Origin: Ramazzottius varieornatus
Taxonomy: Eukaryota > Animalia > Tardigrada
Length of the DNA stretch: 64,000 nucleotides
Assembly (NCBI GenBank): GCA_001949185.1
Contig: BDGG01000002.1
Coordinates: forward strand, 7,306,448-7,370,447
Reading direction: 5' to 3'
Shown here: positions 1-64,000 of the stretch, one piece after another
How the letters are laid out: every line of letters begins with the position of its first letter
Numbering within the stretch: position 1 is the first letter of the stretch
Program-made: the position numbers and the translations under genes
Notes under the pieces: model-generated
Told to the model about the DNA's origin: nothing
Databases searched by the model: none
Seen by the model: the letters and a program-made list of their open reading frames with translations, nothing else

Positions 1-1450
1 ACAGGGTAGTTCGACTATGGAACGTCAAGCAGCGTAAAGCTCTTCAGTCGTATTCCATCAAGGCTGATGCTCTTTGCGTAGCGTGGGCTCCTGACGGAAA
101 GACGTTCGCCGTCGGAGACAAAGATGACGTCCTCACGTTTTACGAGGTCGAGAAAGGACAGAAAGTGGATCGACAGTTCGGGTACGAAATCAACGAGTTC
201 GTGTTCCGCGAAAGCAACGGCAGTATCTACCTGTTCCTGACCACCGGAACCACCGCGGGACATGGCGGCAGGCTGGAGTACTTCGAATACGCCTTTCCCG
301 AACTGCGCCCAATGTAAGCAACAGGTGGAACATAGCTTTGCTTTTGAGCTGACGTTTGACTATGTGCTGCAGAAACAGCATTCCAGTTTCCGGTGTAACC
401 AGCACAGTGGCCAAGCTGAATTACACCGGAAGTGCGCTAGCTGTTGGAGGGATGGACGGTAACGTGACACTATGGGACATGAATGGAATGTTTCCCATGC
501 AAGAAGTCTCTCGGCAGAAGCAAGGCATACGCGGTATATCCTTCAGTCACGATAACCGTTTCATAGCCTGTGTGGCCGAGCATGAAAACTACATCGACGT
601 AGCGCTGGTCGAGACCGGCGAGAAAGTATGGAGTTTCCAGAACGAAGAGCGTGACGACGAAGAGCATACCTCACTCTGCTGCATCGCCTTCCATCCTACC
701 CAACTGTACCTCGCTTGTGCTTACGACCACAAGAAAAGCCACAAAGACGGATCGTTCGTGAGACTCTTTGGTGGAACTGGTCCATATGATGACAAGAAGA
801 AGGATGGAAGAGATTCGCGAGGTCGATCGAGGGAACGAGAGACCAAGGCCGTCAAAAAGCCACTTCCGGTCAAAGTCGAGAAGGATAAAGATGGGAAAGA
901 TAAAGAGAAAGTAAGATTCGAGTCAAAGTTTTCGTTTCTGAAACCTACGGCAGAGCAGCTAGCGGGACTGGAAGAAAGGAAAGCAGCGAAGGAAGCCAGG
1001 GATGCCAAAGCTGCGCAGATGGCGCAAGCTAGAGCGGCTGCTGCGGCTGCGAGATTACCGGTGAGTTTTTCTGAGCTCGAAAAGGAGGAAGTGGTAAGTT
1101 TTCTTGGTTGCTTGTAGGTGAAAGTGGCAACGAGGCTTGGTGCAGCAGTCACGGCCTCGCCAGTGCGTTCGGGGATCCGGGAGACGGCCAAGCCTCAACT
1201 TCCGGCACAGCCTTCGAGGGATTCGCCGAAGAACTCTCGGCCAGCAAGTCCGCGGAACAAGGACGTAAGTAGCGGAAGAAGAGAAGATGATCCGAAGGAA
1301 GGGTCGTCTAGGAGTTCGTCGACGAATACCAGAAAGCTGGAAGTGGAAGAGAATGACCGGAAGAGGATCCGGTCGAGCGCAAGAGAGGGAGATGGCAAAG
1401 ATTCAAAACAACAACCTGCTGCACCAAGAGGCGATAATCCACGAAGGTAG
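1..1450 (+). CDS. THOC3: THO complex subunit 3 (Tex1), WD40 protein; 5' part lies outside the window; long charged C-terminal extension
   Basis: Frame 3 from base 3 reads RVVRLWNVK...VAWAPDGKTFAVGDKDDVLTF...YEINEF. After an intron (~315-372) it continues ISFSHDNRFIA..ENYIDVALVETGEKVW..AFHPTQLYLACAYD..GSFVRLFG, matching THOC3 motifs (WSPDGQTIAVGNKDDVVTF, LSFSHDG, IDIAEVETGDKLW, GTVKLFG). Intron 1060-1117, stop at 1450. Confidence 0.88.
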
Positions 1451-1773
1451 TGTTTCATTCGTCTGCGAGTGATTCATCTGTCTTTTTAGAAAGGATGCTG
1501 TAAAATAAAATTCGACTTCGTCTCGAGTTGGCACCTCTCTCCGAGATAGTTTGTTATCTTCGTTCTTTACATATACTGTAGGTGTTGATCTCATACTTTT
1601 TACTGGCTCATACTTTTCGAAGCCAGTTCACGCTACCAGTTCTTACCTTCACGTGCACAACTATCAAATACACTGTGGTAGTGAATGAATCTCGCAGCTT
1701 TCTCATATAGTTACCGGAAAAATTGTTAGAAATCACAGATGAAACTAATAGTGCTAGACTGGGACGATTAGTT

Positions 1774-2638
1774 TCAGGGTCGCGGTAATTCGACTGAGGA
1801 ATTAAAATTCGTTCGGAAAAGCATAGGGCGGCGGTTCTTGATCTGAGATCTTCTCATACTTTTCAAGTGTGACCACAAGTCTTCCAGGAAACGCAGGGTC
1901 CAGGGAACACCGTTTCCGTTGGTCGCACGTGGCTCCACATGGACTTCAACATAATTCTCGACGACGTCGCCATCACGAATCAAGTTTTTCCAACGCGAAC
2001 CGACTGCGAAACAAAGACCGTGGAACTCGGTAGCGTAAACATTGCTATAGCAAAGTCAGTATCTTTTGCGCCACTAGCCCACTTCTATCCAAATATTTGA
2101 CCGTCCGTAGTTTTTCCATCTTTGATGTCCTCAAGCAGGCGCCCAGATCGATCGGGGAGTCGCATGGTTTACCAGGATAAGGCGCGTGACACCGTCAGAC
2201 GCTGGTATTGCAAGGAAGATGGCCGCCCATTTGAGGGATTGTACATCGCCGTAGTTGGCACAATGTAACCTGTCAAGCTCCTTCGGTGGACTCTTTCTAA
2301 TGAAGTCTTCCACAACAGCGACACTCTCGGCACGCTTCTGAATCTGTCTCAGCTCGGAAGCTCACGAGGTCGATACTCTGTAAGCAAACCCGGATATAAA
2401 AGATAGGATGAGAATTATCAGAAACGGCGTACTGTACAGCACAGAAAGTACCTGCTCAGTCGTGAAGCCTGACGAAGATTCAGATGGTTGAAAAGCTCGT
2501 CTCGAAGGTGACGTTGGATCAAAGGGAACACCTCTTGAGTTGTAAGCACGCTCTCCGCAATGGATTCCTCACACGTGTCGTTTTCAGTCGCTTTGCCGAG
2601 CTGTCATCGTCCGATGATGGTTCCTGTCTCAGTGACAT
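1774..2638 (-). pseudogene. Probable decayed F-box protein gene
   Basis: ATG at 2638 (MSLRQEPSSDDDSSAKRLK), then a frameshift into ..LRDELFNHLNLRQASRLS|RVSTS*ASELRQ. This is an F-box-like motif with TGA where Trp is expected (RVxxxW). A second frameshift near 2160; GT-AG introns retained. Confidence 0.45.
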
Positions 2639-3112
2639 TGTTGGGTGTGCACCGGAAAAAAAGAGAATCTTGACACTAGATTAAGTTGGGTTCTATCGCG
2701 AGCGAGCGAAAGCCGGAAGGCGTTGGAAATCGGGAAGAAATCCCAGCAAATGCAAATTAAATTTTTAAGAAATTGCAGGAGTGGAGTCCAGTAGCCAGAC
2801 TTCTCATATGACATCACCAAATATAACTCTTTTTGTGATCGTTAAGTGATGACAGCAAGTGATGTCATATAATGTTCACATTTGCAACTGCAGTTGGTTT
2901 TTAGTTTCTCGATCTTCAGTTTTCGGTTCCGAAAGATCCCATTCTCAGATCGCCGCTTTTGCTGATTATCGTACCTATCACAAGCGGCACATCACCGGGT
3001 GCTCCACAACAGTAGCGGTATCATTGCAGTAAGGAAGTTTCTTGAATTTTAGGTTGATTTGTTGAGTCTGACAAACGCGCCATTGTCCAGCGAATACGCT
3101 TTCCAAATTCCA

Positions 3113-3815
3113 ATGGATTCTACATCTGAGCAGTTGCCGTTTGTTATGTTGGATACCTCCTTCGGGAAGATAGTTGTGGAGCTGTACTGGGATCATGCAC
3201 CCAGGACTTGCAGGAACTTCTCCGAGTTAGCCGGCCGAGGCTACTATGACGGAGTATTATTTCATCGTATCATTCGAGATTTCGTAAGTAGCTGTTCTTT
3301 TCTTCTCATGTGTTAATTGTGAATCATACGAAGGTTCACCACTCTCTTGTTTTTCTCTCGTTTATGTAGGTAATACAAGGAGGTGATCCCACCGGAACAG
3401 GTAAGCTGGAATTGCCGTTGATGATTTTGTGCTGGGTGTGATCAAATATGACATGACACGACATAGCTCTCATTCCAAACAGGCTTCTAACTTCGCACGG
3501 TTTACAGGTCGCGGAGGTACATCCATCTACGGCAAGACTTTCGAGGATGAAATTCACCCTTCTCTGAAGCATGCAGGAGCAGGCATCCTTTCAATGGCCA
3601 ACGCTGGACCGAACTCAAACGGAAGCCAGTTTTTTATCACCCTCGCTCCCACTGCCCATCTCGATGGTAAACACGCTATATTTGGGCGCATCACTAGAGG
3701 TATGAAAGTTGTCGAACGGTTGTCCAAAGTCGAAACTGGAAAAGATGACAAGCCAGCTCATGATGTTAAGATCCTGAAAGCTTATCCTTTGGAAGAAATC
3801 CCTTCAAATTTATGA
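3113..3815 (+). CDS. PPIL1: Peptidyl-prolyl cis-trans isomerase-like 1 (spliceosomal cyclophilin), 3 exons (3113-3283, 3370-3400, 3508-3815)
   Basis: [31 protein letters not shown]|[10 protein letters not shown]|[56 protein letters not shown]; the YWxHAP and KAYP motifs are typical of PPIL1. Confidence 0.93.
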
Positions 3816-3942
3816 ACCACCAAGAGTACGTTCTGCCTTCGCGTCAGAAAACAGTCTGAAGATCTCTTCTAATTGCATTTGAGAAACCTCCAATATCAGC
3901 AAAGCTGTTCGCTATTTTGTTATTTATAATTTTGAGAGGCGC

Positions 3943-5752
3943 TCAGATGGTCAGCTTCTCCAAAGGATAGTTTTTGGGTCGTCCACGCAGCGGTTTTGCA
4001 TGATGTTCGATGAGCTGTGGTCCATAGATCTTCTTCAGCTTCTCCTCGACAATTTCGCTCAATATGAGGTATCGTTCAAACTAGAAACGATAAAAATTAC
4101 GAAAATTTAAACAACAGTGTGTGCCGTGTTAAGTTAGTACTACAGACTTACAATCTGGAGGCGCTGGACATGGTCCGTTGGCAAGTAAGCATTCGAGCAC
4201 CCCATGGAGGATTGGATGCTGTATGTCATGTCGTCTATCCGTTCGGTGAGACGTTGCCACTCTTGCTTGTCGCTTTCATGGTTGTTCTTGTGGAATCTGT
4301 TCAAGTTTTGTAGCTCGATGAGCATATTGGATAGATGATCGCGCTCGCCGAAGGACTGGACGACTAGTTTCTCCAAAGCAGTTTTCTCAGCAGTCCATTC
4401 CTGCATAATTCAGAACCTGTCAAGACGTTAGCTAATATACTGAAGAGGCGTTCGAAGTATCAATACCTCCGGACGAACTTCCGCCTCTCGTAGAGCTCGA
4501 TCCAGCTGAACCTTTTCCTTGTCTTTGTTCTCTGTACACAGTTCTAGGACTGCCTGAGACATCTCGTAAAAGCCGCAAAAGTCTGCGATATCGTAGAAAC
4601 TCTGTGGGGAGCAAAGCCACGTAAGCCTTGCTTAAAAATTCGTTTCGTCTTCGTGAATAGTCATGCTAACTTTTCCCAGATGCTGCTGAAATTCACTCAT
4701 GAAGGCCCGCCACCTCTTGCGGGCACGATGCATCTTGCGAAGTCGGAACCGGTCTTCCATCAGCTTCTTCTGCTCTTCAAATAGCCTGTAACCGGTAAAT
4801 ATTAATGACAATCACAATCGAGAGATGTTAATCAAAATCAAAGGTTCCAACAGAATAGCAACGAACTATGTACTCCATACGCTGTTGAGTTAGGTCCTCG
4901 CATCGAAGGCGATCCTTCTCAGCTCGTTGAGCCGTCTGGTCACGGACCGCCATGCTGACCTGCCATCGAAGACCATAGGTGGAATTTTTGGCTTCTATAA
5001 AATATGACAATATGTTTTCTTACGTGAATCTGTCGGTTGATCCACTTCACGTAATCGCGAACCATCAGCCGTTTCTCTTCCAAAACATTCCGTTTCTCGA
5101 TCGATGCGCTGAGCTCGAATTGAGCAGCCTAACGAACAATTCGTAAAAAGTTCGTCAATCAAGAGTTCAGCGAATGTTTAGTCTCCTACTTCGCTTGCGC
5201 GTTTGACCGTCTGCTCTTCGCGCCTGATTTCATTTCCACGTAGGTAAGACTGCGTGAATGGGGATAAACAGGAAAATGGACTGGAAGGAAAGACATCGAA
5301 TTATGCATCGCACACTGTATGTATGGTTTTACTGAACCGGTAGTGGTGACTTACATGTCGGCTTCTCGGACTTTCTTGTTCCCTTCGAAGATATGGCTGA
5401 TCTTGCCTTGGACGGCGGCTTGCTGAGCATACCTGAGATCGTGATCGGCTTCCGGGTCCGGCACGAAAACAGGGATCTCGTCAAGGACCAGTGGTTTCTT
5501 CGGTTGTTTTAGCCTATAGATTAGATTCTGCGTTTCCTCAGGAACGATCGGGGATTTGATCTCGTAGGGCACCAGAGAGCCATTTGCGTTCCTTTTATAG
5601 ATAATCTCTATGTCGTTTGGGTAAAGGAGTCCATCCGAAATACGCCCACTGGGAAGATCGGCAGTTTGGTCAAGCGCGGCATGTCGGACTTCCTTCTCCA
5701 CCGGCTTGTGTCCATGCTTTTTCTTCTCGCGCCCAAATCTTTTATTCTTCAT
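3943..5752 (-). CDS. Multi-exon basic/coiled-coil protein of unknown function
   Basis: ORF pieces 5351-5857, 4828-5010 and 4140-4406 are bounded by GT-AG sites. Last exon FERYLILSEIVEEKLKKIYGPQLIEHHAKPLRGRPKNYPLEKLTI*. No recognised family; internal exon boundaries are approximate. Confidence 0.6.
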
Positions 5753-6519
5753 GAATACGGCCAAACATTTGATTGAGAGACTGAGACATGAGAAAAACAG
5801 AGATTGAGGACTAAGACCGATAATGTCGCGATTTTCGCGACCTCGCCGACCCAGCAACGACCTTACCGTGCGAAAAGGGGTTTATACTTTCCCGCAAAGA
5901 ACGGAGCACGCTTCTATAGCAGTAAGTATAACACTCATGACGCGAAAAGAATTTCAACTTCCGGGCAGCAAATTCTACAGAACTCAATCATCCTTTCAGT
6001 CATGGTCCAATAAGGTAACCGTCCATAAGACTTAATGTCTTAAAACAGGGCAATTACCTACGAGGTAAACGACATAATTCGGGCATAGTGATTTTTCACT
6101 CGTAATTTGGGCATATTTTTTTCTCACCTCCTGCTGCGCGTAATGAACTGCTTTTTGTTTCGTGAGGTAGACTGATCCCTTTTCTCGAGATTTCAATAGG
6201 AGTGAGAACGACAAAGCGTTGTGAATCAGAGGAATTTGGCCTGGGAGAGAGATGGGTCTGTCCAATGTTAAAGAGCCCAGTGGTGTATCAACAGGCGTAC
6301 AATGAGAGATGAATCAAGCGTCGACGTTCATGTTCAAACTTTTCGCGTTGCCCGAATTATGGTGCGAAAATCGATATGCCCGACTTATATCGTTTACCTC
6401 GTACTAAAAAATAAATAAAAGCTTCACCGTAATTCAGAACACACTATACAGTACAAGAAAGATTATGGGATGAGTATACAGCAGGGTGATTTTACTCAAA
6501 CAAATACTACACAAAAGCA

Positions 6520-9500
6520 TTATGAAAGATCGTGAGAACTATTAGAAGGTTCTCGTTCAACACCGGTATCTTTACTATTGCTGAAACTGTTTCTCGCCAC
6601 ACTACTCGCGGAGCCTGAGGTCCTTCTCTCAAAACTCGATCCAACTCCCACCATTGTCCCCAAACTCTTTGTCGTCTTCGACAACCAGCTATTCTTACTC
6701 GCTTGATCGCCTTGACTTGCTAAGTTCAACTGGTGGAGTAATTCCTGCGTATAGCATTCCTTCTCAACCAACGCCAGCTTTGTGCGAGCTAACTCCAATT
6801 CCAACATCTTGATCTTTTCCTCATCAGGGTTCGTTTGACAGTTGGACTGTGCAGTGTCACCATCAGGAGGAAACTTGCATGCTTTACAAAGACCGTTCTG
6901 TACAGAATGGAGCTTAGCTGTCATGATCTCAAGGCGTTTCTCAAGCTGTAGGTTAATCTGCTTATACTGACTTTTCGATTCTTCTATCCTTCTTGTCTCA
7001 TTCTCCATGTTCCTACACAGCTCTTTCACCATACTGGCTTCGTCCCTCAGACGCTTCGTCTCGTCTTCCGCGTCGATCACCAGACAGTTCAACCTGGCTA
7101 TTTCTTTTTGTTGAAGTTCGTTCATGTCTTCGGCGTTGTCCAGTTCGCTTCTCAGCTGGATCTTCCCGTTGATCAGTTCGTGGGCCAGCTGGTCATTCTC
7201 ACGTTCCAGCCTCATCACTGTACCCATCAGCTCTCTTGTGTCTTTCTTGGCTCTTTCGAGTGGGTCTTCCGCGTTTCTTTCTTGCACTTGCGCGGCTTCG
7301 TACTGCGCCATCTTCTTCCGGCTAATCTTCTCGGTGACTGCTTGCTGTAGCAGCACGGAAACGAAGTCTTCATTCTTGTACCGTTTCGGCAAGGTTAAGC
7401 GGAAGAACCTCAGGATACCCTCGAAATCTAGACTGAGCAGGTCGTTCTTTGCAAGTCGAAGTAACGCTATCGCTACCTAAGAAAGGATCAAAGCCGTTTC
7501 GCACTGATGTTAAAGTCATCCACACAGCAAAAGCTCTTATCAGACCGGTCTTACCTGAAAAAGTACCGGGACGTTTTGACCGTCGCACAAAAACAGGTCG
7601 AAGACGCGGAAGACACAGAAGAGCGGAAACCTCGCGGTGAACAGAGTCAAAAACCTAAAGAAACATAACAGTGAGGAACGTCTGCAATTGTGTCGAGATT
7701 AAAAATTCCCTGGGTTAAGACATTGTGTACCATTGAGTGGCAAACATGTGGACCTCGACGCCGGTGTCTTGCAAGTGGAAATGTAAGTCCGGAATTTTCT
7801 CTTCTATCAAGCAATTCAGCTGATGAAACCGCACTCGCAAACCTACAAAAGACCAAGAAGCACCATAGTCCAATATCCACAAAATAACCGACTAATCTAG
7901 AAACAATCTACTCGTACCTTCAAAGTCGTTTCGCATCATTTCACGCACTCCGTAATTTTCCATCACCCGTACAAAAAGACAGAAAGCGTTCTCTTCCGGC
8001 ATCTGGAGCAATATAGTGGCAGCTATGAACGACAGGCTTTGCGAGTATCCCGTTTCCGGGTCGTATATGGAATACGCCTTTATGACACGGAATAACTGGT
8101 CTTGTCCTTCGCTGCCCGCTTCCTTAAAGAATTCATGAGCTGGAAACGTTCTACTGATGTCTTTCGTTATCTCACTTTCCCAGGGCGAATCTTGCACGCT
8201 CAGACTTTTGTACTTCTCTAACAGTTCGTCCGAGTTGAAACAACCCGCCAAGTTCTGCCACACTTCACACCGTAACGACTGGGGAATACCGTCGCGTCTG
8301 ATGATACTGTTCAGGTACTTCGGTCGAACAGCCAAGTTCGTTCGCCACTTGGTCAGTATTTCAGACCACACTTTGAGCTCTCCTTCCTCACACTCGCGGC
8401 TAACTCGGCCAGAGCCACTCAGCATCTGTTCGTCGCTATCGGAATCGGCGGTTTCGTCTTCTGAGGAAGAGGCGTCAAGAGCGGGGAGGACGCTAGGAAA
8501 CCTGCCTTCGCGCTGAGACTGACTTTCCAAGTTGATGACTTTGTAGAAACCTTTGTTAGACTCTTTCGTCGCTTTCCAAAACAGCCTGTTCGAAAACGAG
8601 AAAAACGAGTTTATCATCAGTTAATGAACTCTTCGAATTACGGCACGGCCCAGTCCAGGTCGACGGTCAAGGCCGTGCCCACACTTCCGGTGTACGTTTA
8701 GTTGACTGGGGCACTTTTTTCCTGTTACTTTATTGCGTATATGTGCAAACAGCTGGTTCTTTTACCGAAGGAAGAAGGTCTCTTGGAGTTGTCGGCGTCC
8801 CGGCATCCAGAACTTCTCCGACGGTGGGAAGATTCTTGCTTTCGAGCGAATAATAAACGTCAGCGTTTCTTCGAAGCCTGCCACTGTAATGTCCACTACG
8901 ATCGTCATGTAGCTTCGGTGTTCTCCGGGCGTTTCCGTGTTGAGCAGGAGGAACTTTTCTTCTCGAGGATCAAATCGGCAGAAGACGTTGAACTGCTTGC
9001 CGTTGTTCGACCAACTTTCCCCTGAAAGACGCTGTAGATCGGACCTGCTGATGTTCTTCCCCGCTGCCAGCCAGACTCCCGAGCATTTCTCCAGCGACAG
9101 ATGGGGATTCTCTGGACCGACTTGTAGAACATGGACGACGATCTCCTTCGGCAGATTGGCGCGTAACTAAAGAGAGAGCGGAATGTTATTCTAACTGGCT
9201 GATACATCATTCACCTGCATACTCACGCCCTAGTACGAAAACACCGAACGATGGATGCAGGTGAGAAAGATTATTCAAACTGCAGAACCCTGCATCCACC
9301 TGCATACTCATAAATCGCCAAAGCGTACCGGTACGACGTATGCAGGTTATTAATATGTCAACAGACTGACTTACCTTGAAGCAGTCTCTTCCTTCTCGCG
9401 GACAAGCAGCATACGCAGCTCCTTTGGAATCTTCTTCCTTAATTTCCACGCTGACATCGAACACGAAAGCTAACTCGCCTTGCGATAACCTACTCGTCAC

Positions 9501-10133
9501 GGGTTTGCGGAATGCACTGGCAAAGCACATCATGATGTTCGTCACCTGTTCCGCACTTTGGCACCGGAATGCATGACACAGGAATACCGCTTCTTCGTTG
9601 CTTCCATGTCCGAATGTGAAAGCAAAGCAATTGGAAGTTGTGTCAGTAGTCTTGCCTCCTTTGGCGCAGAAGATAATACGGAATACGGGATACTTGGCCA
9701 CTTCGTCCTCTGTCCCCTGCTCGTATAACACAACAGTACCTTGAGGAATTCTTGGCACTAGCAGATCCACAAGCACGGAAGTCTTTTCCTCTCTGCTTAA
9801 CGTGGCTAGGTACTTCATGATTTCCGCCTCTGCTCGAGGGGATCGCATGCTGGCTGCGCCCAAGTACACAACATTAGGGAACAGGACGTGATCCTCCGTT
9901 TCCGACGGCAGCGATATGCGATCGTCTTCCGGAGGTGTTGGTAGAGTGGCTGATGAGTTTCTGTTGTCGGATCCATTGCTGTTAGTGGAGCGTAGGTCCA
10001 GATTATCATCGGAAGCACCTACTGTCTTATCTGCATCTTCGAGCCACTGAGGCTTGGCTGGACTTGAGGTGCGATCCATCGCTCCTGATTGACTTGCCTC
10101 CTTCCCTGGGTCACCTGTCTCTCGCGCTGCCAT
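6520..10133 (-). CDS. RABGAP1: Rab GTPase-activating protein 1-like (PTB/PID + TBC + coiled coil)
   Basis: N-terminal PTB (VVYLGAASMRSPRAEAEI, FRIIFCAKG, FLCHAFRC). TBC domain (GIPQSLRCEVWQ, ITKDISRTFPAHEFFKE, YDPETGYSQSLSFIAA, MFATQW|FLTLFTARFPL). C-terminal coiled coil (RLERENDQLAHELI, LELELARTKLALVEKEC). Confidence 0.92.
9213..9347. repeat. Family B: two 50-bp ACCTGCATAC-N30-GTATGCAGGT units in a RABGAP1 intron
   Basis: Units at 9213-9262 and 9298-9347. Confidence 0.7.
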
Positions 10134-10343
10134 TGAGGAACGCTGTCATTGCCTGTAAAAGAAATCCCATCCAATCCACAGAAGAACGCTGGTTGTTTTA
10201 TCGAAAGAGGTTTCCAGACAGGAAGCAGACAGAAGGAAGTACAAGCCTACCAGGGAACAAAGTTTTGGATTTGAAGTATTAATTATTTTTGGAAATTGAA
10301 ATTCAGTTTTACGAATTACGACTTACGAGTTACGACCGTCAAT

Positions 10344-10830
10344 CAGTGTTGTTTTACTATGACTTCCGGAGTTTTACTTTTACTTCTACTTAATTAAAAT
10401 CCACAAAACTGCTAATTTTAACTACTTCCGGTTCCAAACTTAACAAGTAGAACTTTTACTTGATTAAAAGTTCGCGGGTTTCCGAATTTAATTTAATCTT
10501 AATTCTCCAACGGTACAACGCAGCATCGGACCTGCAGATTTAACAAGAGTAGTTAATATATGCTGCGTTTCTTTTCACCAAAACCTTCTGTTCTAATGTT
10601 TCCCCAGACGTTCGATTCTTCTTGCCCGTAGAAGCGTCCCCTGCTGTGGAAAAAACTCTCTCGGAGGGCGAGAAAGAGCACTGAATGGCTAGGACGTCGA
10701 GAGCGAGTCTGAAAATGAGGGAAATGGGCGCGATTGCTTTTCCAGAACACACTTGGTTCGATTTTGACGGAACAACCGGCTGCTAGTGGCGAAGTGAGAT
10801 ACTCTTCGACCTGTCGCTCGACAGGTAACT
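10344..10830 (-). mobile_element. hAT-superfamily transposon remnant (frameshifted C-terminal dimerization domain plus putative terminus)
   Basis: QVEEYLTSP..PSVFWKSNRAHFPH / RLALDVLAIQCSFSPSERVFSTAG..KKNRTSGETLE is the hATC dimerization motif, split by a frameshift near 10715. An AT-rich TTTTACT-repeat tract follows, ending at CAGTGTT (10344). Confidence 0.75.
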
Positions 10831-10858
10831 TGAAGACAAACCCACTGCCGACGCAGTA

Positions 10859-12690
10859 TTGATGAGGGTAGCCATTCCGAACTGCTCCAAGCTTGCCTTC
10901 GAGTTTGAAGCTATGATCGGATTCCTTTACGCTGACATAACTCCCTTCATTGACGATTATTTCGGAGCTGCGACATTCTTCGAACTCCTCCAGTTCGTCA
11001 TGCAATACGGCGTTCTGGAAGACTGGTACGGACTGGAACGGTCCTCAATGTGCAGAGAAGAGATTTCGCGCTACTTAAAAAGAATGGCGAATCCGAAGCA
11101 TTAGGCATCTTGGTGCAGGTATGCTCTTCGAAGTTCGACGTCTAGGATTACGGTGATTATGGTAATCAGCGTACCAGAGGCTCGGTTAAATTGCAGCCTG
11201 CAAGCCCGTAGTCTTTTTTATTTTCATAGGCTTACGGAATGGATGTGGAAGAAGTCAAAGCCAAAGCCACGACGCAGCATTGTCTGTGATCGAAAGATGT
11301 CCGTTGCAGGTCGTCGAACAAAAGGATCTTTCGAGCGCTGGCCGAGACTAATGGAAGAACTTCTAGAGAGATCCGAGCGGTCAATCAAATGCAGAAATTG
11401 ATACGAGTATGTGGACTGGAAATGATCGCTGGTGCACGTCTCCAGCTGAAACCCGTTGCAAATCGGAAAGATTCGCCCTTAACACCCTGACTACCACCGT
11501 ACTCACTGTGAGTACAATACGACACTTTTTCGCTCCCCATAATTTCCATTTTGCCCGGTTTGAATCAAACTTTTTTTCCTTGCCTGGTCTGCGGTATTAT
11601 CACCAAAACGCAGCTGATGGCCACTGGTCAGTACAACTTCCGCAGGCTGGAAAAGATCCTTGCGATTTCGGGCAGTTTCAGGGGTATATTAGGTTTCCTG
11701 TCTCTGCTCGAGATATATACCTACCATCTGTTTAGAAAAAAAATTTAAACACTAAGGAGAGCTTCCTCTACCGATACTAGGCTTGGGACAAACTTGGTGT
11801 CATCGGTGCGTCCAGAAAAAAATCAAAACGGTCGGGTCTACTTTTCCCACATTGGCCTTTACGGCCTGCCAATCTCCGCAATTTCGAAATTCTGAAAGGT
11901 AGTCTATTGGTTAATTTGGGTTACGCCTTCCCCTTTCTTCCAGTTAAAGTTCTGTGCTCACACTGAGTACGCTGGTAATCTGCCGACACAAAAAGCTTGG
12001 TATTCAGGGTGTTAAAACTTTTTGCGAGTTTTGACTCAATAATTTTCCGCCATTCGTTTCGGTCTGATTACCGCGGCAAAGTGCGGCAAATGGAATCTGT
12101 GGTGCAGTTTGACTTGATGTCACAATAGTGACATCCGAAGCCAAAACACTTTAGACACATCCTCATATGGAGATACCCATACGATATTGTGAAAGTGTAA
12201 TTACACACTATTTGGGAGCTCTGCAAACAGAACGTTCGAGATCACTTTCTCAACATAAGCACCTGTCCATTGTTACTGGCTGGAACTGTGCGCCATTCAA
12301 AATAACGATCTTGTACTCCCTGTCTGTCCAGCTCCCATTTATTCTTTTGTGCTGCCAGACATCACTTTATGTCCACCACGTTCCCGGTAACGTTCCCGGT
12401 AAAGTCCACAGATAGGCCGTGTGCGTTTTACCGGAGGAAGAAGTGAGCTTAGCGCCAAAATCGTTGAAAAGAATGAAACTGGATTGGGCCATTGAAACAG
12501 CGATTGGGTCTCTGCTCAGCTACATTCGTTTTCCGTTACTGACTCCTGCCCAGATGCTCCACGGACCGACGAGGGTGAATCAGGTTTTTAGCTTATTAAA
12601 CATGATTCGGGGTACGATTTATAAAGAACGGTAAGTTTGCAGGATCGTATTTTCACTGAAGGCGAAACATCCCGTCTTTACGAAAAAAAG
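10859..12690 (+). pseudogene. Decayed BTB-BACK domain gene (BTBD1/2/3/6-like), interrupted by a piggyBac-type MITE
   Basis: VAIPNCSKLAFEFEAMIGFLYAD..FELLQFVMQYGV (BTB C-terminal half); ALSVIERCPLQVVEQKDL../LMEELLERSE (BACK-like, frameshifted); LLSYIRFPLLTPAQMLHGPTR|DRIFTEGE (IRFPL motif). In-frame stops present, e.g. at 11102. Confidence 0.6.
11483..12011. mobile_element. 529-bp non-autonomous piggyBac-type element (MITE), copy 1
   Basis: Flanked by TTAA at 11479-11482 and 12012-12015. TIRs CACCCTGACTACCA / TGGTATTCAGGGTG, plus an asymmetric internal inverted repeat. Near-identical to 54001-54529. Confidence 0.92.
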
Positions 12691-13341
12691 TCCGTGGAGG
12701 TCTTCCTGTGGTTTTCTCTGCGAACATGGTATCTTTTTCTTCTCATCGACAGTGTAAAGAGAAAGAGCGAGTTGGTCGCTTGACGATTCAGATGCTGGTC
12801 ACGGGCGCAATCGTCCAGAAAATGTACGTCGTACCCGACAACAAGGCTTGTCCCGAAACATCGCTTCGTGGAGCCATGCCGCGTAGGTTACCGGTTCACC
12901 GTCAGGTTCCGGCCGCGGAAACCAGAACAACTCCACTTGTGAGACAGAGTAATTATTTACGATGACGAAGAAGCAGAAATGAAGTCAACTCGCTGTTCGG
13001 CGTGACTAGACTTCAGTCTCAGCTTCCCTGTACGATTCTAATGTTTTCCTCTGGCTACATTCTTTTTTCCTAACTGGTGTTCTAACTGGTGCTCAAACGA
13101 TTTTCTGTGAGCGCAGTCAGCTTCTCTTGCGCTATATGCTTATCTGAGTATATCCGTACAGTGTTAAAAATCTAATACAGTTATTTTTTCATTGTTAGTT
13201 ATCGATATCAAAATCACAAACCAGTCAGTGAATCATGAAAGAAATCAATGGGGGTATATCCCGTGAACGGAAACGTAACTTGGTATAATACTTATGATTT
13301 TGTGTCATATCTTTGTCCGCCAAGAAGAAGTCGTCTTGGTT

Positions 13342-15468
13342 CTATGCCTCGTCCCTGCTAATTCGAGTGTAGTTTCTGGAAGCTACTCTGTCTCCAGAGA
13401 TATAAGTAGCCTTGTATCCGTCCGGGGTGAATGTGCCTTCAACAGAAACCAGTTACTTTCATATTAAATATTTTGAACAGCCCAAGAGTTAAGCGGGAGA
13501 CGGTCAAGAATCGTACCAACAATATCGAGCTTTCGCGGCCCGTCCTGTAGGCCTTCCCATACAGTCCGAAGAACTGGGTGGACATCTTCCAGAAACAGGT
13601 GCGTATACTGTGAACATGCAAATTTGGTAGAATCCGCGAGGGAAAGCGCACTACCTCAAGCAGTGGTATTAACATACGAACCTCGACATCACGTCCTTCT
13701 ACAGACTGGGTCATTTTCTGACCCAGGACAAAAGGAAAGTCGATGGACGAGTTATCTCCTCCTTTGAAGTTTCTTTGTACGTAGGTATGGTCTGGAGTTT
13801 CGGCGATTTCAACCGTGATATCCTCTGCCAAGTTAGCCAGTTCTACCAAAATTAAAACTTGGCATTTAAAACAAATTCGACGAGATCGTTCTCCTAAGTG
13901 GCGCACGCTTCTGGCCAAAACTACCGACGACTTGCGCCACTTGGGGGAACGATCTGGTAGAGCGTTATTGCCGGGCTCCCATTTAGATGCCGAAAGTAAT
14001 CGTGCTGCAGGAAAAATAAAAACTTTTCGATCTTACTGATATCTTTCGCGAAGGCTGTGAACTGGTCTGTGCTAGGAGTACTTTTGAATTTCGCCAAAAC
14101 AGTGGAAGGAAGCATCCGGCGGTAGAATCTTTTAATCTCGGTGCCGCCGCTTTTGTAAACCTGACGAAAGAAAGGGAGTAATAGTATGAGGAGTTTCGGA
14201 TAACACCGGAAATACTGTACGCACCACCACCACGCCGGTCTGGTTAAAGGTCGCCACGGAACTGATGTTTTTATCGGTCCCCACTACGTTAGTGGTTTGA
14301 TAAAGAACCGTTCTTGGGCCATGCGGGTACTCGTACTTGTAAGTAATGGACAGATTGCCGGAACTGGCGTTCTCAGTGCGACCGTCCAGATGGAAAGGAT
14401 ACACAGTAGAGGTCCCGGACTGCAGGGTGACACGGTTGTAGTGAGTGTTGTTACCGTCCCGGTAAAACTGAATTTTCGCGATGTCGTCCACATGATGACA
14501 AAACTCTGCAGCATCCACTATAACCAACAAAGTTTTCGACGGTACGTTTGACGAAGCCACATTACCATTTGCTTCTTCTTCGGGAGCCACAAGTTCCGGA
14601 ACGGGCTCGTACGTTCCGTCAACGAAAATCGGGAGGATTCTTTTGTAATACCTAAAGGCTTCTCTTCCTGCTGACCTATAAGTCTAAAATATCAAACGTC
14701 AGATTTCGCTCGCAATACTGCAGTTCCTGAAAACGGTAGCAGTCCGGGAGTTAATTTGGTTCGTTGGCGCAGTTCGATGTACATACTTACCTTAGTGAGA
14801 CTCTTTCCGTCGAATACGCAGGTTACGGTGAAAGATCCTCTTTCTGTAACAAACTCGGCGACCAAAGTCGTAGTATTCGAGGTGGCGTCGTGGTCAGTGA
14901 TTTTGTACACGTACTGGATCGGTGAAAAAGATTACTCGATCGAAGTCCACAATGATTAGTACATAACACTGGCTAATGCGTTCTTCCGTACCTCCACAGG
15001 GACACTTCGGAAGGTTATGTTTCCCTTCTCGTTGAGCTTGAACAGGAACCCGAAGGAGTATACTGAATCTACCACGTACCTCACAGCATATTCATCCTCG
15101 AGTTTCCCGATCCACATCCGCGTATTCGACTGCCAACTGACACTATCCGGCAAAGCTACCAACATGGCAAGAAGTTCGATCGATCAGTCGATGAAAGGAG
15201 GCGTGTTTGATAGTTCTTACGAAAAAGAGAAGATAGTTCCGCGAAATTCCTTTCTCTTGAGGGGTCGTTGACGTAAGTACCGTAAACCGTTTCCGGGAGC
15301 TCAGTAAAATTACTTTCCGCTTGTAGAGCGACGAGCTGCTCAAAGATTCCTGTGAACACTGCAACAACCTTTCACCATCGATAAAAGTAACAGTGGCGGA
15401 ACAAACTTTTTCAAAAGTTGTAATTTATTCATACCGACGAATGCAATCATCCAGCTGCGAACGGCCAT
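13342..15468 (-). CDS. Secreted protein with three tandem SAHS/FABP-like beta-barrel domains; 10 exons, 446 aa
   Basis: Exons 15468-15435, 15358-15221, 15155-14992, 14913-14791, 14683-14566, 14517-14225, 14160-14037, 13842-13682, 13607-13517, 13436-13342. All introns are GT-AG and the exons give one open frame of 1341 nt. Signal peptide MAVRSWMIAFVVFTGIFEQLVALQA. Domain ends TYRSAGREAFRYYKR, VYKSGGTEIKRFYRR and TYISGDRVASRNYTR resemble the SAHS C-terminal motif (TYKVGDVTAKRWYKK). FKLNEKG matches SAHS FKLNEEG. Confidence 0.82.
13883..13955. repeat. Palindromic element family A, copy in an intron of the SAHS-like gene
   Basis: AGATCGTTCTCCTAAGTGGCGCA-loop-TGCGCCACTTGGGGGAACGATCT. Confidence 0.85.
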
Positions 15469-15673
15469 CGTGAGTTGCGGAAGAGGACTGGGACGAAACA
15501 GCAACCTCCTCCGCCACAGTACCAGGACTGAAAAGGGTAAAGGAGAGCAACCTTACTTTTCGACATCCTATCAGACCATCTTCGTTCAAAGTTCAAACTG
15601 CAATCTTCGGCACGTGCCAAGATGACCGGTTCCAGGAAAAAGCGTACAGTATTACAACGACGACAGAGTGCTT

Positions 15674-16993
15674 CTACAACAGCATATCTGCAAAATAATC
15701 ATCGAAGTCTTTCACCCGCGTCCTCTCTTCAACAACCGGAACAGCCGGCTTCCCCCATATCACTTTTTCCTCTTCTCTGACTTCTTCTGCGCTAGCAGCC
15801 GCCGATGGATCAGGATTCAGTTCCTCTCTGCTACTTGTTGTTAGTGCTGAGACCGACGCCCGGCTGGATTCAGGCTCGAGTTTCACCACCAGGGACCTCT
15901 TGCTTTCTTTGTGGCGACCCGTGTAGTTCAGCTTGCCGGAACACTCAGGGCAGAGTCCTTCAAAGAAAGAATAAGGAATGGTTCAAATGCAGCCACGAAA
16001 GTGCTTGCGACGACGAAAGACTTACGAAGCTTAACCAGCGCGTTTTTCTTAATGTCCTTCTCCATATATCCGAAATTCACCTCCCAGCTTTTTAGATTGT
16101 CTTTCTTGTCACATTTTTTGGAACCGCAAATGAACTGACCTGTAACGTAACGGGTAACGGGTTATTCCATTCATAGCACGGCTAAACTGTTTCACCACTA
16201 ATCAACAGCTACACGAATATTACCTTTTCCCTCAATAACTTCCTTTTCTGTCCGCCATCTCATCCCGATCTTTTTCTGCTTATAGCCACCTAGGTCAGCT
16301 ATGCAATATTCTTTGAACAACTTATTGTAGTATTTCTTCGCGAGCTGCTGCTCCCATGTTCCAGTCTGATCCTCCTCGTCCTCCCACACGAAACGGTGAT
16401 TCTGTCTTATGACATCGAGGTCTGTGCGATCGCGGCTCCTGAAACAGTCCAAACATCAGCCATGGATGGCATGATCACTGCTACATATACGCACAATGGT
16501 AAGCTACCTACTTACGTATCTCGTGCAAGTAGCTTCGTCGATCCGGTCGTCGTCAGAAGGTACTCATTGACCAGCTTTTTATGTCTCGTAAAGGCATCGA
16601 GGCCGGACAAGTGGAATCCATATATCTCCCTTCGATCCCTAAAGCGGAAAATTAACGTAACAGCTTCCCACAGGGAAATACTCATGAGTCATGACAAAGA
16701 CAAGGAGAGAAGAACATACGTACCTGTCTATGGCCTCCCTAAAATCCGTTGGATCGCTCAACCTAGGCCGCTTGTTTCCAGTTTGCTGGGAGGGATCTGG
16801 ACGAGGCACAGTCTTCTGCGTCAGATCATGTCGTCGCTTCCTAGGAGAAACACAGTAACTGGTGAACCGAAGGTAGTCGGCTAGCAATGTTGCCCACATG
16901 TAACTTGCGAAGGAGACTCTGTGACACTGTGTGGGCTCACCTCTTTGTCTCCGCTTCAGAGTCGTACTCAAACTCCGACGAATACTCCGCCAT
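15674..16993 (-). CDS. FRA10AC1: Protein FRA10AC1 homolog (spliceosome-associated)
   Basis: DRTDLDVIRQNHRFVWEDE..WEQQLAKKYYNKLFKEYCIADL..KIGMRWRTEKEVIEGKG|QFICG..EVNFGYMEKDIKKNALVKLR; C-terminus DFDDYFADMLL*. Confidence 0.93.
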
Positions 16994-17623
16994 CCGTATC
17001 CAGAAGATCAAACGGAAGCGTCTATGGTCCTCCAGATTCCAGAAATCTTTAAGAGGAATTAAACTCTTCAAAGAAACTAAAACTGATAGATTTGTTTACA
17101 CTCAATCAATGAAAGCTCAATCAACCCATTGAACAGTCACAACATGACAACATGACAACTGGACTGTGGTCGCATCCGAGTCTAACTTAGTTCGGGTTTA
17201 ATCCAAGAATCGAGATCTATCATTCATCTAATCATCTTCACGAGGCAGACTTCCCCGTTTACAGTTTCGGGAACTTCGACGGTTTATAATCCATCTGCAA
17301 TATCTCTTTTGCCTGGAGGTGCTTCGCAGAGGCACTTCGGAAATGGATAACGGAGGGCTCGCGATTTGAAGCTTGTGCTGTCGCTGGAGTAGCTGCAGGT
17401 ATGACATGATTCATGAACCGGAACTTATTAAGATCAATAGTTTAATTAAACTCTTGTTACTCTTCTTGCAGCCTGAATTATGAACTACAGTATCAGGGGC
17501 GCCAATTTTTCTTGGGATCACAGAGGAAAATCAAAAGCAACGTAGCACGTCGAGAATAATTTCTTGTCAAATTCTAACTAGTCCGAAGCAGCAGAACTAA
17601 AATCAGACTAAGACTACGGAAAG

Positions 17624-20600
17624 CTACTCTGATGGATGGGTGACAGTCATACGAGGAGCAATATTCATACTAATGAGTTCTTGGAACAGCAGCTTACATG
17701 CATAAGGCATTCTCACAGTCGACACCGATCCCGGTTTCCGGCAGGATGAGCACTCTTCTTTCCACGTGAACAGTCCACACTGGTCACACACCAGTACCTC
17801 ACATTCATCACTAGCCAACATTAGTCGCTCATTCAGCAAGGAAGACACACCGTGAGCAATCATACAATCCCTCTCCATTTCCCCCATGCGAAGACCTCCG
17901 TCGTGAGCGCGACCTTCCGTGGGCTGACGAGTTAGCGTCTGTCTCGGACCTTTCGCTCGCGCGTGGATCTTATCAATGACCATGTGCTTCAGTCTCTGAT
18001 AGAAGAATGGGCCTATAAAAATATACGCTTCTAGAATCTTCCCTGTCACACCGTCTATCATGATCTCTTTTCCCGACTTGTCATATCCGTTGTCCTCCAG
18101 AATCTTCATCATCTCTTCCAGCCGGTCTTCTCCAAACGCCGATCCGTCAAAGACTTTTCCCAGGAGTGCGCCGGCTTTGCTACCCATCAGCTCGCGAAGC
18201 AGGCCTACCGTCATACGACTAGGGATACCGTGAGGATTCATAATGACATCTGGTCGGATACCGTCCATTGTGAACGGCATGTCTTCTTCCGGAACGATCA
18301 GCCCGCAGACACCTTTCTGACCATGTCGACTGCTGAACTTATCACCTGAAAAATAAGAGACAAAAGCGAAGTTTTTCTTCTAGACAATGGTCTTACTTTT
18401 ATCGGAAATGGAAGGCCGGTAAAGAAAGCGTAGTGCAAGATTGTCATCTTAAGCGGCGCACCCTTCTGCCAATAACAATTGAAAAGTGCGCAACTTGAGA
18501 TGAAGATCTTGCACGTTTCGTCTGTCTTTAATACGGTTACACACTAAGTCTTACCTATTTCGGGTATACGTGTCTGTGAAGTTCGAACTTTGATCAGTTG
18601 TTCTCTTTCAAACTGCGAGATCATGATTTTATCCACATGACAGGGATTCACTTCCTGGAACCTCAACGGGTCCGGTTTATCCACCACCAGTGGTCGACTC
18701 ATGACACTTCCGGGTGACTGCACCGTCAAGTCCGTCGTCTGTTGAGCGCCCACCGGCACGTACTTATTCACCAGAATATCCCCCTTCTCCACGTTATACC
18801 CCACCCCGATCATCCCATCTGTGTCCAGTTTCTCTTCTTGCGGATACACCAGCCCCGTCATGGGGTTGACTCTCGCCGGGAACAGCGTCTCTTTCTCCCC
18901 AGCTGAGTTCGCTTTGACACTCGTCTGCAACTTCCTGTACACCGTAGCTCGTTGATAACCTCGTTCCAACGACGCCTTATTCAAGATCAGTGCATCTTCG
19001 ATATCGTAGGACGTGTACGACATCATGGCCACGATCGCGTTCTGACCAGCGGGTAGCTGGTCAAAGCTTGTGATACCAAAGCTCTTCGACTGTACTAATG
19101 GTCTCTGAGGGTTCCACGACACTTGTAAAACTGTATCAATACGATTAGTCTGGTTCGTGGCAATGGCGCCTATGGCTTGTTTGCCCATAGCGCATTGGTA
19201 TGTGTTACGGGGACTCTGGTTGTGATGAGGGAAGGGAATGGTGCCTGCTACAACACCGAGGATAGAGAACGGCGCGATCTCCATGTGGGTGGTGTCGGGT
19301 GTGAGTTCGCTTTCGTCGAGTGCTATGAGACTATCGTTCAGCTCGTTCACGTCTAGGTACTCGATGAAACCGACTTGGACCAGATCGTCGAAGCCGACCA
19401 AGTTGTCGCGGACTGCGTCGACGTGCTTCTGTTCTATCGGAAGCTGTCCGTGTTCCACTACGAAGTACGGACGCGTCATTCGACCGCCGTCTGTTGAGAA
19501 TGTCACCGTTCGATGCAAGTCGCTGCAAAAAGAGAGGGTAAAAAACAGAATATTATGGATATCAAAACTCAGGCAGCCAGGTTAAATTAGATATTGATAC
19601 CTGACAGCAGCGGAGATAAACTTGTCGATCTTGCCAATCCTCCTCGCTTGTCTGACAAGTTTGGCGCTTTCCAGAGCGTCTTTCGTATACCCAAAGATAC
19701 TGCCATTGACGAAGACCGTATAGACTTCTCCAGGTGGGTACGTCCACGGCGTCGTACAGACTTCGTGCGCCGCTTTGGTTGTGACGCAAGTCAGGAGCTT
19801 TCGTACTTGGTCTTCGGGAGATTCTTCAGTGAGGTCGCACATCAGCGCCAAGTTCTTCGTCAGCCCACAACCCTCTCCTTCCGGCGTGTCGGACGGGCAG
19901 ACGATACCGTACTGACTGGCCTGGATGGAACGCGGTCCGCTGACTTTGCGACTCTTCTCAAACTGACTTTGAAGCCGAGACATCATGCCCACTGCGGAAA
20001 CGTAGGATAGTCGGACCAGGACTTGCGCTACCCCAACCCTGTTCACCTTGAACCGACGAATGTTGAGGTTGCCCGTGTCCAGGAAGTAGTTGAAACCGTG
20101 CGTCACCTGGAAAAAATACGGATAAAAATCCGCAATCTTCAAAATTAGCAATCCTAAACTCACAAACTTTACAAACATGTTAACGAGCCGAAGGGAGCAT
20201 TCACCTTGTCTTGACGAATGTGAGCAGTCGGATCAAACTGGCTTGTTCTTGCGCGAGCTTTGAGGTGCTTATCCGCGCGAGTTTTCAGTTCGGTATTTAG
20301 CGACTTAATCACATCTTCAAAGACCAGCGATAAAATATTCCCGGCTAACTGTAAGCGCTTCACGCCGAAGTGGTCTCTGTCATCCAGCATTTTCGGGTCT
20401 TTCTCCACGAGGATGCACCTTCGGATCATGTAACTCAAGAAGGCTGCTTTATCATCGAAGTTACCGTTCTTGACCGGGACATGACTGAGGAAGGAGCCTA
20501 GCAAGATCTGTGTAACTTCCGCAGTCTTTGGCCGTTTATATCCACCCCAACTTGTGATACCGGTCTTCAGGCGAGCAGCGAGATACAGCAAAGCTTCTTC

Positions 20601-21609
20601 TTTCTTACTTATGTTAAGGCACAGGAACTCGTCGACGGACAAGGTGAATTTCTCTAACGTCGAGTGCTCCCTTCCAATCCAACCTAGTGCCATGTCGAGG
20701 TAGTGGATGCCCATCGCCGCGAATATTACCAGGACGGAAATGTCCTCTTTGAACATGCTGAAACGAACGTAGTAGCATCCGTGCTTCTTTGCGACAGTTG
20801 TCCGAGTCTTGTGGTCGTGCGAGAAACTGACAACGAAACATGTGAGCTGCAATGGAGAAACACCCGTTGGTCCAAGACAAAACAAGGCAAAGCACATGAA
20901 TCGGACACCCAGAGACTCAAAGCCCATGACGTTCACCGCAGTGACGTATACAGGTGCAGCCTAGGGGTGGCCGACTTCCTAGGGGTGACCAAGGACCAGT
21001 CAACTTCCTTGCTGGACATAAAAGAATAAGGTTAACTGGTACCTCTTTCTTCGTGTTAAACTCGCAAACTGTCCGATTCTTCATCATCTGTTCTTGCATC
21101 AGCACGACTTTCTCCGTTCCTCTCGCAATGAAGTATCCTCCCGGATCAAGTGGACACTCTTTCGACCTGACGAGCTCTTCGTCCGACCTTCCAGACAGCG
21201 TGCACAGCTGACTTCTCAGCATCACAGGCATCCGTCCGATCATCACATCCGTCTTCCGCTGCACCGAACTGTTTTGCATGTATCGCATGTTGACCAGGAT
21301 GGGTGCGGAATAAGTCAGATTACGCAGCCGGCATTCATTCGGTGTAGTCATGTGCGTCTGTCCCAGTCCATCGTCCACTTGTGGAGCTCCTATTCGGATG
21401 CTCTCGTACTCTAGGAACCAGCTGTTATCTGCATCACTGGTGACGCGCTTGTTGGCTTCGAGGATTTTGGGCATCTCCACGTTAATGAAGTTGTTGTACG
21501 AGTCAATGTGCAGCTTTTCCAGGCCATGATTCCGCAGGAAGTCCTTCACTATCACCCACGTAGCCTTGATCTTCTTCGGCTTCAGCTGCTGGCAATCCTC
21601 CATACCCAT
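17624..21609 (-). CDS. POLR3B: RNA polymerase III second-largest subunit (RPC2)
   Basis: [119 protein letters not shown]; the motifs are Pol III-type. Confidence 0.93.
18433..18514. repeat. Palindromic element family A, copy in a POLR3B intron
   Basis: GTGCAAGATTGTCATCTTAAGCGGCGCAC-loop-GTGCGCAACTTGAGATGAAGATCTTGCAC. Confidence 0.8.
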
Positions 21610-22134
21610 ACACAACAATTTCGCTAAGTTGCTGGGTCGGTTAGTAAAGTATCATCATTCATCAGTTCCTCAACATGATGCGAACTGCTGATGAAAGATT
21701 CGACGAAAATAAAATTAAAGTCAAATGGATAACGCCGTCGTGACGATAGGAAGCTTGCGTTACGGACCATTTGCGGCTCGACCTGGCACCCCCACGTTTC
21801 TAAATTCTAATATGCGCAGCAGTGTGAATTGATTCGTTGATCACTAGACCTTTGGAACTGTTTGCGTGGTCGTACGGTGTTTTTGCTTGGGATCGAGCAA
21901 CCAACTTGCCATCTCAAGCAGACCGAAAATCGTGCTCCGCTTCTTCTCGTTCTTCTCAGAGGTTGATCGCCGCCACCGGGCTGGTCTCTGCTCCTTGTAA
22001 ACGGCTCCGTATAGTCGGAAGGGAAACATATCGCTGATTTCGTTGAGCTTGTATGGACTAGACTTGTGGGTTACGCAAAGTTAGGGACATCAACGTGCCG
22101 ACCTGTTTGTTTGGCTACCGGAAGTCGAATCATC

Positions 22135-23850
22135 ATGTCGGGAAGACTATCGGAAGCAGTTATCTTTAGCCTTCGGCAAGCATGCCGACCATTCCGCAGG
22201 ACGGTCTCTCCATCAGGAGCTATAGGTACATGTATCTTTCTTGCGAAGTGCTTGTAGTACAGCATTCACCAGTTCGCATTGTGGGATCACTGGGATGTGA
22301 TGCCGAATACACCGTTATGTTGTACCTGTAGGTGCGGTCGCGAAGATCACGCAGTGGCGGATGCTGTCTACCTGCCCGATTCTGCAGTATAAAGCTTTCA
22401 GCAAGTACGACGTTATGCGGAGGCATGAACTCTACAGAAGAAGGCAAGAAGCTGGTCCCGAACCACTTCGCCATCGGAACGTTCGTCCCAACTGGTAAGT
22501 CTGTTTACTCTGTTATGTGGGAGAACATATTTTCATGTCTGTGAACGCAGACGTATGCCCGCTCCCGGCGTTGCTTCTGACTCAAGTTATGACCGTAGGA
22601 ACTATGATGCTGAGACTTTTGCTTTCGGTGCAAGACTGGGTGAGAATACAACATCGGAAACCTTCCGCCTAGCATTCATCTCTCCCAGCTATACGGAAAG
22701 AGAAACTGCTCGCCGACGAGAAGTTTTTGAAGATGTTGAGACGATTGAAACAACACAAGAAGCTCCAAATAATACGGGCCTCAGAGATTATGGTACATTT
22801 CACCTGATTTCGACCGATTTCACAAATGCAGTACTGTATAGTGGCACAGCCGGAAGTATTGATTGGCGGTTGGACGTATTGCAGGTTCCCAAATCCTTCG
22901 GAGGTACATAGCAGCGTTCTGCAGATACAACTTCCCTTTCTTCCCTGAGGATGGAATACAGTAAGAAAATTTTCATCGTCTGCTGACCGCTTACCGTACT
23001 TCCGATTGACGCAGTCTTTTATATAGAGCAATAAGCAACCACATGCAAAGCGAAGCCATCCTGCCAAATATTGCATCCCACCTCGGAATAACAGATCTTG
23101 TTCAGTGTGAAGTATGGGATACCTGTCTTGATTCGTTTTGCCGTTTCTGTGTTCTTAAGAAGACAATAAGTATCTTTTGACTTTTCTTCAGGAATTGCCG
23201 GTGTCGAACGCAACGCTGAAGGACACCCTTCTTGCCGTTGTAGGTGCCTTAACAGAAGACTTCGGAAGACCACGCGCTGAAAGTTTCATAAGAGATTTCA
23301 TCATGACGAGCCTACTGGACGCAGACATCAATGTGCTGCTCGACCTCAAAAACCCAATGGAGATAGTAGCTGGAATTCTCGCTCGTGATAGTCGTCCGGA
23401 ACCGGAAACGCGACTCCTGAGAAAAGGCGCCGTCGAAACGCCGGAAGCCTACTACTGTATCGGAGTGTATAGTGACAAGAAACTCCTCGGCGAATGTAAG
23501 ATTGCCTCGATTATCCTAGTTTCCGTTTCGCTTCGATCCTGGTTCGTGTTTGATTCATGTGCGTTACAGCATTTGGTGAAACCTTGCTTATTGCGGAAGA
23601 GATGTCGGCACACAACACGCTACATCGGCTTTTCCGGACCGCTATCGGCAGGAGACCGCTTCTGCTCGGAAAGAAGGGTAAAGAAATAGGAAACATTGAC
23701 GCGTACGCGGAAGTACCGAACCCGTGGCTGCATGAATGGACAGAGAAAGAATGTATTCGAAGGCTGGCCGCGAGAGCTTCGAAGACTGCAGCAAACCAGC
23801 AGCTCGAGGAAGAAACTTCCGGTCAGCCCAATGCTGTACGGAATCCATGA
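22135..23850 (+). CDS. MRPL44: Mitochondrial ribosomal protein L44 (RNase III-like + dsRBD)
   Basis: Basic N-terminal targeting-like peptide; GPEPLRHRNVRPNW|NYDAETFAFGARLGEN..FRLAFISPSY; NPMEIVAGILARDSRPEPETRLLR..YCIGVYSDKKLLGE..GETLLIAEEMSA. Confidence 0.9.
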
Positions 23851-23989
23851 TGTTGACTTCGGCCAGTAAGTCAACCCCAGTCTTTTTAATGAGTCATCCT
23901 GTCAATAATACTGTTATGGAAACTTCCGAAGTAGTAAAGTGTGACGTTCTAAGCAGTATTTACTTTCGAGCGTAAAACACATAACGATA

Positions 23990-26504
23990 TCACTGCATGG
24001 CCAGCGAAAACAAAGCCATCATTGCGGCACTGCAACCAGCAGCAACAGGCATAGTAATTAGCCAACCGAACATAATTTTCCATAGTACTGTCCAGTTTAC
24101 GTCTTCTCGCTGGGCCCGTCTTATCCATCCAACAACAATGACGCTGCCAATGAGACAGTGTGTACTGCTGACGGGAAGTCCCACTTCACTGGCAATGAGT
24201 ACCGTACATGCGGTACCCAGGCCAATGCAGAACCCGCTAAGAGAAAGAAATTCTTGGTCGAGTTAAATAACCAGGTTGGGCGGGAAGGACAATAAACGTC
24301 TTTTAGTATCGTACCTGCTAGGCAGAATAGTCGTTAACGAACTTCCCACCGTTCCTATCACTTGCCGTCCAAGAACACACAGGCCCAGGCTTATTCCCAA
24401 AGCCCCGTAAGCCAAAAGCCAAGTCGGAGCTCTGGCTTCGTCCATGAACCTCTCATTGGCGAAGATTCGCCATATCCCCGCTAATGGACCCACTGTGTTA
24501 CTATAAGCAGTGACCGTTAAACACAAAAGTTCCCCGGAATTACTTAGAAGTGAGCAAGTGATGACCTCACCAGACATCGTTTCCTCCGTGTGCAAAAGCG
24601 GTGAAGGAAGCTGTCACAGTTTGCAGGATCGCGAAAACGGATGCCACTTCCGGCAGATCTTCGTCCCTCTCCCCGTTTCTTTCTTCGTTATCCTAGAACG
24701 AAAATATGCTCTTTGAATCTCCAAACGACCAAAATTGCCATACTAAAAACGATGAGATCTAACCTGCTCGAAATCCAAGTTTAACTTAAACGGACAGATT
24801 CTGCAGAGCAGATTGGAGGAACCTGCCGCAATTTCCTGACTCGCAGCTCTAGATGTGCTTGTACTATTGCCCGCGCTGGTTGACGCGGGTACGTTTACAC
24901 AAAGGGAGGCGGACGAAACGGGATACGTCAGGTTCTTGTTGTGTTTGGCTTTTATGCAGACTTCCAAGCTGGGACATGATGAACAACCGCGGGAAGAGGG
25001 TTCAGGTGCGGTAGTTGGTGTCGCTGGAGCACTATCGCAGTTTTCGACGGCGACCACACTTTCATTCGTCTCCGTACTGACTTCGAGGAGGAACTCACTC
25101 CTTTCGACTTCCGTCAAAGACTGAAGCTTCTCTGCACGATGTCTCGCTCTGATACTGTTCCGTTTTGATCGTTGAAGTCCGCCAGTTCGAAGGGAATTAT
25201 CCGATCCGCGTCTGGGTAGATTCATAGTGTCGATGGTTGTATAACTTGTATCGAAACCTGTGATGGTCTTTGACGTGCTGAAAGATACCGTCCGATCTTG
25301 GATCTGTCCGGTGATGACAACGGCACCTTCTTCGTCTTCCGAGAATGACAGTTGAGTCCTACTTGTTGACTCTTTTGATGGCTCGGGTGTCGTGTGAGAG
25401 CGCAAGGAGCGTCGCAGGTTCCTGATGAGAAGTGCGTCGCGCTTTTGAGCGGCAATGGTTTCCATGCGGGATCTTTGCCATGGAACAAGGAACACGTGTA
25501 CACCGAGCCCGATTAGGAGCGCCATGGCGAAACTGAGGAGTAGAACTCCCCACCAAGGAATCTTCTCGACAAGTCCGGGAATTATTGTGCCGTACATAAA
25601 AATGGACATGACGTTGATAAAGACTGTCAGGGCGTGTAAGAAAGGCATGAATTTCAGGGCAGCTTGTTTGGGCTCTTGAGTGTCTAGAATGAAGCGGCGT
25701 ACGACGACAAATAAGGCACCGGAAATTATTCCGGCAAATATGGGCGAGATGAACCAGGAAGAGACGATACGGAGAATACGCCACCAATAGATGCCTTGGT
25801 GTGGTCCATGGTTAACCAGAGAGAATCCCACGGTAGCCGCGATTATCGCATGAGTTCCTGAAACCGAAAGTCCTAGTGGAGCAACACATACAAGCGAGGG
25901 TATTTACAGGTAAAATCTTTTCCCTACCTGAGACTGGTATTTTCAGGAGTGTTGCGGTGTAGAGCCAAACAGCTGTGCCGATCAAGGAACTTATCTCTCC
26001 GTACAACAGCCTTTTCTCCTCGTCGACTCCTCTGTAGATCGAGAGGTCCACCATGTCCCTCCATATGACGCTTGATACCCTGGTCCCAAGTACGACCGCC
26101 CCTACAAAATGATACCGTTTCACCGTGAAGTTCATCTGGGAACTTTTGAGTGCTACGCTCAAAGGTTCACAGATAGTACTGAGTCGACTTACCCAACGAT
26201 TCGAAGATGACTGCAAAGGCGCATGCTGCTTTCAGGCTCAACACTTTGGATGCGACAACGGGTCCGAATGAGTTCGCCACCTGTCCAGAGTACCAGCTTC
26301 AAACACGTTATTACGGTGTTATAGTCCGTTGCTTGTCTGCAGGGAATTTTATCTTACGTCATTCGCACCTGCAGCAAAGGACATCAGGAAAGCTAGGGTG
26401 AAGCCGGCGACCACTATCCAGATAAGGTCCCAGTTGTATTGCGGGGCCGAGACTGGTGCCGCATGCATGATGTGGTCCAGAATGTTCTCAGTAGCAGGAT
26501 GCAT
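23990..26504 (-). CDS. SLC20/PiT family sodium-dependent phosphate transporter
   Basis: AGAND|VANSFG N-terminal signature, IPVS|GTHAII, IVSSWFISP, a large cytoplasmic loop, AFAHGGNDV, and GLPVSSTHCLIGSVI..IMFGWLITMP. Confidence 0.93.
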
Positions 26505-27256
26505 TTTTGACGATTATTCCAAGGCTAGGTCAAGTCTTTCACGCACAACAAAACAATACTTTCCTTTCTAATTTCGTATTATTTAACTACTGATTTCCTT
26601 TTCTTTAAGGTGAAGACCGATAATTAAGCCTCCGCATAAATTAGTCTGATGGTTCCTTGTATGAAAGGTTCCCTGCTGGTCGGTTCATTGAAACCAAGAT
26701 GCTCATTTACAGTTACTGTGAATCGCGCGAGTCTTCCGGTTGTCTTCTGGGTACCTTCACCACCTTGGTGCATTACGAACTTGCTGTGGCGAAAACGGAG
26801 GATGACTGTTCCATCACCTAGCTCGCAGCCAGCGGAGGACATCTTTTTCGAAAACAATTGTTTATCTGTCTCAGCGTGAAATGTCGTAAAAAATCGTACG
26901 CTGAAAGTCGTAACGCAGCAGTAGTGTTCTCATCAAATCAGCTCCATATAATAGAACCTGACGACATGAGGGGTGTACCACGTACGAGTTTCAGTTTGGG
27001 GGATGACTAATGTTTTTGCTGCAATATAACAGATAGTTTTGTCGAATAAAAACTTGCACACAGTTTTTCTTCTCGGCGCGAGTGATCAAACACCGAACAA
27101 TCGAAAACCAAACATTTATATACGGAATTTTTTAACAGAATTCAAAACGACAACGTGAAATTTTGGTCCACCGGGGTTCAAAAAAAACAAAATTTTAGCT
27201 ACCATATCTACAAGCGGCTGGAATAATTTGGAAAGAACTTCAGAGGTAGAGCCATC

Positions 27257-30200
27257 TCACATACTGGAAGGTTTCATCAGAGCATCCTCATTCATGTCAT
27301 GGTCGAGAATCTCAAACTCCTTTCGAAGAAGGATTCCATTCTTGCCGCCTTTATCACAATAGTCCAGAGCCTGCTTCTTTAGACCAATATTGTGCAGATA
27401 CCGAGCGTATTCGAGGTGGACAGATTCTGCAAAAAATAAAACAAAATCACCATCCTCCATCAGGCTCTCGAGTACTTGCATACAGTAAGTTGCGCTACGC
27501 ATCCGGTATGTCTGTCTGCAGCTGCATGAAGTTTGGATATGCCATGCGTGCGCGGAAGAGAATACTATTACTATCGTTCGCACACCTGCGTATGCCGGAC
27601 GTATGATGACTACGTTGTGTCTGTATGCAGGTACATGAGACGTCTGCGTATCATTTGAAAACTTACCGCATACTGGCGCATAGTGGTCACTCAAGAATGG
27701 ACTGGCCACTCCATCCTCCTCGCACGCTTTGAGAAACATGACAGCCCGTTCGATGTTGCGAGCGGAAGACATGAGTTCGAAAGCTCGATCCGATGCACCA
27801 AAGTGTACACACAATATCAGAGCAAAGCTTCGGAAGTTAATCTCGGGGGAACACAGGTAGTCCACCCATTTCATAAAGACATCTTTTGATTCGGAGGTCT
27901 GGAAGAAGGAGTGTACACTGGCCAGTACAGCTGCTTCGTTGTACTGACCATACGACTGGAGGTAGCGACATGCATCGGGGACTTTGCCGATGGCGCACAA
28001 GATCTCGACGCCATCGGATACATGAGAAGAACTGGCAATGAGGTGAGTGGCGATGAGCTTGACGGTACTCTGGACGGACTCGGCGTTATTGGAGGATTTC
28101 AGGGAAGTTAGTAGGGCAGCTCTATGATAGCCAAGAGGGATATGAATTACACTGGCGGACAAACGGGACACAGGCGGTAAAAGAGTCATACTTTAGGCTG
28201 TCTTCGTAGTAATGAGGATGACTGGCATCCATATTCAACAGGTGTTCGACAGCTCTGTCGGACTCGCCTATGGAGACCAAATGCTGGATACACTTGCGAA
28301 AGCCATCGCTAGCACTTTCTTGGTTTGACAATGCTGAGTTGGCGAGGTCGATCTGCAGCGTCTGGAATGGACAAAAGAAGAAAATTCAACACCGTTCTTC
28401 AAAGTAAGCTTAGATGGATGCTGTAACTACCTTGAGTTCTGATCCTGGCAGGAGGACGCTATCTTCGGAATGGCTCAGGTAGTCTTTGAGGATACTGTTC
28501 TTGGCTGGAAGACCGCGCATGCACGTTTTCCAGAAGTGGTAGTCGCTTTCATCACCCATCAGCAACGCTGCCAGGAAACCCCGATCAACCACGGAGAGGC
28601 TTTCAATGGGAGGTAGGTCGTTATGAGGTAGCGAGTCCTCTGTATCTTGGTCCAGCAGCACTTGACTTTCTTTCAAGCCAAGCAGCAAACCGGACTTCGC
28701 TTTTAGAGCCGTGTGGTGATGCAACACATATGGACTGATCTTAGGATCTGCAAAACAGTGCAAAGGTCAGATATAACATCCATCTCAATTTCAAAAACTA
28801 CACTACGAATTTCTACTATAAAAGCCTTACCTATCAGAGAACTCTTGGTCAACACAGATGTGCACGTTTGAAAATTTCGACAGTCGTATATCCTGATCAT
28901 TCCGTCCATACAAGCTAAGGCAAGGCATGTCGCTGAAACCCAGTCGAGCGAGTTGATCTTGAAGTGTTTGGGCTTCATCATGTTGATCTGTTCCATCTGA
29001 AAACACACAAACGGAGAATACTACAGCACTAACACACTGATCGAGTACACGGCGGAAGGTTGACTTACCGTTTCGATTTCCCATACGTCGACGCCATCGT
29101 TGAACAGGATGGCCGCCCACATGATTCGTTCCTTCGGCGAGAACCTGATGGTCTTGATCCATCCACGATTCAGGTTCTTAGTCTCAGCCATACTGTCCGA
29201 CGGTAGCCACTTGATCAAGCTACCGTCTACATCGCCCATGATGATCTTGTTCTTCTTCCGGCACATGGTCGTGACATGCCCGATGGTGGTTTGTGTGAAG
29301 AACGCCGAGTTCTTGTCCTCATGGACGATATTACCCTTTACCTTGTACGCTTGAAACAGACCGTTCATATCCACGAACAGAAGAAGTTCTTGCCGACGTT
29401 TCACTTCTTCGAGAAGCATGGTCTTAGATTCCACAACGCGTACCTAAAGATCAAACCCTTGTGTCAAAGTCGAAACTCAGTAAGCAAACTTGATCAGAGT
29501 GTTTTCCCAAGTGGCGCACGTTTTCGGTGTTACTGACCGAAGCATGCGCAACTTGCAAGAACGATTTTGTCGAGATTGTTTGTCTAGGTCCAATTAAGGA
29601 ACTGAATTTTCGGAGTTCGTTTTCATTCAGAAGACATTGATCTACTGTTTCAGATGAATTTTTCGAAAAACGGAGAAAATCATCTAACCCATTCGGCAGC
29701 TGTGGCGTGTGGAACAGAGCGCGGTCTATGCCAGACCAGGTGTCGGCCGTCAGCGATACTCCATACTTCCGGTGCACCGTTCTTGAAGACGATTACGAAG
29801 TGGTCTCTAGAAGGCGAAATCTTGATACTTCGGATGGGCGATTCGTCTGTGGCGCCATGCCTTATGACACGAACATCACCAGAGGACAAGTCAATCAGTG
29901 ATACCTCACACTTGACTAGCGCGCTAGGTATGCTGGCTTGTGCATAGGAATACACCAACAGAAGCTGTTCCGTCACCCATTCGATTCCCTGAATCGGCAA
30001 ATTCTGAACGAAAAACTCACCTGCGAAAAACCAAAAGTTAGAAAACGTGAAAAGTTTGCAAGCTAAAAAAGTTAATTGGACCTCGCCATACATTTGAGCT
30101 CGTTGCTCCATACGTCATACAGCTGGACACACCCCCGACTCGATCCTACCGCTAACAGCTGCTCTTCCCCACCGTTGCTCATACTCCTTGCACTCGCTTG

Positions 30201-32080
30201 TAATACCAACGGTGGTGGAGGCAAGGACGACGTCAAATGGGTCAGGAAGAACTTGGACGGTCTAGAGAACTGGACTGGCGGAAGACCCAGAGCCTTCGAC
30301 GGGTCGCTGTCGTTCTCCATCCACTCTAACGTCCAAACGAGTATTCTTCCGTCATTCAACACCACTCCTGCTCTCGTTTCTCTCACAGGATCCACGACGA
30401 ATCCGAAGGGTTTCGTGTTCTTCATCAACCGACCAGCTTCGGGTTGCTGAACAGTTTCCTTGTCACCCTTGACAAACGACCGGAAACTGACTGCGCCGTT
30501 GGAGTACAGACAGTATACGCCGTTGATTTGTCTGATAGGGATAGCTGAGATGATATTCGGCAAGTTCTTCTCTAAAGTGAGTATTCTGTATATTGAACCA
30601 AACTTTAGGCTGATTAACTGGATCTGTCGTGGGTAGATGACAACTATAATGTCGTTGATACTGCGGTGGAAGAATACTTCAACGATGAGGTTTTTGTCGC
30701 TGACGGTGGTTAGACTGGTGTCGTTTCCGCTGATGGATCCTCGAGTGAGGAATCTGGCGGCTCGTCTGCGAACGTCAGCCTTGAGGGAGCTTGGGGAATG
30801 TGTGGGATCTTTCAGGAAGGATCCCGCCGGTGACGAGTCGATCTTGCCGTTGGAGGTCCAGGAGAACCTTTGTGGCTCGGAAGAGGGAGCTTTGAAGATG
30901 GAGAAGTCGTTTTGTATGTAGACTCCATCGGGTGCCGTAACTGAAATCGCAACCAACAATTTCACACTGGCAAGTGAAAGTATTGTCGTTGCAGGTTATA
31001 TTTCGTATGAACTTCTTATTACAGAGCCCGGCGCATAAGCTCTGCATCATGTTTCCAAGTGGCGCACGCTTACAGGCAGTAACATGGGAACCGTGCGCCA
31101 CTGCCCTGGTTGAGTTTGTCTGTCAAGCTCTCATTCTTAAAGACATTATAATCTATTCCATTTCACCACTCTTTTAAATCGTAGTCTGATGGATTTCGAA
31201 TGTATGTGTATCTGGGCATACAAAGAATGCGACTGGGTTGATGTGGATCCAGGTCGAACGATTCCAGATGTTCTACTCGTGAAAAAACCTTCTTCCATAT
31301 GATCGTCCCTGTCGAAGCATTCCACAGGACAAACGTTGAAGCAGGGTGAAGTATGAGCAACATGTCTTGCGCTGCATCTTGATGCCAGTGCCAAGCCATA
31401 TCACAAATGGCAGCTTCCGACTCGGAAAACTTGGACTGTGGTGCGCCTTTGCAGACATCCCACACGATGACGTTACCGTGCGTATCAGCTGAGGCCAGAC
31501 GAAGGCTATACAGATGCCGCGGTCCATGACAGTAGTTCTCTCTTGGCCACTTTACCTGTCAAGGAGCAAGCATCAGATTGACTAACGGGATGCTTGGAAG
31601 AGTGTGCATGGTCCTTACCTGAGAAACGAGGAATCTATGTTGATCCAGCACTTGCAGCTTCTTTCCTGCCTTTACGTTGTAAACGACAACTAAGGTCTGA
31701 CATCCATATGCGATAAAGCCCTGCCATCCCCTGCAAAACATCAGACAATGACACGGCTGTACGTCAAGGAAACTACCATAGTTATGTACCTACCAGTCAA
31801 TAGCTCCTTCGTTCTGGGCATTCAAGCTACCTGGGACAGCGCCAGTGCAGACCGCGTTACGATTGTTGTCAGCAAGCGATGGCGTCGATGGAGATATTAC
31901 GGGAGCGGAGACAGACGGACTAGGGGAGAGTAGTCCATTCTGCTTTTCGGTAGGCGGGATGTCTAAGTGCAGCAGATCATGGGATTCCGAAGGTCCATTT
32001 GCTCCTGCAGGTCCGGAAGTACTCAACTGATCGTTGATCTCGGCAGCTGTCACGTCGAGCTTGACATTCTTGGCATCCAT
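27257..32080 (-). CDS. WDR11: WD repeat-containing protein 11
   Basis: GSLNAQNEGAIDW|GWQGFIAYGCQTLVVV..LQVLDQH..VKWPRENY..LRLASAD; C-terminal HYYEDSLK, STVKLIATHLIAS, CAIGKVPDACRYLQSYGQ. Confidence 0.94.
27474..27632. repeat. Family B: two units in the last WDR11 intron
   Basis: ACTTGCATAC-N30-GTCTGCAGCT (27474-27523) and ACCTGCGTAT-N29-GTATGCAGGT (27584-27632). Confidence 0.6.
29499..29567. repeat. Palindromic element family A, copy in a WDR11 intron
   Basis: TTCCCAAGTGGCGCACG-N22-CATGCGCAACTTG. Confidence 0.75.
31045..31102. repeat. Palindromic element family A, copy in a second WDR11 intron
   Basis: TTCCAAGTGGCGCACG-N23-CGTGCGCCACT. Confidence 0.75.
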
Positions 32081-32555
32081 TTCGCAGGAAGTGACATACC
32101 GCGGCGCATCAATGACGTTACGATTCTCCTTTACACGTTCCGTTCACTGTTCAGACCTACAGGCTAGAGTTCCACTCCAGACCCAAGACTGGAGGTATAA
32201 GGTATATCAGAGACGCGAATAACTTTCTCTAAAGAAGAAGAGAAACAATGATATGTTGTGTTAGATAGTTAATGACGCCAGTGTGATGACGCTCCATCCT
32301 GTTGACGTCATGGTCAGCGGAAGATCACTATCAAAGCAGCAGAAAAAATTCATGAAAAGGTTCTCGGGATACCTCAGCAAGATTTTCCGATATCCGGCCA
32401 TTACAGCACTCGTACTTTACACCGGAGTAATTAAAAAGACTGTAAACACTAATGCACCTTCTGAAAACCAAAATAAAAATCTACGTCGATAGAAATCTCA
32501 CGTACGACATTTTCCAAGCACAAAAAAAGACGAAGTCAAAAGGTTTCAGCGGATT

Positions 32556-35500
32556 TCACATCTGTAAGACAGGACCTGCGTGGACGAGTCTTGCTGCGTC
32601 TCCTGCCTGAGTGTTCGAACCCACTTCGGGCATTACCGCTTCCTAAGAAACGAAGGCAGGTATCGTTTTCATATCTTTCGCAATTTAGTTCCACTATTCA
32701 CTAACCGGAGGAGGGGAGGAAGGGATGGAGAACCCTTGCAGAATACCCGGATCTAGTAACAACGGTAGTCCGGGCATTCCATCCAGTTGCGGAGATGTGG
32801 CTTGCAGGCTGTCGAAACTAACAGGCGATGGAGTAGTGCTGGGACTACGCACAGTTCCCCCCGATGCCGTCTCAGTCGGACTCGTCAGTTTCTCGTTTCT
32901 TATAGTTGGCGGCGCTGGTTCGACGAGCTGCTGTGTCAAGCCAGGAACAATCGCCTCCACTTTCGTCCGGGTCTTATCCCAGAGAGGACCATGGTACTCA
33001 TGGAATACACCAGCGGTACTCATGACTAGCAGCATGTTCTTTATCGATTCAAGGACGGCTTCCCTCTGCAACCAAGAAAAATGAGTCGTATCACCATTTT
33101 TACAAATTTGATATAAAAGACTTCGAAAAGAACGAACTTCCTCACCAAGAGATCAGACTTTGCGTCAAGCTTCAAATACTGTTCCAAGTGCTCCAAGACC
33201 GCCATCCATGTCCCATCAAAACTGGGCAAAGTCAGCAACGGTGGAAGATGTTGGAGAAACACCTGCAGTAGAAAATCAGTTTGGTATTCCATCGCTTCAA
33301 ACCGAGCAACCAAGTTACGAACCTTGCAAAGTAAGGATGCAACTCGGACTCGCGTTTCTTCCATGCCTATCCGGTCTTGTGGGTTGATGTTTTGTTTCAT
33401 TGAAGAAAGAAGCGGAAACAAGACCTAAGAAGCACAAAGATGTAACTTCGAGTCAATAGTTTCCAGCCGAAAAAAAATGTCTGCCGCACCATATGTAAGC
33501 AATCTTCCCATTCGGAAGCCGACAGCGCCTGAAGGTCGGGTATCAGCAGAGCTCGATGCAGGTAATTCAGCCCATCCAGACGAACACTCTTACGGTTATC
33601 ACAACATACCCTGGCAATACCCCGCAGAAGCGGACACCATACTTCACTCCACAATGCACCTTCCACACTCGAACCTCGATAAACCGAGGCCACTCGGATA
33701 TGAAGACAGTGTATAAGATCCAGCAACTGCAATCAAAGTCCCGTTTGTGGGTACTGTAACTGAAATCTAAAGAGGGAATGTTGCAACATACCTGAATGGT
33801 TCTCTGTTGATATCTTCCATTACTTTGCTGGTTGTCTTCTTCTCCCGGACTGCTGGGTGAGGAATGCGCCTTGTGAGCTAGAGCTCTTCTGTCCACGTTC
33901 CGATGTAGTTTTGAGTCGACTTGCTTCAGGGTGTTCGCTTGGATCCTTTGGTTTACGCCGACTAAACCGTTCATGCTAGCTTCCACAAAGACGCACAGAC
34001 AATGCACCAGCGTTGGTACATTATCCACCGTAACTTGGCCCGTCTCTCGGATGAGAAAGTGTAGCGAGTCAATGGCCGAACAGAAGGCGTCCGTATCGTG
34101 ATGGATGATGTCCACCGGTATGGATAGCAAGTTTCCTTCCGGGTTCCCTGCCGTCTCCACTACTTCGCCTTCCCTACCGACCATCAACCAGGTGTTACTA
34201 CCTGTGGGACTAGCGTGGATTTCGTGAAGCTCGCTGTCCGATGTATAACCTCTATCGACCTGCAAACCAGACAGAAATCAATAATGGAATAGTCAAGGGT
34301 TGATGATTCGAGAACGCTGCATAGACCTGCATACGTTCTCACACCAGTGCATGCGCAGTTTCGTGTATGCATGTGCTTGAAAGACTATCGATTTCACACC
34401 TAATATTACAAGTTAAGGTAACAGGAAAAGGATCACCGAGTTGTCGAGATGAGCGAAAAAGACTGGTAAAACGTTTATACCTCGTTGTCAGGTTGAACGG
34501 CGTTGACAGGCTGACTTTCCGACTTCGGCATCGCTTCTCTGTGCATTACCTTCGGCAGGCGTATTCCCGCACCTGCGCATTCCAGTAGAGTACACAAAAG
34601 CTTCCAGTCATCCCTTGACTTGATACTTGAGGATCCATTGGCCTGAAAGAGCTGGTAAAGCGCATTGGCTATCTGACGAGACATGCGGTAGAAGAACTGA
34701 GGCCGGAGACCGAGAAGGAGCCTCAGAGACCGCATGATGTCTTGCTGGATCTCCGTGTCGTGACGACGCAGGAAGCGGACAGCTAAACGGAGCAAACCGA
34801 CAACTGCTCGTTCACTCCGAAAAGATATCTCGGTCTTCCCTTCCTGAATGGAAAAACGCTCTTAATCACAATTGTTTTAAACTCCTGCAAAAGGCTGAAT
34901 TAGAAACGGTACCTAGGCAAACAAACTAGACTACATCATTTTCCAAAGTGGTGCATGCTCACAAACATTTAGACTGAAAACGTGCGCCACTTGGGAAACA
35001 CTGTGATCATGTTTGTTTGCCGGGTGCCTACACGATGCCCATTGTATCACCTGAAGTAAAGTAGCATGTATGTATTCGTGAATAGATGGCCATATCTTGG
35101 CTCCAGGCTCTCCAATCCGATCCCTGTTTTCTATCAGCACCCTTACCAGCAGCTCTAAACAGATCGTTGCCAATTGTTCTTCAGCAAACACCAAAGAAAC
35201 CGGACTACTCGGTTCCGCGTTCCTCTGCCCGTTATTCCTGTGTGCAGTCATCAGAGCCCCCAACAACTCCTTCAGCGACTCGCTCCTCAAGAACTTACTA
35301 TCTTTGACCAGCTCTTTGATTTCGCATTCATCGATACATGCTCGCGCCATCTTGCGATACTCGTTCTCTTCATGAAGCATACTCGAGCTCTTGGAGGAGT
35401 CTGATGTGATGTAGCTGACGAGGGCGCTGAGTAGTCCACCTTCTTGCTTGATGGGCGCGGCGTCTTCGTAGAGTAAGGGGACGAGGCCTTTGACAAAGTC

Positions 35501-38500
35501 CTCGCCTTGGGTGAAGTCTTCGGGAAGAAGCTTGGCTCTGAAGAGCAGGACAACGCAGTCGACGATGTTCTTCCAGCCTTCGCGGAGAATATCGCCGTAA
35601 CGGTGGGCGAGACTAAAAACTGTCTTGGTAGCGAGCTGTGCTTTCGTGTTCTGTCCGAAGCTGACAGCGAGGCTGGAGATCGACTCGTACGAATTCTGAA
35701 GCGTCGAGAACTTACCTATGAAACCGGAAAGATATTGTATTTTTCGTTTTTATTCAACGTCAAGAGTGTCCGCTACAAATAGGACAAATTTTCATCACAA
35801 CGTCAGCCAATAAATTCGAGAAGATCGGCATCTCAAGTGGCGCACGTTCCTATTGGTACTAAATGGGAGTGTGCGCCATTGAGAAACGATCTGGATGAAA
35901 TCATTTGCCGACGTCAAATTTTCTAGATTATTCTTTCCCTTTTTCTTGGCTAAAAACAGAAATAACTTACATAGTGTAACAACGATATTGTCGAACACTT
36001 CCGAAGACTGTACGTTCGGAGACGCCGCAATAATCGCACATTTCTTGAACCCACTGATGGACCTCCTCAGGATATTGTCATCCGTAGTCTTATCAAACGC
36101 ATACGACAGTGCTGCCACCGTAGGACCCCAAAGCAGCGCGAACATGTCCGCATCCAACGCTCCACCAACCCCGAAGACATAGCGCTGGTCCTTGGACCTT
36201 CTCAGCAAGATCTTCCAGTCGTACATCTCCTTCACCAGCCCAACCTGTTCTGCCGGCATGATGATCTCATCTCTCTTGATGGCGTCATACAGCGTCTCAA
36301 GGAACTGCCCGTCCAAGTCAAGGACTGTGTCTGGTGGGTATGTGACTGACTTGTCGGCGTTGATGCCCTTGACCATCTTCTTGAATTCTTCTATAGACAT
36401 GGGTTTGTGTAACTTACCGCCTTTCTTCGTGTGTAAGTCTGTGTTCAGCATGAGAATGGCGTAGGCTAATGTGAAGGCGCAATCTTGGTGCCGGAAGGGC
36501 ATGCGATTGCTGGTGTGCCAGTTAGCAGCGAAATGCTCCATGAAGTGAGCGATGAGGGGAGATTCGCCGGGTAGACGGAAGGCTTCGAGGTACTCTCGGA
36601 GAGCTTCGTCAATCCGTTTACCAGCAAAGTTGAACGACCTGAAAGTGCAAACAATCTGTATGAAACAGACAGCTCTACCGGAAGTCGAACATTTAGCGAA
36701 AGATCGAACACAATAGTTGAAAGCTGGTACTTGTTGAAAGCTGGTAGGATTTCGACGTTCTTCCTGTTTCCGAGGTAGTCCGCAATCATGGCTTTGTCCA
36801 GCTTGTAGTTTTCTCGGAGAAATCTGATGACTTCGGAGGTGACCAATGGCTCACTGAGTATGTGATTCTTCTGTAGGTATTCGATGCCTTTAGATGGTTT
36901 CGTGTTGAATAGTTCTATACCGGTATTTAGCATCTACAGAAAAATTAGTCAGTTTGAACAAGGCGTCACGGTATGTGAGATACCGGGCAATAAACAAAGC
37001 CGCATACCTTCTTGCGATTCCGCAACGTCTGCAGCTCTGGACGAAGGGTATCTCGGAGCTCTTTGACAGCGTCTTCGGGTAACTGAGCCGACTTCTGGCA
37101 ATTCTTTTCGATGTTGTCGATCGCTGTGAGTAGACATTCTAATGAAAGAACATGGACGAGGTTCAAGCCGTTCACAGGAAAAGCATTCTGCAAAGTACAG
37201 ACACGTTAAAAGAAATCCGTACTAAAAAATGGCAATTAGATAGGCGTACCTTCGATAGCAGCTTTGTTAAATCTTCGAAGAGGTTGCTGCAGTACATATC
37301 ACAGTCATAATTTCGGTATATTTCCGAAATGAAATCGGCTAGTTTGAAGAATCTCAGGATCGTATCCAGCGCTGCTTCCTTGTGTTCCAGGGTTACTTTT
37401 GGGGCCTCACTGGCCACCACGTTCATCAGTGTTGTTAGGAACGCCTCCAGCTGGAGTTTACATTGTGCGCGCATGGCTTCGAACACGAAGAACGCCAGTT
37501 GGAGCGTCAAGGTAAAGATGGACAACCTTTCGCTCTGCAAAAGCTGGAACACGAATACAATCAGCCTTCGTCGCACGTTCGTACTCAATACAGCACGGTT
37601 AAGACGCTGTACGTACGAAGGTTAGGTTTCGACACAGATCGTCTTTGACGAGTACCATCAGCGAGGTATATTTCGGGAGAGCTCGCGCCGAGGTTTCCAT
37701 CACGCTTCCGAGTAATCGCAAACCCAAATTCAAGTTATTCTCCGAGTTCCTGAGATGCAAACCAAACCACGTTAGATTTCAGTTAGTATACAATTATCGA
37801 CAGTTTTCAAGAGACTTAGTGCGTACTTATCGTAGGGATGCACAAGGGTTACCATGAAGCGAAGGATTTCTTGGATGGCAGGAAGGCCGTACGGTATATA
37901 TGCCCCAGTTTCTACAATAACGTATATCGCCATTAGTATACTAGTAACTCCGTCAAACCGGAAGTGAACTGTGCAACTTGAATTCACCGTCATTTTTGGG
38001 AATAGCCGTCCGGAATGTGATGCCTTTCTCATTGACAAACTCCATCCTATCTCTGGGCGCCTCTTCCGGAGTAGCTCTTTCCGACCCGATTTCCGGTTCC
38101 TCCTCTCCTTCACTCTCAGCCTCGGACATGGTCACCACTTCGGCCGGAGTCCAAGTGGCATCCTCCTGACCGGTCTGCCGTAGAGGAGAGGCACCATCTG
38201 CCCTTTCCGTGGTACATGGTTCCGACCTCGTAGACAGACAAGCTCCGTCGACCATAGTCGAGGTGTTCTGGCCACTCAGGTCAGGTAGATGTGTGGAAGA
38301 AATGACATGCTCCATCGCTGGAGCCTCTTGTGAGACAGTCTTCTCGGCCTGGTTGGGTAATACGGATTCGGTTGAGGTAGCAGTTTGTATGGGTGGACCG
38401 GGCGCTTTTCTTTTCGTAACGAGACGATGCAACTGTGATCAGAAAAACCGACTTCTGTTAGTTGGGGACTGTAAAATTCAATCAAATTTTGTCAATTTCG

Positions 38501-39585
38501 TGCTACATACGCACCTTTCGCACAGCTCTTTTGATGTCTTTCTGTGATTCGACAAATTCTGGAAGTCTCAAGAAGATATGCTGTATAACTTCATCCAGGA
38601 AAATGTCGCAAACTCTGCGTAGAAGTTCTATAAAAAAGGACCATTTACTGATACTACACTCATTTGACAAAGCGAGATACAACCTAAGCTAAGTTCCCTA
38701 TTGCTGACCTGTTAGCCTCGGTTCCAAGCACATACGAAACAAAGAGCCAGCAATCTCGCAAACCGATTCGTTTGTGAGAAGATTTCCCGGTGGACTAACG
38801 AGTAGATTCTTCAGGACCTGTCAAGAACCATAAGGAATAAGACATAGAGATAAGACCGGAGACTCGACTGCGTCAGTATGGTGATGTGGAAGGCTTACGT
38901 GGATGATGCTCATGAGCACGCTTTCGTCAGAGGCAGGATCTTGGCCGACAAACCTCGTGTGCGTAACAGCGTCGGCAATGAGGTCCACAACTGTAGCAAC
39001 TTCCTGTCCACTCCGATGATCTACAGTAAAACCATTACATAATCATTAAATATTCCGCTACGGCTTGATGCATCCCACTATGAGAAATCCAAAGTCTATC
39101 CCACCTAACATTCTACAGGTGATAATCTTGTTCACGGTCGACAAAGCTAGGTTGGTGATCACCGCGCTGGTATCCTCTGCGCGAATGATGTCGAGAAACG
39201 GTAAGAGGAACGTCTTCGCGTCGATCTGGTCTAAATCTGCAACACAACCAACTCACGAAGACTGCTCACACACATCCGTACGAGGATAGAATACCTTCAG
39301 CCCCGCCGAGAATATGCTTGAGAGTGAGTACTTTGTCCAAAAGTTGACTTCGATCCTCCTGAAATACGAACGTAATTACGGCTCATATATATGGGACATG
39401 ACATTGCATAAGTGGTGGAGCGCCAAATGTACCTGGTTCCGTCGATGGACTTTTCTCATGGCCGCGGATATGACATTCACTTCGCTAACAATAACATGCA
39501 GATGTTTTGCTCCGGCCATGCTCCTCTCTTTTGCAAATGTCCTGGAGTACGGCACTGGAGAAGCCACGTCCATGACTCTGTCCAT
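32556..39585 (-). CDS. GBF1: Golgi brefeldin A-resistant Arf GEF (DCB/HUS, Sec7, HDS domains)
   Basis: YIPYGLPAIQEILRFMVTL, NYDCDMYCSNLFEDLTKLLSK|NAFPV, Sec7 motifs FRLPGESPLIAHFMEHF and LAYAILMLNTDLH, DRGYTSDSE, WCPLLRGIARVCCD, EAVLESIKNMLLVMSTAG. The last exon (32556-32642) is inferred. Confidence 0.94.
34325..34374. repeat. Family B unit in a GBF1 intron
   Basis: ACCTGCATAC-N30-GTATGCATGT. Confidence 0.65.
34934..35009. repeat. Palindromic element family A, copy in a GBF1 intron
   Basis: TTCCAAAGTGGTGCATG-N23-CGTGCGCCACTTGGGAAA. Confidence 0.75.
35822..35892. repeat. Palindromic element family A, copy in a second GBF1 intron
   Basis: AGATCGGCATCTCAAGTGGCGCACG-N23-TGTGCGCCATTGAGAAACGATCT. 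Confidence 0.8.
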
Positions 39586-40430
39586 AGTCTTGGCTCTTCT
39601 CCAGCCGAATGTCCGTTCAGGGATCCCCTTCCGTCACCTCTATACCTTGAACCTCTGCGGCGTATACATATAAAGACATCACTTCACAGACAACAAGAAA
39701 GGCTTTCCGCCGTGATGAGAAGCAACAGAGCCTCGGTGTCAAGCAGTGCTGGAATTAATATTGGAGCATCATCTTGGCCACGCGTTAAGGCTCAAGGCTT
39801 TGAGTAACTCAAAAGGCACAGGCGAAGTTGGTACGTTGATTGAACAGGATCCCGCAACAACGTCACTCAAGTCAGCAAAATTAACTGAGTAATGTTACAT
39901 TACGTCACCAAGTCATACAATGACCAGTGGACAATTCATCTGATGATCATCTCTTTCGATTTCACAGAAAGACAGAATCCTTTTCTTGGACGTTCTGTAC
40001 CGGCTACATCAAAATGGCTGTGAAGAACATTGGATGCCAATCATGTCATTTGGCCTTACCCCGACGAACAGCTCCAGTGGTTGCTCAAGTCGTTGGACAG
40101 ATTGCAAGCAGATGAATTGCAGACGGTCAAATTCTTGGATGGAGAGTGGGCAGCCTTCAGGCTACTGCAATTACAATGCACCGTCGGTCACTGAGAGTTG
40201 AAACATGACTGAAATGTCTTCTTCTTTACAGGGGAGGTATATGGGAGATATTGGAAGCTCTAGACAAATACGATTTGACAACGGTGGCTACGGATGATGA
40301 GCGGAAACTTTCTTCCCTGGACCTGGCATTTTTGGGGAGACCACTGGTCAGTATCGACAAGTACAAGAATGTTCCTGGTCTGACAGCTCCGCCTTACCCT
40401 TTCCCTAACTGCCGGTACTTGCACTTCGAT

Positions 40431-40599
40431 GTGTACACGCGCCTGACCTGACCGCCGGCCTAGTAGAAACTTCCGGCCACCGGACGACAGCGGTAGCTGC
40501 CAGCTAAGATGTCCAATCAATTGTGGCGCTGCAGCTCTCGGCCAGTGGCCGGAAGTTCTGTCTGCAGTAGACCGGTAGTTAGGCCAGTCGTGTGTACGC
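40431..40599. repeat. ~170-bp imperfect palindrome (MITE-like)
   Basis: Left arm GTGTACACGCG..CCGGCCTAGT..AACTTCCGGCCAC pairs with right arm GTGGCCGGAAGTT..AGTAGACCGG..CGTGTGTACGC. Confidence 0.7.
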
Positions 40600-41387
40600 G
40601 TTTGTTTCTGAGGTCTGAACCCAGCGGAAGTTTAGCTGATTGGCTCTTTCCAAGTCTGGTTTCTACGGTTGAAGCCTACTTTTCTAGAGGCGGTTCAAGT
40701 AGAGTTCCTTTCCAGTTTTCTTTTCCGACCCACCGTAAAGTTAAATCGTGGATTTGATGTCAAGGGTGACGATGACTGGATGCGAGTGAGCAATCTTACC
40801 CTTCTTGTCCAAAACATTTGAGCAAAGGAAGCCGTCAGTAATAGTTGGATCCGTCGAGATGATCAGGAATTGGGACGACCCTTTACACGCCTTTGAAAGT
40901 ACGAACCTGATCAGATTCTTAACATACACCTGCGGCGCAGCTTCATATACAGTGTGTCGTGAGGTACGAAAATTATAATTAGGCTTGGTCAGTCACTGTA
41001 GATCGGATAATGTCAAGGTTCTTCGCACGACACCTCATCTCGGCTTGATTATTGACGCATACTTCCGCCTCGAGACATTGTCCGACTAATCGTGTGGGTG
41101 TCCGCATTGTTCGTGACGGTTTATTGAGAAGAAAGATCATGCTTGTTATCGCAGTCGTCGGTAGACCTCGTCGCAGATTCGGAAGAGTTTTGAGTCCGAC
41201 CGGGAAACGGCATTTTAGAACCGCCCAGAGAGATTCGCATTTTTCATCGTGAATTCGCGCGGAGCGAAGATCGAAAGTGTTAGTTGCGGTTCGAACGTGT
41301 TAGGTGAGAGTAAAAGTTACTTCCGGCTCCGCTGGACTTCGACTTCTGTATCGAAGTCATCTTTCCGGATCCCCTCATCCTTACAAA

Positions 41388-43865
41388 ATGCTTCCGCTGA
41401 TTCTTGGAATATTTTGTTTACTTTACGGAGCAGCTGGCGAGGGAATCTTGATGGGTACGTCGAACCAAATATGTATTGGTAATACCCCACGCGTACGGGC
41501 AGGAAGTGAGATGGGAAGCTGGCGACAGAACCGCGCGTCTTCCTTCCCCACCTGCATACCAATGTACAACATTCAGGTCGCAGATTAGTGTATGCAGGTT
41601 AAGGAAAGACAGCCCCCTCTTGTTCACCGACCTGTCGCAACAGCATGCTGGTGAATCTATCTGTTTCTTAAGTTTTTGTTTCCATAACCCAGTCCTACCC
41701 TTCCTTTTTATGTGTTGTAGTTCAGAGCTGTCAGAGCGTGAAGGGAGAAGGGCGTTGTGTGGGCAGTCCAGAGTCCTGCAAGATCGTGGGCGGATCAATT
41801 GTGACTCCTCTCTTCAGCACCCCATGCGCCGCCACTGAAGTTTGCTGTTTCTTGGTGCCAACCGTACCGGACACGGATAATTCTTGCTCATCATGCTCTA
41901 TGCTACAAGGTGAGTTGTTTTTGTCCCCGAATAACAATGACCATAAAACATATGGAACTTCTTATGCCGAACGAATGGCCTAGATCAGGCCTCTGCCGGT
42001 ACAATAGGCAATCACTATAGTACTTTAACACCGGCAGAAGGAAACGCATCACCGCGATCACTTAGTTCTCGTGTTTTGTTTCCTTTCTGACCTGGCCTCT
42101 AAAACAACGCTAGAAAAACGTTTCCGCCTTCACAACCAACAGACGTTACCATCCCCGAAAGCAGACTAATCATGAGGAACTGTAAAATTCGAAATTTCTA
42201 AACACCGGCAATTTGTTGATCTAAATATAAGTGTTCGCGAATTATCTGCTGACGGTTCCAGACAGATAAATTTCTGGATTACGTGTATCGCAAATCAGGC
42301 TTCGAGCTTCTGATGTTTAGTGTTTTCAGAGCTGACTACGACTCTTCCGTCCACCACGACCAGCAGGACATCATCAACCTCGTCTTCTGCTCCAACTGTC
42401 GCTCTGCCAAGCGTCGATGACGATTCTAACCTCATTCGAGCCCTCTCACCGCTCTCAGCAAGTACTCGAGATGACCCGGACGCTTCGTCTGCCGTGCCCG
42501 ACAGAATCCGAAATCAAGTCAACTTCTTCGCGCGAAGCGCCGAGTTTGGATTTGGCTTTCCATTCCGCATCGAGCGCAAGCTGACCGACAAAGATGCGAT
42601 CAAGAACACCTTCTGCTGGCAGGTACTGCGCCTATACAGTATGGGTTTGCTGCCTATCTAATGGCTTCTGACTGTGCTGAGATGAAGCAGCTCAAGAAAC
42701 CTACATCGAAAAGAAGAATAATGAGGCCTTTCTTGACAGGTTGCTTTGGTAGATTCAAGCGGAAAGATCTTTGGGGGCGGAGCTCTGATCAGCCGCAACT
42801 ACGTCATCACGGCCGCCCACAAAGTAGCCAAGTGAGTTGCTGATCAGAAGTCTAGCCGCGCAAAAACACTGATAGTCGAACAGAAGCCTTATAATATTCG
42901 GACTCAAATTTGTAAATTATCCGACAACAAGCCGTGTTTTTTTCCAGTCGGTTGCCACGAAATTTTCAAGTCGTTCTCGGTAAATACGACATGAAGAACC
43001 AGGAGGAAGACTCTAGAATAGCGAGCCCAATCGAAGTCATTGTCAACGAGAAATGGGATTCTGGATCGTTTGAAGACAACATCGCTCTCATCCGTATTCC
43101 GAACGTCAAGTGTGCATCTGGAAATATCTGCACCATTTGCCCGAGCAGTAAACCCGTGGACCCTGTTGCTCAAGCGCAGGACATTTGCTTCGCTACGGGT
43201 TGGGGTTCCACGTACTCATCCGGTAAGTACTTATTGTACACCATTGGAATATATTTATTCCAGTGGTCCAAACTTATTCCAATTTATTTCTTTCAAAACT
43301 CAAAATAACAAAACTTTCAACGAGTGTCGTTTTTCCAGCTGATGCATCGAAGCTGCAGCAAAATCAGATCAAGCCCATATCGAACGATCAATGCATCAAA
43401 GGACTAGCCCGATCTGGAATCCAGGACTTTGTGGTCCCGAAGAGTATGTACTGCGGATCTAGCGCTGACCCCGACAGAACGGCGTGCGACGGTGACGGCG
43501 GCGGTCCACTGGTTTGTATGAACAGTGGAACCTGGAACTGGCAACTCCGCGGTCTCGTCGCTCTGGGTGTGACCCATTGCACGAACGTCACCGATGCACC
43601 GACGGTCTACGTCGATGTCGGGAAACTTAGTGGCTGGGTTGCCCGGAAGATTTCCGAGGGCCCATCAAGTCCAACAGCCACACCTCGCATAGTATCTCAC
43701 TCTACTTTTGCGCCGCTTGCTACCAGCACATCAACAACTACAGCGAAGGCGGAAGTGAAACCTCCTGTGTTGAATAGGCGGACGAATGAAAATTCTTTGG
43801 GTTATGCTTTCGTTTTCCCTTCATTCTTACGACAGCTTGATGACGCTCCTCAACAACAAAAATAA
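41388..43865 (+). CDS. Secreted non-catalytic serine protease homolog with an N-terminal Cys-knot/clip-like domain (masquerade/PPAF-like)
   Basis: Signal MLPLILGIFCLLYGAAG; exon 41721-41909 with C..GRC..C..C..CC; Thr/Ser-rich linker; trypsin-fold motifs FCWQ|VAL, ITAAHKV, EDNIALI, CFATGWG, and ACDGDGGGPLVC with Gly at the catalytic Ser position. Confidence 0.85.
41550..41599. repeat. Family B unit in the first intron of the serine-protease homolog
   Basis: ACCTGCATAC-N30-GTATGCAGGT with perfect arms. Confidence 0.7.
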
Positions 43866-44119
43866 ATATTTGACGTTATTCAGCTCGATGAGTAGTGTAC
43901 AGTATTCTGTTGTCTCTAACTCATTTCTCGAGCTATTGACTTCTCGAACTATAGTCTGATGTTCCTGTGATGCTCTGTGAGTGAACGGAACAAGTGCTTA
44001 CGTGAACGGTTATATTTTGCTCAAACAAGAAAGCCCGAAAATATTCCTTGAAGAACGGCAATAAACGCGATGAAGAAGAGCCTAAAACTGTGCTATAATT
44101 GAGCTTAAGTGTCGAGATC

Positions 44120-47100
44120 CTAACCTCGTTTTGCGACGAGACGAGCAGTTATCTCCACGGAAAGGGATGAATGAGCGGTGAGACGATCGGAAACCTGGTA
44201 GTCGTCTCTCCTGCGATGGCAGCTGACAGTCCGTTCGGCGGACTGGTCTGAGGGATATGATGGCCGTTGGACCCGACAGAGCTCTTTTCGGAACGCGAGC
44301 CGGCTCCGTTTGTAATTTGCTTGTTCGAGGAAGATCCCTCTGTGAATAGGAGAATTCGTGCAGACCGCGTGACTAGTGCTTGCAGAATTATTGTACCTAC
44401 CCGAGTCTATGGCGGAAGCAGCATGCTTTATTCTAGGTAACGTGTCGGAAGAGCCACCGCTTTCAGTTCGGCTTCTTAGGGTAGTCGAGCTCCTTGCTTC
44501 GCTTATATCGGTAAGGGGACTTGCGTTCATGGGAGACAAATTGTTTAGTTTTCCTGTAAAATAACATGTTGGAACAATTTCGGTGTGGAACGCAAGGCTA
44601 AGACTCGAATTACATACGCAATAGATACTGCTGCCAGTCCTTGAACGTTTTAGTCTTGCCAGTGACGTCTTCTCGATTTACCAGCTTGTCAGGCTTTCCA
44701 ATGGTTTCCATTTCTTTCAGATACTTTGGTATCTATGAAGGACAGAACTATGTATGCACGAAAGTCGATAAACTAGGCATGCCGTACATACCACTTTAGC
44801 AAGAACGACGGACTGGTTGTACTTTGTGTCCTTCTTCTGCATCTGTTCCATTTGATCCAGATATTTTATTATCACAGTGTGCGGCGCAATGTCATGTACC
44901 GTATTATTGAAAGACGATACAAATTTCATTGGCATTTGAGGTAACGTCCTGATGATAGGTTGCTCCTTCTCTTCCAACAGGCGCCTCGTTCTTCGCGCTC
45001 TGAAATTACTAGTCGTGGTCGGCTTCTCACTCTCGGTTTTATCAGGTCGCAATCGATCTCGACGACCTGTTTGCAACACAGGTCTTCTGGGTCCTTTCGT
45101 CCGCGATCGAGCTGGAACTTCTATGGTATGCCTTACATCTTTGAGACTCAGAACACGCGGAGTCGGAGGGCGGAACCGACTGTACAGGGACTGTGTCGTA
45201 CTGTGTTCTTCCGGAGCGACGTCAGAGTCCTCGTCTGGAGCTTCCCGAATTACAGGCGAAGTGCGTACTTGCCCGCCGACAACGTCAGTTATCGTTTCGG
45301 GTTCTCGAAAGGACACATGGTCGGAAGTTATGTCCAGGAAAGTAGGCTTGTGTCCAGCGGCGTGGAGCTCGTCCAGATTAGAGTCGTCCCATCTCAAGCG
45401 TGAGGCACGTCGCTGCAAGATTTTTCCACCGGTCTCCAGACTTTTTCTGTGTTGTGGGATGGGTGCTTGTTTAGGCTCAAGAGGTTCGGTTGCGGGTGGG
45501 GAAGTTTGATCCAAGTCAGAAGCACCCTTACCCGACAGCGGGAATGAGTGAGCATCATCTGCGAAATGAAAGCTCTAGCACTGTGTCGTGTCACAAACTT
45601 GACGTAAAAACACCGAGTTTTGTACAAAGGTCTTACCTGTTGATACGCTCAAGTATCGGCTTCTCGGTGTGGAGCTCATGATAGAACTGGAATCCGAAGC
45701 CCAACTGGACCCAAAGGTTTCTCGCGCACTGGTCTGAGCTTCAGAGTCGCTGGTGTTACTTCGTCTGGCGAATACTCCAGCATCGTGGGTTCCATTCATT
45801 TTGAACTGTCGAGGAGTACGAGCCGAAGTCTGGACCGCGATAGCCACTTTATCATGAGGTGAAACTTTCGCCGAAGGTATCGAGCTTGTACTATGCTTGC
45901 GGGACGGAGGCCTCTCATTTGGGACGGACTGGGGCTGCACGCCGGTCTGCTCTTCGTCATCCACTCTACTATCTGAGGCTGGATGATCGACAACGTTATC
46001 TTGGATGAATAAGGACAACAGAGCGGGATGCTGAAACCCCGCTATGAAGTCGCTAGCGTCCAGCCCGTGCATGGAATCCTCCGTTGACATACTCTTCTGA
46101 TACCTGGCTGACTGCCAACCGGTATCTCCTCCAGGAGCTTTAAGGTCCATATCGTCCCGATGGAGCGAGTTGTAGGACCGGGACATCGTCAGTTTCTTAC
46201 TACAATACGATATTATGATGAGCATTTGAAATGACGTATGGAACAGTCCAAGCGCTTCTACGTACTTGTGCTCCGGAGTTTTGGGCGTGAGGAATGAATT
46301 TTGCTGGGAAAACAGCTTCCTCATAAAGTTCGATCTGTGATCCGGATGCTTCATATCCTAAAACAGGAAAGTCTCCTCGAAGACGGTAAGAAGGCAGATA
46401 AAATGAAATGACAAGACTCACATCGTCGCTGCCGGAGTCGCTTTCGTATTTCACCAGCGAAGTGCGACTGACGCTCCTGCTGGGAACATCCGGTTCCGGT
46501 GCGAGTCCTCCCATCTCGAAGACCGGAGTTAAGGGCCCTTCTGACCTAGCGGACTGTGCCGCATTCGTCTTCTCGTTCATGTGTGCATTGTGATTAGTAT
46601 CCACGATCTCAATCTCCAGTTTCGGAACGCTTCTCTTTCGCGAAGAACCGTCGACAGTGGCGCCACTGCGACTGCTACCAGACACTTCATGTTGAGCTAT
46701 ACTGGTGCTACTATTCTGAGGTTTTAGCGGTGGAACTTGAGCGTCATGGCGATCTTCTGTGGCGGTCACTTTCTCCTCCTCTGAGTCATGCAGCGGTATT
46801 TGGAAAATTGGAGTTATGTTCTGAGGACTGCCGCTGTTCCTTCTCCCCAATACCGAAGCTTCCATGATGGCGTCATAGTCCGAATGGCGCTCCATCGTGA
46901 CCAGGTGATCAAACTCGGTTAAACTTGAGGTTACCTCCCGTGGTAGATGTGGATACGTCGACCCATCTGTTTCTCCGGGCTCGGAGTTCTCAGAAGCGTC
47001 ACCGGCAGCTTTTGATGGAGGCAGAGAGGATCGTCGGGCGAAGTTCAATGGAGACTGGAAAGAGGGGGAACTTCGTAAGCCGGTTTCGAAGGCTTCTTCG

Positions 47101-50100
47101 AGGATGCCGTTAGGATCGCTAGCAGTTGAGCTGAGGCGAGTTCCTTCACCGAAGCGCTTTGAGAAGGACTGCTGGATGAATAAGGCTGCTTTGTTCGTTA
47201 GCTGGGAACTTTCGATAGCGAGGTGGGAGCGCAGATATTTGATCATCTCGACGTTGTTCTTCGCAATAGCCAAATCCAGAGCCGTGAAATATTGCATCTG
47301 TTGAAAAGACAATAAGTGTAGTGAATAACCCGTAACCGAAACGAACCACAGAAAAAAGTTGTCCATTATAATCCGCGGCATCTGGAAAATCAGTGTTCAT
47401 AATATACTGTAGAGCTGCCGACAAAATTAGTTTTCGGGACATCCCGAAACTCCCGGTGCATTTGCTTACCTTTGAATTTTGCATGACGAGGTTCACGTTG
47501 GCCTTCGATTCGACCAGGAACTGACACAGGGCGAAATCCTTTTGCATTGCAGCGAGATGCAAGCACGACCTCCCGTTGTGGTTGACGGCGTTGATGTAAT
47601 CAGGACGTTTTGACAGCATGCATTCTACCACACCTGCATGAGAAAAACTTTCTCATTTCATCGATCGATACTGCAAAAACTGCGGAAACACTCTGACTGC
47701 CACCCATCCATGTTTCTTACCGATATATCCAGCTTGCGCCGCTTCATGGAGGGGCAGGTCTCCGCGGTAGTTCATCAGCCAAATGTCGCCGCCCAGTTCC
47801 TCAATCTCCATGATACTTTCTGTCTGCCCCTTCGAGGCCGCCAGATGCGCCGCACTACGGTGTAAAGCAATGATGTTAAGGGCATTCCAAGTGCGACAAA
47901 GTAACCTGCAGGAAACCGTTTGTCCTACGATTTGAGTCTTCTACGCCTAGTGTTAGTCACGGAAGGCAGATTTCTAGGTTATACCTGACCATATGTATCA
48001 AGATACATACCCTGAGTGCGCGCGGCGACTCCTTCGAGCACCAGCCGCCAAATACTGCCCAAATTTTGAAATTCGTTCAATAATTTACAAATACTGTTTT
48101 GTCGGTATTTTTAACACGAATAATTAGAGTCTTTAGCACCCGAAATCCATTCCCATTTCGAAAGTGAATCTGAAATTTTTTCCCTTGAAATATCAACGAA
48201 CTGTTCTTAAACTACGTTTTTCTTCATAATTTCACAGAAAATTTCAGATATATCTGGATCATCTGGAATCTTCTGTTTCATTGAGCAAGTCCGATTTAAA
48301 GCATCGAAGACACTTTTCTGCGTTATAAACGCTGACAAAATGTCTTTCCTTGCTTATCTGGCCAATTTTGAAACTTGCTGCGGAGATTTGCGGCTAGCAA
48401 TCAAAGTAACTGCCGCGCGCAATCATAAACCTATCGACAGGTGGACAACACTTCCGCCGATTTAGCTTCCGTGCTGAGTATCGGAAGGCAAATCTCCAAA
48501 ACATAGGAAGATGTTTTCCCCGAGGTGCTAAATTTCACTAGGGATGTTTTTAGTGGACACATGACGCAAAAAAAGGCACCGATTATCGGAAATCAGCACT
48601 GAGAGCATTCTGAATGACAATTTCCCACATGACATGGAATTCGAAGTAATTAACCGATAGCACGTGCAAATTCACGTATAATTATTGGCGAATGTTCAGT
48701 GAGTAGTATATCGACAGTGTGGATCGTAAGTGTCCTACCTGCGGCCTTTCCGGTCTTGATGATCCTTACTGGCTCCACGCCCGCCCAGATAGCGAATACA
48801 ATCGATGAACCCCAGGGTGGCACTATACATCAGTGGGGTGCAATCATGCCTATCCTTGACGTCAACGTCAGTCCCACAGTCCTCAACCAGAACCTTGACA
48901 CAGTCCACATGTCCCCTGCTCGCCGCGCCTGCAATCGAAACCCAATTACCATCGAAAACTTTTCGCCAGTTATCACAGCACAAAGAGCTCTTACAGTGCA
49001 AGGCTGTCAAGCCATCTTTGTCTCCTGTTGTTACATCAGCGCCTGCTTTCACGAGAAGAAGGCACGCATCGGACGCCCCTGGAACCGAATGAGCTAAATT
49101 ACAGCGAATCCACGTTATGATCTAAGTCAGATACCTGAACTGGCAGCCCACAGCAGTGGCTGACGTCGATCGGCATCCAAAGGGCTCACTTCCACTCCGT
49201 ACTCGAGTAAAAGTTCCAGGAATCTCAAGCTATTGTTGCGAGCTGCGGAACAGATCGAAGTCGCCGGTGCATCGGGTCCAGTCTCTTTCTGAACAAAGGG
49301 AGGAGATACTGTGACGTGGGCGGAAGAATGCGCACCGGAAGTGTCCAAAGGATGGGCGGTTATTTGAGCGGCGTAGTGGAGAGGATAAGCACCATGGATG
49401 TCAGCGGAAGAAGCCTCGGCCTCCTGCTGTAACAGCAGCTCCAAACAATCGTAATGCCCGCAAACTGCAAAATAACCCGTAGAAAAACACCCCAACCGAA
49501 CTGGCGCTAAATTCTCCTAAACTAGGAGAGTAGCGTGTTTGAATTAAAAGAAAATCTTGGACACGAATTTAAGCGAAATACCACGAACCGTTTCGCATGT
49601 TTTTGAAAGTAACTTTTGGCGCCAAAGTGTGAGGAACTTTTGTGAGATGCTTGCATCCGAATACTATTTTATAACTGATTTTTGGAATTTCCCACTTCTT
49701 TAGACTTGCGTACCAACTGCCCAGTGGACCGGTGTGTGTAGTTCTTTGTCCTGCAGACTGACTTGGGCGCCATTATCTATCAACAACCTCAGCATAGGTG
49801 AGTTCCCATTGATGGTGGCGATGAACAGCGCGGTGAAGCCTTCATTGTCCGCTATATCCAAAAGTGCTTTCTTTCTTGGCACTTCGATCGCTTCCAAAAT
49901 CGCTGTGGCGCAATCCATTCGTGAGTACTCTGCGCAATAGTGCAGAGCACTTCGCCCATTCCGATCCACAATCAGCACTGGATCAACGGACGAGTTTGGT
50001 TTCTAAAAATCCATGTTTTTCATTATATTGAAAAAGGAACAATATTGTTGTAACTCGATACGTACACTATGCTTCGAGTTGAAACACCTTACCTCGTTCG

Positions 50101-50191
50101 CCAGGACCTCCTGGACCTGGTGTAGACTACCTTGCTGACAGGCTACCATCAGCAGACTGACGTGATTGCCAGTGGGCACCGAAGACGCCAT
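44120..50191 (-). CDS. Ankyrin-repeat protein (inversin-like N-terminus, IQ-like motif, long disordered C-terminus)
   Basis: Repeated ankyrin motifs: DRNGRSALHYCA, DNEGFTALFIA, DIHGAYPLHYAA, DKDGLTALHC, DRHDCTPLMYSA, NHNGRSCLHLAA, TALDLA. IQ-like KAALFIQQSFSKRF. Ser/Pro-rich tail to the stop at 44120. Confidence 0.85.
48012..48427. mobile_element. Degenerate ~415-bp MITE-like insertion in an ankyrin-gene intron
   Basis: TGAGTGCGCGCGGC..AGCCGCCAAAT..TTTTGAAATT at the left is an imperfect ~65-bp inverted match to AATTTTGAAA..ATTTGCGGCT..GCCGCGCGCAATCA at the right. The interior is AT-rich and the host intron is unusually long. Confidence 0.5.
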
Positions 50192-51728
50192 CCTGGAACT
50201 CAAAACTGTCTTCGCGATTCATCCATCACTTGAGAGAAAATTTGTCTGTGTTGTTTTTTTCGACCGAAAAGATTTACGTCTGTCCAAGATCAATATGATA
50301 GAACCAGACTTCACATAGTCAACAACGGGTTCCCTTGGATCGGCAGCAGCAGGTTTTCCATTGATAGTGTTGCCGTCTCGAAACCTTCGAAATCGATATT
50401 CGGCATGCATAGGGAAAAGATAACAGGTGAAGCAGTCGGATACAATAAACTTTTGTAGAGGTATTCCGCTTCCTCGAAAACATCGCCCGCAGACCTGCAA
50501 CTGGATTAGCGATGTGTGTAGCTGATGATGCACTGGGGTGCATTACGTCTCACGCATGAGAGATCAATCTGAACAGGAAAAAAGAGAAGGCGGAGATATA
50601 AGTATAAAAGTTGTAATTGAGGGGAGCACCAGAATCTTCCCAATTATCCCACGCTATTAGATGCCGTTGAATAGTTGCACCCGGATCACTTCGACGGTCG
50701 ACTCTGCGGAAAGCATGACGATGGTAATTTGAACCCAGCCCAGAAGCTCGATCAATGATCGTGGTGCTCTGAACAAAGCCGCGAAAAGCAACGCGGCAAA
50801 AATTCCGACGATAGAAGAAAAAGAAGAGGTGAAGCCCTGAAGGGAAGCAGTGCTCTAAATAACCGTATGCAGAGAGGACATATTGTCGAGAGCGCTTCCA
50901 TATATATTCCATATATAGCCTGTTTGAAGTCAGAGCGTTCTTCCAGCCGGGTCGTCCGTTTTCGGAGGGACTATACTATCTATAGGGAAAATGCTATCCT
51001 GAGCCGTGAGTATGGCGAATCTCAGCCAACGCAAGAAGGACTGCTCTAATGCAGGTAAGGATAGTTAGAGCCCGTTTTGCAGGAGAACCAGCTCGGGGAA
51101 CGTACACTACATTGCGCAGAAGGCCTTTCTCTTCCTCGGCTAGAATTGATTTTTCCTGAAAGGTGAAGGTGTCACATAGAGAACGTGAATGCAGGTCGCG
51201 AACGAGTAAATACTCTGTGTTACATTACTGCATAATGGCAAAGCTTTTACGCGCACGACAAAGTCGATATTATCTGGCAAAATAAGCGGTTCGGATCTCG
51301 AGTTTTATCATGCAGGAAACGGATCAAAACGCCTTTTCCTACGTCACAAGTATGCACCTGCCGCAGCAGACTTCCTGTCGTTGGCCGCTTTCATCAAATC
51401 AAAATAATGCACGCAGAGAATCCTGATACGGAGCGTCGCAATTACACTTAGATCGTTCTGTCAAAAAAAAGCTCGGTAGTACTCGCCAAGAGCGTGCGCC
51501 ACCGGGGAAAACAATCTGGCTGGATATGTATTTGACGAAGACCCCAAGTCCCATATAAACCACACGAAGAGTTTCTAGACACAAATTTTATACAGCAACA
51601 TCGATCTTACTGTTCGATGTCCAAAATATTTGCGGAAAAAAAAGTCTACAGACTTGGCCATGCAGACAACTCATTATCCACGCACAACATTAATAATGTA
51701 AAGAAGATTGATCGATCAGCCCGGACAG

Positions 51729-53413
51729 TTATCCCTCGAGCCCGTCATTATCCAGAAGAGTTCGTACAGCGTCAACAGTGTCTTTCACCTGTCTGGCTAA
51801 GCTATCAAAATGTATAGCCAGCGCTTCCTGAATAGCTTCAGCTAGTTGCACCGGCACTTCCCTGACATAAGCCGGAAGCCTCGTTTGCATGTTCTTTGCA
51901 ATCTGGAAAGGGATCTGTTTCATACCTTCGCTGGCGACCGTCACCAAGATATACAGATGCCTAAAAAGCCTGAACGGTACACTCCTCAAGGCCTCAGTCA
52001 AGGGGTTGTAGGCTGAATGAGTCAAGGCTTTACTCTTATTCCCAAAGTCCCTATCCTTTCCCAAATTCAGGTCTTTCGCCAAAGTGAAACTCTCCGGCGC
52101 CTCAACGGTGCTGTCACCTGTTGCAGCTCCATAGCCAGTCTGTTGTGCCGACGTGACTGTGGTGATAGGTCTTGGAATGAAGATCGGATCTTGGTTCGGC
52201 GTACCTGTAACCACATTCGTCTGTAAGTCACCCGTTTATTCGCGAGGTAAACAAACAAAACGTTCAAGATCGTGCTCTTGGGTGGCGCGCGTTTTCACTT
52301 ATTTTTGGCTGGAAGCGTGCGCCACCTAGTAATAATGGTCCGGCACGTTTCTCTTGCCCGCCACGCCTTTATTTGTTTTATCATTCTTATTAGGTTAATC
52401 ATCTTTCTTGCTCTGGTTTTCTATCCTTTCCCATATTTTGTCTTACCGATCGTTTGGACCGATGACGAGCCGTATCCTTGCCGAGGATCAGCACTACCTC
52501 TCAGGACTGGAACCGGTGGCGCCCATGGCAGTGGAGACCACGGTTGCTGTTGATAACTAGGTTGCTGGGCTGGTAGAGTATCGACACCGCGGTTTCCGTA
52601 TCCGCTCTGAGCAGCAGGTGGGGAGAACGGAGGGAGCGGTCTGTCGCGAGGACCGTAACCACCGGTCGGTCCAACGACAGCGGGAGGGTAAGCTATGACG
52701 TTAGGAGATGGAGTCTGAAAGATTCGCAGCGGCGGACGATCGGTCGCTGTGGTAGGACAATCGGCCAAGTTGCATGGACAAGTTCCTGGGCAAGCGATGG
52801 CCAGAGCTGTAAGAGAATATAACAATTAAGCCTTCGGAACTACGTTAAGTTTGTATTGAAATTTTGTGTGAAAAACTTACATGAATCTTGAACTTGGTCG
52901 CACATGAACATATTCTCGTTATTGTAAGTGACCGCATTGGTTCCGCAGAACTCCAGGCCTGTCGAGGGTGTTGTGAGCTCCCTTACAGCGGAGGCGCTAC
53001 AGTCCACTCCCAGACCAATTAGCGACTCATCGCAAGGGCAACTTCCAACGCATCTAATACCCAGGTCTAAAAGAGAAACAGAATGAATTATCAAAGCGAA
53101 GTTTATACAAAGGGTGAAGCAATACAGGAGAAGAGGCTCGCGACCCACCCGCTCGCAGTCCTTGCTTCAGCCGGAAGTCGCACGCGCTGCTGTAAGTATT
53201 TCCATCGTTGGCGCAGATGGCGCCTGTGTTGTTATCTTCCGGATTACAAGCACAACTGGACGCTGGGTTATCGTTCGAAGGGGCGGGAGTCGCTGTTCCA
53301 CTTCCGCCTTCAGTGCCACCGCCACCTCCTTCGTTCTCTTGACAATGGGTGGGTACACCAATCAACAAGGCAACCAGAAGGAAAAGTCTTCCGCGAAGCA
53401 GAAACCGTGCCAT
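51729..53413 (-). CDS. Secreted protein with two atypical Kazal-like domains, a Pro/Gly/Tyr-rich linker and a helical C-terminus
   Basis: Signal MARFLLRGRLFLLVALLIGVPTHC; CAC..AICANDGNTYSSACDF..|LGIRCVGSCPC; EFCGTNAVTYNNENMFMC..|LAIACPGTCPC. The final exon is joined through the acceptor near 52205 (IG-TPNQDP). Confidence 0.78.
52267..52340. repeat. Palindromic element family A, copy in a Kazal-gene intron
   Basis: AGATCGTGCTCTTGGGTGGCGCGCG-N24-CGTGCGCCACCTAG. Confidence 0.75.
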
Positions 53414-54000
53414 CCCTTTCACACAGTGCAAAATCCACATCATCAATGAGTCAACGACAGATGAAGAACCCAAAGAGTACGGGCGGTTGAAAGCCAAGAT
53501 GCATCAACCGGGAAGTTCAACGTAGCGAACCTTAGTCGTCAAGAAAGACATTTTGCCTAAACCAGATCTGGATGAGGTGTGTACGACCGTTGATTAACCT
53601 TACAGTGAAATGGCAACGACTGTTATATGGTGCATGTAACCTAAGCATTGTTTAGAACAGCGTGCTGTTCAAAAAACGCCATTCGACGACGACCAGGTAA
53701 TTCAAAAGGTAAATGTTACCGGCAACGTTTGATATGTAAACCGGTATGGTAATACGGCGATACGGACAATCGGATGAGCCATCCTTACCGAGGAAGGATT
53801 TTCACGCCTCGCTCGGATCATACTGCATCTCGGTCACGAGCCAAAAATAAATGCACGGCATCCCGAAGTGTTCAACGAACAGCTAAGCAGAATTAAAAGT
53901 TATAGATCCCAGCTTTCAATACTCCGGCCTCACCACGGACTGCTTATAAACAAGAGTGCGCGAATCATATCAGTGTGAGGTACCCACGTCGAAGATTTAA

Positions 54001-54529
54001 CACCCTGACTACCACCGTACTCACTGTGAGTACAATACGGCACTTTTTCGCTCCCCATAATTTCCATTTTGCCCGGTTTGAATCAAACTTTTTTTCCTTG
54101 CCTGGTCTGCGGTATTATCACCAAAACGCAGCTGATGACCACTGGTCAGTACAACTTCCGCAGGCTGGAAAAGATCCTTGCGATTTCGGGCAGTTTCAGG
54201 GGTATATTAGGTTTCCTGTCTCTGCTCGAGATATATACCTACCATCTGTTTAGAAAAAAAATTTGAACACTAAGGAGAGCTTCCTCTACCGATACTAGGC
54301 TTGGGACAAACTTGGTGTCATCGGTGCGTCCAGAAAAAAATCAAAACGGTCGGGTCTACTTTTCCCACATTGGCCTTTACGGCCTGCCAATCTCCACAAT
54401 TTCGAAATTCTGAAAGGTTGTCTATTGGTTAATTTGGGTTACGCCTTCCCCTTTCTTCCAGTTAAAGTTTTGTGCTCACACTGAGTACGCTGGTAATCTG
54501 CCGACACAAAAAGCTTGGTATTCAGGGTG
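54001..54529. mobile_element. 529-bp non-autonomous piggyBac-type element (MITE), copy 2
   Basis: TTAA at 53997-54000 and 54530-54533. Same TIRs and orientation as 11483-12011, with about 6 substitutions counted by eye. Confidence 0.92.
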
Positions 54530-56495
54530 TTAAAAACACAATGATGGTTTCCGCCATGGTCTTATGGACCCTTGGCAGCTGTTTCTTGACAACCTCTTAA
54601 CAAATTAGTCTCGTGTCACGGAGGGAAGTTACCCTCATGACAAACAGGGAAGTTGTTCGCCTTCAGTCGCCTCCCGTTGGACCAGAAATTCATTCCGGTC
54701 CGTTGGACCAAGAGTAGATCTTGGTCGGACTGCCCAACTGGAACTTATGCAAATTGTGCACCGTTCGCGCAGCCAAGACGGCAAAGGATCGATAAAATTA
54801 ACGACATTCATTTCAAGTTCCTCCTTGCATTAGCCATACCCCGTAAAATAGAACACGCCTGGGCCATAGGGCAACCTCGAGTATTCGTGCTAGGACCTGT
54901 TCGGCGGAACAAGCCATCGATCTGTCCAAACACACAAGACACTCATCGCTAAAATCGATAAACTTCCAATGTAGTAAATGTACCATCCTCCCTGTTGTCC
55001 TTGCGCATACAGTACAACCCCAACTCCTTCCACCAGAAACTCTTTGCAAACCACACCTCACGCGATATTCTAGTTGCATAGCGTGTTTCCTTGCAGCACC
55101 GTTAGTACGTTTGCCATTAGTGCAAACTCATTTGCGAGAGAACCTCGCCGTTCCTTGCGTTACATGCAAAGCGGGAAGGAGAGCCGGGGAAGAGGAGGCA
55201 GAAGGAATGCGTCACCTCCCAACGCTCTCCGTTCGTCCTATTGGCTCATACCCGCATCCCATAAGCTCATCTGGATCAGGAGCTCCAGTACTATCATCAG
55301 GCTGCGAAGGCGTATTTTTAGCTACCAAACAAAGCTTGGAGGGAGTGTGAGATTGTATTAGGTCTGCCGTATGCCCGGTGGTATCATTCCACAGTTGTCG
55401 TTCTTCTCACTCTCCCTCTTCAAGATGTCTGCCATTTATCCGTTTCAGATTTCATAAGACGTTGACATTTTCAGCTAAGCGTTTCTATCTGCTCTTTTGT
55501 GAATAACATCTTCCTTCTCATAATTCCGCCTATTCACTATCTCACTGGTGCAGTTATCCAGATGGTACTCTGACGTCAGCGGAAGTGCGCTTGGAACTTG
55601 GACCTTTGACGCACTTTCTTTGTTGACCTTGTTGTGGAACCTTGAATGTTGACAAACAGAGGGTGAGTACCTGAAATGTTTGTTCTCAATCGAGGAAGTT
55701 GTTATCTTATCGGCCAACTGACAGTTCTACCGCGCGGGCTGCTTGTCCGAAAAAAAACACGTCCAGAATGTTGCCTGATGTTGTCTGAATTTTCGAGCTA
55801 CTGTAGAGGAGCCAGCCGCTAACGTGCTTTGTGATATATTTCACGTGGTTACGTACTTTACCGAGGAAAACGGGTTCTTCACAATTGCTTCACCAGTCGG
55901 CTACTTCCCCAGAAAAACCGCACGTTATTTTCCCTATTGAATAGAACTGTAAATAACCAGATTGTTGGAATCATATTGAAGTCCGTTTTACAAGAGAAAA
56001 GTTTTGACAGCAAGCAGGACGACTGGAGCTGAGAGCGTGTTACTGTACATAGGCGGCAATTTTTTCCTATGCACGGAACTTCATAAAACCCGATGTGCTC
56101 ACTGCAAGCTCGATGGCTGTTTGTTCGACCTCAATTAACAGATGGCATTTTCAAAATGCCGATCTGTCCTAAGTTGACTGATGGAACGCCAAGAGTTCCT
56201 GACGATCTCTTCCCTTTGCTGCTTGCTCTCATGGAAATTTTGTCTGGTCAGATTAAATTCATCGTTCCTCCCTGCTCCCCTCGGAGTAAATACGTGTCCA
56301 GTTTCCCTCTGCCTGAATTTACCAGGCGGAAATACGATCGAGCCATCCTTACCCTACTCATGCATACAGATAAATGATCGCCAGATGATAGAATCAAAAG
56401 CAAAACAGTCTACAGCCCACACAAAACTCAATACTGCCTTCAACGCTTCATTTTCCAGATCGTGACAGGCGCGTCAAGCGGCGACCTCCTCACTG

Positions 56496-59400
56496 ATGGG
56501 CAAATTCATGGCAGCAGCCTCACCAATAGGCGTCGATATGCTGGAATGTAATCGGCCATGGAACGCGCCAGCTTCCGACGACATTCCATCTCGGAGTACG
56601 GACGGGGAACTCATGGCCGATTCGGCTTCTGATTTGCGGCTATGTTTAGGTCTCAACACCACAGCGACTGCTGCTGTGCCATCATCGGCGCACTCGCTCC
56701 TCTCAACTCCCCTCTTTCCTGATCTTGCATACGGATTTTCTTTGCCACAAAACTTTTCCCTGTCATGTACGGCTGAACAGCTCGATAACTATTATCGAAC
56801 AAGCGCGGATGTTGATTGCTCTGATAGCCTCGGAGGTCATTTCAGCAGCCCAGACTTTGCGCTCACTTCCTCCTCTTCCTACAGAAATACTGTGAGTCCA
56901 AAGTGCCTTCGTCTCCATTTGCATTTGTTCTAGCTGTTTACTCGAACACGCATCAAAGCTCGTTCCTTTTATCGTTTGCACAAGTACTCTCGCCGGAATC
57001 AGCGCTAAGTTTGCTTTACTTCTCCCTGCAGGACAATCGTCCGAACAAAAACCTCCTCACCATCAGTCTTCCTCCTCAACCGACTCAAAAAAACGAGAAA
57101 ATGGACGTGGAGACTTTCATGCATCATTCACAGGTAAATTTCTTGCCGGTGTTTCCAGTGAGCTGAAAAATTCTGAAGAGCTCCACCCTCCATATCAAAT
57201 TTTAATATATTTGTTCACTGACGAAGAACCCTGAGTTATCAGTTTCCGAGGCTCACGCACAACGTTTCAGTTTTCGAAAAACCTTCGGACAATGTTTGAT
57301 CCACGCTGAATGGAGAAATTCACATAATATACGGTTTCCGTAAAAATGGGTGCCCGTAAAATGCGAACTCGATCAGATCGCTTCTCTAGTGGCGCACGTT
57401 TCCAGTGTTATTGGCTGATAGCATACGCCACTTGAAAAAAACTATCTGGTCGACTGTGTGCCCGGAGCTCCAAAATGGATCAGAAATATCTAACCTTGCG
57501 CAAAACTTCAAACCGTTTCTGAATAATTTGACGGAGGAATGGTTTTCACATCTTGTGACCAGATGTAACTCAATCCATGAGTCTATTTTTATTTCCCCAT
57601 TGCTTGCAGTACCATCATCGTGACTGGAATAAGCTGACTAACGTCTCGTCGGAAACAAACGGCGATATCGATCTGAGCGACATCAGTCTGCGCTTTTCGC
57701 CCATCAAGTCACTGCCCAGCGACAGTTTTCCCGTTTACACGTCCTCTGTGGAAGGCGACAGTTCGCTTTCCAGCTCAACGGAAGAGCTGAAAAGGATAAC
57801 TCATCAACAAGGAAAGATCGGTGGTGCCCCCACCCGTCACAACTACTACACCCTCTTCCAAGATGCCGAAACTTCCTTCTCCGCTTCAACGCACAAACGA
57901 GCTCTCTCCGACAGCGGGACTGCTTCCATTACGACTCGAACAACGCAAGCCTTCACTCGACAAGTGAGCCAAGAAAGCCCTAGCGGCAACAAAATGAAAT
58001 GCTGGACGGATGTCGAGGACTACGACGGAGAAGAACAGGAAAAGGACACGGTGGCTTCCTTGAACTCTAAAGACGACAAGCCTCGTTCTTCCTCAATGCC
58101 CAAATTCCCGTCGAATCAAGCCGAGCAAAATAACTCAGGCAATGTCACTTCCGGATACTCGAGCGCAACCAGCGCTACTGATTATCGACCCCAGCTACTC
58201 AAGCCTACTCATCGCGTCAAACAAAGCCCTTCTCTCCCTTTGAACATTGAAAAACAAACTGCATTACCTACGCCTGTCATCACAGGAACTTCCGCCAGCC
58301 GACCGACAGTCTTCATCCCGAGGGATCGATATTCAGCTCCCGATTTGAAGTTCCTCGCTCAACCGCAGCCTCCGCCTGTAAAACAACCTACGCCCGTTCG
58401 ACAACAACGTTCGTCATTATCATGCCCAGACAACCTTAACAAGGCTACTGCGCCTATCCGCATCAACAACGTGGAAGACTGGGAGTCGTTACAGATACTC
58501 TTACCTAAAGCCTTCCGGAATGTCCTGGCCAAGTCCGAAAAACAAGCTCAAAGAAAGAATACTACGAGAAGAGCTCACTCGCTACAGTGCATTCCTTCCT
58601 TACCGACTTCCATGTTGGAAGAAGAGAATGTATGTCCTACGTGTTACAAACTTCAACGTGGCTTCTCTGCTCGAGATGCGCCAGCCAACATGATTACCTC
58701 TTCGTGTGACTGCTCCACACCGTCTTCCTCAATTAGCTCGGAAAACCAGAACAGCTCTCAGATGACCGGCGATGTTAACTTCCGTACGAAAAGTCCTCCA
58801 GCAATTCCTGTTCGAACCGTCTTTCCTTCAGTGTCTTCCACTTATGCTTGCAAAGACCCTTCGCATTCACCGCGTCTCCCTTTCTCCCCTTCGGCAAACC
58901 TGATGGAGTTTTCACGTCAACCCGCGCAACTTGTCATCAACCTGAGCCAAAAGCAAGGTCTGTGCGAATCATATTAGTTATCATTCCATATAAACTTTCC
59001 TACCAAGCTTAAGCTTATAGTTAGCTTACCTTCAAAGATGACTTCGGTTTCAGAGCTGGTTACGCTGGTCAAAGCAGCGGCGATGGGCCTTGTCGGTTAC
59101 CGTCAGATCCGTCGAGAGCATCTGGATAACTTGTCTAACGTTATCGAGGAACACTTCACCACTGCTCTGCACAACCTTCTGGAAGACGGGCTGAAGGAAG
59201 GATACACGGTGTGGTCCATGGTGAAACGTTGCAGTCCGACGTTGTATCGACAGCACCTATGTTCCATGATCGACTCCAACAGCCAACTGGTCACTGACCA
59301 CGGTCGCTTCCATGCCTTCATCAAGGAGCTCATGAGGTACGTCTAATCGTCATTTACAACCATATACATTCAAAAACGATAAAACATGACATTAGTCTCT

Positions 59401-60038
59401 GAGATATGGTTTTTCATTTTAGGCTTGGTGATTTGAACGCCTGGATGTTACAACTTACGCATGGCCGCAACGATACTTCGACACTCCGACATTTTTACTC
59501 GATGAACGGCTTTTTATTCCTGGCGAATTCCGTGACGAAAGATCTGTGGGACGACCTGATGGATACCTTGGTCTGCTTGTCAGACATGTCCAGTCGGAGT
59601 GTGTCGGAGTCCATGAGCCAGAGTCAGAGCCAGCCTGCTCACAGTCCGCGATACCAGCAGACGCCACTCCGATCTCCCAACGAACAGCACGCGTCCTCCA
59701 ACTCCGTCAAACGGCTGGTATCGAAGCTTGGACGACAGATCTCTTTGCTACCTAGTCAACCTACCAGGGAAATGGTCAGCAAGAAGCAAAGCACATCGGA
59801 ACCACCATCTCAACAACAGAAAATGAGCGTGGAACAGCTGTTGAACTTCCAGCCGCATTTGCACATGTCCAGTAGGTGGAGCGAGTGGACGCTGGGTGGC
59901 GCCACTGGGCACGAAGCCTTTGTGGGTCGCCAACTGACGCCCAAAACGATCAACGTTTCTGACAGACAGATCTCTTCCACTGGATCGAAATCCAGAAAAT
60001 CTCCCAGTATGATCAATATTCGTTCTCTGCTTTCGTGA
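56496..60038 (+). CDS. RUN-domain protein (RUSC/iporin-like) with a long Ser/Pro-rich N-terminus
   Basis: TALHNLLEDGLKE..VWSMVK..QLVTDHGRFHAFIKELM|RLGDLNAWM..RHFYSMNGFLFLA..LWDDLMDTLVCL are RUN domain blocks. The 5' exons and the start are uncertain. Confidence 0.75.
57375..57447. repeat. Palindromic element family A, copy in a RUN-gene intron
   Basis: AGATCGCTTCTCTAGTGGCGCACG-N23-CATACGCCACTTGAAAAAAACTATCT. Confidence 0.75.
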
Positions 60039-60331
60039 AATTTTCTATGTACATAGTCTTCCGTTACTCACTCTCGTCTGTGGCAGTATATGTGACGAAG
60101 CTTCAGTTTGTTTCCCGCAGTGAGCTGATTTTTTATTTCTTGTCTGGTTATTCGAAAACTGGCTTTCTGGTTCAAGTCGTTTACTTTGACACCCAGTCCA
60201 AACTTTTAATGTGAAACTTTAGACATATAGTCCACTTCGAGTCACATCTCAAACTTCAACTGCATACTACAATTCGACACGGATTTCCACAGTCCAATGT
60301 AAGAAAGTCTCACCGAAGATCGCAGCAGTTA

Positions 60332-60993
60332 CTACAGAGTAGAACCAGGACGAAGTCCCAAGTTGGTATTCCCGTTTATCGACAGTCGTTCATAATAATA
60401 CTTGCTCCGACCCAGGAGAACAAACCCCACGATAATCAGGATGATATCAGCACTAGCGAAAGCCAACATGGACTGGCCGATGGAATTATTCATCTTCTGT
60501 GCATTGCAATGCGGCATGTCGTCCAAGATGAAGGTTTTTGGCCACCGTGGTTGTTGACAGTCATCGAAAACCGAAGCTTCGGGGTCGTGGACGATGAAAC
60601 GGCATTTGAAGGCCATGTAAAAGACATCGATGGCGAGAACAACCAGGGAAAGTACCACTCCGTACTTGTGTAAGGTACGACTTGGGAACCTGGACTGGTA
60701 AATGTACGCCGAGCCGAGAAGGACAATTGGGGAACCTAACCACAGTCCGGGAAGGTGTTCGTCCTCAAACATGTACTGGTTTTGGAAGACAGCTGAGACG
60801 ATGGCGGCTACGAGAAACAACAACAACGCTGATTACTGCGTTACTTGGATAACTCATGGAACACGGAGGAAATCAGATACTTACATAACCCTTGGAGAAG
60901 AAGGATGATGACGCCGAAAGCAAGATGGAGACTTCCAAACCATTTCAGACGCTGTTCGGTTTTCGAAGAGAAATTGATATTATCGATCGCCAT
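60332..60993 (-). CDS. Four/five-TM membrane protein, MS4A/CD20-like
   Basis: MAIDNINFSSKTEQRLKWFGSLHLAFGVIILLLQGL|SLLLFLVAAIVS..PGLWLGSPIVLLGS..; hydrophobic segments and a Cys-containing extracellular loop. Confidence 0.6.
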
Positions 60994-61156
60994 GAGTACC
61001 AAATTTTGACGCGTCGAGCGTGACAGATTTATATTGATAGAAATCTAAAAATTCATACACCAGCACAGTGAAACCAAACTGTAAATATTGGTACTCCGAC
61101 CCATTACAGGGAATGTAATTACAGAGTGTAGAAAAAGCTGCGCGCGTGGAAAATGC

Positions 61157-64000
61157 TTAGTCTATGAACAACGTCGACAAGAATTCGCTGCCTTCTTTCT
61201 GATGGTCTCTGCTCTTTAGTATCTCGATGATGTCCGCTAAAATTCCTTCATCTGAAATCGTAAAGATAAGCTTGAGCAAGACCATACAGAAGCGATATTC
61301 CATCAACACAGCGTCTTGTGTTTATCGCTAGTAATAAATGCGCTTACCCATGAGTTTTGGGTGGAGCATCGGTAGAGTCACTTCTTTCAGTCCGGCAAAG
61401 TTCTTGGTCTGTTCTCCTCGTAAACCAGGCAGCTTGTTCAAAGGCAGGAAGGCCTCTCCGGCGACCTCATTTTGAAACATCACATCGTGATCCATCAAGG
61501 CAAAGTATATCACGCTGCTTTCTTTCGTGCACTTATCAACCGGTATTTCACTGAAGAAAGACGGCAAAACTCAACACTAAGTAGAACCGAAGAATTAGTC
61601 TTTCGATAAGCATTGATTCGATACTGACAACTCGAACCGCTCCTCGAATTGCGGATCCAAGGACTTTTTCACGACAGCCGTTTTTCCGGTGAGAGTGTTG
61701 GGAAACGTACGAGCAGGCAAAAACCGGATAACGACGAAAGGATCACTGAAACCTGTACCCCCAAGGATAACCCGAGACAACAGTCAAGCTCGCGTCTTGA
61801 CGGCCAATACTTTAAAAAAATAGGAAAGACGTACCGTTTGTATCCATTGGAATGACATCCCGAGCGTGGAGAACTATAAGGACATAAATGAATCATGGAT
61901 GATCACTTTCTGCCTCAACAGTACTTCTATGCTGTACCTTCTACAACAAGCGTGCCGGTCTTTCGGTCGTAATGAGACCTGATAGTTAGGGTACCATAGG
62001 GCGTAGCCGTCATTGTGGAATGCATATTGACGACCTCAACAAGGAAGGTATCGATCAGCTCTTGAGTACTCAGCTGATAACAAAACATTTTCCTCTTGAC
62101 GCTCTGTGAAAATTATTGAATCGAAATACCCTTTAAAGCCACACCAAACGGAACCACCGTAGAGTAACATAGTAGTACCTGATAGCGTTCTCCCTCGATT
62201 ACTTCGCGCGGTAGTCCTCTGTCTCCGGCTTTGAAGTACTCGATGAAGGTACCGAAGCTTTGGTAAATATTCAGAAAGTTCATGGCTTCTTTCTGGAAAG
62301 CAAAACCAATGGCTCAATTAAGCAACCAGGTAGGAGATACGAAAAACCTACGGATTTGCTGTTGATCGTGGCGGCCGTGATCTGATCTAGTATATGTAGC
62401 CACAAAAGTTCCAAGAAGCGCAGGAAATTTGCTTTGAGGAGCGGTCCGTACAAACTGTCGATCGGTACGTCCATCAGCTCCAAAAGAGGTTTCGTGTAGG
62501 TCTCGGCTTCAGCGGAGGGATCGTTAACCAGTTTAGAGATATAACCAGCAGTTCCATTGTTCATCTGCAGAGAACCTCTGTAAAGAAAGGGTAACAGGTA
62601 ACCAGACTTGAAATATTACCTTCTTCACCAGCTTATCCAGCGACTCGACAATCCGGTCGTTCAGCATCTTCTCCCCATTGGCAAGCGACTGTACAAAGAT
62701 GGCTTCGCAGTCTGTCCCGAATTTGGTGAGGACCGGGTCTCCCGAGTCGATGAAATACTGTGTCCGCTCAAAGTAACGCACTGTCGTTGGCAGAGTTTGA
62801 AGGTGAGTCCTCATAGTTTCAAGATTGTTCACACAGACGCAAAGCTGGGGGATATATCATAATGAATCTGTATGGCATAGCTATTTATCATCTTACACAC
62901 CAGCGGGACCAAGTTTCGCCAAATATGAGCTTACGTCATCATTGATTTCTAACATTTCATGTTCCGCCCATCCACAATCTTTGAGAGCTCGATAAGTAGC
63001 CTCGGAGAAGTAAGCCGCGATCTCGGCCACATCCTACAATAAAGAGAGATCGTAATTATACAGGGCAGCGTACGGCGAACCCACCTCGAGAATTGCCATT
63101 CACGCTAAGACGACTTACGTTTATCAGCTTGCATTTGAGCATACATCTTTGCGTTCCGCTTGGCCATTTCAGCTCGACAACAAACCGGACGAACGAGTCC
63201 AGGCAGGCATTAGCCTCCACCACCGAAGTACTGTACCGGAATTTTGATTCTCCACGAGAAACCTGTACGAAAGGGTGTCAGTTTTCCTTCATAAGGCGCG
63301 AACACTTACCAACAATTGTGCCGGTATGCGTTTTACAGTCAAATTTTCACCTTCTGCAAGTAAAAAAAACAAGAAAAAAAGGGGGTCACATTACGGCGCC
63401 AGAAGTACCACGTTTTACTTTGCTCAGTAACCGATACACTACCTTGTCATTCTCGACCCATCCTTTTATTTTCCGCTTCGCCGCCACCTTTGCATAGGAG
63501 AACCATTGTAGAACGAAGGGGATGAATCGCTCATGAACGGTGAATATAGACAGATTCTTTTGTTCTCTGCAAAACGAACTTTTTTCGGCAAGGCATCACG
63601 AGAACAGTCGAAACTCTTGGAATTAGCGTCTATTCTCACGATTCCGTCAGGTGGCGCGACAGATGGCGGAAGTCGTTCAGCGAGTAGTAAAGAAGAAAGA
63701 CTTCAACACGTGGCTCCTCCCTTCCCGGCGCCGTGAAGAAGTCGTCCTTCAGTACCGCATAGGGATCAAGATCGTCCAAGATCTTTGCTATTTCCGGAGA
63801 CGGCTGAAAGAAAGTTAGTCAAAGGATCATGCAAGAAAGAGTAAAATTGTAGAAAGTTGGTTCATTGATAACATGTTCGATAACAACACAGATGACCGTT
63901 TGACCAATTCGATAGGGCTTACCCTTAATACAGGATAAAGCTCCAGATCTTCCATGATCAATCGATCCAATTCCCGCATGGTCAACGAAAAATAGTCCAG
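61157..64000 (-). CDS. BAIAP3/Munc13-4 (UNC13D)-family protein, 3' part (MUN domain + C2B); continues beyond the window
   Basis: LCVCVNNLETMR, KPLLELMD..LYGPLLKANFLRFLELLW; C2B DVIPMDTN|GFSDPFVVIRFLP..KTAVVKKSLDPQFEERFE, FALMDHDVMFQNEVAGEAFLPL; stop at 61157. Confidence 0.85.

What the first reader, a model, noticed from the sequence alone, without database searches (positions are those of the whole stretch)
13342..15468. A secreted triple-barrel (three-domain) SAHS-like protein hidden across 10 small exons
Seen: splicing ten exons at GT-AG sites gives one 446-aa open frame, a signal peptide followed by three ~135-aa units. D1 is TVYGTYVNDPSRERNFAELSSLFPLP...FLFKLNEKGNITFRSVPVEYVYK...VFDGKSLTKTYRSAGREAFRYYKR. 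D2 is FVDGTYEP...KIQFYRDGNNTHYNRV...PFHLDG...ITYKYE...ATFNQTGVVVVYKSGGTEIKRFYRR. D3 is TVLAKFKSTPSTDQFTAFAKDI...FPFVLGQKMTQSVEGRDVEYTH...GTFTPDGYKATYISGDRVASRNYTR. Known: tardigrade Secretory Abundant Heat-Soluble (SAHS) proteins are ~170-aa single-domain FABP-like beta-barrels linked to desiccation tolerance. As I recall it, RvSAHS1 has GKWESTDRIENFDAFISALGLP, FKLNEEG..IKYKY and GDELEKTYKVGDVTAKRWYKK, which align in order with each unit. Inference: this is a divergent multivalent 'poly-SAHS', possibly an extracellular lipid carrier, membrane or cuticle stabiliser, or a polyprotein. The characterised SAHS proteins I know are single-domain.
Basis: partly seen in the sequence, partly recalled or inferred. 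Interest (0 to 1): 0.88.

Follow-up and report, generated by a model that had tools for sequence, protein, structure and literature searches.

The report
Secreted three-barrel FABP/SAHS-like tardigrade protein
This tardigrade gene really does encode one secreted protein made of three fatty-acid-binding-type barrels joined head to tail, most similar to the SAHS proteins linked to drying tolerance; no paper I could search describes this layout, and its function is untested.

Summary
Ten minus-strand exons (15468 to 13342), all with GT-AG introns, give one 446-aa frame. GenBank already holds it as hypothetical protein RvY_05846 of Ramazzottius varieornatus (442 aa; it uses an acceptor 12 nt further on). 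Hypsibius exemplaris has a colinear ortholog, BV898_01512, at 43% identity.

- **Repeat:** the three ~135-aa units align end to end (hhalign E 3e-6 to 2e-9).
- **Fold:** all three are FABP-type barrels. For unit 3 the best solved match is SAHS1 (Z 13.8, 131 of 138 residues). ESM Atlas models put units 1 and 2 on FABP/CRABP clusters (TM 0.74-0.82).
- **Sequence:** SAHS1 or SAHS4 is the top PDB hit in three searches (best E 8e-4). Pfam finds nothing.
- **Gene structure:** seven of eight intra-unit introns match the genome's own four-exon FABP gene in position and phase, so this is a triplicated FABP-type gene. The barrel junctions lie inside exons.
- **Protein evidence:** glycoproteomics found the ortholog carrying complex N-glycans, so it is made and passes the secretory pathway. 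That study lists it as not desiccation-induced.

Lipid carriage, cleavage into single barrels and any drying role are untested. The scan had already flagged a four-unit paralog 20 kb upstream. New variant of a known kind.

The parts
15435..15468 (-). Exon 1: ATG and the first 11 codons of the signal peptide, ending in phase 1
   Evidence: GT donor at 15434
15318..15468 (-). Signal peptide, residues 1-25 (spans intron 1); likely cleavage after A-L-Q-A
   Evidence: The strongest hydrophobic stretch of the protein is at residues 5-25 and there is no other one. The ortholog has the same layout and carries N-glycans. The cleavage site is inferred; no predictor was run.
15221..15358 (-). Exon 2: end of the signal peptide, then strand A and the first helix of barrel 1; ends at the phase-1 intron
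14992..15155 (-). Exon 3: barrel 1 middle, including F-K-L-N-E and the N-I-T sequon
   Evidence: the matching sequon is glycosylated in the ortholog
14791..14913 (-). Exon 4: barrel 1, later strands
14566..14683 (-). Exon 5: last strands of barrel 1 (R-Y-Y-K-R) and, in the same exon, the start of barrel 2 (I-L-P...G-T-Y)
   Evidence: the junction lies inside an exon
14225..14517 (-). Exon 6: most of barrel 2 in one exon; the annotated record starts it at 14505 instead
   Evidence: returned P0001 at E 2e-57
14037..14160 (-). Exon 7: last strands of barrel 2 (R-F-Y-R-R) and the start of barrel 3 (M-L-P...A-K-F)
13682..13842 (-). Exon 8: barrel 3 middle
13517..13607 (-). Exon 9: barrel 3, later strands; ends at a phase-1 intron 10 alignment columns upstream of the usual FABP site
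13342..13436 (-). Exon 10: last strands of barrel 3 (R-N-Y-T-R), a short tail and the TAG stop
14639..15311 (-). Barrel 1 (residues 28-168 of the 446-aa model; contains introns)
   Evidence: The two-ortholog profile hits SAHS1 at E 8e-4 over 117 of 138 residues. The Atlas model aligns to FABP clusters at TM 0.79-0.82. VIA gives Z 8.2 to a fly FABP on a weak model.
14116..14638 (-). Barrel 2 (residues 169-305)
   Evidence: hhalign to barrel 1 gives 95% probability, E 3e-8. The Atlas model aligns to a CRABP2-family cluster at TM 0.74/0.71.
13363..14115 (-). Barrel 3 (residues 306-440)
   Evidence: The ortholog model gives Z 13.8, rmsd 2.9, 131 residues aligned to SAHS1 5xn9. Foldseek gives E 7e-6, TM 0.75. 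The window's own model gives Z 9.2 to SAHS1 and SAHS4.
14630..14653 (-). Junction 1: R-Y-Y-K-R-I-L-P
14107..14130 (-). Junction 2: R-F-Y-R-R-M-L-P

Best explanation
The locus is one gene of Ramazzottius varieornatus (RvY_05846). It encodes a secreted, N-glycosylated protein of about 47 kDa before glycans. After the signal peptide come three fatty-acid-binding-protein (FABP) type beta-barrels joined head to tail with no added linker.

The gene arose by triplication of a four-exon FABP-type gene. The last exon of one copy fused to the first exon of the next, and this happened before Ramazzottius and Hypsibius separated. Among solved structures its barrels are nearest to the tardigrade SAHS proteins.

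Each barrel keeps the Arg-x-Tyr pair in its last strand, which in FABPs holds the carboxylate of the bound lipid. I therefore infer that the intact three-barrel chain works outside cells as a carrier or buffer for fatty acids or similar carboxylate lipids, with up to three cargo sites per molecule.

Shown here: the gene structure, the repeat, the fold, the kinship, and secretory-pathway passage of the ortholog. Inferred only: lipid binding, that the chain stays intact, and where it acts.
For: - **Gene model:** ten GT-AG exons give one 446-aa frame. The same protein is on public record.
- **Ortholog:** colinear three-unit protein at 43% identity.
- **Repeat:** units are mutually homologous end to end.
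- **Fold, unit 3:** in the ortholog model it has one strand, two helices, then nine strands, at pLDDT 60-85. It matches SAHS1 at Z 13.8 over 131 of 138 residues, and 283 chains reach Z 8 or more; all 50 rows shown are FABP-family proteins.
- **Fold, units 1 and 2:** the ESM Atlas model aligns to FABP and CRABP clusters at TM 0.74-0.82.
- **Sequence kinship:** PDB sequence searches put SAHS1 or SAHS4 first three times, best E 8e-4.
- **Introns:** seven of eight intra-unit introns share alignment position (five the same column, two within four columns) and phase with the genome's own FABP gene. R-x-Y aligns in all six units and in that FABP.
- **Junctions:** both lie inside exons.
- **Secretion:** there is one N-terminal hydrophobic segment, no other, and ten sequons. 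Ortholog glycopeptides from units 1 and 2 carry HexNAc4Hex3Fuc2-3 at sequons that are conserved here (PMC12167791).
Against: - No lipid-binding, localisation or expression data exist for this protein.
- Pfam's FABP models do not reach threshold on any exon or on the whole protein.
- The AlphaFold models are weak outside unit 3 (mean pLDDT 39 and 51), so units 1 and 2 rest on the Atlas model and on homology to each other.
- A published analysis of SAHS cavities found the inward-facing residues poorly conserved and suggested no specific ligand (PMC11127935). The same could hold here.
- Dibasic residues at both junctions leave cleavage into single barrels open.
- I could not examine RNA reads.
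Confidence: 0.6

Rival explanations
1. Polyprotein: the three-barrel chain is a precursor. A proprotein convertase cuts it after the dibasic K-R and R-R at the two junctions, releasing single SAHS-like barrels. This would resemble how nematode polyprotein lipid-binding allergens are made.
For: Both junctions carry [KR]-R right at the domain boundary, and this is conserved in the ortholog (R-Y-Y-R-R, R-F-Y-R-R) and at all three junctions of the upstream paralog. The protein passes the secretory pathway, where such enzymes act.
Against: The same R-x-Y-[KR]-[KR] ending occurs at the free C-termini of single-domain SAHS1 and SAHS4 and of the genome's cytosolic FABP. The basic pair is therefore an inherited feature of the last strand and need not be a processing signal. 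Position P4 is Y or F, not the Arg of the classic furin site (direct reading of the sequence, plus general knowledge of furin specificity). No linker separates the barrels. The third unit ends R-N-Y-T-R, which is not dibasic.
Confidence: 0.17
2. SAHS-type protectant: the barrels carry no specific ligand. The protein acts like SAHS proteins, as an abundant heat-soluble extracellular shield for membranes and matrix during drying, and three barrels simply raise valency.
For: The nearest solved relatives by sequence and fold are SAHS1 and SAHS4. It is secreted and glycosylated, as SAHS proteins are reported to be. So far it is found only in tardigrades: four hits among 1.84 billion representatives, and only two of those are real.
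Against: The ortholog is listed among non-desiccation-inducible glycoproteins, although R. varieornatus is known to express many tolerance genes constitutively. Abundance and heat solubility are unknown. The R-x-Y pair is kept in all six units of the two orthologs over 43%-identity divergence, which suggests selection on a ligand site.
Confidence: 0.2
3. Annotation artefact: three neighbouring single-barrel genes have been wrongly chained into one model.
For: Tandem arrays of single-domain SAHS genes are known in this genome (literature).
Against: The end of one barrel and the start of the next are encoded in the same exon, twice, with no stop, start codon, signal peptide or intergenic DNA between them. 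An independent annotation gives the same chain. The ortholog in another genus has the same three-unit chain.
Confidence: 0.03

Closest known systems
SAHS proteins of eutardigrades (RvSAHS1, PDB 5xn9/5xna; RvSAHS4, PDB 5z4g)
   Same: Same organism group, signal peptide, N-glycosylation and FABP-type barrel. They are the best solved match for unit 3 (Z 13.8, TM 0.75) and the top PDB sequence hit for units 1 and 3. Shared motifs appear in order: N-F...L-P, F-K-L-N-E, and T-Y...R-x-Y-K-[KR].
   Different: SAHS proteins are single barrels of about 170 aa, whereas this protein has three in one chain. Identity is only 16-27% and E is 8e-4 at best. Heat solubility, abundance and a place inside the SAHS clade were not shown. 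The ortholog is reported as not desiccation-induced.
Cytosolic FABP / intracellular lipid-binding protein family (Pfam PF00061, PF14651), including this genome's own FABP at L002
   Same: Ten-strand barrel with a helix-turn-helix lid, G-x-aromatic at strand A, and R-x-Y in the last strand. The three introns sit at the same positions and phases.
   Different: FABPs are cytosolic, single-domain and unglycosylated. The Pfam models do not reach threshold here.
Secreted nematode FABPs (As-p18, PDB 6i8x; C. elegans LBP-3, PDB 9dxi)
   Same: FABP barrels sent out of the cell by a signal peptide. As-p18 scores within 1 Z of the best match (Z 13.0).
   Different: They are single-domain. No special sequence kinship was seen.
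Nematode polyprotein lipid-binding allergens, and insect polycalins (multi-lipocalin proteins)
   Same: Several lipid-binding units in one secreted chain (my own knowledge; polycalin papers are listed).
   Different: The folds differ: the nematode proteins are helical and polycalins use eight-strand lipocalin domains. These are analogies of design, not homologs.

Membership tests
FABP / intracellular lipid-binding protein superfamily | Ten-strand antiparallel barrel with a helix-turn-helix between strands A and B | tested here: met
   In the ortholog model, unit 3 has one strand, two helices, then nine strands. It gives Z 13.8 to SAHS1 and 12-13 to many FABPs over about 125-131 residues. Units 1 and 2 align to FABP/CRABP clusters at TM 0.74-0.82 in the Atlas model.
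FABP / intracellular lipid-binding protein superfamily | Match to Pfam PF00061 or PF14651 above the curated cut-off | tested here: not met
   No such hit at E up to 10, either for the exons or for P0001 and P0004.
FABP / intracellular lipid-binding protein superfamily | Arg-x-Tyr in the last strand (the carboxylate-binding pair of FABP3/4-type proteins) | tested here: met
   R-Y-Y, R-F-Y and R-N-Y align with R-T-Y of the genome's FABP in all six units. That they bind a ligand is inference.
FABP / intracellular lipid-binding protein superfamily | Four-exon gene with three introns at fixed positions | tested here: met
   Seven of eight intra-unit introns share alignment position (five the same column, two within four columns) and phase with the L002 FABP gene. 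Unit 2 lacks the middle intron, and unit 3's last intron is shifted by 10 columns.
FABP / intracellular lipid-binding protein superfamily | Single-domain cytosolic protein of about 130-140 aa | tested here: not met
   Signal peptide plus three domains, 446 aa.
SAHS (secretory abundant heat-soluble) family | Tardigrade protein with an N-terminal signal peptide | tested here: met
   Hydrophobic N-terminus. The ortholog carries complex N-glycans. The only real hits among 1.84 billion representatives are two tardigrade proteins.
SAHS (secretory abundant heat-soluble) family | Significant sequence similarity to known SAHS proteins, or placement in the SAHS clade | tested here: inconclusive
   SAHS1 or SAHS4 was the top PDB hit in three searches, but at E 8e-4, 0.35 and 0.47. 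No phylogeny with SAHS and FABP sequences was made.
SAHS (secretory abundant heat-soluble) family | Single barrel of about 170 aa | tested here: not met
   Three barrels in one chain.
SAHS (secretory abundant heat-soluble) family | Abundant and soluble after boiling | not testable with these tools
   This needs proteomics of the heat-soluble fraction.
Convertase-processed lipid-binding polyprotein | Units separated by R-x-[KR]-R cleavage sites and found as unit-size products | tested here: inconclusive
   [KR]-R is present at both junctions, but P4 is Y or F, and the same ending occurs in single-domain relatives. The products were not observable.

The most novel reading that the evidence does not exclude
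Tardigrades have a small, previously undescribed family of secreted multi-barrel FABP/SAHS-like glycoproteins: this three-barrel gene and a four-barrel neighbour. In this reading they are precursors cut at the conserved dibasic junctions into single barrels. That would be a beta-barrel counterpart of the nematode lipid-binding polyproteins and a second route to SAHS-like extracellular proteins.
Probability: 0.17. Interest if true: 0.75.

Novelty: new variant of a known kind. Interest (0 to 1): 0.55.

Why it matters
SAHS proteins are one of the few tardigrade-specific families tied to drying tolerance. Their link to FABPs, and the purpose of their cavity, are still debated. This gene is a conserved, expressed relative in which three barrels are fused, each keeping the lipid-carboxylate pair.

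It gives a natural test case for whether these extracellular barrels carry lipids. It is also an intermediate between the FABP and SAHS families, since its gene structure still matches the FABP gene. And it adds multi-barrel members that family surveys by Pfam or BLAST would miss, because Pfam finds nothing in it.

No paper in the searchable library describes a multi-domain SAHS or a tandem-FABP protein. Both orthologs are filed as hypothetical proteins.

Tried and rejected
- **Exon-by-exon Pfam and PDB sequence searches** gave only noise.
- **Word-indexed protein searches** with exon 6, P0001 and the two-sequence profile found nothing beyond the two orthologs. Length and word limits apply, so these blanks say little.
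- **Two of the four hits in the representative search** (P0002, a bacterial Ig-repeat protein, and P0003, a simple repeat) are compositional noise.
- **Own-genome searches** with exons 3, 6 and 8 found only the gene itself. The profile added only the upstream paralog. PF00061 found one FABP and one lipocalin, but no SAHS genes.
- **Loci named in earlier scan notes as SAHS-like** (L019-L021) gave only weak profile hits. I could not turn them into gene models cheaply, so no SAHS intron map or phylogeny was made.
- **The first AlphaFold model** was poor, at pLDDT 39. Its beta-propeller hits at TM 0.1 are meaningless.
- **UniProt's automatic name** for the record, 'Glycosyl hydrolase family 38 C-terminal domain-containing protein', has no Pfam support. 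I reject it.
- **DNA repeats:** there are none inside the gene, so the triplication is old.
- **Supplement searches for expression values** were blank.
- **The joined model:** the 446-aa model was never sent to a search tool. It was built only inside scripts from the window file, for the frame check, a local tblastn against fetched loci, and the intron map. Full-length searches used the database record P0001.
Full report
**Observation.** The gene lies on the minus strand. From the ATG at 15468 I chained ten exons to the TAG at 13344-13342. All nine introns are GT-AG and 48-194 nt long. The joined frame is 1341 nt, or 446 aa, with no internal stop.

**Handling of the joined model.** As required, I sent only single exons, by reference, to the search tools. 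The joined model was built only inside scripts from the window file, for the frame check, a local tblastn against loci already fetched, and the intron map. It was never handed to a search tool.

**What record it is.** The genome has 55.8 Mb in 200 contigs, and the window is G000:C2:7306448-7370447. A full HMMER scan of 1.84 billion representative proteins with exon 6 (97 aa) returned four hits.
- The first, P0001 (442 aa, 99% identical), is GAU93997.1, 'hypothetical protein RvY_05846 [Ramazzottius varieornatus]'. It equals my model except that exon 6 starts 12 nt later, at 14505, which removes four residues.
- The fourth, P0004 (464 aa), is OQV24448.1, 'hypothetical protein BV898_01512 [Hypsibius exemplaris]'.
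- The other two are compositional noise.

P0001 and P0004 align colinearly at 43% identity with the same signal peptide and three units. The gene is therefore real, already annotated but unnamed, and conserved across two genera.

**Internal repeat.** I cut both orthologs at the R-x-Y-x-R endings and compared two-sequence profiles of the units. Unit 1 against unit 2 gives 95% probability (E 3e-8). Unit 1 against unit 3 gives 96% (E 1.6e-9). Unit 2 against unit 3 gives 89% (E 2.6e-6). Each comparison covers about 131 columns from first to last residue. There is no DNA-level repeat, so the triplication is old.

**Fold.** AlphaFold2 with only two sequences gave a poor model of P0001, at mean pLDDT 39. 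Even so, the only Foldseek hits with probability 1.00 were CRABP2, SAHS1 and SAHS4. In the VIA second look, all 50 rows shown were FABP-family chains: unit 3 scored Z 9.2 to both SAHS structures, and unit 1 scored Z 8.2 to a fly FABP.

The ortholog model was better, at mean pLDDT 51, with unit 3 at 60-85. Unit 3 there has one strand, two helices, then nine strands.
- Foldseek ranks SAHS1 first (E 6.6e-6, TM 0.75, rmsd 2.9), with 148 hits at E <= 0.001.
- VIA gives Z 13.8 to SAHS1 with 131 of 138 residues aligned, 13.2 to Sm14, 13.0 to the secreted nematode FABP As-p18 and 12.9 to SAHS4.
- 283 chains reach Z 8 or more. Rows within one Z unit are ties, so SAHS1 is among the best matches, not uniquely best.

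The ESM Atlas holds P0001 with its own model (pLDDT 0.74, pTM 0.67). In that model, unit 1 aligns to cytosolic FABP clusters at TM 0.79-0.82 over 129 residues. Unit 2 aligns to a CRABP2-family cluster at TM 0.74/0.71 over 124 residues. All three units are therefore FABP-type barrels. Unit 3 is tested best; units 1 and 2 rest on a third-party model plus their homology to unit 3.

**Sequence kinship.** Pfam finds nothing, neither exon by exon nor on the whole proteins. Against all PDB sequences the results were:
- P0001 alone puts SAHS4 first (E 0.35, unit 3).
- P0004 alone puts SAHS1 first (E 0.47, unit 1).
- The two-ortholog profile hits SAHS1 at E 8.3e-4 over 117 of its 138 residues.
- No FABP or CRABP chain appears below E 10 in any of these searches.

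A six-unit profile also aligns with this genome's own cytosolic FABP over 121 columns (hhalign E 1.2e-4, probability 55%). The barrels therefore belong to the FABP superfamily, and SAHS proteins are the nearest known relatives. But the similarity is too weak (16-27% identity) to place the gene inside the SAHS clade without a phylogeny, which I could not build.

**Gene structure.** This is independent evidence. The genome's canonical FABP gene (L002, 136 aa) has four exons, with introns of phase 1, 0 and 0. I aligned the three units with it and compared intron positions.
- The first intron is phase 1 in all three units and falls at or within four columns of the FABP intron.
- The second is phase 0 in the identical column in units 1 and 3, and is absent in unit 2.
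- The third is phase 0 in the identical column in units 1 and 2. In unit 3 it sits ten columns upstream, in phase 1.

So seven of eight intra-unit introns match. The two barrel junctions have no intron: exon 5 and exon 7 each encode the end of one barrel and the start of the next. This is what a head-to-tail triplication of a four-exon FABP-type gene with fused terminal exons would leave. It also rules out a mis-chaining of three separate genes.

**Secretion and protein-level evidence.** The only strongly hydrophobic segment is at residues 5-25. There is no C-terminal anchor and no KDEL-type ending. The protein has ten N-x-S/T sequons and only two cysteines, and the mature chain is about 47 kDa with pI 5.6.

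[quoted passage not shown] It gives an IUPred score of 0.04, meaning an ordered protein, and places it in the non-desiccation-inducible group (PMC12167791). The supplement shows two glycopeptides, one in unit 1 and one in unit 2, with HexNAc4Hex3Fuc3 and HexNAc4Hex3Fuc2. Both sequons are conserved in the window's protein: N103 N-I-T, and N215 N-N-T in the 446-aa numbering. The ortholog is thus made as a protein and matures through the Golgi.

**Junction motif.** The pattern R-x-[YF]-[KR]-[KR]-x-[LI]-P occurs only five times in the six-frame translations of the 64-kb window plus 10 kb upstream. Two are in this gene and three are in the upstream paralog. An earlier scan note read this as a convertase site.

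I find that the first part of the motif is the FABP family's own last strand. SAHS1 ends R-W-Y-K-K, SAHS4 likewise, and the cytosolic FABP ends R-T-Y-K-K-I. The Arg and Tyr are the lipid-carboxylate ligands of FABP3/4-type proteins (established knowledge; PMC11127935 notes the conserved basic residue in SAHS1). The L-P that follows belongs to the N-terminal lead-in of the next barrel, and it also precedes barrel 1. There is therefore no linker. Cleavage at the dibasic pair remains possible, but the motif does not require it.

**Family and context.** Profile and tblastn searches of the whole genome find only one relative, 20 kb upstream at L007:~997-3434 on the minus strand. It has three such junctions and a terminal R-T-Y-R-R, which makes four units. 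The flanking genes are unrelated: an RNA polymerase Rpb2-type subunit at 17.6-21.6 kb and a PTB plus RabGAP-TBC gene at 7.9-10.1 kb.

**Literature.** Neither accession appears in any searchable paper except the glycoproteome table. SAHS surveys treat only single-domain proteins. No paper in the library uses phrases for tandem or multiple FABP domains. The library is incomplete, so this is absence within it only.

**Limits.**
- Function (lipid carriage, an intact chain, any role in drying) is inference from fold, conserved residues and secretion.

Noticed in passing
L007:997-3434 (minus strand; G000:C2:7297496-7299933, about 20 kb before the gene and outside the window): A paralogous gene with three R-x-[YF]-R-R-x-[LI]-P junction exons and a terminal R-T-Y-R-R, which makes four FABP-like units. 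Its third unit is mostly one large exon, like unit 2 here. I did not resolve its start or its full exon chain.
   Followed up: partly
window 14505-14517 (minus strand): Two AG acceptors 12 nt apart for exon 6. GenBank's model uses 14505 (442 aa, a 60-nt intron). This may be alternative splicing; it is unresolved without reads.
   Followed up: partly
window 13517-13607 and 14225-14517 (minus strand): Intron changes since the triplication. Unit 2 has lost the middle FABP intron. Unit 3's last intron sits 10 alignment columns upstream, in phase 1 instead of phase 0.
   Followed up: yes
L002:1370-2628 (G000:C7, plus strand): The genome's canonical cytosolic FABP gene: four GT-AG exons, 136 aa, no signal peptide, ending R-T-Y-K-K-I. 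I used it as the reference for intron positions.
   Followed up: yes
L003:1474-2073 (G000:C2, minus strand): A secreted lipocalin-type gene, apolipoprotein D-like by its motifs. It was picked up weakly by PF00061 and is not related to the finding.
   Followed up: no
window 17624-21618 (minus strand): Exons of an RNA polymerase second-largest-subunit gene (Rpb2 domains 4-7, E down to 1e-51).
   Followed up: partly
window 7892-10133 (minus strand): Exons of a gene with a PTB/PID domain and a RabGAP-TBC domain.
   Followed up: partly
P0001 (the public record of the window's protein): UniRef names it 'Glycosyl hydrolase family 38 C-terminal domain-containing protein'. Pfam gives no such match at E up to 10, so the automatic name looks wrong.
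   Followed up: yes
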